Shown piece by piece: positions 1 to 64,000 of a stretch of DNA of 64,000 bases (position 1 is its first letter; each line of letters starts with the position of its first letter). The notes beneath the pieces were generated by a model. It made no database searches. It was given only the letters and a program-made list of their open reading frames with translations, and was not told the DNA's origin. This DNA comes from Curvularia clavata (Eukaryota): NCBI GenBank assembly GCA_023920165.1, contig CP089275.1, positions 4,030,001 through 4,094,000 on the forward strand, in the 5' to 3' direction. Both the position numbers and the translations under genes were made by a program.

Positions 1-3000
1 TCGGTTCTGTCGAAAGGTTTGGCCTGAACGGGATGAAACAAATAGTCGGTGATGTTTCAAAGGGCTGCAGTCTTGAACTAAAATGCACACGGTGCGAGGA
101 GCGACTTTTTCGAAGGGTTGTCGAGGCGTTCAGCGTGAACGCCATCGGTCGAACTTGGACGATGCAAGTATGATCGGTTACGTAAACGCAAAAAAACATG
201 GGTTTCTCTTGGTCATCTCTCTATCTCGATCAGTCAATGAACACGGTCCTCAAGATGAGTTACCTTACCACCATCATTCCCTGAAACCTGTCTAGGTGCT
301 GTCTTTCTGTACCGAGTTATTTTGTAAAGCAACAGAGCGTAATATATAGGTGCGACTCGGAATTTGTATGGAAACCTAAAACCGTTCCCTCGATCAAGAA
401 CAACACCGACTGCGTTTCTTCAGGGAGGGCCCCCCCTGTGGCTCCACTTCCGATAAAACGTGAATGTTACAGACCTCTTCAACAAAATGTTTTTCCTCTC
501 TTGGCTCCGATTCTCGCTTACTAGCAAGAAAAACAGTTTCGAAGCAGAAACAAGTGTCAAAAATGCCTAACGTATCCTCTTGTAACGTCTGTGATGTAGC
601 CCTAGTCATGACTCACAATGAAGAACCCCATTGCTCACAGCCTAATCAGCTTGCACCACAGCGTAAGACGCCCATCGAAAAATGTGTCCATAGTAGCAAG
701 AGCACAGTTGAAAATTCTTTAGACCGTGCGGGGTCACGACGTGGTTTATGGGGGTGTGCATTCGTAAATCAGTTCGACTCAGTAATGGGCTTGGTTCAGG
801 TTGCCAAGACCCAGCTTGACAGGCGGTAACGAGAGAAAGCTCAGGCGCGAAGGGTATTATATAGGCGAGGACCAAATGACGCCATCGTGGAACATTAATA
901 AGAACTTTCGGTCGGTCGCAGTGCAGTTGTTTTAAGGTTACAAGGTTAAAGAGGGTCGAGAGTTGCATGCGTGCAGAAAGGCCCAATGGGAGGTATGCTT
1001 GTGGCGAAAGCGGTTTAGTATCGCCCGAATCTTCCCCCCGACAGACCGGATAGGCACGGCGTGCCAACTGCCAATCGGCCCTTCAACCATGTCCTGACCG
1101 CAGTAATGTCTTAGCATAGAAACCTTCACGTATGTAAAACATGTCAAGCATACAGTAACCTCTGTTTGATGGTAATTGATGTCAAGCTGATGTTGCTAAA
1201 ACGTCACTAACCAAATGTGCTGATTTTGGCAGGCGATAAGCGTATCGAGATGCTGGTTCAATACTCTTTCTTCTGATCTTCGCATGTCCATACAAGGCAT
1301 TATTCATAAACGGAACGCATTTCTGTTTTGTCGTACTGGAAAAGGAGTGCATATTTCGCTATATCTACATATTCTATGATATTTCTCTCCTTGGCGGCTA
1401 ATCGTATACCGTTATCAACTGTATGTTGGAATCCTGGATCTAAAGCGTTCATGTAAGCTTGCTCTGGTCTAGACCCAGCGGCAAACAGCGAAGCCCACCG
1501 AAAGTGTGAGGATACCATATACCGTCATGAAAAGACACATACGACTGGAAACGGCGCTGCTCGATGGGCGCAGTCAGACGATCGCTCTACTGCGATACTA
1601 GTTAGTAAGCACCGCTGTTATGTAGCTGCAAAATTCTTTCCAAAAGCGGCGGGTGTGGGCCAGCAACCGCATGATGGCCTCCAAGACTACTCAGACTCCT
1701 GGTAATGCCTCGATTGGCTTGCTGGAGGTTTGCTGGCTCAGGCGTATTGTGCCAATAGAAGGAGTTAGATATAATGCGCTTTGAGCTCTTCCAGGTACTC
1801 CATAATTCCCCGGCACATTATGAGGTGCGCGTTTGCTGTGTAGATGGTATATTTGTTGCGCGTTGAGAAATTCGACGAGTTTCTGGGAGAAGGATTTGGG
1901 TGGCGGCAGCGTACGTCAAGAGAAGTTGACATGGAATTTAGAGGCGGAGTTGACTGGGAAATCAGGGTCTGCTCCTGTTTGCAGGGCCCATCAAGTGTCA
2001 AGGATCTTGAACTTCATCTACTCCCGTTTGTGATCTGTCTTCCCTTTTCTTACAACATGACAACCTTGCGTCTCCTCTGCTGAACAGCCTCGAGGACTGT
2101 CATTACTATCTCTTGAACGTAGTTCCTGTCTTCTCGTGGCAGAAAATATCAGTCTTCTGTTGACGATCTAGCCGCTGACTGGCGTTAGAGTGAGTAAAAC
2201 AGGCCCGCACAGCAACACCAAGCCCAGATTTCAATCAGCATCGGCTATCGATCCCAGATCGTAGCAACATGCCTAGAGACTGGTTTGATTTGCGCACATA
2301 TACTGAGAGTATGTTAGCTGATTTTTGCGCAGCATCATACGCGAGACACCGATCGCATGCTGTTTCGCATACCTCGCGCACGAAGTCAGTTCCCGAACTG
2401 CAGCCACCGGAATCTACACAATAGCCCGCAAGGCATATCAGGACAAGGGAGCCAGGACGAAGATCCTTCCACGTATTGGTGTCCTAGAGTAGAATCAGTC
2501 AAAGCATCGCGACAGCAAGCGGGGATGGTACAAGATCTTCCGCGACCTGAACCATTGCTACACTGATTAGGTCAGCTGCGTGGGAGAATGGAAAGCTGGA
2601 GGGAAAATTGATAACAGATGTGCGATGAGTGGGTGTTCTAGGGAAACGCATATCAGAGAAGATCTGGCATTTGCTGGGGATACCCTTCTAGCATACGCTG
2701 ACGACAACAGTCTAGAGTCACCGCTTCGTTACAACTCGAGAGCTTAAATCCAGTTTTAACCCTGGCATCAGGAGCGCAGGCATATCACTGTCACTCATCA
2801 GGCATTCTGAGCCCTGTTCAGTCTAGCTCCTACGCTGATCAGATACTTCAACCTCGGCAAGAACGCGAATCTCGGACTGTGCTTCGGGCTATTCTGCTAC
2901 AAGATACACTCAACAAAAAGTGCCAGAGAGGGTAAGAGTGAGCATATGGTGGACGCGTTGGTTGTACATGAACCGCCACAGGGGGCCTGGCACGATTAAG

Positions 3001-3537
3001 CTCGAGAACTAGCCAGGCACCCCAGCTTGTGCTGTTGACAAACAGAAATAAAGGGGAACCGTTGGAGCTCGCGCTGCTCATGTATGTTCGGTTCCCACTG
3101 TCCGGGTGCTGTAGTAGAACCAACTGCATCTATAGCTTTAATCCATAATTGCATGATCTCCCTGATTGTGGCCGTGATTGTATGCCTGATGTGAACAGGT
3201 AAAATTTCGGCGTGATGCCCTGACACATGGCCAGCTTGTTAAGGGGAGCCGCAAAACAATGAATGGCATCTCTGCTCTATTCAAACCATGTGTCTGCATA
3301 AAAGATGTGGGAGAGGCAAGAGAATCACCAAAGCTCGAAGCTCAGTTCTGAGAACCACATCAAGGTGCAAAAAAGTTGAATGCAAGCGACCAAGCTCACG
3401 TCGACCCCGGAATCGCAGAGCACCATGCCGAAGGTCCAGTCTGCATTGACGTGGAAGGCGTTGAAAAAGCAAAAAAAAAACGGTGAATCCCAGAGTTCTG
3501 GGATTGTAGAGAACCCACTGGGGGACCCGTAAAGAAT

Positions 3538-3651
3538 CCACCCCATGAGGATTCGAACTTGCGCCTGTGGCGGACGTCAGCACCTGTCTGTACACTAGTT
3601 AGCACTGTTCTTTCTGAAAGCAGTGAGCTATCCCCACTGGGCTACGCGATT
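3538..3651 (-). pseudogene. Degenerate tRNA-like sequence (resembles intron-containing tRNA-Leu(CAG))
   Basis: Minus strand reads TAGCCCAGTGG (A-box-like), CACTGCTTTCAG (Leu-CAG-like anticodon arm 5' half), an insertion, then GTCCGCCACAGGCGCAAGTTCGAATCC (long variable arm plus B-box). Acceptor and T stems do not pair, so it is not a functional tRNA. Confidence 0.3.
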
Positions 3652-6600
3652 GCTCTTCCAGCTTAAGGCTGGCGATAGTCAGGTCGATTTACAGCGATTG
3701 TATACCCAAGGGGAGGTTGGGTACATAGAGGCTGTCGTGGCGGAAACGAAGAAGTCGGGAGTAGGACAGAAAGCGGGGAGATTATGGTAAGCACAAAAAC
3801 GGCACCAGGTGCTCACTACTGAATATGGAAACCTAGGCCTACTGACACAGAACCTCCGTGTGCGTCAGGTTTGCTCAGCATGGCGTCGTTGGGCTGTGCT
3901 CCCTGAATTTGTGCTCTGTTGTTCCATGACCCTTAGCTCCATTCCAATCTGGAAGTATGTGTTGAACGCAACTGAGAGCTGGCACAGCGCCCATCAGCCA
4001 TCCTTGACTATCCCATACTACGAAACGATATTTCTTCCAAAGGTAGAGCCAAATCTCGTTGGCAGCCATGTGTAATCCTTTTTGCCGACATGAATAGCTG
4101 TCAACGATCACGCCAAGTAACAAATCTCAGCTCGGCTTGACTTGATGAGCTTGATCCGGCGTGATTGTTGACAGGTCTGTCAACATAAGCACAAAATGCC
4201 CCTGGTTTCGGTGTAGCCATAAGCCACCACAACTTGAGAGCCACTAGCGGTGATGGAAGCCGTAGATTTTACGGTATGCATAGCCGTAAAACCTGAAGCT
4301 GATGGTATCCAAGGGCTGGGACTCTTCCTTTGGTGTTCGAGACAAACAGACTGGCGACACGGCGGCGACTCTTAGGCCACACACACGAAACATAATACCT
4401 CCAAAGCACTACCTTTTCCTTGTAGTTTTGATACAAAACGATCTTTTACTTTGATTATGCTGGTGCATCAGCATCCATAGTGCATATTCAGATCTGCAGT
4501 GCACCTTGCCCCTGGGTTGCAACTGCATAGCCATTCATCTACGATGCGCTTTGTCTCTGTCATTTAAATATGGCACTCGTGTTTGCCCAGAGAGACAAAG
4601 GCTTGATGGCGAGTTTTATGCCCGGGCTTACCCGCACACATCCAGCAAGCAGACAAGCGAAGAAAACAACGACGATGCTTTCTACACCTTTCCCTTCCAT
4701 AGCTGTCATCAAAACAGCATGCCGTGCAACTCATTATCAAGAGCAGCATGGTATGGATGTCCTAGCTGCAAGAGGTGGGCTTGCTTGGAGCGGATGCCTT
4801 CTGATCTTGGTGTTTACACATCGTGAGTCTCGCCGACCTCCGCGGTACCCACACACCAACATCCCACCGTCTTCAGCATCAGCTTCTGGAATACCGCGAC
4901 AGAAACGCTATACCATGATAGATGGAAGCCACTGGACATAGGGCAGTACGCCCACTTGAATGCTCTATGCCGAAAGCTAATAATGCTTTAGGACCGTCGG
5001 CGGCACCGACTTAGCTTCGCGGAGTCCTTTCGACAATACTCCGTCCTTTCCGGTTCCTCTTTTTCTTATCAACGACTTCCTCAGACCCCTCCAGCCGTAC
5101 GAGTAGATGCCAGCGAGGGAAAGAACTGCACAGCGACTCATACGGACAAGAAAAGTTTACCGAAGCGCCAACCCCGACAAGACGCAGATAACCGGTGGAC
5201 AGCTATGCCAGGCAACCGCATATGCTCAGGAACAGGAATACTCCAGTATTGATAGGTGAGCATCGTGGAGATGCTACAGTGCATAACAGTTGGACAGCTG
5301 ACAGCAGCTCTAGATCGCGCGGCGATTCTCAGGAACGAGACTCTGTTCCAAAATATCCACAGTCGCGCAGCTACCAGAACAAGAATACTTGGGTCAGTGG
5401 AGACAGGAGCAGAGTTCGCGGGACAGCCTCGCAAATTCAACACGCATCGCGGTTGTGAGATACCGAGTATCCCCAGGGCAAAGGTCGCACATGCATCCAG
5501 CTCTTGACTTCAACATTCGCTTACGAGGAGATAGGCGTATAACTTTGTGAAATGAAGCAATCTCGGGAATGATCATCAAAAGCAGAAAACATTCCTATCA
5601 AGACTGGTGGCAGCTGCTGATTCTGAGGTGCGCTGGCGGAACGTCTCTTTCGATACACTCTCCTCGTGTTGACTGACACTACAAACAGGCAGTAATCCGC
5701 ATATACCTCGAGAAAATATCACCCCGCCTGAGACATGCCGGAATTATGAATCGACGACCGACACAGCAGCGGAACACACGAACGTTGGGCCACTACGTAT
5801 ATACCACGGCTTGTAACACGGCCAGGATATTTGGGGGCATCGGCCCAGCGCGCACATTTAGGTGCTTGTGCCAAGCACTTGCAGTCAGCAAAGCCTTGTC
5901 TACAAGAACTGGTCATAGGCCGATGGATAATACGCAGTTGCTGAGTGACATCGCAGGGCGCAACTCGACATGTATCCAAGCTTTCCCGTTGATATTGTAC
6001 GGCGGACCACGCTCCCAAACGATGTTATTGGGAACAGAAACATGATCCAGAATGTTGTCGGGCGAAGAGCGAGGACTTCCTGGACAGCCAAGAATCAACG
6101 CGACAGCGCGGTCAAACGATTGACCCATGAAGGCATGTCGCGGGCGATAACAGAATTGCCAGTCATGTTTTCCGGGCCCCCAATGATATACGGGCCGAGT
6201 ACTAATTTTAGTTTCGGTCCCAGTCCTTATGAGTCAGTTGCTGACTGCAGTGTCGATGTCATAGGATGACAAATGCTCATTCAAGAAGAGAGGCCGCTGT
6301 TCGGAGACGCAGAGCATTGAAAAGCCAAAATATGCGTCCGAACGATCCTCATAGGAAACACCAGTCAATTCCTATCATAGGCCATGTTACCTAGATGGAG
6401 GGGGATTGACGACGTCTCTTAAGAGCTTTCGCCGGTCGGCTTGGAACTGAGACTGAGAACTTGCCATTATCTTGGTTCTTCGGAATTTTTCAATTTTCAG
6501 GACTCAAAACGAACGAACAGAGGACCTGGATGCCGATGCATGAGCCGAATTATCTCTAGATAATTGCCGAATATCTCCGGTCAAGTTGTCAAAACGTCCT

Positions 6601-9600
6601 GGAAGCTCATTGCTGTTGGAGCCGGAGGCCATGTTTGAAAAGGCATGGATATCCACACATGTTTCCTAGAGTTACAAACACCGCATTCGGGCCAGTAGTT
6701 ACACTGATAATACGTAAGACTCGGATAAAAGTTGAGCTGGCGGCTTTCGAGTCTGGTCGGTGATAAGAGTTGTCTGGCATTCGCATTCGAGACAACGGCA
6801 ATAGCCAATCCCCGAGCCATTGTTGCGATACGTCCTTTCCATTGACAGACTATTGAGGAGGGTCTCTGTGGTCCCTATCCTGTATTCTTTAAGGTGATGG
6901 GCTTCTCAACAGCCTTGACTCGAGAGCAATGATTCATAATGATACCATGCCTATCGATTGCAAGGAGACGAGCCCTACCCAAGGTCAACGCGGTGTTGCT
7001 TCACCTGATACCTAAGGAGGTATACATGAGGTCTGTTGCCAATTTTGCGATGGCACACAAGCGATATACGACATGGCTCGAAAGTTGGTGTGACCTCCGC
7101 ACCCTTTGCCAACTCCAAGAAAAAAAATCTTCATGTTGTCATCAGCTCGCGGATGACTATGAGCAGTACCGATAGCCACGTTAGGGACTTGGTGGGCGGG
7201 CGAGCTCCGATAGACCGACTCCAACGAGGTGACTTCATGTTGTGGCACGATCGACATGAAGATTCGCAACCACCTGCTTGCTGTGTGCAGATAACACTGG
7301 GACTGCCCGGTGTTCGTGGTGGTATTTCATGACTCAGGTAGTCATATAATACCTGAAAAGTGTTGTTTTGAAGCTGGTAGTGGTAATCCGAGGTGGAGGT
7401 CGAGTTCCATTTCCGGACAAAGTTTGGCTGTGCTGTGCTACCACCAATGGTTGCCGGATGCTCACGAAAGCTACGAAAGACCAAGAAGACACCGCATGGA
7501 TCCAATTTACAACGACGAGACAAGCGAAGAGTGTTAGCTTGTGACCTGCCATCTGTTGCTGAGGTGATTCCCACCTAGTCGATGGCGGAGTACCGGTACT
7601 CCGATCGCACGAGTGTTCCCTCCTCTGGTATCTGTATGATATCGGCTCGCTGGCGGAAGAAGCTACGTAGTCGGCGACGGAATATACGCATGGAAAAGGG
7701 TCTCACCGCCGCCGCTGGGGCTAGGAAGTCGCGGGTCTGCCGTAGCCTGAAATCTTGCTAGCATCATTCGCGTGTCACAACGTCGCGTAAGCCTCGTAGT
7801 CCATCGAGGATGCGGCAAGGACACAAGAAGCACGAAAAAAAGTCCTGAATACATCCGCTTATCTCAGCTGAGCTTCGTTGACGCGTTGCCTGCGCGCGAT
7901 GTTGGTAGCAGTACAGACTACCTAACGCGATGGATGGATGGATTGAGGCGCACAGGCCTCAACGAGACAGGACCTTCAAGGCAAGAGAAATGGTACTACA
8001 ATATGTCTGTACGATATTGTGAATGGGTTGCGAAGGATCCGTAAAAGGTCGTCGTCGGCGTTGGGCAGGTAGTCGGAGATTTCGTCGCGCGAGGGGCTGA
8101 CGTTGCGGCAAGATGCAGCAGCGACTTGAAAGCCACATGCATCTAACCGCCTCGAGTCTCCATCTCAAGCTGGTGTCAGAGAGAAGAGGCAGCAGCTTGT
8201 AGTTGTTCTTGTCGGCATGTTGTGGTGGGGGTGGGGGGTTGGAGAGGGTCGAAAATCAAGAGGGGGAAAACCACACGAGCGAAGAAGGTCAATGCGGACT
8301 CAGAGGAGGGAACCACCACCAGAGTGTGTGTGACAGACGCACAGCGAGGAAGGGGCCCATCGTCAATACCGTCACAGACAGCACATCCAGGAAAAGGAAC
8401 TTGCCCCAGAGCTTCAAGAACCTACGTCACTCGAGTCGGACCGAATCCTTTGTGCAAGCTCAAGCGAGGGCGCCGTTGCCAAGCTCTGCCTCAGGTTGCA
8501 AGTCAGCTACGCGTTGTCGCTGCAAAACCCAAGAACTCAGCGGCTGCAATCGCTCAAGGATTCCATGTTGCAGATCTACTGGACTTCTTTCAACAGTTGC
8601 TCACCTCAGGGACACCCTATATCTTTCTTACTCTGGTAGGTTCACTATCCATAAGCACTCATGGGCCTCAACAACAGCTAATAATCCCACAGGTAGTTCT
8701 CTAGATACAGTGGTATATTCTCAGAGACGAATGCATTGTCTGCTTCACCGCTGAATCGTGTTTATTTGTGCTGTGGACTGTGCCAAGGCCATGATCTGAT
8801 GGGGCAACGCCCCCTTCCCCACTTCACCTTTAGCGTCAGAAACCTTAATCACACTTCTTCTCTCTTCCTACCTTCTCAACCGCCTTTACCACTTTAATCT
8901 CCTCCAAAATTCTCCTCGACCTAAGCCTATCTCTACGAATATAGCTCATATCACAGCCCTTCATGCGTCGTTTACTATGCTCTGTGACCGCCGGCCTCCC
9001 TCCTTTATTACTAGACGACGATATATTGTAGCTGGACGCCGCCCGCGCTCCAGGGCATTGCCAACAGCCACCTGCCACCTACCTGTCCACCCCCAGCAAT
9101 ACAAGCTTTCCCCCAGCAACAGGAAGGTAAAGCACTGTGCGGGAGCTTCGCGCTTCGAACATGTACACAATGTTTTTCGTTGCGGCTCCCGCTAACTTTG
9201 TGGTCAGCAAAGCCTCAACATTGTGTGACTCTGAGCAGGAAGACAAACATTGCAGACTGATTGTTACGCTCCAAAAATTATGCATCACATGGAACAAGCA
9301 ATGATGGAAGGAGAACCAGAGTCTTCTCTTTTTTCATGAGATTACCATGCAGCGTCTACTGCAACTTTTATTGCAATCGATATGGCAATACACGATACTT
9401 GCACCGAGGCTAACATATCTTGCAATTCCAACCTTCTAGTGACCTCCCGCCACTGATCCGGATTCGGCTTTGCAACACTCGTCAATTAGGCTTCGGAACC
9501 AACCACATCACTACACTGGAAACAATTCCCTATCAAGACAGTATCGAAAGCTCACAATCCACTTACAGGCCAGGGCGATGTGAAAATGCCGGCTTGTAAC

Positions 9601-10690
9601 TTGATCGTCAATGCCCTTGGAATCACCATAGGGAACATAAGCCTTATTCGCTCTAAGACATCAATCCATGACTGAGTACATACACATTGACAATGCCATA
9701 TTATCACACTTGTCAACGACGTCTCGAGTATCGAGCTTTTCCGAAGCAACTGAGAATTCATATTGTATCTCTCATTCCAGGCACTGATCATTCCATTCGA
9801 AAGCCAAAGTCTGTGTTGGTTCTCGTACACACCCCACCACTCGTATATCAAGGCTCAGCAGAGCTTGCATGTCTTCGACATGTAAATTTCGAAGACTTGA
9901 GTCCATAATCACCTTAGGCCTATCTTGTTGATTGCTATCACATCCAATCACCCAGTCAATCACGATACAGGAGACGACGAAGACGACCTACTTATTGAAA
10001 GTGATATCAAGTTCCACAACGCTATCTTAGATTATTCCTTTCCGTGAGTATTCCCCAGGCCGCCTACCTTTATCACCATTTCACTTCCGTCTTTGCTTCT
10101 CAGGTCTACTTCTTTGACCCTTTATTGATTCATTGTATCTCTTTCTTCTCTCTTCCCGCTCTCTGCCCGAGTTTCGTAATGATCAATCAGACACATGTCC
10201 GTCTACTTCCGGCCGTCTGGCCTTGGACGTGCTGACTGATATGAAGTATACAGGGAATGTCAGAACAAACCTCGACAGTCTTCTTTACTTTGCTACACAT
10301 TCGAAACATTGTCGTCGTTTAGCTTGGCAAAACATCCTTACTCTTCCGGACCCATACCTCATGCTCCTCGGCAGGTGGCTACCTCGCACCAACACCAAGC
10401 GAGTCACTTCCGTCTTCTCCCTGACAGATGGCTCTGCCGCAACCAGCAACTGACAAAGTGTGTGGCTGCCAGGCCAGAGATTTGGGCTTGCTGTCGTCGA
10501 TCTTTCACATCACTCACTACATGTTCAGCATCATCAACAACTGCTATGTACAGAAGGGATATATATCACAACCCTACGACGTATCAATCGCCACTGTTAC
10601 TTGAAGAAGCATTGTAACAAGTAAAAAGCACGTCGTCGTGGTCCTGTTGGTATTCGCCTTCATCTTTTCTGCAACCTCAAACCCGCCTCG

Positions 10691-10853
10691 GACCCTGTCG
10701 CCTCGAGCGTCCCTCCCTTCAACTGTCTATCACGTGAGATCTCTGACCTTACCGCCTCAATCGCTCCTCGCTCCAACTGTCCGTCACATGGGATTTTCGG
10801 GCCTTACCGCCTCGAACGCCCCGCTCTTCGACTGTCCTTCACCTGGGATTTAG
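10691..10853. repeat. Degenerate tandem repeat, 3 x ~54-55 bp
   Basis: Units start at 10691, 10745 and 10800 and share G(A/G)CC..CGCCTC..ACTGTC..TCAC(G/A/C)TG(A/G)GAT. Confidence 0.85.
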
Positions 10854-11835
10854 TGGTACTGCTTATTGGTGTAGATATGGATATCGACGCCATCCAGTAC
10901 TCAGTCAAACGTCCTGGTTCCGCGTTGACACCGCTGAGTGAGAGCGTAGCGGTGAATTCAGGGCAGAGACGCTAGCCTGGTACCGTTTCTTACGAGTATA
11001 AGATTAAGCCCCAACTTCACTTGAGCATTTTCTCTTCTTTGACTCAGCCACTCAACCTTCTGACTACCCTCCTTCCTTTTTTGCGTATCAAGCATCCATT
11101 TGTGTTCGCAAGTGGAAGTTTCAGTCGAAAAGACGCTCCATAAAAAGCCTACACCCATCGCCGAAAAGTCCTTCCTACCAGGAACGCATTGTGGTTGGCC
11201 ATCTCAACTGTCAATCGCCATTTACCGCACCCTGCGCTTCTTGCAGATTCAAAACAGCAATTCAAAAGAGTGGTATGAAACTGCTACTCAAAGCATCAGA
11301 CGCCTTCGGCATGTCCAGTACTTTCAACTTGCTAACATTGCTGTTCTCAGGAAAAGAATTGGTCGTTCGGCAACCTCGTTGAGCGCTGCGCAAGCACGGC
11401 GATTTCTTGGCGAGCTCTACCTACGTAATTGGCCTGCATCGGAGCCAGCAAACGCTGCAGCATCATCTTTAGCAGAGACTTCTGTCTCATTGGAGGTGGT
11501 TTCGTCTATTCAAAAGTTTTGCAAAGTAAGTTTCGCATAGCATCTCGCTTCCTTGTTGTAACGCAAGAGTGGCATATGCGAGCCTCCTTTTGGGCTGCAT
11601 TGTCAGTATGTGTTGTGGCACTAGGAAGCCGCCTAGGCATCTTCTCGCTAACTTTGATCTTGAACCTCGCTTACAATGACACAGACTCTATCCCTTCTTG
11701 CACCCTCTGTGGCTCTTCCACTGCTTTGGTAGTCAGTCGCTCAACGCGCGTCGGGTAAGTTGGTTACTGAACGCATGTCATGTCTTGTACTCACTAAGTC
11801 TCTATCAGTCACGCTTCAAAAACGCACCGACTACC

Positions 11836-13299
11836 ATGGTTTTCTACCATAACAACCAGTTGAACGCGGTCGGTTTGTTTGATTACGACCAGACGTACAG
11901 CTCTGCAGGTCCTTCGTCAGCCATGTTGGCATCAGCTACTAGCGATTACAGCGGTATCACCAACGCTGGAAATGGATACCTTCATGGTCATCAGCATGCC
12001 CCGCAAGTCAACTATGGCTTCGGTGTTCGTCCAGTCGAACCCGAACGCTTCATTACTAGCACTAGTGGCAACCAGGATCAGGAACGCAAGGACGAGGCCA
12101 AGTTGGAGACCGAGGTCAAAAAGCACGCTGTGAGTTACACCCCTTCACACGACAGCGACTATTACGAGAGCTCCGATGAGGATGTCAGTCCACGGAAGGC
12201 GCCAAAACTGAACAAGGACGGAGCGCCCCGCAAGCCTCGCCAGCCCCGTCCGAAGCTTCTCAAGTGGACCGACAACGATTGGAAAAACGTTGTTCTCGGT
12301 ATCATCTGGGCATGTGGCGAGCAGGGCGTTCAGATTCCATTCGGCCAGGCTGCCAAGGTTGTCGGAGAGAACTGCACTGCCAGCGCTCTTCAGCAGGCTG
12401 TCTTGAAGCTGCGTGGCAAGCAGATTGCCGCAGGCCACAAGATTCCGGTTCTGGTGATGCCCTGGTCGCGCAAGGACAGGAATAGGAGATCCACGACACC
12501 CATTGCTAATGCAAAGAAGGCGCAGATCCAAACAAAGTCCGAAGCCAAGTCCCCCACCTGGAAGCGCGTCTTGAAGAAGGTCAAGGGCTCTCTGGTTGTT
12601 AAGCTCAAGGTTGGTCACCGAGGCATCAACAAGAAGCAGGCTGAGACCCACGTTCTGCCCATGAGTGATATGCAGGCTGAGACTTCTATGCTCCCGATGA
12701 ATGGTATGCACCCTAGCACTTTTATGCCACCGGATACTAACATTTTCTCAGGCATTACCAACATGCCAGCTGGAGTGGATATGCTGCAAACCAACAACAT
12801 GCAACTTGGAGGTCTCACACTGCCAGGCAACAATCTGTTCTCAGGCATGTCTACCCCAGCTTACTGGGCCCAGACCCACCAGTTCTTGTATCCAGGCCAG
12901 GCGCAAGCCACGCAGCCATCCCAGAGCCTTTCTCCAGAGGAGAAGCGCTACAACCGTAACCATGTCGTCTGCAACAACTTCTTGGTTGATGAGCACTACG
13001 ATATCAAGGCTACGGTCGGTCCGAACCTTTCACCAGAGGCCAAGCGCTTCAACCGCAACCATGTGATTTCAGACGGTGTCATGTTTGACGAGTACAACGA
13101 TGTCAGGGCCACGGACGAAGAGCTGCTTCCCCTGGGAGACATCATCACTCCAGAGAGCGACCCTTTTCATGGCGGATATTTCTCCCAGGATTTGAGCGAT
13201 CTTCACGGTCAAGCACAGGGCCTGCTCGATCTTTCTCAGGAGGACTCCAATATCTTCTCTTCATTCACCGACTACGACGCTCATCTTGGTAGCCACTAG
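11836..13299 (+). CDS. Hypothetical protein with Myb/SANT-like helical domain
   Basis: Long intronless ORF whose first ATG is at 11836. A basic NLS-like stretch (RKPRQPRPK) is followed by KWTDNDWKNVVLGIIW...IPFGQAAKVVG...TASALQQAVLKLR, a Myb-like pattern. The C-terminus is low complexity with an internal repeat. Confidence 0.8.
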   Translation: MVFYHNNQLNAVGLFDYDQTYSSAGPSSAMLASATSDYSGITNAGNGYLHGHQHAPQVNYGFGVRPVEPERFITSTSGNQDQERKDEAKLETEVKKHAVSYTPSHDSDYYESSDEDVSPRKAPKLNKDGAPRKPRQPRPKLLKWTDNDWKNVVLGIIWACGEQGVQIPFGQAAKVVGENCTASALQQAVLKLRGKQIAAGHKIPVLVMPWSRKDRNRRSTTPIANAKKAQIQTKSEAKSPTWKRVLKKVKGSLVVKLKVGHRGINKKQAETHVLPMSDMQAETSMLPMNGMHPSTFMPPDTNIFSGITNMPAGVDMLQTNNMQLGGLTLPGNNLFSGMSTPAYWAQTHQFLYPGQAQATQPSQSLSPEEKRYNRNHVVCNNFLVDEHYDIKATVGPNLSPEAKRFNRNHVISDGVMFDEYNDVRATDEELLPLGDIITPESDPFHGGYFSQDLSDLHGQAQGLLDLSQEDSNIFSSFTDYDAHLGSH

Positions 13300-13441
13300 G
13301 GCTACATAACACAGGACGATGTCTTCAAGACCGCGTTTTGAGGTATAACCAGACATCTTTCAGTCCAGTTGGGCTTCTTGGCTCCTAGCCTTTGGCTTCC
13401 GGCCGTCGACTCTCAGCTCATGCCATCACTTGAAAACCTTT

Positions 13442-13782
13442 ATTGCTTGCATGTAAGATCCGCATCAAGCCACCACCCAGTACTCTAGCTAATCATGATC
13501 AGTAGTGCATATCCCAGCACGTATCCCAACCCCCATCGATTCAACATTTCTTACGGCATATAGCTTATCCAATTGCCCGACTTTCTTATCACTCGGAAAA
13601 GCCCACATTGATTGGGCAACCACAATTGCTTGCATGTAAGTTCCACATCACTACTGTCCAACACCTCAGCTAACCATGACCCGCAGTGCATCTTACAGTC
13701 CCAACGGCTTAGCATTTCTCATGGCATATAGCTCATCCACTTGTCCGACCTTATCTTCACTGGGAAAAGCCCTCATTCGTTG
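13442..13782. repeat. Diverged tandem duplication (~183-bp period) downstream of the Myb-like gene
   Basis: Copies start at 13442 and 13625. Both read ATTGCTTGCATGTAAG..AGCTAA(T/C)CATGA..AGTGCAT..CATTTCT..GGCATATAGCT.ATCCA.TTG.CCGAC..GGAAAAGCCC.CATT. Confidence 0.9.
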
Positions 13783-14839
13783 CAGGATAGCATTGAAAAG
13801 TGGTTGCTCCTTTCCGCGATTTGAAAGCGATAGGGTCTTGCACATTTGATTGCCCTGATTCTCATTCGAATGCTGTCTTCTTGGCATGATCGAAAGCCCC
13901 GATCCATATGCATCAAAGTTCGATTGTACATATAACAGAATGAAACTCTATGATTTTGTATCTTGAACAAATCTGGCGTGTTATTTCGTGAGTTTCAATA
14001 TCCCATCATAATTATCGCAACCTGCTTCACCGGAACAAAATTGTGTCACATATTCGCCCCGATTCAGAGCCGGCAAAGTTCTTCTGGGATAACGAGGAAG
14101 CTGTTCTCACGGTGCAATTAGCAATCTCTTACTTTACCAGTTCACTGATGCAACATAGAAAGAGTTTCTTAGCTCACTTGTCGGTAACTTACGAAAATAT
14201 CAATCACACATGTTTCCGCATCTTCTATAATGGAGATACCTTCTAAGATGCTTTCTTAATCTCTCGACGTGCCCATTTCTCTAAACGATGAGTACCTGTG
14301 GGACAACAACAGCCGAGCGTACATTGTGGCAGTCTTTTCTCCGAAATCATGACCGTACCACTTGCATGTAAGAAGAGTCCAACGCATGCCTCTGGCGTAC
14401 TCAAATCACAGGCTGTTCAAGACGTCGAACGCCAAAAAAAGCACATTTATCATGCCATCATGTCGCCCACCTGTTTACACTCAAAAACACCGCAGTCACT
14501 CACTTATTCACTCATGAATATCGCGATTCAATACAGAACGTATTTGTCTCGTGTCACTAGCACAGACGTATCTGCTCATTCAATCACTTTCCTATTGTAC
14601 TCAACTCGCCTTCACCTCAACACACACAGCCATATTACGCCTACACTCCCATAACAACGCGCCCAAAGAGCACTAACAATATCAAACAACAATGTTCTTG
14701 AACAAGGGGGTTTAACCGCAACAGCGACGACGCCCACGGCAGAAACGCCAGAAACCTTGACCCTCTTCCCCACGCCGAAAGACCAAAAGAGCATAGGCGA
14801 CACAGCAATCCACGTTTAGGCAGCGGCACAGCAGCAAAA

Positions 14840-15190
14840 ATGCATAAACCACATCAAAACCAAATTTATCCGCTATACGAGCAAGAGCAGCGCCGCAAAG
14901 GATTCCAGAACCCATTTACCACTGCGAAGTCGACGCCGCTCGGCAGTGCAGGCAAGCGAGCACACGTGCAGGGCCAAGAGCGTTTGCCGGTTAGTGACTA
15001 CACGGGCGAGAGTAATAGAGCAGATGAGCCAGGGACGGGGTGGAGGCTGCTTCAAGCATTGAATGAGTTGCGGTCAAGGGAGAAGAACAGGAAGATGAGG
15101 GATGAAGGCAGGGACATAAGGCAGCAGCGGAAGAAGAAAGGAAAAGAGAGGGAGAGAGAAAGGTGGCCTAGGAGGAGGTATTCAATATAG
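14840..15190 (+). CDS. Possible small basic hypothetical protein (5' end uncertain)
   Basis: 116-aa ATG ORF whose frame stays open ~130 nt upstream, with a K/R/E-rich tail. No recognised domain. Confidence 0.3.
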   Translation: MHKPHQNQIYPLYEQEQRRKGFQNPFTTAKSTPLGSAGKRAHVQGQERLPVSDYTGESNRADEPGTGWRLLQALNELRSREKNRKMRDEGRDIRQQRKKKGKERERERWPRRRYSI

Positions 15191-15401
15191 ATCGGCAGGA
15201 CGGTTTTCTTTAAAAGGGGGAATTTTGCATATCATTGTTGGTCGCATCCTGTCTAGCCTTACGCGAATTATATGCTCAACACGCCCCATATCATCAGTGT
15301 AGAATTTGATTATATTACTCCTTCCCTCCTCGACGATCATTTCCATGTCAATTCCATCTTAATAAGGCGACTTCTCTCGTCCACCACGTTCAAGAATGTG
15401 C

Positions 15402-17441
15402 TTATACCTTGGGCTCCTGAGCCTCAGCAACATGAGCTGTCTCATCATGCTGCACGCTGCGCTTTCTCTCCTGGTTCGCAGCGACCTCGCTAAGGCTAAC
15501 GTTGCGGGCAGTAGCTGGGTCCATATCGGCATAAGATACGGCAGGGCGGAACTCCTTCGACTTCCATGCTTTGCCGACGATGCCGTAGAGCTCGTCAACT
15601 TGCTCAAGGGTGAGTCCCTTGGTTTCGTAGATCATGAGCCATCTACACGCATAAACACGTTAGTATTTGTAAATAGACATATGGCCAAGGGAGGGCAGGG
15701 AGTAGGGGATTTAACTTACACAAAAGCAATGCAGACGAAGCAGAAAGTTCCCCAGATGAAGAAAACCTTCGATTGCAAGTTTGCGTGATCGGGGTCCACC
15801 ATGTAGGGAGTTGAGTAAGCAATAGCCCAGTTCAGCAGCCTAGAGAGATATACATTAGATGCAACCTGGTTTAATGAATGAAGATGCCTTACCAGTTGCT
15901 AGCCGTGGTCATGGAAAGACACTTGGCACGCGCCTTGAGCGGGAACAGCTCACCCGTCACAACCCAAGCGACTGGTCCCCAAGAGCTGGCGAAGAAGAAG
16001 ATGTAGATGCACACGAAGGCAATGGCGGCGCGTTGTGCTGGCAAATCGGTTGTTCCGGCTACTGTTCCTGTGATGGCGACAATGTACTGGCACACGCACA
16101 TACCAACACCTCCCAAAAGGAGCAGGTTGCGACGACCAAGGCGTTCTACCATCCAAAGTCCAGCTGAATAACTCGTCAGAATCTTGTTGTTGTGAGAGTC
16201 GTCGAAGAGCACTTACGGAACGTGGAGGCGACGTTGACACAGTTGGTGATGACCTGAATAACGAAGGGATCATCGAAACCAGCTCTCTGGAAGTATTGCG
16301 TTCCGTAGTCTACAACATGTCAGCAAGTTCTCACTATTCCATGTGAAGAGATACTTACAGAAGATGAAGTTGACACCAGTCAACTGTTGCAGCGCTTGTA
16401 GCAAGCATCCCGTCAGAAGTCGCTTTCCGAGCGTGCCCTTGAAGCACTCAGTGTATGTAGATTTTCCCAAAGACATCTCGTAAAGGTGGTTGGCTTGAAC
16501 CTCGCTGAGCTCTTCGACAACAGCGGGGTGGTCGGTAGGAAGGCGACGAAGCTTGCCAAGACTCTTTGCGGCCTGGTCGTATTTGTCCATCTTGATGAGG
16601 TATCTGGGTGTCTCTGGGAGGAAGAGAAGTCTGAAGACCAATGTTAGTCGCTATCAAATATCACCTCCAGGAGGATTACATACCCAACAACCAAGATGAG
16701 CGACCAAGCGAATTGCACAGCAATTGGAATGCGGTACGATCCAGAATCATTGCGGTCTTTGGTCGCATTGTTTACAATGGCGGCCAGCAACAGACCAATT
16801 GTAATGGCCAACTGGTATGCTCCAACAATCGTTCCACGAATCCACTTTGGTGCGGTCTCACTTTGGTACATGGGGACTGTAGACGTCAGCGACAGATTAA
16901 AAGCTTGTGCGAAAAGGAAACTTACTCAAAGCCGAAACAAGACCGACGCCATATCCAGCGAAGAAACGGCCGGCAATGAAAAGAGGCTGCGCGGTTGAAG
17001 CAGTCTGCAGAATAACACCCAGATTGAACACAACACCGGCAGAGGCGATCAAACCCCAGCGTCGTCCAAGCAGATCACCAAATGGTGCCGCTGTCAGAGC
17101 GCCAAAGAAGGTACCAGCTGAGAGAATGGAGACAATGAGAGAGTCCTGAGCGGCTGTGATGCTCAAGTCTGGCTCTGTCGAGAACTCCCTCTTCCAATAG
17201 TCCATGGCAATAATGCCGGAAATTGTGCCGGTGTCATATCTGAGGCCGTTAGGTAGAGTTCATGATGACAACACCAACTTTGCTTAAGCTCACCCGAAGA
17301 GTACACCACCAAAAGCAACAAAAAGACCGATGAGAATAGCTGGCCTTAGGACTGGTTAACAGTGTTTGCAGAGAAAGCGCCGAGTGAAGCATACCATGCC
17401 TTGCCAGCAGTGTCTGGCGGGGGCTTGAGCATGAAACCCAT
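15402..17441 (-). CDS. MFS sugar porter (hexose/glucose transporter), multi-exon
   Basis: Spliced product MGFMLKPPPD..AILIGLFVAFGGVLFG|YDTGTISG, D-LLGRRWG, YQSETAPKWIRG, PETPRYL, QQLTGVNFIF, VERLGRRNLL, WGPVAWVVTGELFPLKARAK, YETKGLTLEQVD: all sugar-porter signatures. Confidence 0.96.
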
Positions 17442-17585
17442 GATATTGAGGCGTCACTAGTGATACGAAGACGGGCAAAAGGTTAGAGGTAGCAAGCCCT
17501 CAAGACTACGGGGTGAGTAAATGCAAGAAAGCGCGCGACGGACGCTTTTATCCCACGAGCTCAGTCCCAAGCATCTCTCCACTTG

Positions 17586-18790
17586 GCCTGGGGGCATCGA
17601 CCACCCTGGTTGAACACTTGCACAATCTCACCAGACGCGTGCCTCATGCCCAGCCCCGGTCGTTGTCGACAGGGTTGGCACACACGCGCTAACCGTCCCC
17701 GCGTGGAGCAACAGCCATACAGCGCAATGTTGGTTTCCTACCCCGGATTTGTGTGGCTATATCCGTTACCGCCACCTACGTCGTTGGATGCACAATGCCC
17801 CGATGCCTGCCATATGCCGGCATGTCAGCCAACGACAGGGCATCAACCAGCTGGGATACTCAGGACCACCAGAGAAGGGACATGGACAATAAGGGTGGGC
17901 GAGCCAAGCGAAGCTCGGCGAAAGCAACTTGAAGCATGGCGAGCTTGCTGTCCACAGTGCCGATGTGCTGTTGTGGGAACGTCGTGGCAGGGATGCGCCA
18001 GGCATGCAGACTTGGTGCAAAACATGGAAATGGTGTAGTTGCCGAGACGAAAAATCTTTCCAACACCCTGGTTGAGTGGTTGCGGCAAGATTTGGAGCAA
18101 CCCACGGGCCGACTGGAAAGCTGCACGCCGCGCCTTAGGAACAGGAAGTAAACAGCAATTGGAGCGCCCCCTGCGGAATGATTCTCGGTACCGTAAAATT
18201 GCTCAGACCATGGCCGGCGATTTTTGACTATCTTGCTGCGCTCTGCGATGGCGCTCTTCTTGGCAGCCATGGCAGCCATGGCAGCGCAGAGGCGGCGTCT
18301 AGCGTGGTTTGGCCACTGCAGTTTTATCGAGTCAAGTATAGGGACGGCGCCTGTGGAAAAGCTCTCGTGACGTCCAAGGCTGGGCATGCCTCCGATTCTG
18401 GCACGGAAAGCCTCCACCTCTTGATGCTCGGCGTTGCTGACTTGGGTGGGACCAGAGATCGCGGAAACACATGCTGACGGCACGGCTTGGGTTGTGGTTG
18501 TAGCATCAGCGACAAGCGGCTCAACACTGCGACATGGAGACGGTTATGACTGAGAGGTATAGGCCGGATGCCGGACCGCGGCGCATAATACAGGTTGATA
18601 TACGTACATAGTAGGTGGTAATGGAAGTCGGAGGTGGTTCTGGGGTTGCGGAGTCTGACCGGCCCGTTCGGTGCCCAACCTGATGGCGCCAGTGTCATGG
18701 CTAGAAGTCGCGAAGATGCATCATGGACTCCGCATCGAAACTAACTAGCAGTAAGCGGTACAGGAATAGTTGGGATCGAGGAACCCCCGG
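17586..18790. promoter_or_regulatory. Sugar-porter upstream region with several CreA/Mig1-type SYGGRG sites
   Basis: SYGGRG matches on either strand near 17588, 17654, 17697, 17741, 18412, 18640, 18728 and 18785 in the ~1.5 kb upstream of the transporter ATG. The motif is short, so some hits are expected by chance. Confidence 0.35.
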
Positions 18791-19014
18791 CCGCCCGTTC
18801 AGAACATGCGGCCTGCCGTCTTCCGAGACAACGTCCTCCTGCTGCAGTTAGCGAATTGCGACGGCGGGCTGAGGAAGCTTCTAGTGTGCTAAGGCACCAA
18901 GACCTGACACGCATACACACTTGCTACAATCATCATCTTTTGCAAGTCCATTGGTATCTGATTGAAGTTTACTCTGCTCCGCCCCTGTGTGTGTGTGATC
19001 AAACAAAATGGCGC

Positions 19015-21380
19015 TTATGCCTTTCCCTTTTTCTCTCCACTCTTTCTTCGCCCCTTCTTCGACTCAGCCTTGGTCTCCTTCACATTAGTACCATTGGACG
19101 TCGCCTTGGTCGAAACTTCGGTTGCAACTTCAGTACCACCACCCTTTTTCTCTTTGCGACCCGCTTGCTCCTTCGCACTGACATGGCCGTTCTTCACTTT
19201 AGGAGCGTCCTCTGAGCCCTTTGCACCCTTGTCACCCTTTGGCAGAACAGCTCTAGGGTCTTTGCCCTTCTTGCGCATCGACTTAGCCTGGGCCTTCTGG
19301 ATGTACTTTTGGTCCTCATCTTCATCGAATCCACCAAAGTCCGATTCCTGGTCACTGTCGGCCCCGATAGGAGTGCGGTCAACGACTTCGACTTCAGTTG
19401 TCTGGTCTGTGGTACCATTGGCTTTGGAAGATTCGTTGGCACCAACGGCGTTGGGCGGCGTAGGGCCAATCTTTTTGAACTTGGCGACAAAGAAACCGTC
19501 AACGTTGTAAGTGTGAGGGTAGTACCTCCTCGTCATCTATAGACATGTCAGCGTGATTCCTTCGCGAGATACCCTGGATCACATGCTATCTTACCTTCAT
19601 GGACGGGTGGAAGGTCTTGCCTCCAATTCTTGTGAACCCCTCTTTACCAAACGTGAGACCAGTCTCGACAAGCTTGACGTTTGGTCGCTTGTTGAGCGCA
19701 TATTGTACAACCTGCTCATTCTCCTCTACCGTTACGGAACAGGTACTGTAGACAATGTAACCACCCGTCTTGGAGTGATGGTTGACAGAGTCGATTGCTG
19801 ATAACAGCAATTGCTTTTGTAGGTGAGGCAGCTTCATGAAATCGGCCTCAGTTTTGTTGGTCTTGACACTGGCATCCTTGGCAATGACACCAGTACCAGA
19901 GCAAGGAGCATCGAGCAGTACACGGTCGAAACCGCTCATGACCCTAGGGAATTCCAAGGCCGAGTAGTGAGATACGATGACGTTCCTCGCGCCCAGACGG
20001 TGGATGTTTCCTATCAGACCCTTGGCACGGTCTTTGTTAGCATCGTTGGCGAAAATGCATCCAGTGTTCTTCATGAGTGCTGCCAAATGCGTTGTTTTAC
20101 CACCAGGAGCAGCTGCCATCTGTTTTATGTCCCGTTAGTGTCAGGTTGCATCAAAATAGAAATGATACTACTCACATCTAGTACTCGCTCGTTCTCTTGT
20201 GGCGCAAGAGCCATGACGGGCAGGAAGGAAGAAGCAGCCTGCAGAATGTAGTGTCCAGCAAGATACTCCGGAGTTGCACCCAACGGCACTTGTGCGTCAA
20301 AGATCTGAAGTCCAACCTTTGACCACTTGCCAACTGGCTCAAGCTGAACGCCGCGGTTGATCAATGCCTGCGCAAGCTCTCGTCGGTGTGTGCGAAGTGT
20401 GTTGGTGCGGATGACGACGGGTCGTGGGGTTTCGTTGGCTTCGAAGAAAGCTTGAGCTTCGCGAGGTGGGAAGAGGCTTAGTAGCTTGTCCGCCAGGAAC
20501 TCGGAGTAGCCTATGTCAAGTCAATTTGGATACAATTGGGCTGGTAGTATTCTTGTGTTAGTGGCATACCATAATAGGCACAGATGTCCTTGAGAAGCGA
20601 GGCTCTGTACTCTGCTCTGCTCCGGCCCTCCTCAGCCAGGTTCTTGAAGTCGTCCAACACACGAATAGTATCCGTTAGCCTTGTCCTTAGCAACTGAATG
20701 TCCTGGTTGACAAGGTTCGTAATTGGCCTGCCCTCCTCATCTTCCTCATCCTCTAGAATCTTGGGCCGCTCGCCAGCGATGTTGGTCTGCATGTTCTCTT
20801 CCAATTCAGCTTGCGCTTCTGCCTCTTCAATCGCCTTTTGTTCGTCTAGCTTCCTAGAGAGTCCAGCGATATTGGCGGCTGTAAGCTTCTCTTCAGCATC
20901 CTCATCGTCTTCGTCTTCTGACCACATCGCAGCACCTTTCCTGATATCGTTATCCGAGTCTACAACATCTGAGTCGAACTCGTCTTCGTCGATGGACTCT
21001 TCGTCTTCGGATGCGCTACCGAGCGCATCGAGTCCGGTAACATTGATATCGGAATCGTCCATGATGTCGGAGTCATCTTCTGAAAGGTCGTCTTCGGAGT
21101 CGGATGGTGGAGGAGGAGCAGCCTTTGCGGCCTTTCCTTTCGCCTTTGCTCCATTGACGATAGCAGCGGCAGTCTTTACGGGCTTTCCAGCGACTCTAGT
21201 CTTAGGCTGAGCTTTCGCCTTGGCCTCTCTAGCTTCTCTTGCCTCCCTCGCAGCTGTCCTGCTCCTCTTCTTGCGCTCCGGTTCTGCAGGAGCAGGCGCA
21301 TCTTTTCGTTTCCTCGTCACTAGTGATTCATCCAGGGGCTCAGGGATTCCCTGCTTCTTCATACGGCGACCTTGACCCAT
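19015..21380 (-). CDS. NOP2: 25S rRNA (cytosine-C5)-methyltransferase Nop2
   Basis: MGQGRRMKKQG start, acidic N-terminus, GATPEYLAGHYILQ, LD|MAAAPGGKT, FDRVLLDAPCSGTG, VYSTCSV, RRYYPHTYNVDGFFVAKF; three introns. Confidence 0.97.
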
Positions 21381-21704
21381 GGCGACTGTTCGTGTCTGAA
21401 AACCCTTAGGTGAACAAAAAATGTGGTGGTGTTAGAGGTTGGCCGACCTGACGAATGCGCGAACTGCGAACTTTCGCTGCTAGATTTTGGGAACTTTTTC
21501 CACGCTAGCGGACCTCCTTCAGGTTAGCGCGCTTTGCCCTGGTTCCAGCCCACTGTCCCGCATCTCCAACAGCGTCATTGCCCTGGAGCTATCTACACAA
21601 ACAACGTGAACGAGCATTTTGCTATCCGCTTTCAATACAATCGCTCCTCTACGGCATCAAACAGTATCACTCGGTCGAACAAGGATTCTTGATTGGAGCC
21701 CACC

Positions 21705-22495
21705 ATGTCAGAACTCGCATTCTGCAAGTCATTCCTCAGCGCCCTCGACGCGCGCCCAGTAAAGCTATCCTCAGATCATATCGCAGATGCGCGACAGTAT
21801 CCCGCGCAGGGTGCCGTACGTTATTCTTTTTTCTTTTCCTTGAGTCGTTATGTTTACTGAACACCTTGTAGTATACGCTGCCTCGCCTACCACATCCACC
21901 CCACCCGCAACGGCCCAACCCCAAACCCACTGGCACTGACGCATCTTTACCGTCTGCCTCGACTGTCACGGTAACCCTCAAGCCCATGAAACCTTCCACG
22001 CCTACAATTCCTCTCTCCGCAATCGATCCCTCGAAAACCTCCGTCTATGATCTGAAGCAACAATATGCGACACAGGCTTCACTGTCAGCAGCGAAGATCA
22101 AGATCCTATATAAGAAGAAGCCCGTGACAGATTCTAAGACTCTGCTGGAGGTAATAGGCACGGATGCTGGCACGGAAGTGGAGTTTGGTGTCATGGTGAT
22201 GGGTGGTGCTGCTGCAGCGACAGGTAGCCCCGCAGCGGGGAATACGCCTATAGCAAGCCCGCCTGCCGTTGCACCGCCGACAGAAAGTGAGAAGGGCCTG
22301 GCCAGCGCAGGGGAGTCATCTGGTGGTATCGCTTCAGGTGCCGTAGGCGCAGAAGCCATGAGTGGGAAGGATATCGTTGCTACCGACGAATTCTGGGGTG
22401 ACCTGAAGACCTTCATACTGCAGCGGACAAAGGACGCAGAAGAGGGCGAACGATTAGTAGGCGTATTCAAGAGCGCTTGGGAGCAAAACAAGTAG
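21705..22495 (+). CDS. GET5: Get5/Mdy2-like ubiquitin-like protein
   Basis: MSELAFCKSFLSALDARPVKLSSDH (Get4-binding N-terminus), intron ~21816-21871, UBL (SVYDLKQQY..KIKILYKKKPVTDSKTL), C-terminal FWGDLKTF..AW dimerisation motif. Confidence 0.85.
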
Positions 22496-22850
22496 TTTCC
22501 ATTTTTGGACAGCTACTTCAAAATACATGGTATTAATATCGCATCGGATGACCCCGGGATCACATCACGTTAGTCACACAGAGATACCAAGACACACTAT
22601 TTAAAGCAACACGACTGGTTTCCAAGCTACCAAAAGGATACAAGGTCTGATGATGCAAATGAAAACCCAGTAACGCTGCAGTCCGCAAATCGTCTGTTTA
22701 ATCGTTTTCATTCCGTTGCTTAGAAGTCGCTATGATATGACACGCTACCAAATTAATCGCTCGAGTTTATGTCTTCGTGCCACTCCCAACTCAACGCATC
22801 CTCCATGTCGAGTTGCGCAATTCAAACGCATCGGGAAAGAGAGGAGACCC

Positions 22851-23555
22851 TTAGCGGCCCTTGGAAACACGGGTCTTGATGTTGTCAAACTCGAGGTCGT
22901 CGGCGTCGTTGGCTTGGATGTCGGCAGCGAGACCGTTCAGAGCGCGCTTGATGGCTTCCTTGGAGGACGAGTACATCATGCGGGGCTGTGCAGCGTTAGT
23001 TCAGGCCGGCCCATTACATTCAGGCGCAGTGCAGATTGTCACGTACGTATTGTGGCGCATCATCGGGCGTCCAGCTGATAAAGGTGATCTTGCTCCTTGA
23101 TCCCTCACCGCTGTCGAGGTCGTACTCGATGTCGTAGACGGCGTATCGGCCGCCCATGCCCTCTTTGCCTTTGCGGTCCTTGCTCTTGGCGTTGAGAAGC
23201 TTCTCGCGGAAGACGTCGAAGTTGGCTTCCTTGGAAGTCTCCTCGACGACAATCTCCTTCCAGTCGTCGCTGATCTTGTAGATGATCCACTTGATGTCCT
23301 TGCCGAGCTTTAGCTCGTTGAAAGCGCTGATGCACTCAGGGGAAACGGAGACACTGTAGTGGTATTAGTACAAAGTGAGAAGGTTTTTTAGCTGGGTATT
23401 CGAAAGATGGGCATGGTGGGATGATAGCGCATGTGAGCCTCGGGCGGCGACTGCTAGACATGTCGTGCTATCTGCGTTGCATTACGTACCCGGATTGAGC
23501 CTGTGAATGTTGTCAGCACAAGCAGTCTGCGGACGCTGTGTACATGACTTACCAT
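22851..23555 (-). CDS. COF1: Cofilin / actin-depolymerising factor
   Basis: Spliced M|AQSG|VSVSPECISAFNELKLGKDIKWIIYKISDD..RYAVYDIEY..KITFISWTPDDA..|PRMMYSSSKEAIKRALNG; ATG-only first coding exon. Confidence 0.95.
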
Positions 23556-24248
23556 GATGTTGTGATTGTAGTGTTGAAGGTGCGAAAGGGGGTTCGAGGC
23601 ACCAGGTAGCTTTATCAGTACTGTTGTTGCCTGTCAGCATCGTCGTCATGCCATGCAATTGCCGTACTACAAGAGGGCAACGCAAAACAACTGCCTGGCT
23701 ATGGGCGGCAAATGGGCGCAGCTTACGTCAATGGAGAAAACTGATTGTTGTGGATAGTTGGCGTGTTTGCGGGAGGAAGAGCGGAGGTGGAGGAGCGGTG
23801 TTGCTGAGGCTGAGGGAAGTAGTGGGGTTATTTTCAAGCGACGTACATAGTGGGGTCACCTTCGACTCTCGACCGGTTTATTTGCCTACGCCCGCCGCCA
23901 CAGCAACCCAAACCCCGGCCGCTAATCTGCTGCCCAATGTCCAGTGCACAGGTCCACATGCACAGTTTTTGCACATCATCATCATGTATACAATTGTTTG
24001 AACTCGTTTACATTTCCTTTGTCGCTTTTCACATCTCGCCCTTCCCAGGACATCTTCTAGTTACACAATATTGTACAATAAACCATCAAATAACCAAAAT
24101 GCAGTGCTTTTGAAAAACCGTGAGCGAGGAGCGGAGACCAACTCAACATCGTGTACATAAGCCATCACTGGGAAAGACGTAAGAGTAAAGTCATTATAAC
24201 GAAATGGGGGTATAAAAAGAAGAAAATAGACGGTCAGGTTTCAAATGC

Positions 24249-26117
<1,869 letters not shown>

Positions 26118-26258
26118 TGTGACGGAATTGAGATGTGTAGGTGGCAGTATTGAAGCTCAAACAATGCTCCTGGACTCCAGCTCAATGCAAGATAACCGGG
26201 GAGAGGGATTGGGTGCAGAGGAAGATTGTGGAGAAGAAATGAACGCTGCCATATGTGT

Positions 26259-26285
26259 AGAAAATTCCAAGGAATCATCGAGAAG
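26259..26285. promoter_or_regulatory. Heat-shock-element-like nGAAn array upstream of HSP60
   Basis: aGAAa aTTCc .. gGAAt cATCg aGAAg, ~140-170 bp upstream of the HSP60 ATG; imperfect match. Confidence 0.5.
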
Positions 26286-27731
26286 TCGGCGCTCGGACCA
26301 CATCACCACTAGCCTCGGCTTTAACCGCTTCACTCCGACTCCCTCGTTGTCATCGCCTTTTAGTCGTAAAAAGTGGAAGCCAAGAGCGCATTTATTCAAT
26401 TGCTTTTGCTTGGTTTGTACAACTCGAACATCGAGAGCTGCGTTGTGGAAAACGTTGCCTCGAGGTAAGAAAGCGCTAAGTCGCTGCTCTCTCAGCTTAC
26501 CAACATATTGCCCTCGATCGACTTGAAGCTGGCACCGAACACAGAAAACTCTTCTCGCCGGCTAGAGCTTCGATCAGATCTCCATAAACTTTGTATGATA
26601 TCTTGTTGCTTCTTCATGTATGCAAGTGCTTTTCATTAAGTTACTAGATCTTTGCTTATTGTCCTTTCTCTATGACTAATAGCTAGGTGTGGCGGAATTA
26701 CTCTTTCGTGGATTTAGTTGTTTTTCACAGCAATTTCATATAATCAATTTGCATTTCCCCCGGGAAAGAATTTGGGAGCTTCGCTATTTAAATATGTAAT
26801 TACAGAAAGAGGAGGGTGCAAAAAGGCGCTTGTTCTTTTAGGTAGTTCATGTTTTCTCTTCTGTATGAGGGTTCCTGTGCACGTGCTAACACCACAACAA
26901 CTAGAATTTGAGTTGTGCGATTTTGCGTACAGAAGCTGGTATAGAAGCGATTTCACCATTGCCAGTTTTATCAAAGTTACACAGTTACTGCTCACCAGGC
27001 TCAGGTGTAGCGCGGTTTTCCCACACACATTTTGAGTTGGTCGCCCTAACTATCGTGCGAGGCATCGATGCGCAAAGACTAGCCTTGTCGAGTAAGCTAC
27101 ACTACTCACATAGTACATTTTATTTCGTATTTATCGAGTATTACTTGACTTTGGGACCTGATGAGATAGCATCGCAATGCTCAAGATGCTCAAGATGCAA
27201 ATCCATCTTGTTCACGTACTCCCCGAACGTAGATGTATATTGGCGGATAACATGTTAGTTATATATGTTCAGGACACCCTTGCAGCTTCATCATGTGTAT
27301 CATGTTAGCCAATGACAAGGCTATGCCCTACACCATTTGGAGCGGGCAAAAAGGCAACTAGAATACTCAGCCGTGGCGTTTCAGCTGAGGAGTAGCCTCC
27401 GAAATATGCACGAATACCGCCACGTACACTCGAACAACTCGCAGCTCGTACATGTGATGAATCTCGCATGCTAAATTGTTTTGGTGTCCTCTGCAGGACA
27501 ATTATATGCATCGTTCAGCTATTTCCGAAGTGAGTCATAAGGCTGAGGCCGTTCATAGACAGGGACATAAAGTTTGAGCCTCAGCCTTCCACTGCTGGTA
27601 AAACATAGAAAGCATCGAGGATAGGTACAGCCTACTGCCTGGGCTCACGACACTGAATGCATCACAAATACTGCTGATTTACTTTGCCTGCATCCGTGCC
27701 ACCATCAGCCAAGCGAAGAAATCACCTCCAG

Positions 27732-28171
27732 ATGCCACCACATCCTCGAGTAGCGGATCCAGAGATGAAGCGCGACATGCAAGCGCAACGCAGACCTACT
27801 CTTCCATCTGCGAAAGTAAACCGCCGAGTTCAGGATACCTATACAGCGTATGATGATTTTCCATGGGAAAAGATTGAAGAGTACCTGAAAAGTAAATGGC
27901 CAAATTGGGATTTCAAGGCGGAGGAGGTATGTCACGCTTGCGGTGTATAAGACACGCGACTAATACTTCGACCAGTTCAATGGCAACTGGCTGTTCGAAG
28001 TGCCAGAAAAGCTGACAGAGGCCAGTCCGGTGCACTGTTCTCGCGATTACGTGGCTAACTATGTTTCAGGGTGACCGGAGGGAGCTGAGGAATCGAAGAG
28101 ATGCGCCTAAACGAACAAGGAGGCTGTCGATTTCACCGGAGCCAGAGCCAGACCCAGCGTCATTCTCGTAG
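27732..28171 (+). CDS. Small hypothetical protein (113 aa, 3 exons)
   Basis: Exons 27732-27926, 27976-28020 and 28070-28171 join in frame: ..FPWEKIEEYLKSKWPNWDFKAEE|FNGNWLFEVPEKLTE|GDRRELRN... Intron 1 is GTATGT..CTAAT..CAG and intron 2 is GCCAGT..GCTAAC..CAG. Confidence 0.7.
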
Positions 28172-28454
28172 TATCATTCGCGAAACTGGGCGCATGGCTA
28201 TCGGCAGATCGTGTACATGTGATGCAGCCCCTTACACCCTGTATTAGATGATGCCTTGCTGCCAGTGAAGCCGCCACTGGTGGGGGCGGAGTATTCGCAT
28301 TGCCGCGGAACGCCTACCCGCCCATCCAGCGAGGCGCAGCAAATCTGCCTCGAGACTTTCGTTAGATATTGTGCTGCTTGAAATATCATGTCCTTCGTTC
28401 ACTTCGTTCAGTTGACATTCAAAGTTCAACGTCGCTGCTTCTCTAGTATTGAGC

Positions 28455-30442
28455 ATGGAAATGTTGTACACATTACCAGTCGAGCTGCAGAAGTCTTATC
28501 TTGACCACGCCAACTATCCAGAAAACCTGATCCCTAGTGGAATAGCCACATACAATTCAAAGCTTCTTTCATACAAGAGACGCCTTGATGATGCCGAATC
28601 AGACCTTTGTCTGGATCCTAACAAGGACAATGTTGAAAGAGACTTCGAAATTCCCATGATTGACTTAGGCATCAGTGATGGTAAAGGTAAGAAGCCTCCC
28701 CAATCACTCCCAAAAATGCTAAAGTCTCTAGGGCGAGATAAAAGAAACATACACACTCCAGCAATACTCACGGAATGGCTCGGTGTCACGACTGCAAAAG
28801 ATGCGGGCGACCCAACCGCGCAGCCGCTTATGACACGAAAGAAAGATCCAAAATGCCGGTTCATGTAGGACCAACCTCAGTTTTGCAATGTCCCACGCTA
28901 ATCGCATAGATATCTGTATGGACAACACTCGCGTGACCAACTGAAAATAACTCGCAAGAGCCTTTGCCAAATCCTGTCTTATCATCAGGTTATGCCCGTA
29001 TACCTAGACTTCATGCTAGTCTTTGGCGGCCAGACTGATGCTAGGGATCCTCGTTTCAGCGGGTTTCGAAAGCAGATACGCCTCAAGGATCCATCAAAGG
29101 GACATGCAGCACCTGAGTTGGGTCGCAGCGGCAAGCTGTTTCAAATCTGCTACAATTTGAAGGGGGTACAGTTCAAGAAACAGAGTGATGAAAACATCAA
29201 ACTGGATGAATGGTCGATTCGCGATGCTGCAATATACCATCAATTTGATGTGGAATGCGGAACTACTCTTTGGATCGTCACCAAAGGAGGAACGGACATT
29301 TTAGATCGTTTCAAAGAACTCATCGGACCAGCCGGCCGACAAGAGGATAGGGAGTACCACGACGCCACGACTTGCTTCCGGGCCACACTTGTGACGCATT
29401 TGCTTTATTGTCATTGGTCGACAGAAGATTGGAGATGGTATATAGTGTGGCTGGAGAGTGTGATTGAACAAGAAGTAAGTGTTCTTACCCGCCGGCATAC
29501 ACAGGCTGACGTCGAGGCGTTCAGAGTGGAATGGCCGTGAATGGACTTCGTGGTGCGGGATACGCTCACAAGATTTACCAACCGTGGGACATACAGGATT
29601 TACAGCATTGGCAAGACCAAACCAATGCGACCGTCATGGTCTTGGAGTCTAATGCTAAGATTGTGAGGACACTACGCAACTTCTATGAGAACTTGGTCGC
29701 TCGGGACGATTTCCCAAATACGTTGAGAAAAGCATCCGAGGATCATATTTATGCTTTCTTTTCCCAGTTGGACGAGATCATAGGTGACTTCGACATGCAA
29801 ATAACCCGAGCAAAACTTTTGGCAAAGATAATTAGCGACAGAAAAGAGCTGGTATTGCAGCATCTGCAAAGTCAAGCTTCAGAGCGAACTGAACAACTGA
29901 ATAAAAATCTTGAGCGCGAAGCTATCCTCATGCGCATCGTCACGCTCGTCACGCTACTCTACCTACCAGCAACATTCGTATCGGTAGGTTTAGACATACT
30001 TTTCTGTGGCTCTCGTTCTGACCTTTTATAGACCTTCTTCAGCACTGACGTTGTCAAATACCAAGACCAAAACCAAAGTGCTACCGGAGACGAAAAAGCC
30101 TCTTTCTCTAGCCTTGCTTTGAAGCGCTGGCTCCAAGTCACTATACCTCTGACGTTTCTAACTTTGTTCGGGGCTTGGTTAACGTACCGTGTTTGCCAGA
30201 GTACCATGGGACAATGGAAGCTTTTTGAGAGTCTGAAGCGCATTGTGCCTGGGCTGGCGTCACCCAGGGCCGTTTCCCTCACATCGAGAACGGCCCAGGG
30301 TGATGCTGCTACAAAAACCTGGAAATACGCTATTGGCCGCCTAGTACATTCGACCAAGAAGCTTGCTAGAAATATGCACCGGTTGCGTAGTGATCGCCCT
30401 GTTTTGCCCATTAATGAGGAATATGTATTGCGAACAGGCTGA
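28455..30442 (+). CDS. Fungal CorA-like protein (large soluble domain plus two C-terminal TM helices)
   Basis: Four exons join without stops: CRFI|YLYGQHSRDQLKITRKSLCQILSYHQVMPVYLDF, WSIRDAAIYHQFD, long helical stalk, TM1 MRIVTLVTLLYLPATFVS|TFFSTD, TM2 WLQVTIPLTFLTLFGAWL. Confidence 0.85.
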
Positions 30443-31244
30443 GGATGAGGCCGGGCATCAACTCTCTTAATCGAAATGTTGCATTCGACTATTGTCATAA
30501 GACTTCGGCACCTCCTCTTTTCGTCCAATTCATGTAGAACGATACCAGTATAGGGCTTACATTGTCATCGGAAGGCTCCTGAGATCCGGCGTAACTTCCC
30601 AGCCAAATTTCGAAGCTGACAAAACCGGAGGAAGAAGCCAATCTTGAAGTTACTGAGTGGGATTAGTGGCGCTTAGCGAAGAGGTGTTCATCTACTCAGC
30701 CCGGTCGGATCAGCCTTGAGAATCGATAGCGCATACCATGCACCCCCGTAACAATACCGCACTTTGCCATTACAAAATGAGTAAGAAGCTTGAATGTACC
30801 CTCATTTTGGTTTTTCTCGTTTGTCTTCCCTCGACCATAGACTTTTTTCGGTGAACAGAACGTGGTGGCGGAGCAAAAGCTCAGCCTTGTTGCCTTGCTA
30901 AGGGTGTCAGCTTGCTGCAGCCACAAAGTCCTCCAAACATCTATTGGTGCAATATACATTTCGGGCCCATTTCCAGCCGCACACATCCTAATCGATAGGG
31001 CTCGCATAACTATCCGTCCCACCTAAAACACTGAAGCTTTACGGCCGTTACTTGCAACTTTCATCTCATCACCTCCTACAGGCTCATTGCCACGCGTATC
31101 TTTTGCACAATCAGCCCGAATACCTCGAGTCTGTCGCACTGTGTATATTCCAAATTTGGCGCATCGAGCGCTAGTTCAGCCTCTACTCACTCACTGTTTC
31201 ATGACGCCATCTCTAGCCTGATCGCTGGTTGGTACCACGTCAGA

Positions 31245-34200
31245 ATGCATTCCCAATCTCAAGAGCAAAGTCATCGCCCCTATATCGAAGATGAATTCAG
31301 AAAACAATTGGATTCAAAATGGACCCGTCGAGTCGCATGTCAGAACGAATGCAGACCCCCAGAATCGTGCAGCTGCCAGCGCACAATTGTCCACGTGAAA
31401 GCGATCGAAAAATGGTGGAGTGAACAACTCGCTGAGAGCCCTGGCCAGACTAGAGGGCATATATTCTTGGACGAAATGCCCTCTGCTTCTCATAGGACTT
31501 TCCCGCCTGCATATCAAGACATTTTTAGTGGCGAAGGATGCTGCGTTCGCGTTCTCAGCCTGCTTCTCCAGCAAGGTCGTGACCATCTTATTGATCTTTT
31601 TCAGTACGGCACTATGCACGACAAGTACCTTATGCGCGGTGGAAACCATCAAGTCCTTCGCGAGATCCTACTCAAAAAAGTGAGGCGAGAAGATGTGGAC
31701 ACTATTGTCAGGGATTTTGACAGAGACAAATGGGCATACTGTCCAATGGAGCTGACTCTAGGCATGACCTTCAATGCACACGGAACGAAGGTCATACCAC
31801 CATTTTGTCTGAAGATAAGACTTCCGGATAAGGGGGGCACTGCATCTATATATTGGGTAGCTGTGCAAAAGGACCTGATCTCGGACGATGCGCTCGCACG
31901 TACGTTACGCGACTCGCTTTACCATGATGAAGATTTCGGAGAAGTAAGTTCCATCATCAATATTTCTTCCTCACTCACTAACCGGAAATCAGTGCTATCA
32001 AATGATTCTTAAGTCCTACGCCGGGGACAAAGAAAGCGTTTTCGACCTGGAAAAGCAAGCCTTTACAGGCCTCAACTCGAAGAAGGACGTGCCAATATTG
32101 CAATACTTAGGCTCCTACACTCATGACTATGGTGAAGGAGGGCATATGGGAAAGACTTACAACATATTGTTAGAGTATGGTGAGAACGACCTCTACCAGG
32201 CATGGGCAGATGAGACGAATGTTCCTCCTGTACGAGCTCAAGAGATCCTCCGAACATGGAACTCACTTTTCGAGATTGCCAAAGCGATTCGACACGTACA
32301 TCATCTCGAAGTCCCACGAGGCGGTGGAAGCGAGCCCCGAAGATTTCATGGGTATGTACGCTTAGGACACTTTTGCAGCTCACAACTAATGACAAAAAGC
32401 TGGCATGCAGACATCAAGCCAGATAATATCCTCAGTATACGCGGACAACTGAAATTATCAGACTTTGGTTTCTCAAGCTTCGCCCCAGTCATCAAAGGAA
32501 ACGCTCGCTCAGTCCCGACAGAACTCATAAGGGGGTTCACTGATACGTACGGTAAGTGCATAAGCGGGAAATAGTTCTGGAGATTTTGCTAAGAACTGCA
32601 AGGCGCACCTGAAGTATTCCGTATGAAAAAAGCAGATGGAACACTTTCGGGTGTTACACAAGCAATTGACATATGGTCGTTCGGTTGTGTGCTATCAGTC
32701 GCCGCAACGTGGATCGTCTTGGGATTCCAAGGAATACGCCAATACGAGCAGCTCCGACAGCTTGCTACCTCCAATTGCCAGAGTGGAAGAAAACATGACC
32801 GATTTCACGACGGTACAAAAGCTCTTGAGGAGATAAGGCAATGGCACGATTATCTTCGGGGACATCTGCGCCCTTCGGATACCACAACCGAACAAGTGTT
32901 GACCCTGATAGAGAACCACCTACTCCAGGAACAACCATCTAAAAGACCAGATTCTGAGGAGCTCTGCACAAGGTTACAGAAATTATTCAAAGGGGCACAG
33001 CGTGACATCCAAGATCTTCCGCATCACTCAAGGGAGACTGATGCGGCAGTGCTCATGGCACTTTCCAAGATAGAAGAAAGAGCTCACAGCCAGAGATCTC
33101 TAGAAGCAAAAACGAACCCAGCACTTCTACCGCAACCAATAATGCCGACTGGTGCTAGTCAGGTCAATCCTCGGAAGTGGGCGTCGATGCAGTTTCAGAA
33201 GGATAATATGATCAACTGCAAGCCTTTAGGCCAGACGCCATATCGAAAGGAGATCCTGAGACAAGAATTGGGAGAGAACACTCTCGGTCTTCGCGGCAAT
33301 GGCGAAAGTGCCAACCAAGAAAGTCATAATGGCGACTTTACACAGAGCCCCACACACAGCACCTCCATCCGAGGGTTCCAGATCCTTAGTCCTCAATCGA
33401 CGCCTGTGAAAACTCAGTTTCGAGGAACCCACCAACAAGAGCACGACGGGCAGTATCATGCAGTACAGAATGAAATTGGTGAACAAATCGCTACTCCAAA
33501 GACGCCAACATTACAACAACGCCATAATATATCTCAAGATGAAGATCAGTCAGTCCGGATGACATCCTCTAACTCTTACCGCACGCCATATTCACGTAAG
33601 CCGGGGGATGCAATGGAAAGTAAGCCTGATGTGACATTCAAAGGGCTTCCACCCGGTTCTTCGCAGATCACATCCAATGCACGCTTGCCGCAGATTACAA
33701 CACAGCTCATTCCTTTGTCACCTCCGTACACACCCAGGACCCATATCACGCCACCAGAGCAGTCATCTATAGAACCTCAAGCCCGAAGTGACGATAATTC
33801 GCAGGGCAGCATTCCAGAACTGGCCAGTCCCAGCTCCAAAGATTCCTTCTATGGTGGTAAACAAGTCTACGACACAGCTAGTCGTGCGGAGCTTCATCCA
33901 GACGTCAGTCCAACATCCAATCCAACATCTCTGTTCAGACCTTTCAACTCTTCTAAAGAGAGAGAGAACATTCAGGCAAATTATTCGGGCACGCACGTTC
34001 AATTAGAGCAGGCCGCTGAAATTCAAGGCTCAGCTACGTCGCATGATTCGCGACATATGGAACAAGGACTTCCGCCATTGGTGTTGGACTTACCATACAG
34101 CATCTGCCAAAAACGGAAGAAACTCGACCAAGAAAAGCCAGGGAAAATTGGGAGGTTGAGGAACATGGTGACAGGTAGGGAGGATAGAAGACCAGATCCC

Positions 34201-35142
34201 AACCTGAGGGATATGTCCAATGACTGTCGTGAACTAGTAAGAGCACTTGAGGCCTCTTCAATCCCAGTGGCTAACAAATGGAAGGTGTTCATCATCGATA
34301 ACGGTTGGACAATGTTCGAACACTGGCCCATTGTAACTTTCGTTGTTGAAACGCTTGCAATGAATGCTGCAGGTATCGACAAAAGCGGGATCGATCTGCG
34401 ATTTACGGTGGACGGGAACAGCCACAACAAGGATGACATCGTCGGAGACACTGGGCGGAAACTATTGAGAAAACATCTGAAAGAGGCTTGGCCCGAGCGC
34501 AGGCAGAAAGATGATGTAACAACCGATATGGTTGCGGTTTTCCAACGGGTATACCAAGAATGGAAAAACAAGGACAAACCAGCCACAACGCTCTATGTCT
34601 TCACTGATGGAAAATGGGCCAAGGAGAACTCAACAACCCTCAACGAAAGCATTCTCAAATTTGCCAAACAAGACCGCAGGGTAACAGGCAAGCGCCACTT
34701 TAGTATCCAGCTCATCCGCTTTGGCGACGACGAGACAGACAAGAAACAACTACAATGGCTCGATGATAACCTCTGGTCAAGCCTCGATCTCCGCGACATC
34801 ATTGACCACTGCTCATGGCGCGCAAGTGTCGACAAGATTTTCAAGGGAAGCATAGAACCTTCCCACGACGAGAAAAACAACGAGGAACTCCCCATTCTGT
34901 ATAACTACAAGGAGCTAGTGGAGAAGTTCAACGCATTCAATATGGGCGAAGAAACCCAGGAACACGGGAATCAAGATACAGGACTTTTATACCCTTCCTC
35001 GCCTTCAATGCTGTATCGTAGCTCTTCCCAACATTCCGGTCGCTCATTCACATCCGCGCCAAGGAAACGAGACACTGCACCTCCTGAGACTCCGAAAAGC
35101 TATTCTAAGCGCTTCTCGCGGTCGTCTCTGTTTCCTTCATGA
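31245..35142 (+). CDS. Ser/Thr protein kinase with C-terminal vWA-like domain
   Basis: Spliced kinase motifs KGGTASIY, MILKSY, ILLEYG, WHADIKPDNIL, LSDFG, YGAPE, DIWSFGCV. A S/P/Q-rich linker leads to a vWA-like domain (VFIIDNGWTM, LYVFTDGKW, FSIQLIRFGDD). Introns at 31944-31992, ~32352-32399, ~32552-32602 and a probable in-frame one at ~34237-34284. Confidence 0.92.
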
Positions 35143-35209
35143 TTATTTGTTTTCTTTTTCATTGTCGTTTTATTTTAGTACAGGCAGTTCCCAGACACAT
35201 ACTGCTGCG

Positions 35210-35602
35210 CTACCTTTTTTCTTTCCTTCTCATTCCAGCAACGACATCCAGGCCAAGACGCTTGTTTCTTTCGACGACCCGCTTCCATGTATCTCCTTTT
35301 GGTGTTTCTCTTACAATTATCACGTTTGTAGCACGATACCCATGGGACCGGTGTTTGTACTTCTCATTATAATGATCCCATTTCCAATACCTGTAGTTCA
35401 TTGTTCTCGTCAATATTGCAACGAATGCGCTTTTCGTGTCAACATTAGATTTAAGTGGCGGCACTGCTATATTGAAGTCGCTGTACCATTCCAGACCCTC
35501 CAACTTCATAGTTGCAAGCATATCTTCTCTTGAAAATGGAGGCCGGGTGGTAAGACGAGGGAGAGGTTTTCGTGCCTGCACAAGTACGGAAACCAAAGCC
35601 AT
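35210..35602 (-). CDS. Possible small hypothetical protein (130 aa)
   Basis: ATG-started ORF filling the gap between the kinase-vWA and HTD2-like genes, with protein-like aromatic-rich composition. No recognised domain. Confidence 0.35.
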   Translation of the reverse strand: MALVSVLVQARKPLPRLTTRPPFSREDMLATMKLEGLEWYSDFNIAVPPLKSNVDTKSAFVAILTRTMNYRYWKWDHYNEKYKHRSHGYRATNVIIVRETPKGDTWKRVVERNKRLGLDVVAGMRRKEKR

Positions 35603-35786
35603 AATATTCTAGTCATAGCAGAGAGATGTTTATATTCATTTGTCCCTTTTGATATTTATTCTTTTCCTCTACACCATTTGACTGCTCTCTCAGTCACACA
35701 GTTTTTCTCATCATCGGTTAATATACACGTCGACATAGTCTTACACGAATAGAACCACCAGTGTGGATCAGTTAACCTCAGCGATA

Positions 35787-37699
35787 TTACGAAATCCTTC
35801 GTCTTATACGCCAACGAGCCAGGCTCTCACCTTCATACCTAATCCTCGGTTTCTCGATCTTCATCACGCCTTCTCTCAAGAATCGGCTGCGTCGTAAGGC
35901 CTTCTGTGCTGGGTTGGGTACATAAGGCGATGCAGCATATCTGCGCACAAGCGGCAGCGACCTTCTAGGACCAGCAGGCAAAGTTTCACGTAAGAGGCGA
36001 CGTAACAATTGTTTTGTTCCGTATGACAAGACTGGTTTTGCTGGTACGAAAGATTGGACGGTGCGAAGGGGTGGCGCGGCTTTGGTGGGGAGAGCGATGA
36101 ATTGGTGGCTTCTGAGTCGAGTGAACCTATTGTGGCGATACGTCCGTTTGGTTGCAGGCATCAAGGATGCGTTGGCTTCTCTATAGGATTGCTGAGAAGT
36201 CGTTTCAGCGAAGGAAGCTTTCGTGGATCTCTCACCTTCGGACTGAGCTGGAAGACTAGATACCAAGATTGCACTAGGGCCTGAGGTTGGTGCTGGATCA
36301 CTCGCAGCATGCCCATTCATAAGCTTGGTTTTGTCGGAGATTGAATTGAGCTTCTGGGAAGCAGACTGTTCTACGTTGTCTTTGCGGGAAGCTTCTGTTC
36401 GTGCGCCGCTTCTTGTGAAAGCCTTATTCGATATCGGGGTCCCATCTGATACATTTGTAGAGGGAGAGGTGGGTGTCGGTTTCTGTTTGGAGGTGTAGAC
36501 AGTGCCTTTGACAGCAACACCGCCTGTTGGGCCCTCAATCCATACATCATAGATGCTTCCGTTATCCAGCGTCTTCTTTTCCATTCCGCAGATGCGCATT
36601 TCCTCGTCGCAGTACAACGGAGCGAGATTTCGATACTCAATGGACTCCAGGACCTGCTCTCCGTTGGTGTGTACGTCCAGATGATGTTTCATGACTTGCA
36701 GCATGAGCGTTAGGGATAGCGGCCCATGTACCAGGAGGTTGCGATGACCCTCAACATTACGGGCGTAGCCTGTATCTAGGTGGATCAAATGGGCGTTAAA
36801 AGTAAGAGCAGAAAATCGGAATAGCAGTGCACGGTTGGGAGTAAGAGTATGGGAGAAGTGGGGATTACCAGGAGCTATAGGCAGTTAGCAAGCAGCTCGA
36901 GCAGTAGATCGAATCACGCACGATTTAAGTACTTGATGGCAGCCATGTGACCCGCCTTTATAGCCTCCAGTTCGGCCGGGCTACGCTCCTTGAAGAAGAC
37001 CAAGTTGCGTTCCTCTTTGAGAACAGCACTGCCCCAAGGATCATCACTACGCATTTGGTCCTCGAAGTAGGCTTGGATTCTCCGCAAACCACTAGCCCTG
37101 CCCAATGAGCCACGATGAATCCTGTAGCTTTCTTTTAGGGTATCGACCCTCGCAAAGCGGCGTTCAATAGTGACAAAGATCTTGGCTGTATCGCCCTGTC
37201 CATGTAGTCGGACATGCTTGATGTGCTCAGCGCCAGCCATGGGCGTATCTACAGCGAAACCCCGATTTTTGTCGAAGTAATCGCCAGGCTTCACCTGAAT
37301 CGAACCACCTGCCCACATGCGCCGAACCCAAGGCCCGCCTGGAGACTGGGATGCATCTGTTCCATCAGGAAGTAGGTCGCAGGTTGGTAGCGATGGATTG
37401 AACCAAATCAGGTGATGACCAAAAGGCACTATAGGATTTCTCACGCCTGGTGGATGGCAGTACTCTCGGGGTAGGAAGCCGGTCAGCGTCTGCGCAAGCT
37501 TGTATTCGTGCGGAACGGTCAAGTGCTCAGGCAGATGGGTCACGCCCCGCTGCAGCATCTGGGTACGCAGCTGCTGAAACCATGGCGGGTCGTCGGAATC
37601 TGTTGCTGAGGCATACCCGCGCAGTGGCGTGCCTCGCCGATGTATGCGGTGTGGCAGGGCCCAGCCGGCTCGTCGTGTGCAAGGCGTGGAGCGCAGCAT
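35787..37699 (-). CDS. HTD2-like / mesaconyl-C4-CoA hydratase-like hotdog-fold dehydratase (mitochondrial)
   Basis: Arg-rich presequence, HHLIWFNP..LLPDGTD..SPGGPWVRRMWAGGS, LLFRFSALTFNAHLIHLD..YAR.VEGHRNLLVHGPL, YRNLAPLY; one intron ~36876-36918; long basic C-terminal tail. Confidence 0.88.
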
Positions 37700-38474
37700 G
37701 GGGAGAAACTTTTGTGAGTGTGCTTCATCAGACTCTGAAGGTGCATGGGCTGTTCTTGGCAGGCCAATGACGTATTCGGACCATAGCATTTCCCCTGCAT
37801 ATGTACAAGAACCGTAATTTCCTCTCAAAATAACATGCACCCATCTTTGTCACGGCGGCTCACTGATGTCTAGCCATTGAATGTACCACAACCTCGTGCT
37901 GCAGACATGGCATTGCCGTGTCACCACAGCCCATCGTTGTGGAGGCACCCCGCCAGTACCTCACATTACGAAGGCGGAGTATGTCCCTTCACTGCGTCCC
38001 TTCACTTGGGATGCTTTGGGACACGACAGTGAGAGAACCAGCTCCGGTCCATCTTCTTTCGTGTGCACTTTATATTTCCTTTCCTAAGATGACGGGTCTT
38101 GGCGCGCCTGGCTGATTGGCTGTGCTGGCAGCAACGGGCGTTCGTACCTTCACCGCATTCTTGCAACTGACCGCGGTATCTTCCCAAAACATCATCTCCC
38201 TCACTTGGGCTTCTCTTCAGTATTTGTGACGCCTGCCGGATCTCCAGGTTCTGCTTCCTATTTACACACAAGATGCGTTTGTCATGCTAAACCCTACAAG
38301 CACACAGCAATCGCGACGCGGTGGTGTCATCTGGACACGCACAAAGTGACGGGTTTCCCTGACTGCTGCGGTCGAGCAATCTAAACACATCGCTTGTTGC
38401 ATAACTTCTGGTCTATTTGGATCTTGCGGAATACATTGTAACCCAGATGCCACTTGCATAGGTGCAACAGCAAC

Positions 38475-40156
38475 ATGGAGCGCCTCGAGTGTCCCCTATG
38501 CGACTTCACCATCGCTGAAAAAGACCACTACTTCCTCCAACTACACTTTGAGCAAGTGCATACTACGGATTCCCCTTTCATTATACAAGATGATCCGGAG
38601 CCGCTACCGCCTTCGTTGCCACACAGGCCTGCGCCGAAAAGCAGCAACGAAGAGGACCCCCCTTCTTCCGATGACACTTACGATTCCGAAGACTCTGAAG
38701 AAGAAGGAACCGTCAGCAGTTCCAGCTCTGACTGTGGCGAGCTCGTTTCTTCTTCTGACTGTGACGATCACATCGACCACGACGCAGAGACTTTATCATT
38801 CGACAAGAGTTCCACAAAGTATCATTCTCAAAGTTCATCCGCTGCCATGAATACTGCATCCTCCACCCATCGCTTACATACGCGCCATGATAAGAGCACG
38901 TCCGTCGAGCACAATTCCAGAGCAGACGCGCTTGTTGCCTCGGAGGAGGTCGACAAACCGAGGCATAGACCAAGGAAACGTCACCAGCGACGCAGACGGG
39001 ACACAAATGACAGCGGAAAAACTACCATCAGCAGAAGCATCGTGAATTTTAACCCCTTTTCCAAGCCCGAAAAGAAGGCCAAGCCCCCAACTAAGAGCGC
39101 CCGTCTTGGAGTAAGTCCGTCGTTGTTTAGAGCCAAGTATTCTAGCTAACGTGAATAGAAAGAAGAGCTTGGCGAGTATGCTTACGAAAAGCGCATGCCA
39201 AATTGGCTACATGATCAGCTTAGTGCTGGCCCCAAGATCACTACCGTCAACCGCATCGGAAGAGACGGTCGTCTCATCAAATATGAGCAAGTGCAGAATG
39301 AGACGCCAGGCATCATACCCATTCTTGCTCAGCTCTCCGCCCTAGACCGCACAGTCCAGCAGGCATATTACTGCCATCCTTCCACACTACATGTTGGCAA
39401 AACACCCAATGAGGGTAGTTTCTGTGGTTACCGCAACATCCACATGCTTCTCTCGTACATTCAAGGCGCAAAAGCGCAGGGCCACGAAGCATTTCCTGGT
39501 CGACTGCCAACCATTCTGAAGATTCAGGATCTAATAGAGGAAGCCTGGGACAATGGGATTAATGAGGTCGCTCGTGTTCAGACTGGTGGTATTCGCAACA
39601 CGAGAAAATATATTGGCACTCCAGAGGTATGTGCTTCCCACTGCCTTGAGAACGGTGCTGACTCGCTGCAGGCACACGCTTTCTTCGTCAATGCGGGAAT
39701 CAGTTGTGCCGTAGAAGTATTCGGGACCGACAAAGACCGCAGGATCCGGGCTTATGAAGTGCTCCTTCCTGCCATCGAGCGATACTTTGCCCGAGCAGCC
39801 GTTGACGATGGCTCCACTGTGTGCAAGACTCTACTGCCACCTATCTACCTCCAGCAGCCCGGCCACTCTCTCACTATTGTTGGGTTTGAGCGTTACTACG
39901 ATGGCACATGCAACTTGGTTGTCTTTGATCCCATGTACTCTACCCGCCCTTCCATGCATAAGTTGCTCGGACGCAAAAACATCAAAACTGCTCGACCAGA
40001 AGTTCTCTACGAATACCGACGCGGCCGGCGGAGTCTTAAGAAGTTTGATGCTTTTGAGATCCTCATGTACGTCTTTGATCCTCAATACCGAGTTCCGCAC
40101 TGATTGATTGCAGGCTCACAGCCACACCGCCTCTGTTCCCTGCTTGGGGTGTATGA
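38475..40156 (+). CDS. C2H2 zinc finger + peptidase C78 (ZUFSP/Mug105-like deubiquitinase)
   Basis: CPLC..LHFEQVH finger; catalytic motifs FCGYRNIHML, QQPGHSLTIVG, VFDP; IEEAWDNG and RKYIGTPE; three introns. Confidence 0.88.
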
Positions 40157-40477
40157 ACCTCCACCCCTGCCTTTTCATGCCATCTAGATAGACACCCAGC
40201 ATCTGCCGCCAATTTAGTCCATTTTGATCATTCATATATAATCACACTCCCTGTCCACCTTCCACTTTTGATTTCTCCCCCTAATGATTCTCGCTAAGCA
40301 TGCAATGTCTAGGTTCTTCGTCAATTTCCTGATTGTCGCTTCGTGTTCGTCTTTTTTCGTGCTCGGAGTCTTGGATACGACGTCTACCCTGAGGACTATT
40401 TCCTACCGACCTTTCCGTGGCAGCAGTACGGCGGACTCTGGTCTTGTGATGGTGCTCGCTTCGCCCGAGCTAACCCG

Positions 40478-41827
40478 ATGACTACTCTGACTGCTCAGGC
40501 TCTACGACGTATTACGGGCCAAGGAACCTCTGTTGATTCAAGTAACGGCAACAGCCCAAAAAGTCCAACTAGTTTCTTGAATACCAGTGCTTTCCAACAC
40601 ACGGTGGCTATTAACCGAGCTGGCCCTATATTACAGACGAGCGCATTGGACGGTGCTATGGACAACTTCGATATGCCGTCGCAATCCAACGAAAATGCGG
40701 CATCTTTCAACATGGCGCCATTGAGCAAGAGCTTGCCTCAGCCAAAGGCCCTGAAACCGCACCTCTCGCTCTTAACAGAGGTTGGCAGGAAATACCCAGG
40801 CTTCCCTACACCCTTGTCGCCCACTTCGAGCGCGCGAGAATTGTTTCCATCTCCTAGTTCTGACGCTGGTAGTACGACCGGAACGCTTTGTGCTTTGAGC
40901 CTAGGAACTCGTTCCACCAGTCCGAGGAGTATTGATGGATCGGAAAGATATGATCCTTCCTGCCAATGCGGATATCACAGCTATAGACCATATGCATCAC
41001 CGATGGGTTCTATCGATGATGTTCTCACTAGACGGGTGCCTGAAGAAGCTCCCAATCAATCTGTGTCATTCAGAAGCATTCCGGAGATCACAACTCCTCT
41101 AGGTAGCCCACCAAGTTGTATCTTTCCCTCTAGAAAAATGTCGAGAGAAATTAAGGGCAATGTAAAGTCTCAAGAGCCGCAGCCATTCAACTTTACAACA
41201 GATTCGGGACCGAAACTCGAATTCCATCCAAGCACTCGCAACTTGAACGCGTATGCAACGTCGCCCCCTCCATCCACTCGATCCCTGTCGGCCACTCACG
41301 CTGACCAATCTCTATCTGGCTCTATTCCCATTTCCAACGGCATAGAATTCGAAACCGTATCGCCGCTTGACCCGTCGGGCAGCATGCTCGTGTACGCTTC
41401 CAACTGCAGCGTCGACTCGGGGCTTCTTGGTGTCTGCCCCCTCTCTGAACTGCAAGTCGCCGAGTATCGTTTCTGGCGCCCCTGCGGCCGCCGTAATTGT
41501 GGTTTTGGGTGCGGTAGCGCAGACATAGGCGAAGCAACGGCCGCGAAGCGCTTGTTCAGAGACGCCGAAGACATCAGTTTGGAATGTGTTGAGGAGCAGG
41601 ATGAAGAGCAGAGTGCCACAAGCAAGAGGGGGACGAAAGAACGGGGTGTGCGCAACTTCGGTCTTGACGGGCAGAATGACAGGAGCTCCAGTGGGGGGAG
41701 CGGTAGAAATGAACGACAGCGGGTGGAGCAAAATCCCAAGGCGAGTACTTGGGCGGGAGGAAGACTGGTAACTGACTGGACGTGTTTCTTACAGGGTTGT
41801 GAGAGGGAAGGCGTTGCGCTGTTTTGA
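40478..41827 (+). CDS. Hypothetical S/P-rich protein (start uncertain)
   Basis: Long ORF open from 40343 with first ATG at 40478. It is mostly low complexity, with a Cys cluster CPLSELQVAEYRFWRPCGRRNCGFGCG and a Trp-containing C-terminal motif. Confidence 0.7.
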   Translation: MTTLTAQALRRITGQGTSVDSSNGNSPKSPTSFLNTSAFQHTVAINRAGPILQTSALDGAMDNFDMPSQSNENAASFNMAPLSKSLPQPKALKPHLSLLTEVGRKYPGFPTPLSPTSSARELFPSPSSDAGSTTGTLCALSLGTRSTSPRSIDGSERYDPSCQCGYHSYRPYASPMGSIDDVLTRRVPEEAPNQSVSFRSIPEITTPLGSPPSCIFPSRKMSREIKGNVKSQEPQPFNFTTDSGPKLEFHPSTRNLNAYATSPPPSTRSLSATHADQSLSGSIPISNGIEFETVSPLDPSGSMLVYASNCSVDSGLLGVCPLSELQVAEYRFWRPCGRRNCGFGCGSADIGEATAAKRLFRDAEDISLECVEEQDEEQSATSKRGTKERGVRNFGLDGQNDRSSSGGSGRNERQRVEQNPKASTWAGGRLVTDWTCFLQGCEREGVALF

Positions 41828-42203
41828 ATGCCCTTATTTTTCTCTTTGTGAATAGCATGACGGGGAAGAAAGTAGACGTGTTGCTGTTTGACTGGCGTGT
41901 AGGCGTTACTATAGGTTAATTTTATTTTTCTTTCTTTCTTCCAGTTGTAACCGTCATCTACTCTGACCAGCATGATGAACCAGGCTGCTCACACCTGGGA
42001 AGACCCGAAAGATTTCAGGTGGTAAGTTTCTTTTTTCGAACAAAAGGGTATCAAATTCAGACCTTTGGTCAACGCCGAACTAATGCTTTTCACAGATGCC
42101 ACAATTACAGTCCTTTCGCTGCCTTTTCGCCACTTGTTTGGCCGCTGCTAGAATTCCAACTTATAAATAGGGATGAGGGAAGGCAGGAGTAAGAAGAAAG
42201 GCT

Positions 42204-43409
42204 CTAGTCACTGTCACTTCCATAGTCCACCAGGGGACCAGCAACGGGCGCAGGCCGCTTATTCGATGGAGCGGCCTTGAAGCCTTTGAGAGCTGCAAGC
42301 GTACTCCCGGATAAAATACCAGTGTTTTGCTGCTGCTGCTCTTGTTGTTGAGTAGCGGCTCCATCATAACCCGCGCTCTCGCCACCCTCAATCATCATTG
42401 TCTCGCCCATGCCCCCCGCTTCGAGCTGTTTGGCAGCTTCCCACTCAGCCTTTTCCTTTGCATACCACACGTCATCTGGGGCCTCGTAGCCCTGCAGGCC
42501 AAAGCTGCCTTCCACCTTGCGCCTCTTTTTGCTCTCGGGATCACGACCTTCCAGCTCCGCGACGTATGCAGCTGGCAGCGCTTTTCTGATTGCCTCTGCC
42601 GCCTGTTCTTCGATGCGCTTAGCCTCGCGCTTGGCTGCCTGCGGGTTCGGGTCGACGGTTGCCCAGCGCACATTGAGAATTTCGTCGTGGTCAAACGACT
42701 GGTGAGCCATAGCTTCCTTTGCAAACTGGCTATTTGCTTCATTCGTGTACGTGACAAAGGCGACACCACGCGCGGTCAAGACACGCGTTCGCTCGATTTC
42801 GCCCCATTCCTGCATGTGTCGTGCGACAACTTCTTCGATATCGTCGGTCGGGTGGATACGACCAATGTATAGCGTGCGGTTTTGACGTTGGAAGGTTCCC
42901 ACGCCGCCCATGTCGTCGCGGTAATCGGCGTGTTTGTCGCGCCCGAAGCAATCTACATTGCTGGGGAAGATATCTGTCACGGTAGGCAGACGGTGTAGAT
43001 ATTCGCAATCTACACCTTTCGGACAGATGCCGCGCGCGAAGAAGAGGCAAAAGTAAGCGCCGGGCGTCTTGTCAGCCTTGGTGTAGCCGCTGTCTCTAGC
43101 TATGTTACAGCGGCCTTGCGCGTGGGTCTTCGAAAGATATTTGTCTTCGCGGTCGCCGCCTGACCATTTGTTATACCAGACGTTGTAGATGGTACCAGTT
43201 TGCGGGGCTTCTTGGGGCTTTATAGTGGCCGGGTCAACCTGAGGGCGTGCGGGTCGCCGCTTGCGCCGAATGATCTTCTTGACTTTCTTGCCCTCTGCAT
43301 TTGTTGTGATGATAGTTTGTTCGGTCGTAGGAACGAGTTCTGTCGACGCGGCAGGCTCGAGAGAGTTGTCGGTTGCGAGCGACGTTTGTGCGGGTTGTGT
43401 TTCGGTCAT
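42204..43409 (-). CDS. CWC2: Pre-mRNA splicing factor Cwc2 (Torus/CCCH zinc finger + RRM)
   Basis: RPARPQ, YNVWYNKWSGG, FCLFFARGICPKGVDCEYLH, DCFGRDKHADYRDDMGGVG, FAKEAMAHQS, LNVRWATVDPNP. Confidence 0.96.
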   Translation of the reverse strand: MTETQPAQTSLATDNSLEPAASTELVPTTEQTIITTNAEGKKVKKIIRRKRRPARPQVDPATIKPQEAPQTGTIYNVWYNKWSGGDREDKYLSKTHAQGRCNIARDSGYTKADKTPGAYFCLFFARGICPKGVDCEYLHRLPTVTDIFPSNVDCFGRDKHADYRDDMGGVGTFQRQNRTLYIGRIHPTDDIEEVVARHMQEWGEIERTRVLTARGVAFVTYTNEANSQFAKEAMAHQSFDHDEILNVRWATVDPNPQAAKREAKRIEEQAAEAIRKALPAAYVAELEGRDPESKKRRKVEGSFGLQGYEAPDDVWYAKEKAEWEAAKQLEAGGMGETMMIEGGESAGYDGAATQQQEQQQQNTGILSGSTLAALKGFKAAPSNKRPAPVAGPLVDYGSDSD

Positions 43410-43631
43410 TTTCGTGGCAATGTTGAGTTTGTCGCGAGAGAATGATGTCGTGACGGAACTTTCGATAGGATGAGGCGCTAGTATGCTGATCAATGTGCAC
43501 GTGATAGCGGAGCTTCACTGTCTCACCTCTCATTGGACCATCACATGCATCAATGTTATTTCTGAATATTGGTCCAAACCAAATACTTGCTATTGCATCT
43601 TTCTTCTAAACTGCTTGCTTCACCACTATGC

Positions 43632-44462
43632 TTACCTACTTGTAGTGCTGCTCATTTTAACCGCCCCGTCAATCTCCACCACAGCCCCATTCACATACCG
43701 CGCTCCATCTCCGAACAAAAAAGCCACAACATCCGCCACCTCCTCCGGTGTCCCCAATCTTTCTAAAGCATTTCCATTTCTCATTCTCTCCACTGCCTCG
43801 CCTCCCTTGACAATACCCGCATTCGATGGCGTATCAATGTATCCAGGTGCCACGCAATTGACTCTGATGCCTTTGGGCCCAAACTCAAGCGCATGTGACT
43901 TGGACATTCCGATGAGACCAAACTTGGTGGTGCAATATACAGACTGCAGAGCTGAGCCACGGATACCGCTAATACTGGAGACATTGACAATTGCAGAACC
44001 GCGTTTGAGATGAGGGAGACATGCTTGCGTGACGAGGAAGACTCCTTTGAGGTTGGTGTTGACTAGTTTATCCCAATACTCTTCACTTGTGTCTTCTACT
44101 TTCATGCTGGTTGGATTTACGCCTGCACAATTGAAGACAAAGTCCAGGCCCCCTAGCTGCTTGACTGTATTGTTAACAAAACTGTCAACCTCGTCTTTCT
44201 TGCCGACATCGACTTTCTGCGTGTAGGATGGTGTGCTGCTCTCCGCTGCGACGGCTTCAACGTTCGATTGATTGATGTCACAGAGGGAGACTGAGGCCCC
44301 AAGAGAGGAAAGTTTCAGAGCTGTTGCGCGACTAAGGTGTCTTCAGCACAAAATCATCGTGGAAGTGGATAGGGGAGAGTTGGAAAATGGGAGAGAAACA
44401 TACCCAATGCCGCTACCGGCTCCTGTGATAAGGGCAATCTTGCCGTCAAATTCTTTTGCCAT
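43632..44462 (-). CDS. Short-chain dehydrogenase/reductase (FabG-like)
   Basis: MAKEFDGKIALITGAGSGIG|RATA, NCAG, IVNVSS, YCTTK (YxxxK), IRVNCVAPG, DG at C-terminus; one intron. Confidence 0.95.
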
Positions 44463-44873
44463 AATGACGGAGTGAGCGTTCAGATGGTGTCAAGTTTGAG
44501 AACAACGCGTGTCGGATGTCTTTTGCTGTTGTATATGTGTGATGCTGTCGTGGCGGTGCTGACTTGGGGAAAGGTGGGGGTGAAGTGGGATGTGATCTGC
44601 ATGGTTGCATAGATTACTTATCTCGCCATGTCGCTCCGTAAGTTTACAGTAGATGCGGATGAATCTCGGAATTTCATGTTAGCATGTCACATGTGGTACA
44701 CATTGCCCATTTCTTATCTGAGAAGGTCATGTCTTCGCCTGATACGATTGTCACTATCGCCCATCCGTAATACCCATTGTAGCTATGAAACTAAGGAAAT
44801 GGCGAAGCGCATCGATCAGAACCATGCTGATTAGAAACAGTAAATTTTTCGTTAATTGTGAAATTCATAACGC

Positions 44874-47800
44874 TTAGGACCCTCGATCTTCTAATTGCCC
44901 GCCCTTGGTGATATGGGCTCGCGATCGAGTCCTCGAACCCCCACGGCTCGTAGTCTGACGCTCACATTCAGCGTCTGGATTATGATCTCGTCTTTCTGTA
45001 CTCTGGGGGTCAAGGTCGTCTTTTCCGCCTTCCTCCTTCTCACCGTTACCTTTCTTTTGCGCATTTGACTCGCCGTTTGGTCGATTGTCGTGCTTTTTAC
45101 TACCCCCGCCTTCTAGTACCATGGATCGTACCTTACGCACCAAATCGTCCACCTTGAACGGCTTAGAAATTACGTCGTCCATGCCAGCTTCACGCATGCT
45201 CTTTGTTTGCGCCTCCCTCACGTTGGCTGACACACCTAGAATATGACTGTATCCAGCCTTGCCTTCCTCTTGCAGCTGCCTGATCTCCTGTGTAGCAGCA
45301 TTCCCGTCTTTGATTGGCATTTCCTGATCCATAAGAATGACATCGAAATAGTTTCGATCATCTGGACCGTTGTTTGCCTGTTGACCGCGCTCAGCAACGG
45401 CATCTATTGCTTCCTGTCCGTTGTTTGCTGTGAAGACTTGGAAGCCACGGGACTGAAGTTGTCGACGAAGAACTTTCTGGTTGATCAAATTATCCTCAAC
45501 AAGGAGAAGCGTGTGGTTATCCTCGGTACGTGGATCACTTTGCGATCGTGAAACCTCTTCAACACCCTGCTCTTGTCTTGATGTCTCGCCCCTACGAAGG
45601 TCCGGTAATTTCCTTTCAATATACGGTTTCTCCGTCTCAATCTCTTTCACAGCTGACGCAGTCTCTTCATACCGTCTATCCGCATTCGATTCTGGATGTG
45701 CCTCTGACCGATTCTCTACAGGCGGATCCTTGAGCGAGGGATCCACCTCTTCCGCGTCCACTCCGGAATGGCTAGTCAATGTCTTCGCCTCCGGACGCTG
45801 GTTTGCCTGCTCCTTGATACTTTGAAGAGCCGAATTGCTTCGACTGTAACTAGGACGTTGCGGTTTCGTTCCGGACTCTGACTTTTCCGAATTACTTCGA
45901 GATTGGATAGGCGGTCGTAGCTGATCACTTCCTCCAACTGCACGACGTACTTTGAAGAAAAACCCGAACGTCGAGCCTTCGCCTTCCTTTGAGCTTACTC
46001 CTATGTCGCCACCATGTAGAGTACACACTGGAAGTTGTTAGTGAGTTCATAGCTAGATGTGTAAAGCCGCCTGCTTACGCTTGCGTGATATGAACAAGCC
46101 GAGGCCTGAGCCGCCATAGTTTTCCTGCGTTTTAGGTGTTGCTTGCCTGACAATGGTTTAGTACAGCGACATGGAATGTGATAGAAAAGAAAGGCTTGTA
46201 CCTGAATCGCTCAAACAACTTGGCTTGGCCTTCCTTGCTGATGCCAATGCCAGTATCTTTGACGGCAACCATCAAATACATGGCGTCTCCAGGACCCCAC
46301 TCGGATGTCATAGTCGAATCGAGATGGAATGATTCCTTGTGCTCGCTGAAGTAAACTACATTAGGAGGATATGAAGTGGGTCTCTTCACTGACGCGCCGA
46401 CTGATACAGTTATGTTTCTCTTTCCTTTTTTCCTCGAGGTGAACTTAATGGCATTGGTGATCAGATTTACCAGGACTAGATGCATTAGCGAGACTCTAGT
46501 ACCATGAAAGGTGCCGTACCCTGCTTCATGCGGTTGAGGTCAGCAATAACAACGTCTACTTGTTGTTCCTCGAATGAAACGTCCATGGCGTAATGGAAAT
46601 CAATACTCTTGGCTTTGAACTCAGAGTGGAAGACTCGAAGCGCTTGAGAAAATTCCCATTTTGGTCTTGTTGCTTGGGCTGGTCAGCGAATGATTCAATG
46701 CGACTCTGGTATGACTTACCACGAGGGACCAGAGATAGCATCATAGAGTCTAGCTTGGAGAATGACAGGATGTCGTCTACCAAGGTATTCTGGTGCGAGA
46801 CGCAAAGAAGAATGGTGTCAGCGGCATCTAGAATGTCGTCTATTTGGCTGCGAATTTCATCACGGCCGGCGCCAATGTCCTTGGTTATTTCCTTAACTTC
46901 TTCAGCTAGATGGAGCACTGCAGAGAGCGGATTGCGTATCTCGTGCGAAACCATGTCTATGAATCTTTCTTGTTGTTCCTTGCGCTCTTTTGCTTCCTTT
47001 GCAGCTCTTTCTTGGGTCAACTGGGCCTGCTTGATATCGGTGATGTCAATGACGGCGCTGATGTAACCGGCATCGGCATCTTCGCTCAAGGGCTTTAGCA
47101 AGAACAATCTCCATTGCTCACCCTCGGTCTCAGCGGGCTCGGCCACGTCGCACCTGAACTCGATCTGCAGCTCTGTCCGTTGTTCGAATGCGTTTCGGTA
47201 GGCGTTCATGACGTCTTCGTAGTCGTCTGGGTGTATACTGTCTGGCCAAGAACGGAACTCGTTGCTTCCCTTGTTTGTGGTGAGTCTGAAGAAACCGTCG
47301 TTGACGAATATGGCTTCAGCATCTTTGTCCAAGATGGCCAGGCCATTTGGCAATAGTTCTGCAAATCGGTGAAACATGTTGGTCTGCATCGAGTCGGCTT
47401 GCTGGGTACCTGAATGTTGGCCCTGTTGTTGGCTTTCATTGTCTTTGACCTTGTGCGCTTGATTCTTCCGGGTAAGCTCATCCAAGCCTTCAATAGGCAT
47501 ATAACGATCGGTTCGCTGATTTTCTAGTAGCTGGGCCAAGACACCTTGGCGAGTGCCATTTTCGTCGAGTAAGGTGCTGAGCACCAGCTGCTGGTCTTTG
47601 TCTCCAGACAGGGACGACAGAAAGTACCTGGCGGCTGGAAGAGGGTAAGCGTCAGTGGAAGTAACCATGGCAGGTGTTGGGTGTGATGCTTACCTACCTT
47701 GACCGTTCGACCTCTGAGAACCGTCTTCAGCGTGGCCAGCGCCTCATGTTCGTAGGTTTCGTAGGCATTGGATGCCTGGCCATCGAGACCGCCCCGCGCA

Positions 47801-48075
47801 GTCTCCCAGGCAAGGTTGTGGATGACTGTCAGGTTCTTGCCCCAAAAAATAGCGGCGCAATGGGGCATAGGTAGGACACATGTGTTTACAAGGCATTTGA
47901 GTGACGCTGGCCATGAGTCCCGCGGACCTATTGAAGAAGCAGCCCTGGCGGATATTAGCCACGGCGCACGGTGGAGGAGCAAAAGGTTCGCTCACCAGTC
48001 CCTACGGGACAAGTTCTCCTCATTCAGATCGAATACCGGCAGTCCAGTCGCAGATAGCTTATCAAGGTTCTCCAT
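44874..48075 (-). CDS. Hybrid two-component histidine kinase (PAS - HisKA - HATPase - receiver)
   Basis: N-terminal DW|AASSIGPRDSWP, PAS (SIHPDD), H-box VSHEIRNPL, N-box NLITNAIKFT, G1 VKDTGIGIS, G2 GSGLGLFIS, receiver LLVEDN..ILMDQEMP..SKPF; several introns. Confidence 0.95.
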
Positions 48076-49468
48076 GGCGCCGCCTCGGGCGATGGGCTCC
48101 GTGTGTCTTGGAGCGGAGGGGACTGGTGCAGAGAAGCGTCTTCAGCGAGGGAAATGCGCGTGACGTCATATTAGGGCAACGCAACCAACATGACCCTACG
48201 AAGCCTTGCCTGGCAGAACAACAAGCAGGACACAGTAGGAAGTTGAGCCGCGGATGTGAATGCCGAGCAGCAGGGCGGCTGCGAAGCTCGAGTCTGCGCG
48301 GTCTAGGCCAGCAGATCGCTCGCCATGTTCCCATCTTTTCCAGGCGCTACTGTTGTTGGCAAAGCGTGGATCGAGTGGTGGATGAGAAAGTGGAAATGAT
48401 CGCCGATGTTGGCAGCACGTCATGGTAGCGGGTTCCAAGATGGTGGGTTCGCTTTTACCCGTCAGTTCAAGTCGGTCGATATAGTGTGTACTACATATTA
48501 CCAGCGTCATTCGCTACTCCGCTGCGAACGCTACAGGCATCAGTACCTGACCAGCACGTGACCAATACAACCATCTTCGGGACACCTGCTGCGGCGGCTG
48601 GCTGTGCGGCGCAAAGTTGCTCAAAACGAGTTGACGCTAAGCCTGTGTGGGCAGTGGTGTTCTAACGCAATATCGCGCCAGCTTTGCATTCATTTCGGGC
48701 GACACGAGGCCTCTCTAGCTCTCTGGCACAGCGGTTGTGCCTCGACTCCGGCCCCGTTCACCCTTCCTGCCGCCTAGGGCATTAGCGTCTTGGCGCCATC
48801 CATATTGGTGTCAACTCTGCCCTTTGTCCTTTGCCTCTGCCTTGCCTTTTGCCCTTCTGTAAGCTGAGACCAAACCAGACACCCCTAGGGATAGCGTACA
48901 CCTGCATCTTGGCCCCCTGCAAGTCATCTAACATGTCCATAGAGGAATCCCGTGAATCCCGCCATATCTGTGCCTCAATGGAGTTGCACAGGCAGTTATA
49001 CAAGGCGCACTGGGGCCAACAACCGCCATGCCGAGAGCACAATTCCTACGAGCCATCGGGCTTCACATCCACAGGCACAGGAGGACCACGACTCAATTGA
49101 TGCATTGATTCGGGCCGTATATCTGTTCGATATTCAACCTGATGGATTGTCGAGTTGCAGCGCACAAATAAACGTCGGCAGCAGATGCATGGGCTGGCCA
49201 GCCCTTCTCACGCCAGGCGCGTGTCAGGTGGGGGCTTGGGGCTGAAATAAACGGCACGACCCGACTACCGGCGAAGTTGCTCGTTGCGCCTAACTGCCCG
49301 TTGCCTGCTTGACTCGCACGTTTCACGCTCCGTCCCCTATATCTTCGTCGCAATTGGTACATAATTTGCAAATTCTAGTCATTCTACCTATATATCCAAA
49401 CACCCTACCTATAGCCCGCCTGCGAAACATATACCACTGCCCGTCTGTCCGTCCAATCATCTCTCATC

Positions 49469-50005
49469 ATGCTCAACGCACTCCCCATGCCCAATCGCGA
49501 CCTCGCTGAACTGGCAAAAGAAGAAAAGGGCTTCACCTTCAACCACTTCACCTGCGAGCATGCCTGGGTCATTGGAAATATTCTGCGCAATGCGCTTCGC
49601 ACCGCAGAGTGCCCGGCTCTCATCCACATAGCTCTCCCAAACCAAACTCTATTCCATTCGCCAAGCCTGCCGGGTATCATGCCCGACCACGAAAAGTGGG
49701 TGGAGAAAAAACGCAACACTGTTCTACGATGGGGCCATTCCACTTGGTATATGAGCTGCCAGTTCGATGGCGATTACAAGAAGTTTGCTGAGCACCATGC
49801 CATGAGCGGCGATGAGTGGTCCAAGTATACCATCGAGGGTGGCGGCTATCCCGTTTTTGTCAAGGGAGTCGAAGGCGTTATTGGCGCCATTACCATTGCA
49901 GGCGCAGACATTGATGGCGTATACGCGCATAGCATTATTGTAAAGGCAGTAGAAGAGTACAAGGAACTAAGAGAAGGCTTCCGAAGTCCCATGAGGGCCA
50001 AATGA
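49469..50005 (+). CDS. GlcG/HbpS-like (UPF0303, Ybr137w-like) protein
   Basis: F..EHAWVIG, WVEKKRNTVLRWGHSTWYM, GGGYPVFVKGVEGVIGAITIAG; intronless, 178 aa. Confidence 0.85.
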   Translation: MLNALPMPNRDLAELAKEEKGFTFNHFTCEHAWVIGNILRNALRTAECPALIHIALPNQTLFHSPSLPGIMPDHEKWVEKKRNTVLRWGHSTWYMSCQFDGDYKKFAEHHAMSGDEWSKYTIEGGGYPVFVKGVEGVIGAITIAGADIDGVYAHSIIVKAVEEYKELREGFRSPMRAK

Positions 50006-50138
50006 CTAGATGACCTGGGCAAGGGTCATGGACTGGGGATCCAGTTTGGGCCCGACAAAATGCTCAGAGTGAGCAGAGGGAGAAAAGAGTAAACATACGG
50101 GCTTGGGCTTGTTTTGTTACTTGACTCGCATTTGCCGG

Positions 50139-51404
50139 CTATAATACAGAAGCCGCGCCAGACCCGCCGACCGACCGAAATCCAAAACACCCGCCTACCG
50201 CATCGTAAGCTATCGAGTAGCGGAATAGCAAGTTCCTCCCGGTATTGACATATGGCGGAGACTTGGGGAGCTGAGGAATGACTTGAGTGGGTTCCACGGC
50301 CAATCTTTCGCCAACAGCGAACGAGTAAGACATGATTGGTTGATCAAGGGATGGAAAGCCGATAGTGAGCTTGGTGCCTGGCTTCACACGCTTCACCATT
50401 TTTGCATGGCCATCTGGGTTAGGGTTGGGAATGACGACGGTTGGCATCGAAACGCCTTTCTCTGTTCTGATGTACATCTGCGCTATGCCAGTGTCGACAA
50501 GCACATGACCACAGTTTCTTCCCTCGCCATTGATGCTGAAGCACATCTTTGCCATTTTCCAGTCTCTGTTATCCTCCGCGTACGTCAAACCAGGTTCCAA
50601 GCGGGTGAAGGCAAACCCTTTGATGCTCGCAGTTGTCAGCCCTACTTGGACACCTTCACGCGATACGATGTATCCTAGGCGCATCGATCCGCTTGCAAGA
50701 GGCTCTCCGTTGATAGAGTAGACGTTCAAAAGCGGGTTCACGCTCGGTGTGGCAAACGGCATACCATCTTTGGGGGCGTTTCTTCCGAAACCAATGCCCA
50801 TGTAAGTGATTTGCGACGTGTCTCTTTCCACGGCCTGTTCACCATGTGGACCTGTTGGGCACTCGAAGCTGTCTACGAGAGGGTCATACCAAGGGCATCT
50901 CCAACTCTTATCAACAATGAGCACAGGAACCACGGCAGTCGCGTATGAGCCGCCTTGACCGGTAAAGTTCATTGCAAGCTCCACCAGCCGACCTACATAG
51001 AGTATCCTACTGCTCGTGAAGAAGTGATGCGCTGGTGTACCCGCCGTAGGTGGTATATTCGGTAGCAATGGAGCTCCTATCAAAGTCCCAGTTGAACCAG
51101 TATCGACGGGCATGTGGATATCAACGCCATCGACTGTACACATGACTTGTGGGACATGTTTGGAGCTGAATTCGTTGATAAAGGGAATGAAGATGAAATG
51201 GTAGTCAGGCAATGATTGGGTATCTGCTAGGTGCATTATGCCGCCGTTATGGTACAGAGTAATGAGGATAAGACTGGCAGCGACAAGGATGCGACAAAAG
51301 AGTGTTGAACTCTTGAGTCTCCTAGGTGTGGGTGTTGAAGGTGTGGATGTTGACGGCAGCCCCAGTGCCGGTGCCGGCTGTGTTATATAGTCCTCGGTCT
51401 TCAT
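50139..51404 (-). CDS. Aspartic-protease-like protein with N-terminal membrane anchor
   Basis: Intronless 421-aa ORF with a hydrophobic segment ILVAASLILITLY and two DTG motifs (PVDTGSTG, LVDTGIAQ). MGIG and NTGRNLLFRYSIAYD..FGF resemble pepsin-fold elements. Confidence 0.75.
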   Translation of the reverse strand: MKTEDYITQPAPALGLPSTSTPSTPTPRRLKSSTLFCRILVAASLILITLYHNGGIMHLADTQSLPDYHFIFIPFINEFSSKHVPQVMCTVDGVDIHMPVDTGSTGTLIGAPLLPNIPPTAGTPAHHFFTSSRILYVGRLVELAMNFTGQGGSYATAVVPVLIVDKSWRCPWYDPLVDSFECPTGPHGEQAVERDTSQITYMGIGFGRNAPKDGMPFATPSVNPLLNVYSINGEPLASGSMRLGYIVSREGVQVGLTTASIKGFAFTRLEPGLTYAEDNRDWKMAKMCFSINGEGRNCGHVLVDTGIAQMYIRTEKGVSMPTVVIPNPNPDGHAKMVKRVKPGTKLTIGFPSLDQPIMSYSFAVGERLAVEPTQVIPQLPKSPPYVNTGRNLLFRYSIAYDAVGGCFGFRSVGGSGAASVL

Positions 51405-51989
51405 GGCTGTTTCTAGTGGAGAGGAGCTGCATCATCTGTTGGCAGGCGCCAAACCAATGGGGTAAGCCTCGCGTCTGTGTCGTTCCCGAGGTATGGAGCA
51501 ATGGACTTGGATTCGAAGCACGCACGTTCAACCCACTGGCAAACAAGTAAGCACTGCGGTAGTGACCCAATTGTGACGGCTTTCCCCCGCAATCTCCGAA
51601 ACTCGAAATCACCTAGCCAGGAACAGCATTTCACTATTTCTCAAGCCAGCGCACGTCGCCCAATGATTAAAATCCCGACAGATACCTCCTACTACAAATG
51701 CGCCAGTCGCTGATCATCACGTGTGCGGCTGCACGACGCGGTCAGGGGTCTGGCCGTAAGGCCTGCAGCTGGAGACAGCCACCCACTTTTACAAACGCCA
51801 TCAAGTGACATACCGGATAGGAAGACGACCCTGAACCCAAAATGGCCTTTGGCGACTTGTGCGATCCCGTTTATTGGCCTTGACGCGCCTTTCGTCCCAA
51901 CTTGAACCTCGAGACTTCCGTCGCCCGCATCCCACGCCCTCACCGCCTAAACGAAGCAGCGTAGGCAAAAGCAAGAGTATGTAGCCAGT

Positions 51990-54900
51990 ATGGGGCGCTC
52001 ACCATCCCGATCCAGCGACGGCGGCGAAGCTGGACAGCAAGCCCGTGTCGAACCACGCCTCCTCAAGGCTGTAGAAGACCAAAAGCACGATGATGCCATT
52101 GCCATTATCGAGCATGCGAAAGCGAACGCGCAACCCGTCGATCACCTCTTGCGCATAGCCTTGATGCGCGCCGCCGAGCGTGGAAACATATACATAACCG
52201 AATATCTGCTCAAAAGTGGCGCAAAACCCGATGGAGCACCGGGAGGCAGGGTTTCACCCTTGTTCAAGGCAATCGAGAAAAACCATGTCGGGATCGTACA
52301 ACTACTGCTGAAGTTTGGGGGGAATGTCGATGCACAAGACAAGCAAGGACGAACAGTGCTCATGACGGCAGCATGGAAGAACCACTTTCATATCATGCAC
52401 GAACTGTTGAGGTGTGGCGCAGATGTCAACAAAAAAGACAACACTGGTCGCAACGTGCTGCACAATCTGGCCGCAGACAAGCATTGCAACTGGGGTCGCG
52501 ATGTCATCGCTGAGCTTCTCAAGCAAAACATTGCCATTGATGGGCCCGACGGCCAGGACGACCAGAAGCGCACTCCACTACATTGGGCGGCGAGCACTGG
52601 AAAGAAAGAGCTGTGTGAGATGCTGCTCAGGAGACCGCGGCTTCCTAGAGCCAACGTGAATGCAGTAGAAGTCAGACAGAAGACGGCGCTCCATCTCGCA
52701 GTCACACATGGGCGAGACGATATCATCGAGCTGCTGATCAAATACGGTGCAGATATAATGGCGAAGAGTGACGGATCCTGGACTCCCCTCCACAACGCTT
52801 GTGAGCAAGGTAGTGTCAAGGTGGTGAGAACACTACTGGCTGCTGGGGCGGATGTCAACTCGAAACTCTTAAATGGCATGACGCCCTTGCACGTAGCAGC
52901 CCAGGCCGGACACCTGGACGTAGTCAATTGTCTTTTGGAGAGAAATGACATCAAAAGAGCTGCCAAGGATGCATTCGGTATCACCCCATTCTTGCGAGCC
53001 GCCCAGAGCAAGAAGTCTGCGCGCAAGGACATCATCAACAGGTTGGCACCGCACAATCAGATCGAGGCACTTAACGAAGACGCGTTGGGTGCCACCAATG
53101 GCTTCCACGCCACTATTGTGGACTTTGGCAACTTCCATAACGAAAACAAAGTAACACGAAAGACTGTCTTTGAGCTGTTGTACAGCCGTGATCCGATCAA
53201 CCCAAGAAAGCCGGCAGTCAACATTCTGCCCAAGGAATCCAAGGCGACAAGCTTTAGGTGGATCCATCTTCCCGCAAACAACATGGCCTGGGTGGAGGCA
53301 CTACTGACAAAAGCATTCATCGAGGAGGGCGCTACTGACGTAGAGGAATTCAAGGCGTTAGAGCGGTCTTTCAACCATCAGCACCGTGGGCAGCAAATAC
53401 ACTCACACTTCATGCGACCGTTGTGTCAGAGCACACCTCGTGCGCCAAAACATCACGACGATTCAGATTTTTCTGACGGCGGTGACCCAGGGGTTCCACA
53501 GATCACTTTGAATAGCACGCACGGCCTAGGTATCGACTCGGGGGCCGGTATGCAAGATTCGGTATCGTCGCACTTTACCAGGACACCTGCGCGGACAGGG
53601 ACAGCCAGCACAGAACAAACAGATTGGACTGCTGGAACGGGATCAGGCCATACAACCGGCAAAGAAGGAAAAACCAAAACGAAAGAAAAGACTAAGAAAA
53701 CGCAGAAATGGGGCGGCTCAAAGCCAGCTGGCAAGCGGGCTGGAGGCACCGAAACACCTACCAGAGGACCCGAGCACCACGCAAAACGAACGCATACAAG
53801 CTCCTCCCTCACTTTCAGTGGCCACTTGAAGTCACCTGGCAGTCCAGGAAGGAAAGAGGCAGCGGCTGTGGCAAAAGGCAATCTTTTTGCCTTCATGCCC
53901 TATCTCCACTTTGAATCTGACCGCCGGCGACAGGAGATGCAGGCTGCAATCAAGAAAACGCAAATGATTAAAGGCTACGAAAAGAACGATACCCGAGGCA
54001 ATAAACCAGCCCCTCCGCGTGCCAAAACGTACGATGAGATGTTACTGCGTGCTCATTTGACCTCGTCACAAATTTCATTGCACGTTCGACGTACACTGGA
54101 TCAGTTCTTTTATCACAACATCGACACGCAGTCTCGTGATCGTGATCAGGTTGTTTATAGGTATCAGTGCAAGTCAAATGACCCCCACGTAGATCCGAAG
54201 ATCTTCATGGTTGATCAACTGTGGATGTGGACATTGGGCAAGGACTTGATCGTAACTGCTTTTCCCCAGCGATGGCAGCAGCCTCGAAACGACCCACTCA
54301 ATGTTCTTGATGGTATCATCGAAGATATTAACAGTAAGGCCAGAGATCCGGTACGCAATGTGTACGACCTGGCCGTGACTATTGCTGCAAGGTGCAGTGG
54401 TGTTTTCGACCGTCACCGTACTGGCGACGAGGACTATCAATTCCTTGATATGTTTGAGTCAAGCATCGGAGATGCCACAGAGATGGAGACGATATTATTC
54501 AAGGAGTTCAACACAGCTTCAGCGCAGGCATCAGCATGGCTACAACATCACCGTCGGCCCAATCGCTTCTCACGTCACCTTGAGGCGGAGGGAAGGCACA
54601 GAGAGCACCAAAATCGACGACATACACCACATCACACCCATGCACACGCTCTGACCGACCCTCCAATCCGCGAGGAAGAGCTTGACTATGACGATGGCGA
54701 CCGAACAACTGCCCATGCTCCATTGTTTGTCGATAAGCTACTTGACATCGGCGCTGAAACAGATCTCTTGGCCGAAATCAAGGATATTCGTGATGAGTTG
54801 AACATGATTGCCAAAGTGCTCGAGGATCAGCGCAGCGTGCTTCCAGACATGGAAGCTAGCATCACAGACATATATCGGGAAGAGCACAAGAATCAGCAGG

Positions 54901-55754
54901 ACCTTAAACGGCGGTTTAGAGATTTGCTCAAGACAATCGACACCCACATCAAGGATCTCGAGCGTATGGACAAGCAAGCCAAACGAATCTACGATTCCAT
55001 CACCGATCTGCTTGACCTCAAGCAGAAGCATGCCAACGCTTTCGAAGCACGTTTCGCTCGCGATCAAGCCGCAGGCACCGCGCGTCAAAGTCAGACAATC
55101 ATGGTGTTTACGATTGTTACAATCATCTTCCTTCCTTTGTCTTTCATCGCAGCCCTATTCACCATCAACATCCAAGAATTCCCACATCAGCCCGGCGACA
55201 GCGAACCTTCACTTCCAATGTCATATGTGGGTAAATATATGTTCGGAATCGGCTTCGCCATCTCCATCCCCTTCATCGCCATCGCCCTTTCCTTCGACGC
55301 CATTGGCGATTTCTTCCGTGAAGTCAAGCGCCGAATCCGCAACCGCAAAGCTCGCTCTCAGCCAGCTCGTGGTGACCACGACGATAATCTCATCGACCCT
55401 TACACAGGCATCGAGCGGTTTGACTACGGAGAAATCGACACTCGTACCATCGAGGAGGCACTTAGTCGTGGTCGTAGCGTAGCGTACCACCCCGACGGAC
55501 GCCGCAGCATCGAAAGCTATCTCAGCAGTGCACGAGCGAACAGATGGAATGACGGCGGCTCGTTGCTTCCCGTTGCGAGTCGCAGCACTACGAGAAGGAG
55601 CGGGGAAAAGGGCGGTGTCAGGATTAGTGCTGGTTTGAATGGGACTGGTATCGATGGCAGGCTCAGTGTGGACAGGGCGGAGCGACAGCCGCCAATTGAG
55701 CGTATCAGTACCGGCTTTAGGATGAGAAGTAGCGGGGACTTTCAACGTACTTGA
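51990..55754 (+). CDS. Ankyrin-repeat protein with C-terminal CorA-like domain
   Basis: Intronless 1254-aa ORF with ~8-9 ankyrin repeats (GRTVLMTAA, KRTPLHWAA, KTALHLAV, WTPLHNAC, GMTPLHVAA). Then RWIHLPANNMAWVE, FMPYLHFE, HVRRTLDQFFY, MVDQLWMW, LLDLKQKHAN, TM1 MVFTIVTIIFLPLSFIAALFTIN and TM2. Confidence 0.92.
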   Translation: MGRSPSRSSDGGEAGQQARVEPRLLKAVEDQKHDDAIAIIEHAKANAQPVDHLLRIALMRAAERGNIYITEYLLKSGAKPDGAPGGRVSPLFKAIEKNHVGIVQLLLKFGGNVDAQDKQGRTVLMTAAWKNHFHIMHELLRCGADVNKKDNTGRNVLHNLAADKHCNWGRDVIAELLKQNIAIDGPDGQDDQKRTPLHWAASTGKKELCEMLLRRPRLPRANVNAVEVRQKTALHLAVTHGRDDIIELLIKYGADIMAKSDGSWTPLHNACEQGSVKVVRTLLAAGADVNSKLLNGMTPLHVAAQAGHLDVVNCLLERNDIKRAAKDAFGITPFLRAAQSKKSARKDIINRLAPHNQIEALNEDALGATNGFHATIVDFGNFHNENKVTRKTVFELLYSRDPINPRKPAVNILPKESKATSFRWIHLPANNMAWVEALLTKAFIEEGATDVEEFKALERSFNHQHRGQQIHSHFMRPLCQSTPRAPKHHDDSDFSDGGDPGVPQITLNSTHGLGIDSGAGMQDSVSSHFTRTPARTGTASTEQTDWTAGTGSGHTTGKEGKTKTKEKTKKTQKWGGSKPAGKRAGGTETPTRGPEHHAKRTHTSSSLTFSGHLKSPGSPGRKEAAAVAKGNLFAFMPYLHFESDRRRQEMQAAIKKTQMIKGYEKNDTRGNKPAPPRAKTYDEMLLRAHLTSSQISLHVRRTLDQFFYHNIDTQSRDRDQVVYRYQCKSNDPHVDPKIFMVDQLWMWTLGKDLIVTAFPQRWQQPRNDPLNVLDGIIEDINSKARDPVRNVYDLAVTIAARCSGVFDRHRTGDEDYQFLDMFESSIGDATEMETILFKEFNTASAQASAWLQHHRRPNRFSRHLEAEGRHREHQNRRHTPHHTHAHALTDPPIREEELDYDDGDRTTAHAPLFVDKLLDIGAETDLLAEIKDIRDELNMIAKVLEDQRSVLPDMEASITDIYREEHKNQQDLKRRFRDLLKTIDTHIKDLERMDKQAKRIYDSITDLLDLKQKHANAFEARFARDQAAGTARQSQTIMVFTIVTIIFLPLSFIAALFTINIQEFPHQPGDSEPSLPMSYVGKYMFGIGFAISIPFIAIALSFDAIGDFFREVKRRIRNRKARSQPARGDHDDNLIDPYTGIERFDYGEIDTRTIEEALSRGRSVAYHPDGRRSIESYLSSARANRWNDGGSLLPVASRSTTRRSGEKGGVRISAGLNGTGIDGRLSVDRAERQPPIERISTGFRMRSSGDFQRT

Positions 55755-56055
55755 CGAGGATATAGGTTTGGAAATATGACGCGATTGAATTTTTTGGTTA
55801 TGTTGTTTAGTAGTTATAGATACCCTTTCTATTTGTTACTCATAAATGAAGTTGTGTTATATGACCTGAGCGATGCATGTTTCCCACGTACTCTTCAAAA
55901 TGAACATTACTGGGTATGTAATCTCATCACAGTACTAGTTAACATAGATTTACTATACTACCACTATCTATACTTGGGTCTTCAACATCTCGCTGACATC
56001 TCGTTCCGCACGATTTTTCACGTGACCTGGACAAAAAAAAAAGATCCACAAAAAA

Positions 56056-56174
56056 ACATACGACAGCGGGGATTCGCTAGTAGTCACCTACCTAGCTACT
56101 AGTCCGCCGGTCTCGAGCTTAAGTATGATTGATCGAACGGGGAATCCTGCTCTCTCGAGCCTATGGTCGTATGT
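56056..56174 (-). rRNA. Dispersed 5S rRNA gene (119 nt)
   Basis: Minus strand ACATACGACCATAGG..CCCGTTCGATCA..ACTTAAGC..TAGTAG..GGTGAC..AGCGAATCCC..TGTCGTATGT. The termini pair (helix I), an oligo-T Pol III terminator follows immediately, and the upstream sequence is AT-rich. Confidence 0.96.
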
Positions 56175-56358
56175 GCTAGATGTTGTAAATTATGATAATA
56201 TCTTGCCGTTGTGGGAGAAATGGCTAGAGCGATGGTTTTCTTATCAAACAAAAAAACATACATTGTTCACTACATATTAAAAATCTTACAGAACTGATGT
56301 ATCAGCCAGTCAATACGCTTGCAGATATTATTCCACTTACATGTCCGATATCCCATCC

Positions 56359-58239
56359 CTACACCCTTTCCCTATGCACCCATCCGTCCTTCTCTCCCTC
56401 AACCCCAACTCTACTCTTCCTCCTCTTCTCATCTCTTACATTACGACTCTGATCCAAGCTCTGCGCGAACTTCGACTTAGCCCTGATTTCCGGGCCCTTC
56501 CAATACACTATGTAAATGGGGATGGTGACGACAAACGCCAAGCAGGCGAGGATCGTCGAGGCGTACTGGAGGGGCCTGCCGGGGATATTTTTGTACAAGG
56601 GAGTAGAATATAGCGAGGCGATTCCCGCTAAGGCGTCGCGCGCGAGGTCATTGCCGCCAGTGGCGGAGGAGGCGTAGGGCCCATAGGCGGCGGTTTGGTA
56701 ATCGATGGAGGATTGGTAGATTGCGTACTGTGAAGACTTGCGTTAGCAGAAGAAAGAAGGTGGGGTAGATATGGAGCTGTACATTTGCCATTCCGACGAG
56801 GGCAGAAAAGATCATGGGTGCGATCCACGGGATACCGTAGTCTGGGCCTAGCGACGTCCATGCGAAGCCAAAGAGACCAATCGTTTCAAGCGGCGCGAGA
56901 AACAAAAGCCACCAGAGACGTGCTTCAGGTGCTACAGACCCGGGTCTTTCACGTCGTTGCTTGCGGAACTTGATGATGGATGGCATGTACGAGGCGTATG
57001 CGAGAAAGTAGCTGAGCAGGATGGGTATGAAGGCAAGGCCTGCACCGATGACGCCGAAGCCCCATTGCTCGTAGACGGGGCCGAAGGACTCGAGAAAAGT
57101 GAAGATCAGGGCATCGCTGAAGCCGCTGAGAAGAGAGAGCCAGAGCACGATGGGCTCGGTGAAGAACATGTAAAACGGCCTATTTGGGCGTCAGTATCAA
57201 GAAGCACTTGTTTGGGAACGTCACGTACCTCCAGAAGATCGTCCCAACTTCCTTAAGCGTAACCCTGTGCCCGCCACGGATCTCATTGGGACCGTAGATG
57301 TTGGGATCTTCTCCTGTTTTACGGCGTCGCTTAGCCTCGCGGTCCAACAGGATAGTCGCTCGAGTCTCTGGGTTGCAAACGAGATGGACGAGCTGGACGA
57401 AGCCACCGATAATCAGCTGGACCCAGAATATCCACTCTACTGACTTGTACCGTTCGACAAAAGCTCCGATGATAGCACCGACGACGCTGCCTCCGACTGA
57501 TGACAGTACCAAGAACGCAACGGCAAATTCTTGCTCATCTGGCTCCCACATATCCGCCAACACGCCCAGCGTCACCGAGCCTCCGGCCGTTGATAGGCCT
57601 CCAAGTGTGCGAAAGACAACATATGTTGCATAGTTTTTGGACAAGGCACATGGAATCTGCCAGAGATTGACGAGGAACAAACTCAGTTGCTGAATCGGCC
57701 AGCGCCCATACTCTTCTGACCACGGGGCCCAGAGTTCGCAGCCGACGCCGTAGGCAATGAGGAATAGCGCTTGAGGCACGCGTGCGGCCTGTTCGCTGAC
57801 GTTGTGCTCTTTTGAAACGGCTTTGACGGCGTGCGAGTACATGGATGCGTTGGTGTTGATTGTTATTTGGATGAAGAAGACTACGATGAGGATTTGCCTG
57901 TCATGGTCCTTAGTATCAGCCTTTGTATACTCAAAACTTTAACTCCTGACTTGAGCTTGATTTTCGGTGGCTATGAGATAGTTGACGCTTTTGTGCTGTA
58001 CCACATCGTCTCGAGCAATACAGCAAGGCAGTAACCAAACAGAACCCAACTCACCATTTGCGCCAAGTAGGAAAAGAATACCCAAGCTTGTCCCAAGCAT
58101 CACTATCCTGGAGCTCAACTTTATTCTCCTTGATGATTCGATCCGTCTTCTCCTGGTCCAGCTCTTCGCCCTGACCGTAGTTGGGATCGCGCTCCGTATC
58201 CGGCACAGCAGTCGGTTTTCCATTCTCCACAGTCGCCAT
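56359..58239 (-). CDS. MFS multidrug transporter (DHA1-like)
   Basis: LGYSFPTWRKW, LWAPWSEEYGRWP, PETR..ILL, FFTEPIV, PEARLWWL, YGPYASSATGGN..RD, GPEIRAKSKFA; three introns. Confidence 0.94.
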
Positions 58240-59141
58240 GCTCAGAATGCTACGTGTGGACAGTACAACAGATATGTATTGTGAGAAGCGTGTACACAGA
58301 CAAACCGAATCAGACTGTTTAAGAGACCAAGGTCACACGAGGTTAAGAGGGTACAAATATATTCAAAAGCACTACCTCCCCTTTCAACTCAACTCCGCTG
58401 CTTTCCACCTCCACATCCCTCTACACACCCGTCACATTAGGCTGCCCGCGACAAGGCCCTGCCTCTGATGTCAAGACGCGTCCAGCTTTCTCTGGGGCAA
58501 GCTTCGCCCCGCCAATCTGAGGCTTGTTCTCTCCAGCCAAGGGCTTGTGTCTATACACAGCCAAGAATATGGCATGGGGCGATCATGGGCAAACGGTTGC
58601 TCATCGGCCGATGACAGGGCACAAGATATGCATGGGGCTTCTCGTGTGTGGTGCGGTTGTGTGTTGGGCCAAGACAAAGGATGAGGCATGGCGTCATTGG
58701 CGTTTTGTGCCGTGTGGTTGTAAGACATGGGGTTTGAACAGGATCGTCTTTACGCAATTCGGTATCCAATTGTGCCTTGTGTAAGTACTTTATGTCAGGT
58801 GTTGTGAGGTCATTCTTGTAATTTGTGTAGTGAGTTAGCATAGTGTAAGGGAGTTGGTGCGCCGTTCAGTAGTCTGGGGCCCCACAAACGTTGGCGGCTG
58901 GCGGCTGGCGGCTCACAGGCGCTTGTTGGCAGACAGGCGATCCAACGCCCAGGCTAACCGTGTAGAATTTAGCAACACTTGTCCTGCAAACTAAGGCTAT
59001 GAAGTGTAGGCATAACACTCAAATTTACATAAAATAATTACATGACTTGACTCGAGCCTTAGCTACCATTACGAGTCTGAATATAAAGTCTGATCTGGGG
59101 ACGATCGCGCTGCGAGTCCAAGCGGCCATCGCCGTATCGTG

Positions 59142-61375
59142 CTATCGACCCTGTGGGCCCAGGAGCAACGCTGCGATTGCATCCACGCAGGCATAAAATC
59201 TTTGGCCCACCTCTGGCTGTGCTAGGTAAGCCGACGTCTTCTCCTTAATGAGATCCTCGTGGCTCCATTCTTCCAGAGGTACGTCTTCCAAGCCCGTCAC
59301 ATCGAACCTAAAGTACTTCATCCAGTTCCGCTCCATGAGCGCAGCATGGTCGGCTTCAAACTTCTCTCCCCATCCCCTTGCCTCAGCCTTGCGATCCTCC
59401 ACACTGTTTGCCATTTCAGGAATTTCGCGGCTTCGATCAAGCCCGGTACCTGTGCCGACAGATACGATGATCATCATGTCATTAGCGTACCGAAATAGCT
59501 TTCGGCATTCATATAGAATATCGCGCACAGGGTTGTTCTTGGTAGTGCCGTGATCCACGAGCCCCTTCTCGATGACAAAGCGTTGTGGAACGGCTTTCTC
59601 CGAGTGGACATATCTTGGAGCTGCCGAAGTCGCTTTCATGGTTTGCCATATGGGCATGTCTGGCTCCAAGTCTGGGCCTGTGATGCGCCGTGTTTGGTAA
59701 GATCGTATCAGTGCTGCTCGATTAGTACCTGTTCTTGTTAGCAAGGCCGCTACAGGGGCAAGTGTCATAAAAATGCATACCAATGTCCATTTGCGTTGTG
59801 ATGACAAAACTGCGTACAATATTAGCTATTGTCATGAACAGACAGAGCCCTATCTTACACATCACCCGAGTCTGGTCGTCCATCAAGCAGGACTTCATCT
59901 GGATTACCAAGCTCTTGTTGAACGACGCTCTTGATGACGTTTTCGAGCGCGCTGTCATCTACACTTCGCACTTGCGCATGGGGGTCCAAGTACTTGAAAT
60001 AGTCTCTCTTGTTGGCAAAAATCTGCTTCGCAATCTGCTTGTAGGCTTCCCTGGCTCGATGGGCTTGCATGCGAAGTCGACATAGCATGACGGCTATGAT
60101 ACCTCCTAGAGAGCATCCTCCAGTCAGGTCAAATATCTGGTGGCTGTCTAAGCGCTGGCCGACCTTGACACAAATTGCGTTAACGAGAGATTCGACCAAG
60201 AGCAAGGCAGACAGTCCTCTGATACCGTCGCCGTCAATTGAGAGCAGAATCTTAGTTTCCCTACTGCGCGAAAGAATTGGCTGAGCTGGCGCTACTGGGG
60301 GAGGTAGTGGATCTTTAAGCGCAGGATCACATGGAACATCAGTACGCTGTGGAGGTGATGGGAGGCCATTGGCGTGGTTAGCATGAACACTGCTTATTGG
60401 GGGGATCTGAGCATATTTGGCAGGTGCAGCAGGCGCCTGGGTGACACCATTCAGTGCTACGGGTGGATTTCCATAGGGAGATGCATAAGCAGTGACAGTG
60501 GTTGCTGATGATGGGGTACTGAGGTCGCGCGGTGAGGCTGAAACACCATGCTCAACCACAGTTAATGGCGACGGAGCCACCGGATCGGCCACAGGCTGCT
60601 GGGCCGCTACTGGGGGAGGTTGATGATGATGCGCGTAGGCTGGAGGCAGTAGAGGCGGGCCAGTTGAAGGAGGTGGAGACGGCCATGGATAGTATTTCGA
60701 GTAAGGATCCCGGATGAGTCGCGTCTCAGCTTCTTCAGCAACGCGTCGAATGTCCGGGTCTTGGGCTTTGCTATGCCACGTTAGGAGAGCACGCGAGGGC
60801 AATGGGCGAAAGGCGCGACGTACTATTTGACGTAGCTGACATCCCACGGCTCCCAGCGGCCAGACAGGAGAAACTGTATCGAGGACGGATAAGCGGGGTC
60901 GTGGAAGTAGTGGGTGCCCTCTACTGGCGAGTATCGCACACAGCTGAAGTCGACCAGAGTCCACGTCATGCCGGTGCTCATGTGTACTGTGTGGTGGTTG
61001 AGCTTTGTAGCGTCAATGTCAGACTCGGAGTACAAGCAGCCCTCCTCTGCTCTCAAGTAAGAATAGCGGTGGGCCGAACGACCTGTCGAGAGACATGCAG
61101 TAAGACACTAGGTGCCAGACCGTTAATCAACAAGAATCAACCGTACAGAGGGCGCATGTATGGCCAATGGCAAGGCGTGACGCGGGCCGGGGGCAAGGTA
61201 TGTGCAGCGCCAGCTCGTCTAATGGTGATGGCATGGGAAGCGAGTGCCGCCGCGTTTGACCGATCAGATACGCTGTTGGGCGATGGCACTCGGCAAATGG
61301 CATGGGTAATGACATGGTGAGGCTGGGGCTTTTATCGTGCCTAGCTTGTTCCCGCGTCCGCCTTTGCCGGTTCAT
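59142..61375 (-). CDS. Patatin-like phospholipase with unknown N-terminal domain (start 61375 or 61315)
   Basis: Spliced model ..WEPWDVSYVKY|KAQDPD.., Pro-rich linker, LLSIDGDGIRGLS, FDLTGGCSLGG (GxSxG), IWQTMKATSAAP, VDHG..NNP, VSVGTG, YFRFDV. Confidence 0.88.
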
Positions 61376-63469
61376 GGCCGAGGATCAGGGCTGAAACGGT
61401 ATTACGAGATGGACGAGATGGACGAGACGGACGAGACGGTCGGCTGCATTGCCCTTGAGATAGCCGTCGACGACGGTGACAGCAGCCGATGTTTTGATGA
61501 CAGGAGACGGATAATAGCAGACGGCCTAGTGCGAGTGGGTGGGCGGCGTTGACCAGGGGCCACGCCCCCGCGGCCCGTAGCCGTACCGGGACTTCGGTTA
61601 GCCCCCTCACGACCGTTGTGCTGTCCGTCTATCGCTCGATTCTTTTTTTTTTACCGCGATCCAGCTCGTCTATGCACCACGGCAGTCTCAGTATAAGACT
61701 TTGCTCGCATCGTATCGAATGCGTACTGTGAGCGATGTAGCGACGGCCATCCGTCTCAAATTGGGCATGTGAAGCCCCGACGCAGCTCTGCAGCCGACAC
61801 TTCCTCTGCACGGTTGACACATATTGCACAACTGCAATGTTCTTTACTTTTATTCTAGGATCACAGCAAAGACCGCTTGTTCGTCTGTGATTATTCTACT
61901 ATAGAAATTCTCCGTGACGAGGCCACAGAACTTGGCCCCTGTTGACTCCAGTCGTGCACTGATGGGGTTCCGTAGAGCCAATCGCGTTACTTGGCTCCTT
62001 TAACAACGAGCACTCCACCATAGAGTCATGTCCACCGTTGCACGACGAAACAACACAACAACGCCCTCCGGATGCGCTGTCGCACTCACTCCAAGACCAG
62101 TAAGAGTCAGGGGGAAGCGAGCGTTTCCCGTTGTAGACATGCTACTGCACCACGCTGACGGCTACTCGACAGAAAACAGGGCGAAACTTCAGCCATGACT
62201 GGGAATAGGAAAATTACTTGCAGGAGGACGTGGTAGCTACGGGAAGGATTGCCGACAATGACGACAAAAAAACAAAGCTCAACGCCTGGCGGCACGCGAC
62301 TCAGTACCTCAGGTCTAGTTGTTTTATACGCACAACACCGGGACTACGCTGCTTTCGCAATCGTCTGTGCAGAAAAGTGGCCCTCGATGTCTCTACTTGT
62401 TCACATTGGCAGGGAATCAGGCCATCCAAATCCTAGCCTAGTAGGCACAGAGAGGATTCAATGCGGAAAGCAAGCCGACTGTCCTGATGGAACACAGTGT
62501 TGCCGGATCACGGACTGGTTCTGGATCTCTTAGCAAGGCAATAGCTGAATGTTTCAGTGTAGTAAAATGTCACGTTATCAAGCATACGGAATATCTGCTG
62601 ATAGAGTTCAGCAAGACGGAGAATGCTTTTTCCTTGATACTACTTCAGTAGCTGCTTTTTCACGATTCCTGGTGGTTGATCTGTGTTTGAAGTCCACACT
62701 TCCATATTCAGCTCCTCGATAACCAATTATGACGCCGTAAGGAATAAAGGCGTAGAACCGGAGGCATTCTGTAGTGGACGTGTTGGGTTTCTTTTCCTAC
62801 AAAGGATATACTGAAACACCATGAATAGCGTTCAAGGCGTCGTATTCAACTGACCGCGCAGTTCCGCTCATCAAATATCTCATGGCACTTGAAGCGAATC
62901 TCTGAACATGAATTGCTAGGAGATTAAGCTCCAGCCATACGATCCAACGCCAGGAAGATATTCGTCAATATATTTATTGGAACACCGGTGTAAGCCCTAC
63001 CATGCATAGGGTGCTGGGTCCAAGTGTGAGTGAAATAAACATGGGGAAACTATCCAGACGTTGCCGTTGTCACTGTTATTTGTTAATGCTGATAGCCTGT
63101 CTTTGTCGGTGAATTCATTTTGACTTTTCGATTTTTCTGGCTGTGGGAGAGGCAAAAGAATACCCAAAATGCGAGAATCATCACTAGAGGTACCCATCTC
63201 CAAGGAGTTCAAGGCGTCACTTGACCAGGATAAAATCGGTACAGCATCTCATCCAGCACACCACAAATCCACTACACGTCCAGCGTTGGTTTTCGAAGCG
63301 TATTCATTTCTCGCCGAGTCAATTCGCTATGAAGACCCTAGCTCTATTCGTTCATACAGCCCATGCTCATTTCATGTCATGAGCTCCGAATCCCACAGAA
63401 GATGATGAACCATATGAAGGTGAACTCCGAACCAATTCGCATGCAGCACATTTTTCAGCCACTCATAAT

Positions 63470-64000
63470 CTATGCCTTCTCAGCAGCGGCGGCCTTGGCC
63501 TTGGCACCCCTGGGCTTTGATGGCTTGTCAGCCTTGACGGGCTTCTGGCTCTTGCGGATAGCGGAGGCCCTGGCAACGGCGTCCTTGCGGAGGTCGGGGC
63601 GGTAGTTGCGCTTGGTGGTGGAGTTGACAATGGCGGAGTAGGTCCTACGGCAATCAGCAAAAGTTCTTTAATACCTCAGGGTACCACGATTCCTAGGCTA
63701 CAAGGGTAGTGGGTCGGAGAGACGTACTTGCGGGTGGACTTGCTGGGGCCGAAGGTGGTGGTCTGGATGGCGGATGCGGGCTGGTGGTGCTTGTCGGCCT
63801 TCTTGATGAGAAGGGTGACACCGCCCTCCTTGCCGGGGATGACGCCGATGGCCTGGTTCACATTATCAACACCGTCTTCTATTTCATTCCGCGTTCGCGC
63901 TTGGCGCAACCGAAGATCGTGGTAGCCGTACCTTGTTGGCGATCGAGCCCTCGTTCTGCGCAGAGTCAGCGAATGCCCTCCAAAACTCAAAATCGCATGC
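63470..64000 (-). CDS. RPL28: 60S ribosomal protein eL28, 3' part (5' end outside window)
   Basis: Exons 63955-63932, 63852-63728 and 63644-63470 give NEGSIANK|AIGVIPGKEGGVTL..STRK|TYSAIVNSTTKRNYRPDLRKDAVARASAIRKSQ; YRPDL..A.ARASA is the eL28 signature. Confidence 0.93.

Follow-up and report, generated by a model that had tools for sequence, protein, structure and literature searches.

Three spliced and expressed genes, here termed g1, g2 and g3, were identified on the forward strand of a 64,000-nucleotide stretch of Curvularia clavata DNA (contig CP089275.1, positions 4,030,001 to 4,094,000; hereafter the window) as a multi-gene unit that has stayed linked, in constant order and orientation, across classes of the Pezizomycotina, in line with the three-gene system which an earlier, sequence-only reading of the locus had proposed. 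As the genes are kept together in order across distant filamentous ascomycetes, they probably work as one module, and the best explanation of the whole, to which a probability of about 0.5 was assigned, is an ancient, co-inherited Pezizomycotina module made up of a kinase-regulated CorA-type channel and a small partner protein. Between classes of filamentous ascomycetes, gene order tends to be poorly conserved, and the clusters that do persist are mostly metabolic. A non-metabolic cassette which keeps order, strand and spacing over Dothideomycetes-, Leotiomycetes-, Sordariomycetes- and Lecanoromycetes-like lineages and in duplicates points to an undescribed signalling module, and no description of the three-gene cassette was found in the literature searched.

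Table 1. Features of the three-gene cassette in the window (positions are those of the window)
Feature	Position	Strand	Description
g1	27732..28171	+	small cytosolic protein, 113 aa; exons 27732-27926, 27976-28020, 28070-28171
g1 basic motif	27789..27806	+	R-R-x-T-[LI]-P, conserved (alignment A3)
g1 introns	27927-27975, 28021-28069	+	GT-AG and GC-AG, respectively; both joints in RNA contigs of 4 runs
g1-g2 spacer	28172..28454	+	283 bp; bridged by RNA contigs in two of four runs
g2	28455..30442	+	599 aa; exons 28455-28686, 28732-28864, 28910-29474, 29525-29983, 30032-30442
S-T-D triplet of g2	30041..30049	+	directly after first transmembrane helix; presumed G-M-N slot of CorA
g3	31245..35142	+	1233 aa; exons 31245-31943, 31993-32351, 32400-32551, 32603-34236, 34285-35142
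g3 N-domain	31245..31829	+	~195 aa; Cys cluster C-x3-C-x6-C-x-C at 31338-31379
g3 protein kinase domain	31830..33004	+	limits approximate, spliced; Pkinase matches on exon pieces
g3 linker	33005..34224	+	low-complexity, ~400 aa, poorly conserved (alignment A2)
g3 C-terminal vWA-fold domain	34225..34942	+	intron 34237-34284 inside; AF2 and Foldseek

The gene structures (Table 1) are backed by RNA contigs from four public runs, in which all ten introns of g1 to g3, among them the four of g2 and the four of g3, are present as splice joints. The earlier description of three intact, co-oriented and closely spaced genes was thus borne out, as were the claimed gaps of 283 bp between the g1 stop codon and the g2 ATG and of 802 bp between the g2 stop codon and the g3 ATG. 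Transcripts of the cassette were found in the contigs of all four runs, where no trigger is known. The spacer preceding g1 is partly AT-rich as had been stated (GC 0.40-0.46 over 26500-27499), and the gene upstream of the cassette is HSP60 (Pfam Cpn60_TCP1, E 1e-58). The label of an HTD2-like dehydratase for the gene at 35787-36788 on the reverse strand was not confirmed, no Pfam match being obtained for it even at E 10; this gene is a conserved neighbour in related loci.

The assignment of g2 to the CorA fold is based on structure prediction. For the 85 homologues returned for g2 exon 2, the closest being 77-78% identical, precomputed annotation gives PF26616 in every case and the CorA family PF01544 in 11, and by direct search the Pfam CorA model remains below threshold both on g2 exon 3 (E 0.43, 10.3 bits) and on the full-length orthologue from the environmental locus L001 (E 0.0051, 16.6 bits versus a cutoff of 27). 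The fold was read from the orthologue P0020, which is 77% identical in exon 2 and whose AlphaFold2 model (pLDDT 79.3, pTM 0.70) yielded 65 Foldseek matches in the PDB at E<=1e-3; the top matches listed were all Thermotoga maritima CorA, with E values of 1.7e-8 to 1e-6 and TM scores by target of 0.51-0.57. The superposition with T. maritima CorA extends over about 460 columns and comprises the cytoplasmic alpha/beta domain, the long stalk helix and the two C-terminal transmembrane helices. Like CorA, Mrs2 and Alr1 of the CorA metal ion transporter superfamily, g2 possesses a P-x-T-F stretch within its first transmembrane helix, but the G-M-N of that superfamily is absent and S-T-D is found in its place (window sequence ...LPATFVS/TFFSTDVVKYQ), so that the designation as a GMN-less CorA-like protein proved to be correct. 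The S-T-D is presumably the counterpart of the CorA YGMNF, as judged from the motif order (P-x-T-F ... GMN), and it is conserved among 31 cassette rows (27 rows with S, 28 with T and 29 with D), the remainder being mostly gaps. Further differences to CorA, Mrs2 and Alr1 are an N-terminus longer by about 100 residues and a C-terminal tail of about 60-90 residues that is disordered in the P0020 model, together with the tie of the g2 gene to genes for a kinase and a small protein; ion transport by g2 is putative. With S-T-D instead of G-M-N at its outer mouth, g2 need not conduct Mg2+; if it conducts ions at all, the triplet would mark a selectivity variant that is new to the CorA fold. The UniRef label attached to PF26616, "CorA-like transporter domain-containing protein", is common to the g2 homologues but comes with no described function, includes no link to the kinase-vWA gene or to g1, and as a search phrase led to no paper in the literature. 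For this large and uncharacterised fungal family, the cassette supplies a kinase and a small protein as partners that can be tested.

The small gene g1 is recovered as a family upstream of g2 homologues, its orthologue P0107 has the same three-part structure, and its dN/dS is 0.16-0.28. N-terminal to its conserved core, a motif of the type [RK][RK]x[ST] occurs in rows of different clades (alignment A3), and judged by sequence the R-R-x-T-[LI]-P of g1 is a possible phospho-acceptor site. Both run X1 and run X2 contain a single spliced contig (3351 nt and 2844 nt, respectively) that starts in the g1 exons, crosses the spacer and continues into g2, and the spliced environmental mRNA contig L001 contains complete g1 and g2 ORFs 296 nt apart. 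In run X22, g1 and g2 fall on separate contigs, with a break near 28402-28430 and depths of 77.6 and 16.8, a 4.6-fold difference, from which it follows that the two genes may give overlapping or tandem transcripts in place of a single bicistronic mRNA. Although the contig evidence is mixed, g1 and g2 may share a transcript, and the pair is a candidate case of a two-ORF mRNA conserved among ascomycetes. For Glarea lozoyensis, the accessible part of a report describes two adjacent genes, glpks3 and glnrps7, on one transcript, an arrangement rare in fungi (PMC4471562); as far as that part goes, this is a secondary-metabolite pair of one species, whereas the g1-g2 arrangement is conserved across classes and its bicistronic nature is putative.

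The third gene was correctly described as a kinase-vWA fusion, the kinase being identified by Pfam and the vWA domain through structure prediction. Its N-domain has neither a Pfam match nor a PDB sequence relative (profile A5), and 238 cluster representatives were obtained for it at E<=1e-3, in which the domain always locates near the N-terminus. Among the 18 long representatives, a Pkinase domain follows in 17, and the C-terminal domain is vWA in 14, ankyrin in one and neither of these in three; ankyrin repeats at the kinase C-terminus were identified also in the environmental locus L022 and in Cudoniella. Pkinase is the sole significant Pfam match on the pieces of g3, and 12 of 19 orthologues carry PF00069. 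The kinase is very divergent, its best PDB sequence match being ERK2 at E 2e-4. The catalytic motifs ILK, HADIKPDN, DFG and APE are present in the window g3, and across 31 rows of g3-type kinases the beta-3 Lys is kept in 31/31, the HxD Asp in 26/29, the DFG Asp in 22/26 and the APE Glu in 23 of the 25 rows with a residue there; going by these residues, the kinase is divergent yet catalytically intact. The C-terminal region gave no vWA chain in a PDB sequence search, and a Pfam scan of 34090-34959 gave no family at E<=10, hence no match to a vWA model. Its AF2 model (pLDDT 78.3, pTM 0.83), computed from a sequence which contained a 16-aa retained intron within or beside the low-confidence stretch 41-62, yielded 75 PDB matches in Foldseek at E<=1e-3, nearly all of those listed being vWA domains or vWA-containing proteins. 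The top matches were RGLG1/2 (RGLG1 at E 1.1e-5), CMG2/TEM8, the copine BON1 and the Ku vWA domain. To the vWA domains of copine, BON1 and RGLG the similarity is structural, yet sequence identity is only 10-14%, and g3 differs from them by its first MIDAS loop, D-N-G-x-[ST], and by a fusion of vWA to a kinase instead of C2 or RING. A canonical MIDAS reads D-x-S-x-S ... T ... D. In g3 the first loop is D-N-G-W-T-M, its Asp (D70) being invariant, its middle Ser replaced by Gly and its last position T or S, and T172-D173-G174 is near-invariant (alignment A2). That this loop is canonical in part only (D-x-G-x-T) was counted against the channel module. The bacterial TerY-P triad consists of a vWA protein, a PP2C phosphatase and a Ser/Thr kinase. 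It resembles g3 in associating vWA with a Ser/Thr-type kinase, but its components are separate proteins, whereas g3 fuses both in one eukaryotic protein partnered by a CorA-fold membrane protein, and the ORF families flanking the cassette across clades include no conserved phosphatase gene.

Linkage of the genes was followed in named genomes and in environmental loci. In Alternaria panax the kinase-vWA and CorA-like genes carry consecutive locus tags (G6011_01047 and 01048), in Pyrenochaeta sp. consecutive protein numbers, and in four further species and another four they reside on equal-sized contigs. NCBI gene models merge g1, g2 and the kinase into one protein in Cudoniella (Leotiomycetes) and g2, kinase and vWA into one protein in Variospora (Lecanoromycetes), and three others join g1 with g2 at differing points. 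The environmental loci represent the best 80 of 257 g2-like stretches, of which 79 were examined and gave 60 clusters at 95% nucleotide identity, their taxonomy being assigned via the nearest named proteins only; PF26616 genes more distant than these best 80 may be free of kinase linkage. Downstream sequence of 3.5 kb or more was available for 20 clusters; here the kinase lies downstream of g2 on the same strand in 16, upstream and divergent in two, and is absent from two, and in 30 clusters g1 lies upstream of g2 on the same strand in 23 and inverted in one, with three weak matches and three without a match. As the kinase is missing from 2/20 loci and g1 was undetected in 3/30, the parts can exist apart. 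Homologues of the three genes were thus clearly not found to be unlinked elsewhere; their linkage is kept in distant groups.

That the genes are adjacent by inherited synteny only, with no functional coupling, was considered very unlikely. Within the Pleosporales-like clade (clade A) the whole neighbourhood is indeed syntenic, including HSP60 before the cassette and two to four genes after it, as it would be for housekeeping genes, and adjacency there alone proves little. Beyond this clade the housekeeping-like synteny does not continue: the shared flanks are nearly confined to clade A, with an upstream ORF family in the three distant loci L033, L059 and L067 as the exception, other cassettes occupy different contexts, and across the cassette clades no fourth conserved gene was found among the flanking ORFs. 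Adjacency, order and strand are kept where the flanks share almost nothing with the window, and all three are kept likewise in the named Leotiomycetes and Lecanoromycetes models and in diverged paralogous copies of one assembly. In that assembly two complete cassettes, L021 and L047, were identified, with g2 43% and the kinase 32% identical, and L077 and L048 of another assembly give the same picture. Between distant clades g2 identity amounts to 44-55%. Clade A is recovered in both the g2 and the kinase tree, each built from 31 units (96/100 and 97/100, respectively), and so are the grouping of L022 with Cudoniella (100/98 and 99/98), several pairs, and clade C (94/87 and 100/99). Given that the genes remain linked, collinear and co-oriented across classes and in paralogous copies, and that both trees share supported clades, the three genes were concluded to be a true multi-gene unit and not chance neighbours.

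A different reading takes g1 and g2 as the functional pair, i.e., a channel with a small subunit which is possibly bicistronic, the kinase being adjacent through shared chromatin or co-regulation and acting mainly on other substrates. The distances are what this reading would ask for, as g1-g2 spacing is very tight and conserved (median 788 nt, 611-810 nt in 18/24) with RNA contigs bridging both genes, and g3 is less closely spaced from g2 (median 1277 nt, range 762-2531); moreover, the kinase changes side and strand in two and is lacking in another two of the 20 clusters, and L060, one of the latter, retains g1. However, the kinase family defined by the N-domain has a narrow architecture, in rearranged loci the kinase is still no more than about 3 kb away from the cassette, and the kinase follows the g2 tree clade for clade, paralogous copies included, which exceeds what co-regulation alone predicts. 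The reading of g1 and g2 as the functional pair was held to be rather unlikely. Counted against the channel module is that common regulation could keep the genes linked even if neither g1 nor g2 is a target of the kinase.

For the preferred reading of a kinase-regulated channel module, the following working was suggested. Most likely, g2 would form a CorA-type oligomeric channel in a cellular membrane, and g1, made from the transcript of g2 or from an overlapping one, would be a small cytosolic protein and probably the regulatory partner of g2. The putatively catalytically competent g3 would reside in the cytosol and be recruited via its N-domain and/or its vWA domain (ankyrin in one clade), these binding pairs being part of the proposal. 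It may then phosphorylate g1 at the conserved R-R-x-T site and/or cytosolic parts of g2, and this phosphorylation is proposed to switch the channel. As a cellular role, regulated cation flux or stress signalling is favoured over suicide or immunity. Pairs of a kinase with an ion-conducting or membrane-permeabilising protein are known from TRPM6/TRPM7 and RIPK3-MLKL, analogies which imply no homology. TRPM7 combines a TRP channel with a fused alpha-kinase and MLKL is a four-helix-bundle executioner, whereas g2 has a predicted CorA fold and g3 a divergent eukaryotic-type kinase.

A sensing, cell-death or non-self-recognition role had been put forward for the cassette. In this reading, as spelled out here, vWA or ankyrin would sense non-self or danger, the kinase would serve as switch, the CorA-like protein as lethal pore and g1 as adaptor or inhibitor. 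No evidence for it was found, and it was judged improbable. Two weak hints point towards a sensor, namely the exchange of the C-terminal domain between vWA and ankyrin and the fast N-domain, which is the fastest-evolving folded part, with a dN/dS of 0.59 in the pair L002/L005 compared to 0.18 for g2; to the RNA of organism A the N-domain shows 34 differences in 617 nt, other long pieces differing by less than 1%, and 11 of the 23 listed differences in this tract are non-synonymous. That one assembly can hold several cassettes would also fit, as would the fact that some type III CRISPR systems of bacteria use CorA-family proteins as membrane effectors. To these the cassette is alike in logic only, a CorA-family membrane protein standing beside a sensing or signalling component as possible output, and it differs in being eukaryotic and intron-bearing, in containing no CRISPR-Cas or nucleotide-signal enzymes and in its proposed control by a protein kinase. 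Against an immune role, Pfam searches with pieces of the three genes gave Pkinase and weak chance matches only, with no HET, NLR (NACHT/NB-ARC), HeLo, TIR, gasdermin or patatin domain, and a fourth conserved gene is missing. All parts are under purifying selection (dN/dS 0.12-0.59 in two close pairs), g2 is strongly conserved between clades, the position next to HSP60 is stable in Pleosporales-like loci, and transcription in all four runs occurs with no known trigger. The accessible parts of a 2025 review on fungal regulated cell death do not mention CorA, and vWA appears there only in the abbreviation list of a figure legend.

An extension of the immune idea sees an ancient, operon-like sensor-to-pore system in which a kinase with exchangeable sensor (vWA or ankyrin) and rapidly evolving N-domain detects danger or non-self and triggers a GMN-less CorA pore, g1 acting as phospho-switch or safety catch; this was regarded as quite improbable. 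If true, it would be a fungal counterpart of prokaryotic CorA-effector defence modules and would add a further class of executioner to those of regulated cell death in fungi. With regard to diverged alleles kept by balancing selection, versions of the genes in congeners, which may be alleles or paralogues, were found to be 52-70% identical, as seen for P0014 and P0017 of A. alternata and for g2 of B. zeicola and B. victoriae.

The strongest conclusion drawn from this analysis, to which a probability of roughly 80% is assigned, is that three genes of the window constitute a functional unit, hereafter the cassette: g1 encodes a small protein, g2 a CorA-fold membrane protein, and g3 an N-domain followed by kinase, linker and vWA domain. 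Their exon structures were obtained from open frames and splice signals and subsequently corrected by spliced RNA contigs, which cover all three genes in four public runs (X1, X2, X9 and X22). All introns predicted from the sequence were borne out by these contigs, which revealed two further in-frame introns, one in g2 (28687-28731) and one in g3 (34237-34284). g1 was found to consist of three exons, whereby its second intron (28021-28069) is of the GC-AG type and is documented in RNA contigs of all four runs; the exon junction at this position is also present in the g1 orthologue P0107. The intergenic gaps stated in the sequence-only reading hold for the final models (283 bp between g1 and g2, 802 bp between g2 and g3).

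Positions of the cassette genes, motifs and neighbouring ORFs (window coordinates unless a locus is named; several intervals denote exons)
Feature	Positions	Strand	Remark
g1	27732-27926, 27976-28020, 28070-28171	+	113 aa; spliced RNA contigs
g2	28455-28686, 28732-28864, 28910-29474, 29525-29983, 30032-30442	+	599 aa; spliced RNA contigs
g3	31245-31943, 31993-32351, 32400-32551, 32603-34236, 34285-35142	+	1233 aa; spliced RNA contigs
g1 motif R-R-P-T-L-P	27789-27806		
g2 tail motif R-P-x-L-P	30395-30409		
g3 N-domain cluster C-x3-C-x6-C-x-C	31338-31379		
Downstream neighbour ORF	35787-36788	-	
Extra HSP60-g1 ORF	L010:2471-3139, L037:4241-4783; also L025, L041	-	window counterpart region ~26280-27731
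L001 g1 ORF	L001:105-446		113 aa, complete
L001 g2 ORF	L001:743-2542		599 aa, complete

The sequence-only reading had proposed to ask whether the genes are linked in other genomes, and linkage was indeed found in named genomes, in merged gene models and in environmental loci. In Alternaria panax the kinase-vWA and CorA-like genes follow one another in locus-tag numbering and in Pyrenochaeta sp. in protein numbering, and they reside on equally long contigs in Clathrospora, Setomelanomma, Bipolaris maydis, Alternaria alternata, Phaeosphaeriaceae sp., Clohesyomyces, Massariosphaeria and Amniculicola. A gene model of 1542 aa from Cudoniella acicularis (Leotiomycetes) reads g1, g2, kinase and ankyrin repeats in this order, one of 1424 aa from Variospora (Lecanoromycetes) unites g2, kinase and vWA domain, and in three more public models g1 is joined to g2. 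As the points at which g1 and g2 are joined differ between models, these merges are annotation artefacts; what they do prove is the adjacency and common strand of the neighbours. The idea that g1 represents the 5' end of g2 was rejected, given that the four public models fusing them do so at four different g2 residues (22, 39, 95 and 125) and that g1 possesses its own exon 3 and stop codon in the RNA contigs.

Environmental loci were collected by scanning metagenome contigs with the g2 family alignment, which yielded 79 loci from the best 80 of 257 confirmed stretches, a set biased towards closer g2 relatives; clustering at 95% nucleotide identity left 60 clusters. Where at least 3.5 kb of downstream sequence was available (20 clusters), a g3-type kinase was located downstream on the same strand in 16, upstream on the opposite strand in two and was not found in two, and for the ten clusters with 1.2-3.5 kb downstream the kinase start was visible in six and not in four. 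Using an iterated HMM, g1 was identified upstream of g2 and on its strand in 23/30 clusters whose upstream sequence measures 1.2 kb or more, inverted in 1/30, as weak paired matches in three (E 0.015-0.11) and not at all in three. Over all loci, a plus-strand match of the g1 HMM below 1e-3 was obtained in 35 as compared to one with a minus-strand match, an asymmetry serving as internal control. The g1 core precedes the g2 start by a median of 788 nt (611-810 nt in 18/24), and the first g3 match follows the g2 end at a median of 1277 nt. No g1 homologue was found within 1.2-2.3 kb upstream of g2 in L063 and in two close relatives of the window cassette, L064 and L072, hence these loci may represent a reduced cassette form; in L064 no vWA match follows the kinase either.

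For comparison of their histories, two trees were computed, one of g2 and one of the g3 N-domain together with the kinase, each with 31 units, which remained from 40 possessing both genes after removal of three with low coverage and six near-duplicates. The six groups tabulated below are recovered in both trees, and the trees disagree in deeper and in weakly supported branches.

Branch support for groups recovered in both trees
Group	g2 tree	Kinase tree
Clade A (13 Pleosporales-like units)	96/100	97/100
{L022, Cudoniella}	100/98	99/98
Clade C (5 units)	94/87	100/99
{L010, A. alternata type 2}	100/99	100/97
{window, B. maydis}	95/94	100/96
{L006, L011}	100/100	100/99

One metagenome assembly holds two loci, L021 and L047, each comprising g1, g2 and the kinase-vWA gene, with identities of 43% for g2 and 32% for the kinase, and the same pattern of two diverged cassettes was found in another assembly (L077 and L048). 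The cassette was thus duplicated as a unit, all three genes being kept in both copies. Named congeners of Alternaria and of Bipolaris also carry diverged versions (52-70% identity), which could be old alleles or paralogues. The multiple copies of the cassette lean towards the role that the sequence-only reading had suggested, namely that of a cell-death or non-self-recognition system, a less likely proposal for which no direct support was found and against which the strong constraint found throughout the cassette has to be set. Nei-Gojobori dN/dS values for the close locus pair L002/L005 amount to 0.16 (g1), 0.18 (g2), 0.59 (g3 N-domain), 0.21 (g3 kinase) and 0.38 (g3 vWA), and those for L006/L011 to 0.20, 0.16, 0.12 and 0.22 for g1, g2, g3 N-domain and g3 kinase, respectively. 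The two g1 values show that g1 is genuinely coding and constrained. In one of the pairs, L002/L005, constraint is lowest for the N-domain of g3 among all folded parts, and the faster evolution of this domain is a further feature which would fit a cell-death or non-self role. The domain contains a locally diverged tract (31312-31928), in which the window differs from an RNA contig of organism A at 34/617 positions, other long g2 and g3 pieces differing by less than 1%; among the 23 differences listed, 12 are synonymous and 11 non-synonymous, and of those sites covered by run X22 nearly all agree with the window.

In runs X1 (3351 nt) and X2 (2844 nt) a single contig comprises spliced g1, the 283-nt spacer and spliced g2, and the intron-free, apparently mRNA-derived environmental contig L001 (1-2652; 2652 nt) carries complete g1 and g2 ORFs 296 nt apart. 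Contigs do not establish that one molecule carries both genes, and a bicistronic g1-g2 mRNA is therefore put forward as a supported hypothesis; an ascomycete is reported to have operon-like transcripts (PMC4471562). Run X22 yielded separate contigs for g1 (depth 77.6) and g2 (16.8), with the break near 28402-28430, and in X9 both contigs are likewise apart, so that a separate, more abundant g1 mRNA probably also exists; contig depths cannot rank expression, and an uncovered bin (27287-27573) is not evidence of silence. The presence of transcripts without a known trigger speaks against a cell-death or non-self system, as does the absence of death-associated domains from the gene pieces scanned.

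Sequence searches had left the nature of the encoded proteins largely unspecified. Pkinase was the sole Pfam family found in g3, and neither the C-terminal domain nor the 233 N-terminal residues of g3 had a Pfam match, nor did g1 and most of g2, the N-terminal pieces of g2 included; CorA scored E 0.43 on a g2 exon and remained sub-threshold on a full-length orthologue (E 0.0051, 16.6 bits, cutoff 27). A search of PDB sequences with the vWA piece gave a chance match to IFT52 alone (E 0.084), a profile search of PDB sequences found no relative of the g3 N-domain, and when the ESM Atlas was queried with g1 (P0107) and with the N-domain of g3, all matches were unnamed Ascomycota clusters with chance-level scores of 0.80-0.83. 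Structure prediction settled the two calls that had been doubtful, CorA-like for g2 and vWA for g3. The g2 fold was modelled via its orthologue P0020, using an alignment of 33 sequences (pLDDT 79.3, pTM 0.70), and every top Foldseek match was Thermotoga maritima CorA (~420-466 columns, E from 1.7e-8, TM by target 0.51-0.57). The model of the g3 C-terminal domain (pLDDT 78.3, pTM 0.83) gave 75 Foldseek matches at E<=1e-3, headed by the vWA domains of RGLG1/2, CMG2/TEM8, the copine BON1 and Ku; 16 retained-intron residues in the modelled sequence lie within or beside a low-confidence stretch (41-62) and leave the fold call unaffected.

Following its first transmembrane helix, g2 reads F-F-S-T-D-V-V-K-Y-Q, with S, T and D kept in 27/31, 28/31 and 29/31 cassette rows, respectively, most others being gaps; judged by motif order, we take the S-T-D position to be the site of the CorA Y-G-M-N-F motif. 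The g3 kinase is remote from all solved kinases (best PDB match ERK2, E 2e-4), and its catalytic residues are kept: the beta-3 Lys in 31/31 rows, the HxD Asp in 26/29 and the DFG Asp in 22/26. In the vWA domain the first MIDAS loop, D-N-G-x-[ST]-M, is only partly canonical, with its Asp invariant and a T-D-G near-invariant in a family alignment from which rows with stop codons were excluded. The cysteine cluster of the g3 N-domain, one Cys of which is near-invariant in the domain alignment (A5), may form a small metal-binding site. The C-terminal tail of g2 is disordered except for a short conserved R-P-x-L-P motif close to its end, the Pro of which is near-invariant in alignments A1 and A4 and which is a possible docking site. 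Conservation of the g1 motif R-R-P-T-L-P, in the form RRxT[LI]P, extends over the Pleosporales-like clade and L002. This motif would also be compatible with the mode-1 14-3-3 binding pattern, R-x-x-pS/T-x-P.

Among 18 long representatives possessing the g3 N-domain, 17 contain Pkinase; a vWA-type C-terminal domain was identified by HMM in 14, one carries ankyrin repeats and three carry neither; in the {L022, Cudoniella} clade ankyrin repeats replace the vWA domain. A swappable C-terminal domain of this kind would again suit cell death or non-self recognition. For the functional unit favoured here, a mechanism is suggested at about even odds, in which the cytosolic g3 kinase would be recruited through the N-domain, through the C-terminal vWA or ankyrin domain or through both, and would control g2 as a CorA-fold channel with a changed pore signature, whereby g1, small, co-expressed and endowed with the conserved R-R-x-T site, would serve as kinase substrate or regulatory subunit. 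The folds of the individual parts are known; what appears to be new is their combination, the deep conservation of this combination in compact form, and the S-T-D variant of CorA. Literature searches found no paper on this cassette, a 2025 review on regulated cell death in fungi (PMC12881547) does not mention it in the passages searched, and every named family member is annotated as hypothetical protein.

Judged by the nearest named protein, which served for indirect taxonomic assignment of environmental loci, the more distant kinase-linked cassettes resemble Hyaloscypha (78-85%), Lasiosphaeris (81%) and Cenococcum (93%), and others Claussenomyces and Oculimacula-type sequences; Xylariales, Chaetothyriales, Teloschistales, Trypetheliales and Pseudogymnoascus contribute named members of the g3 kinase family, which are annotated throughout as hypothetical proteins or generic kinases. 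When all flanking ORFs were compared with one another, no family proved common to different cassette clades and, clade A aside, one family recurred, being located upstream in the distant loci L033, L059 and L067; a fourth component such as a phosphatase, sought in these ORFs, was not found to be shared between clades. Flanks in common with the window, i.e., HSP60 and beyond upstream and two to four genes downstream, are restricted to the closest, Pleosporales-like loci, and this stable, syntenic position within one order is a further argument against a cell-death or non-self role. HSP60 itself was corroborated as upstream neighbour on the strand opposite to the cassette (Cpn60_TCP1, Pfam, E 1e-58), and a motif search of the window for a heat-shock element returned no match. 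The name HTD2-like dehydratase, given earlier to the downstream ORF, cannot be confirmed, as no Pfam match was obtained even at E 10; the ORF is a conserved neighbour with ~50% identity in L009/L010, L025, L026 and L064. Related loci carry between HSP60 and g1 an extra ORF of ~180-220 aa without Pfam match, of which a 17-aa trace alone (E 0.004) was detected in the window, hence the spacer formerly described as gene-free may mark a lost gene.
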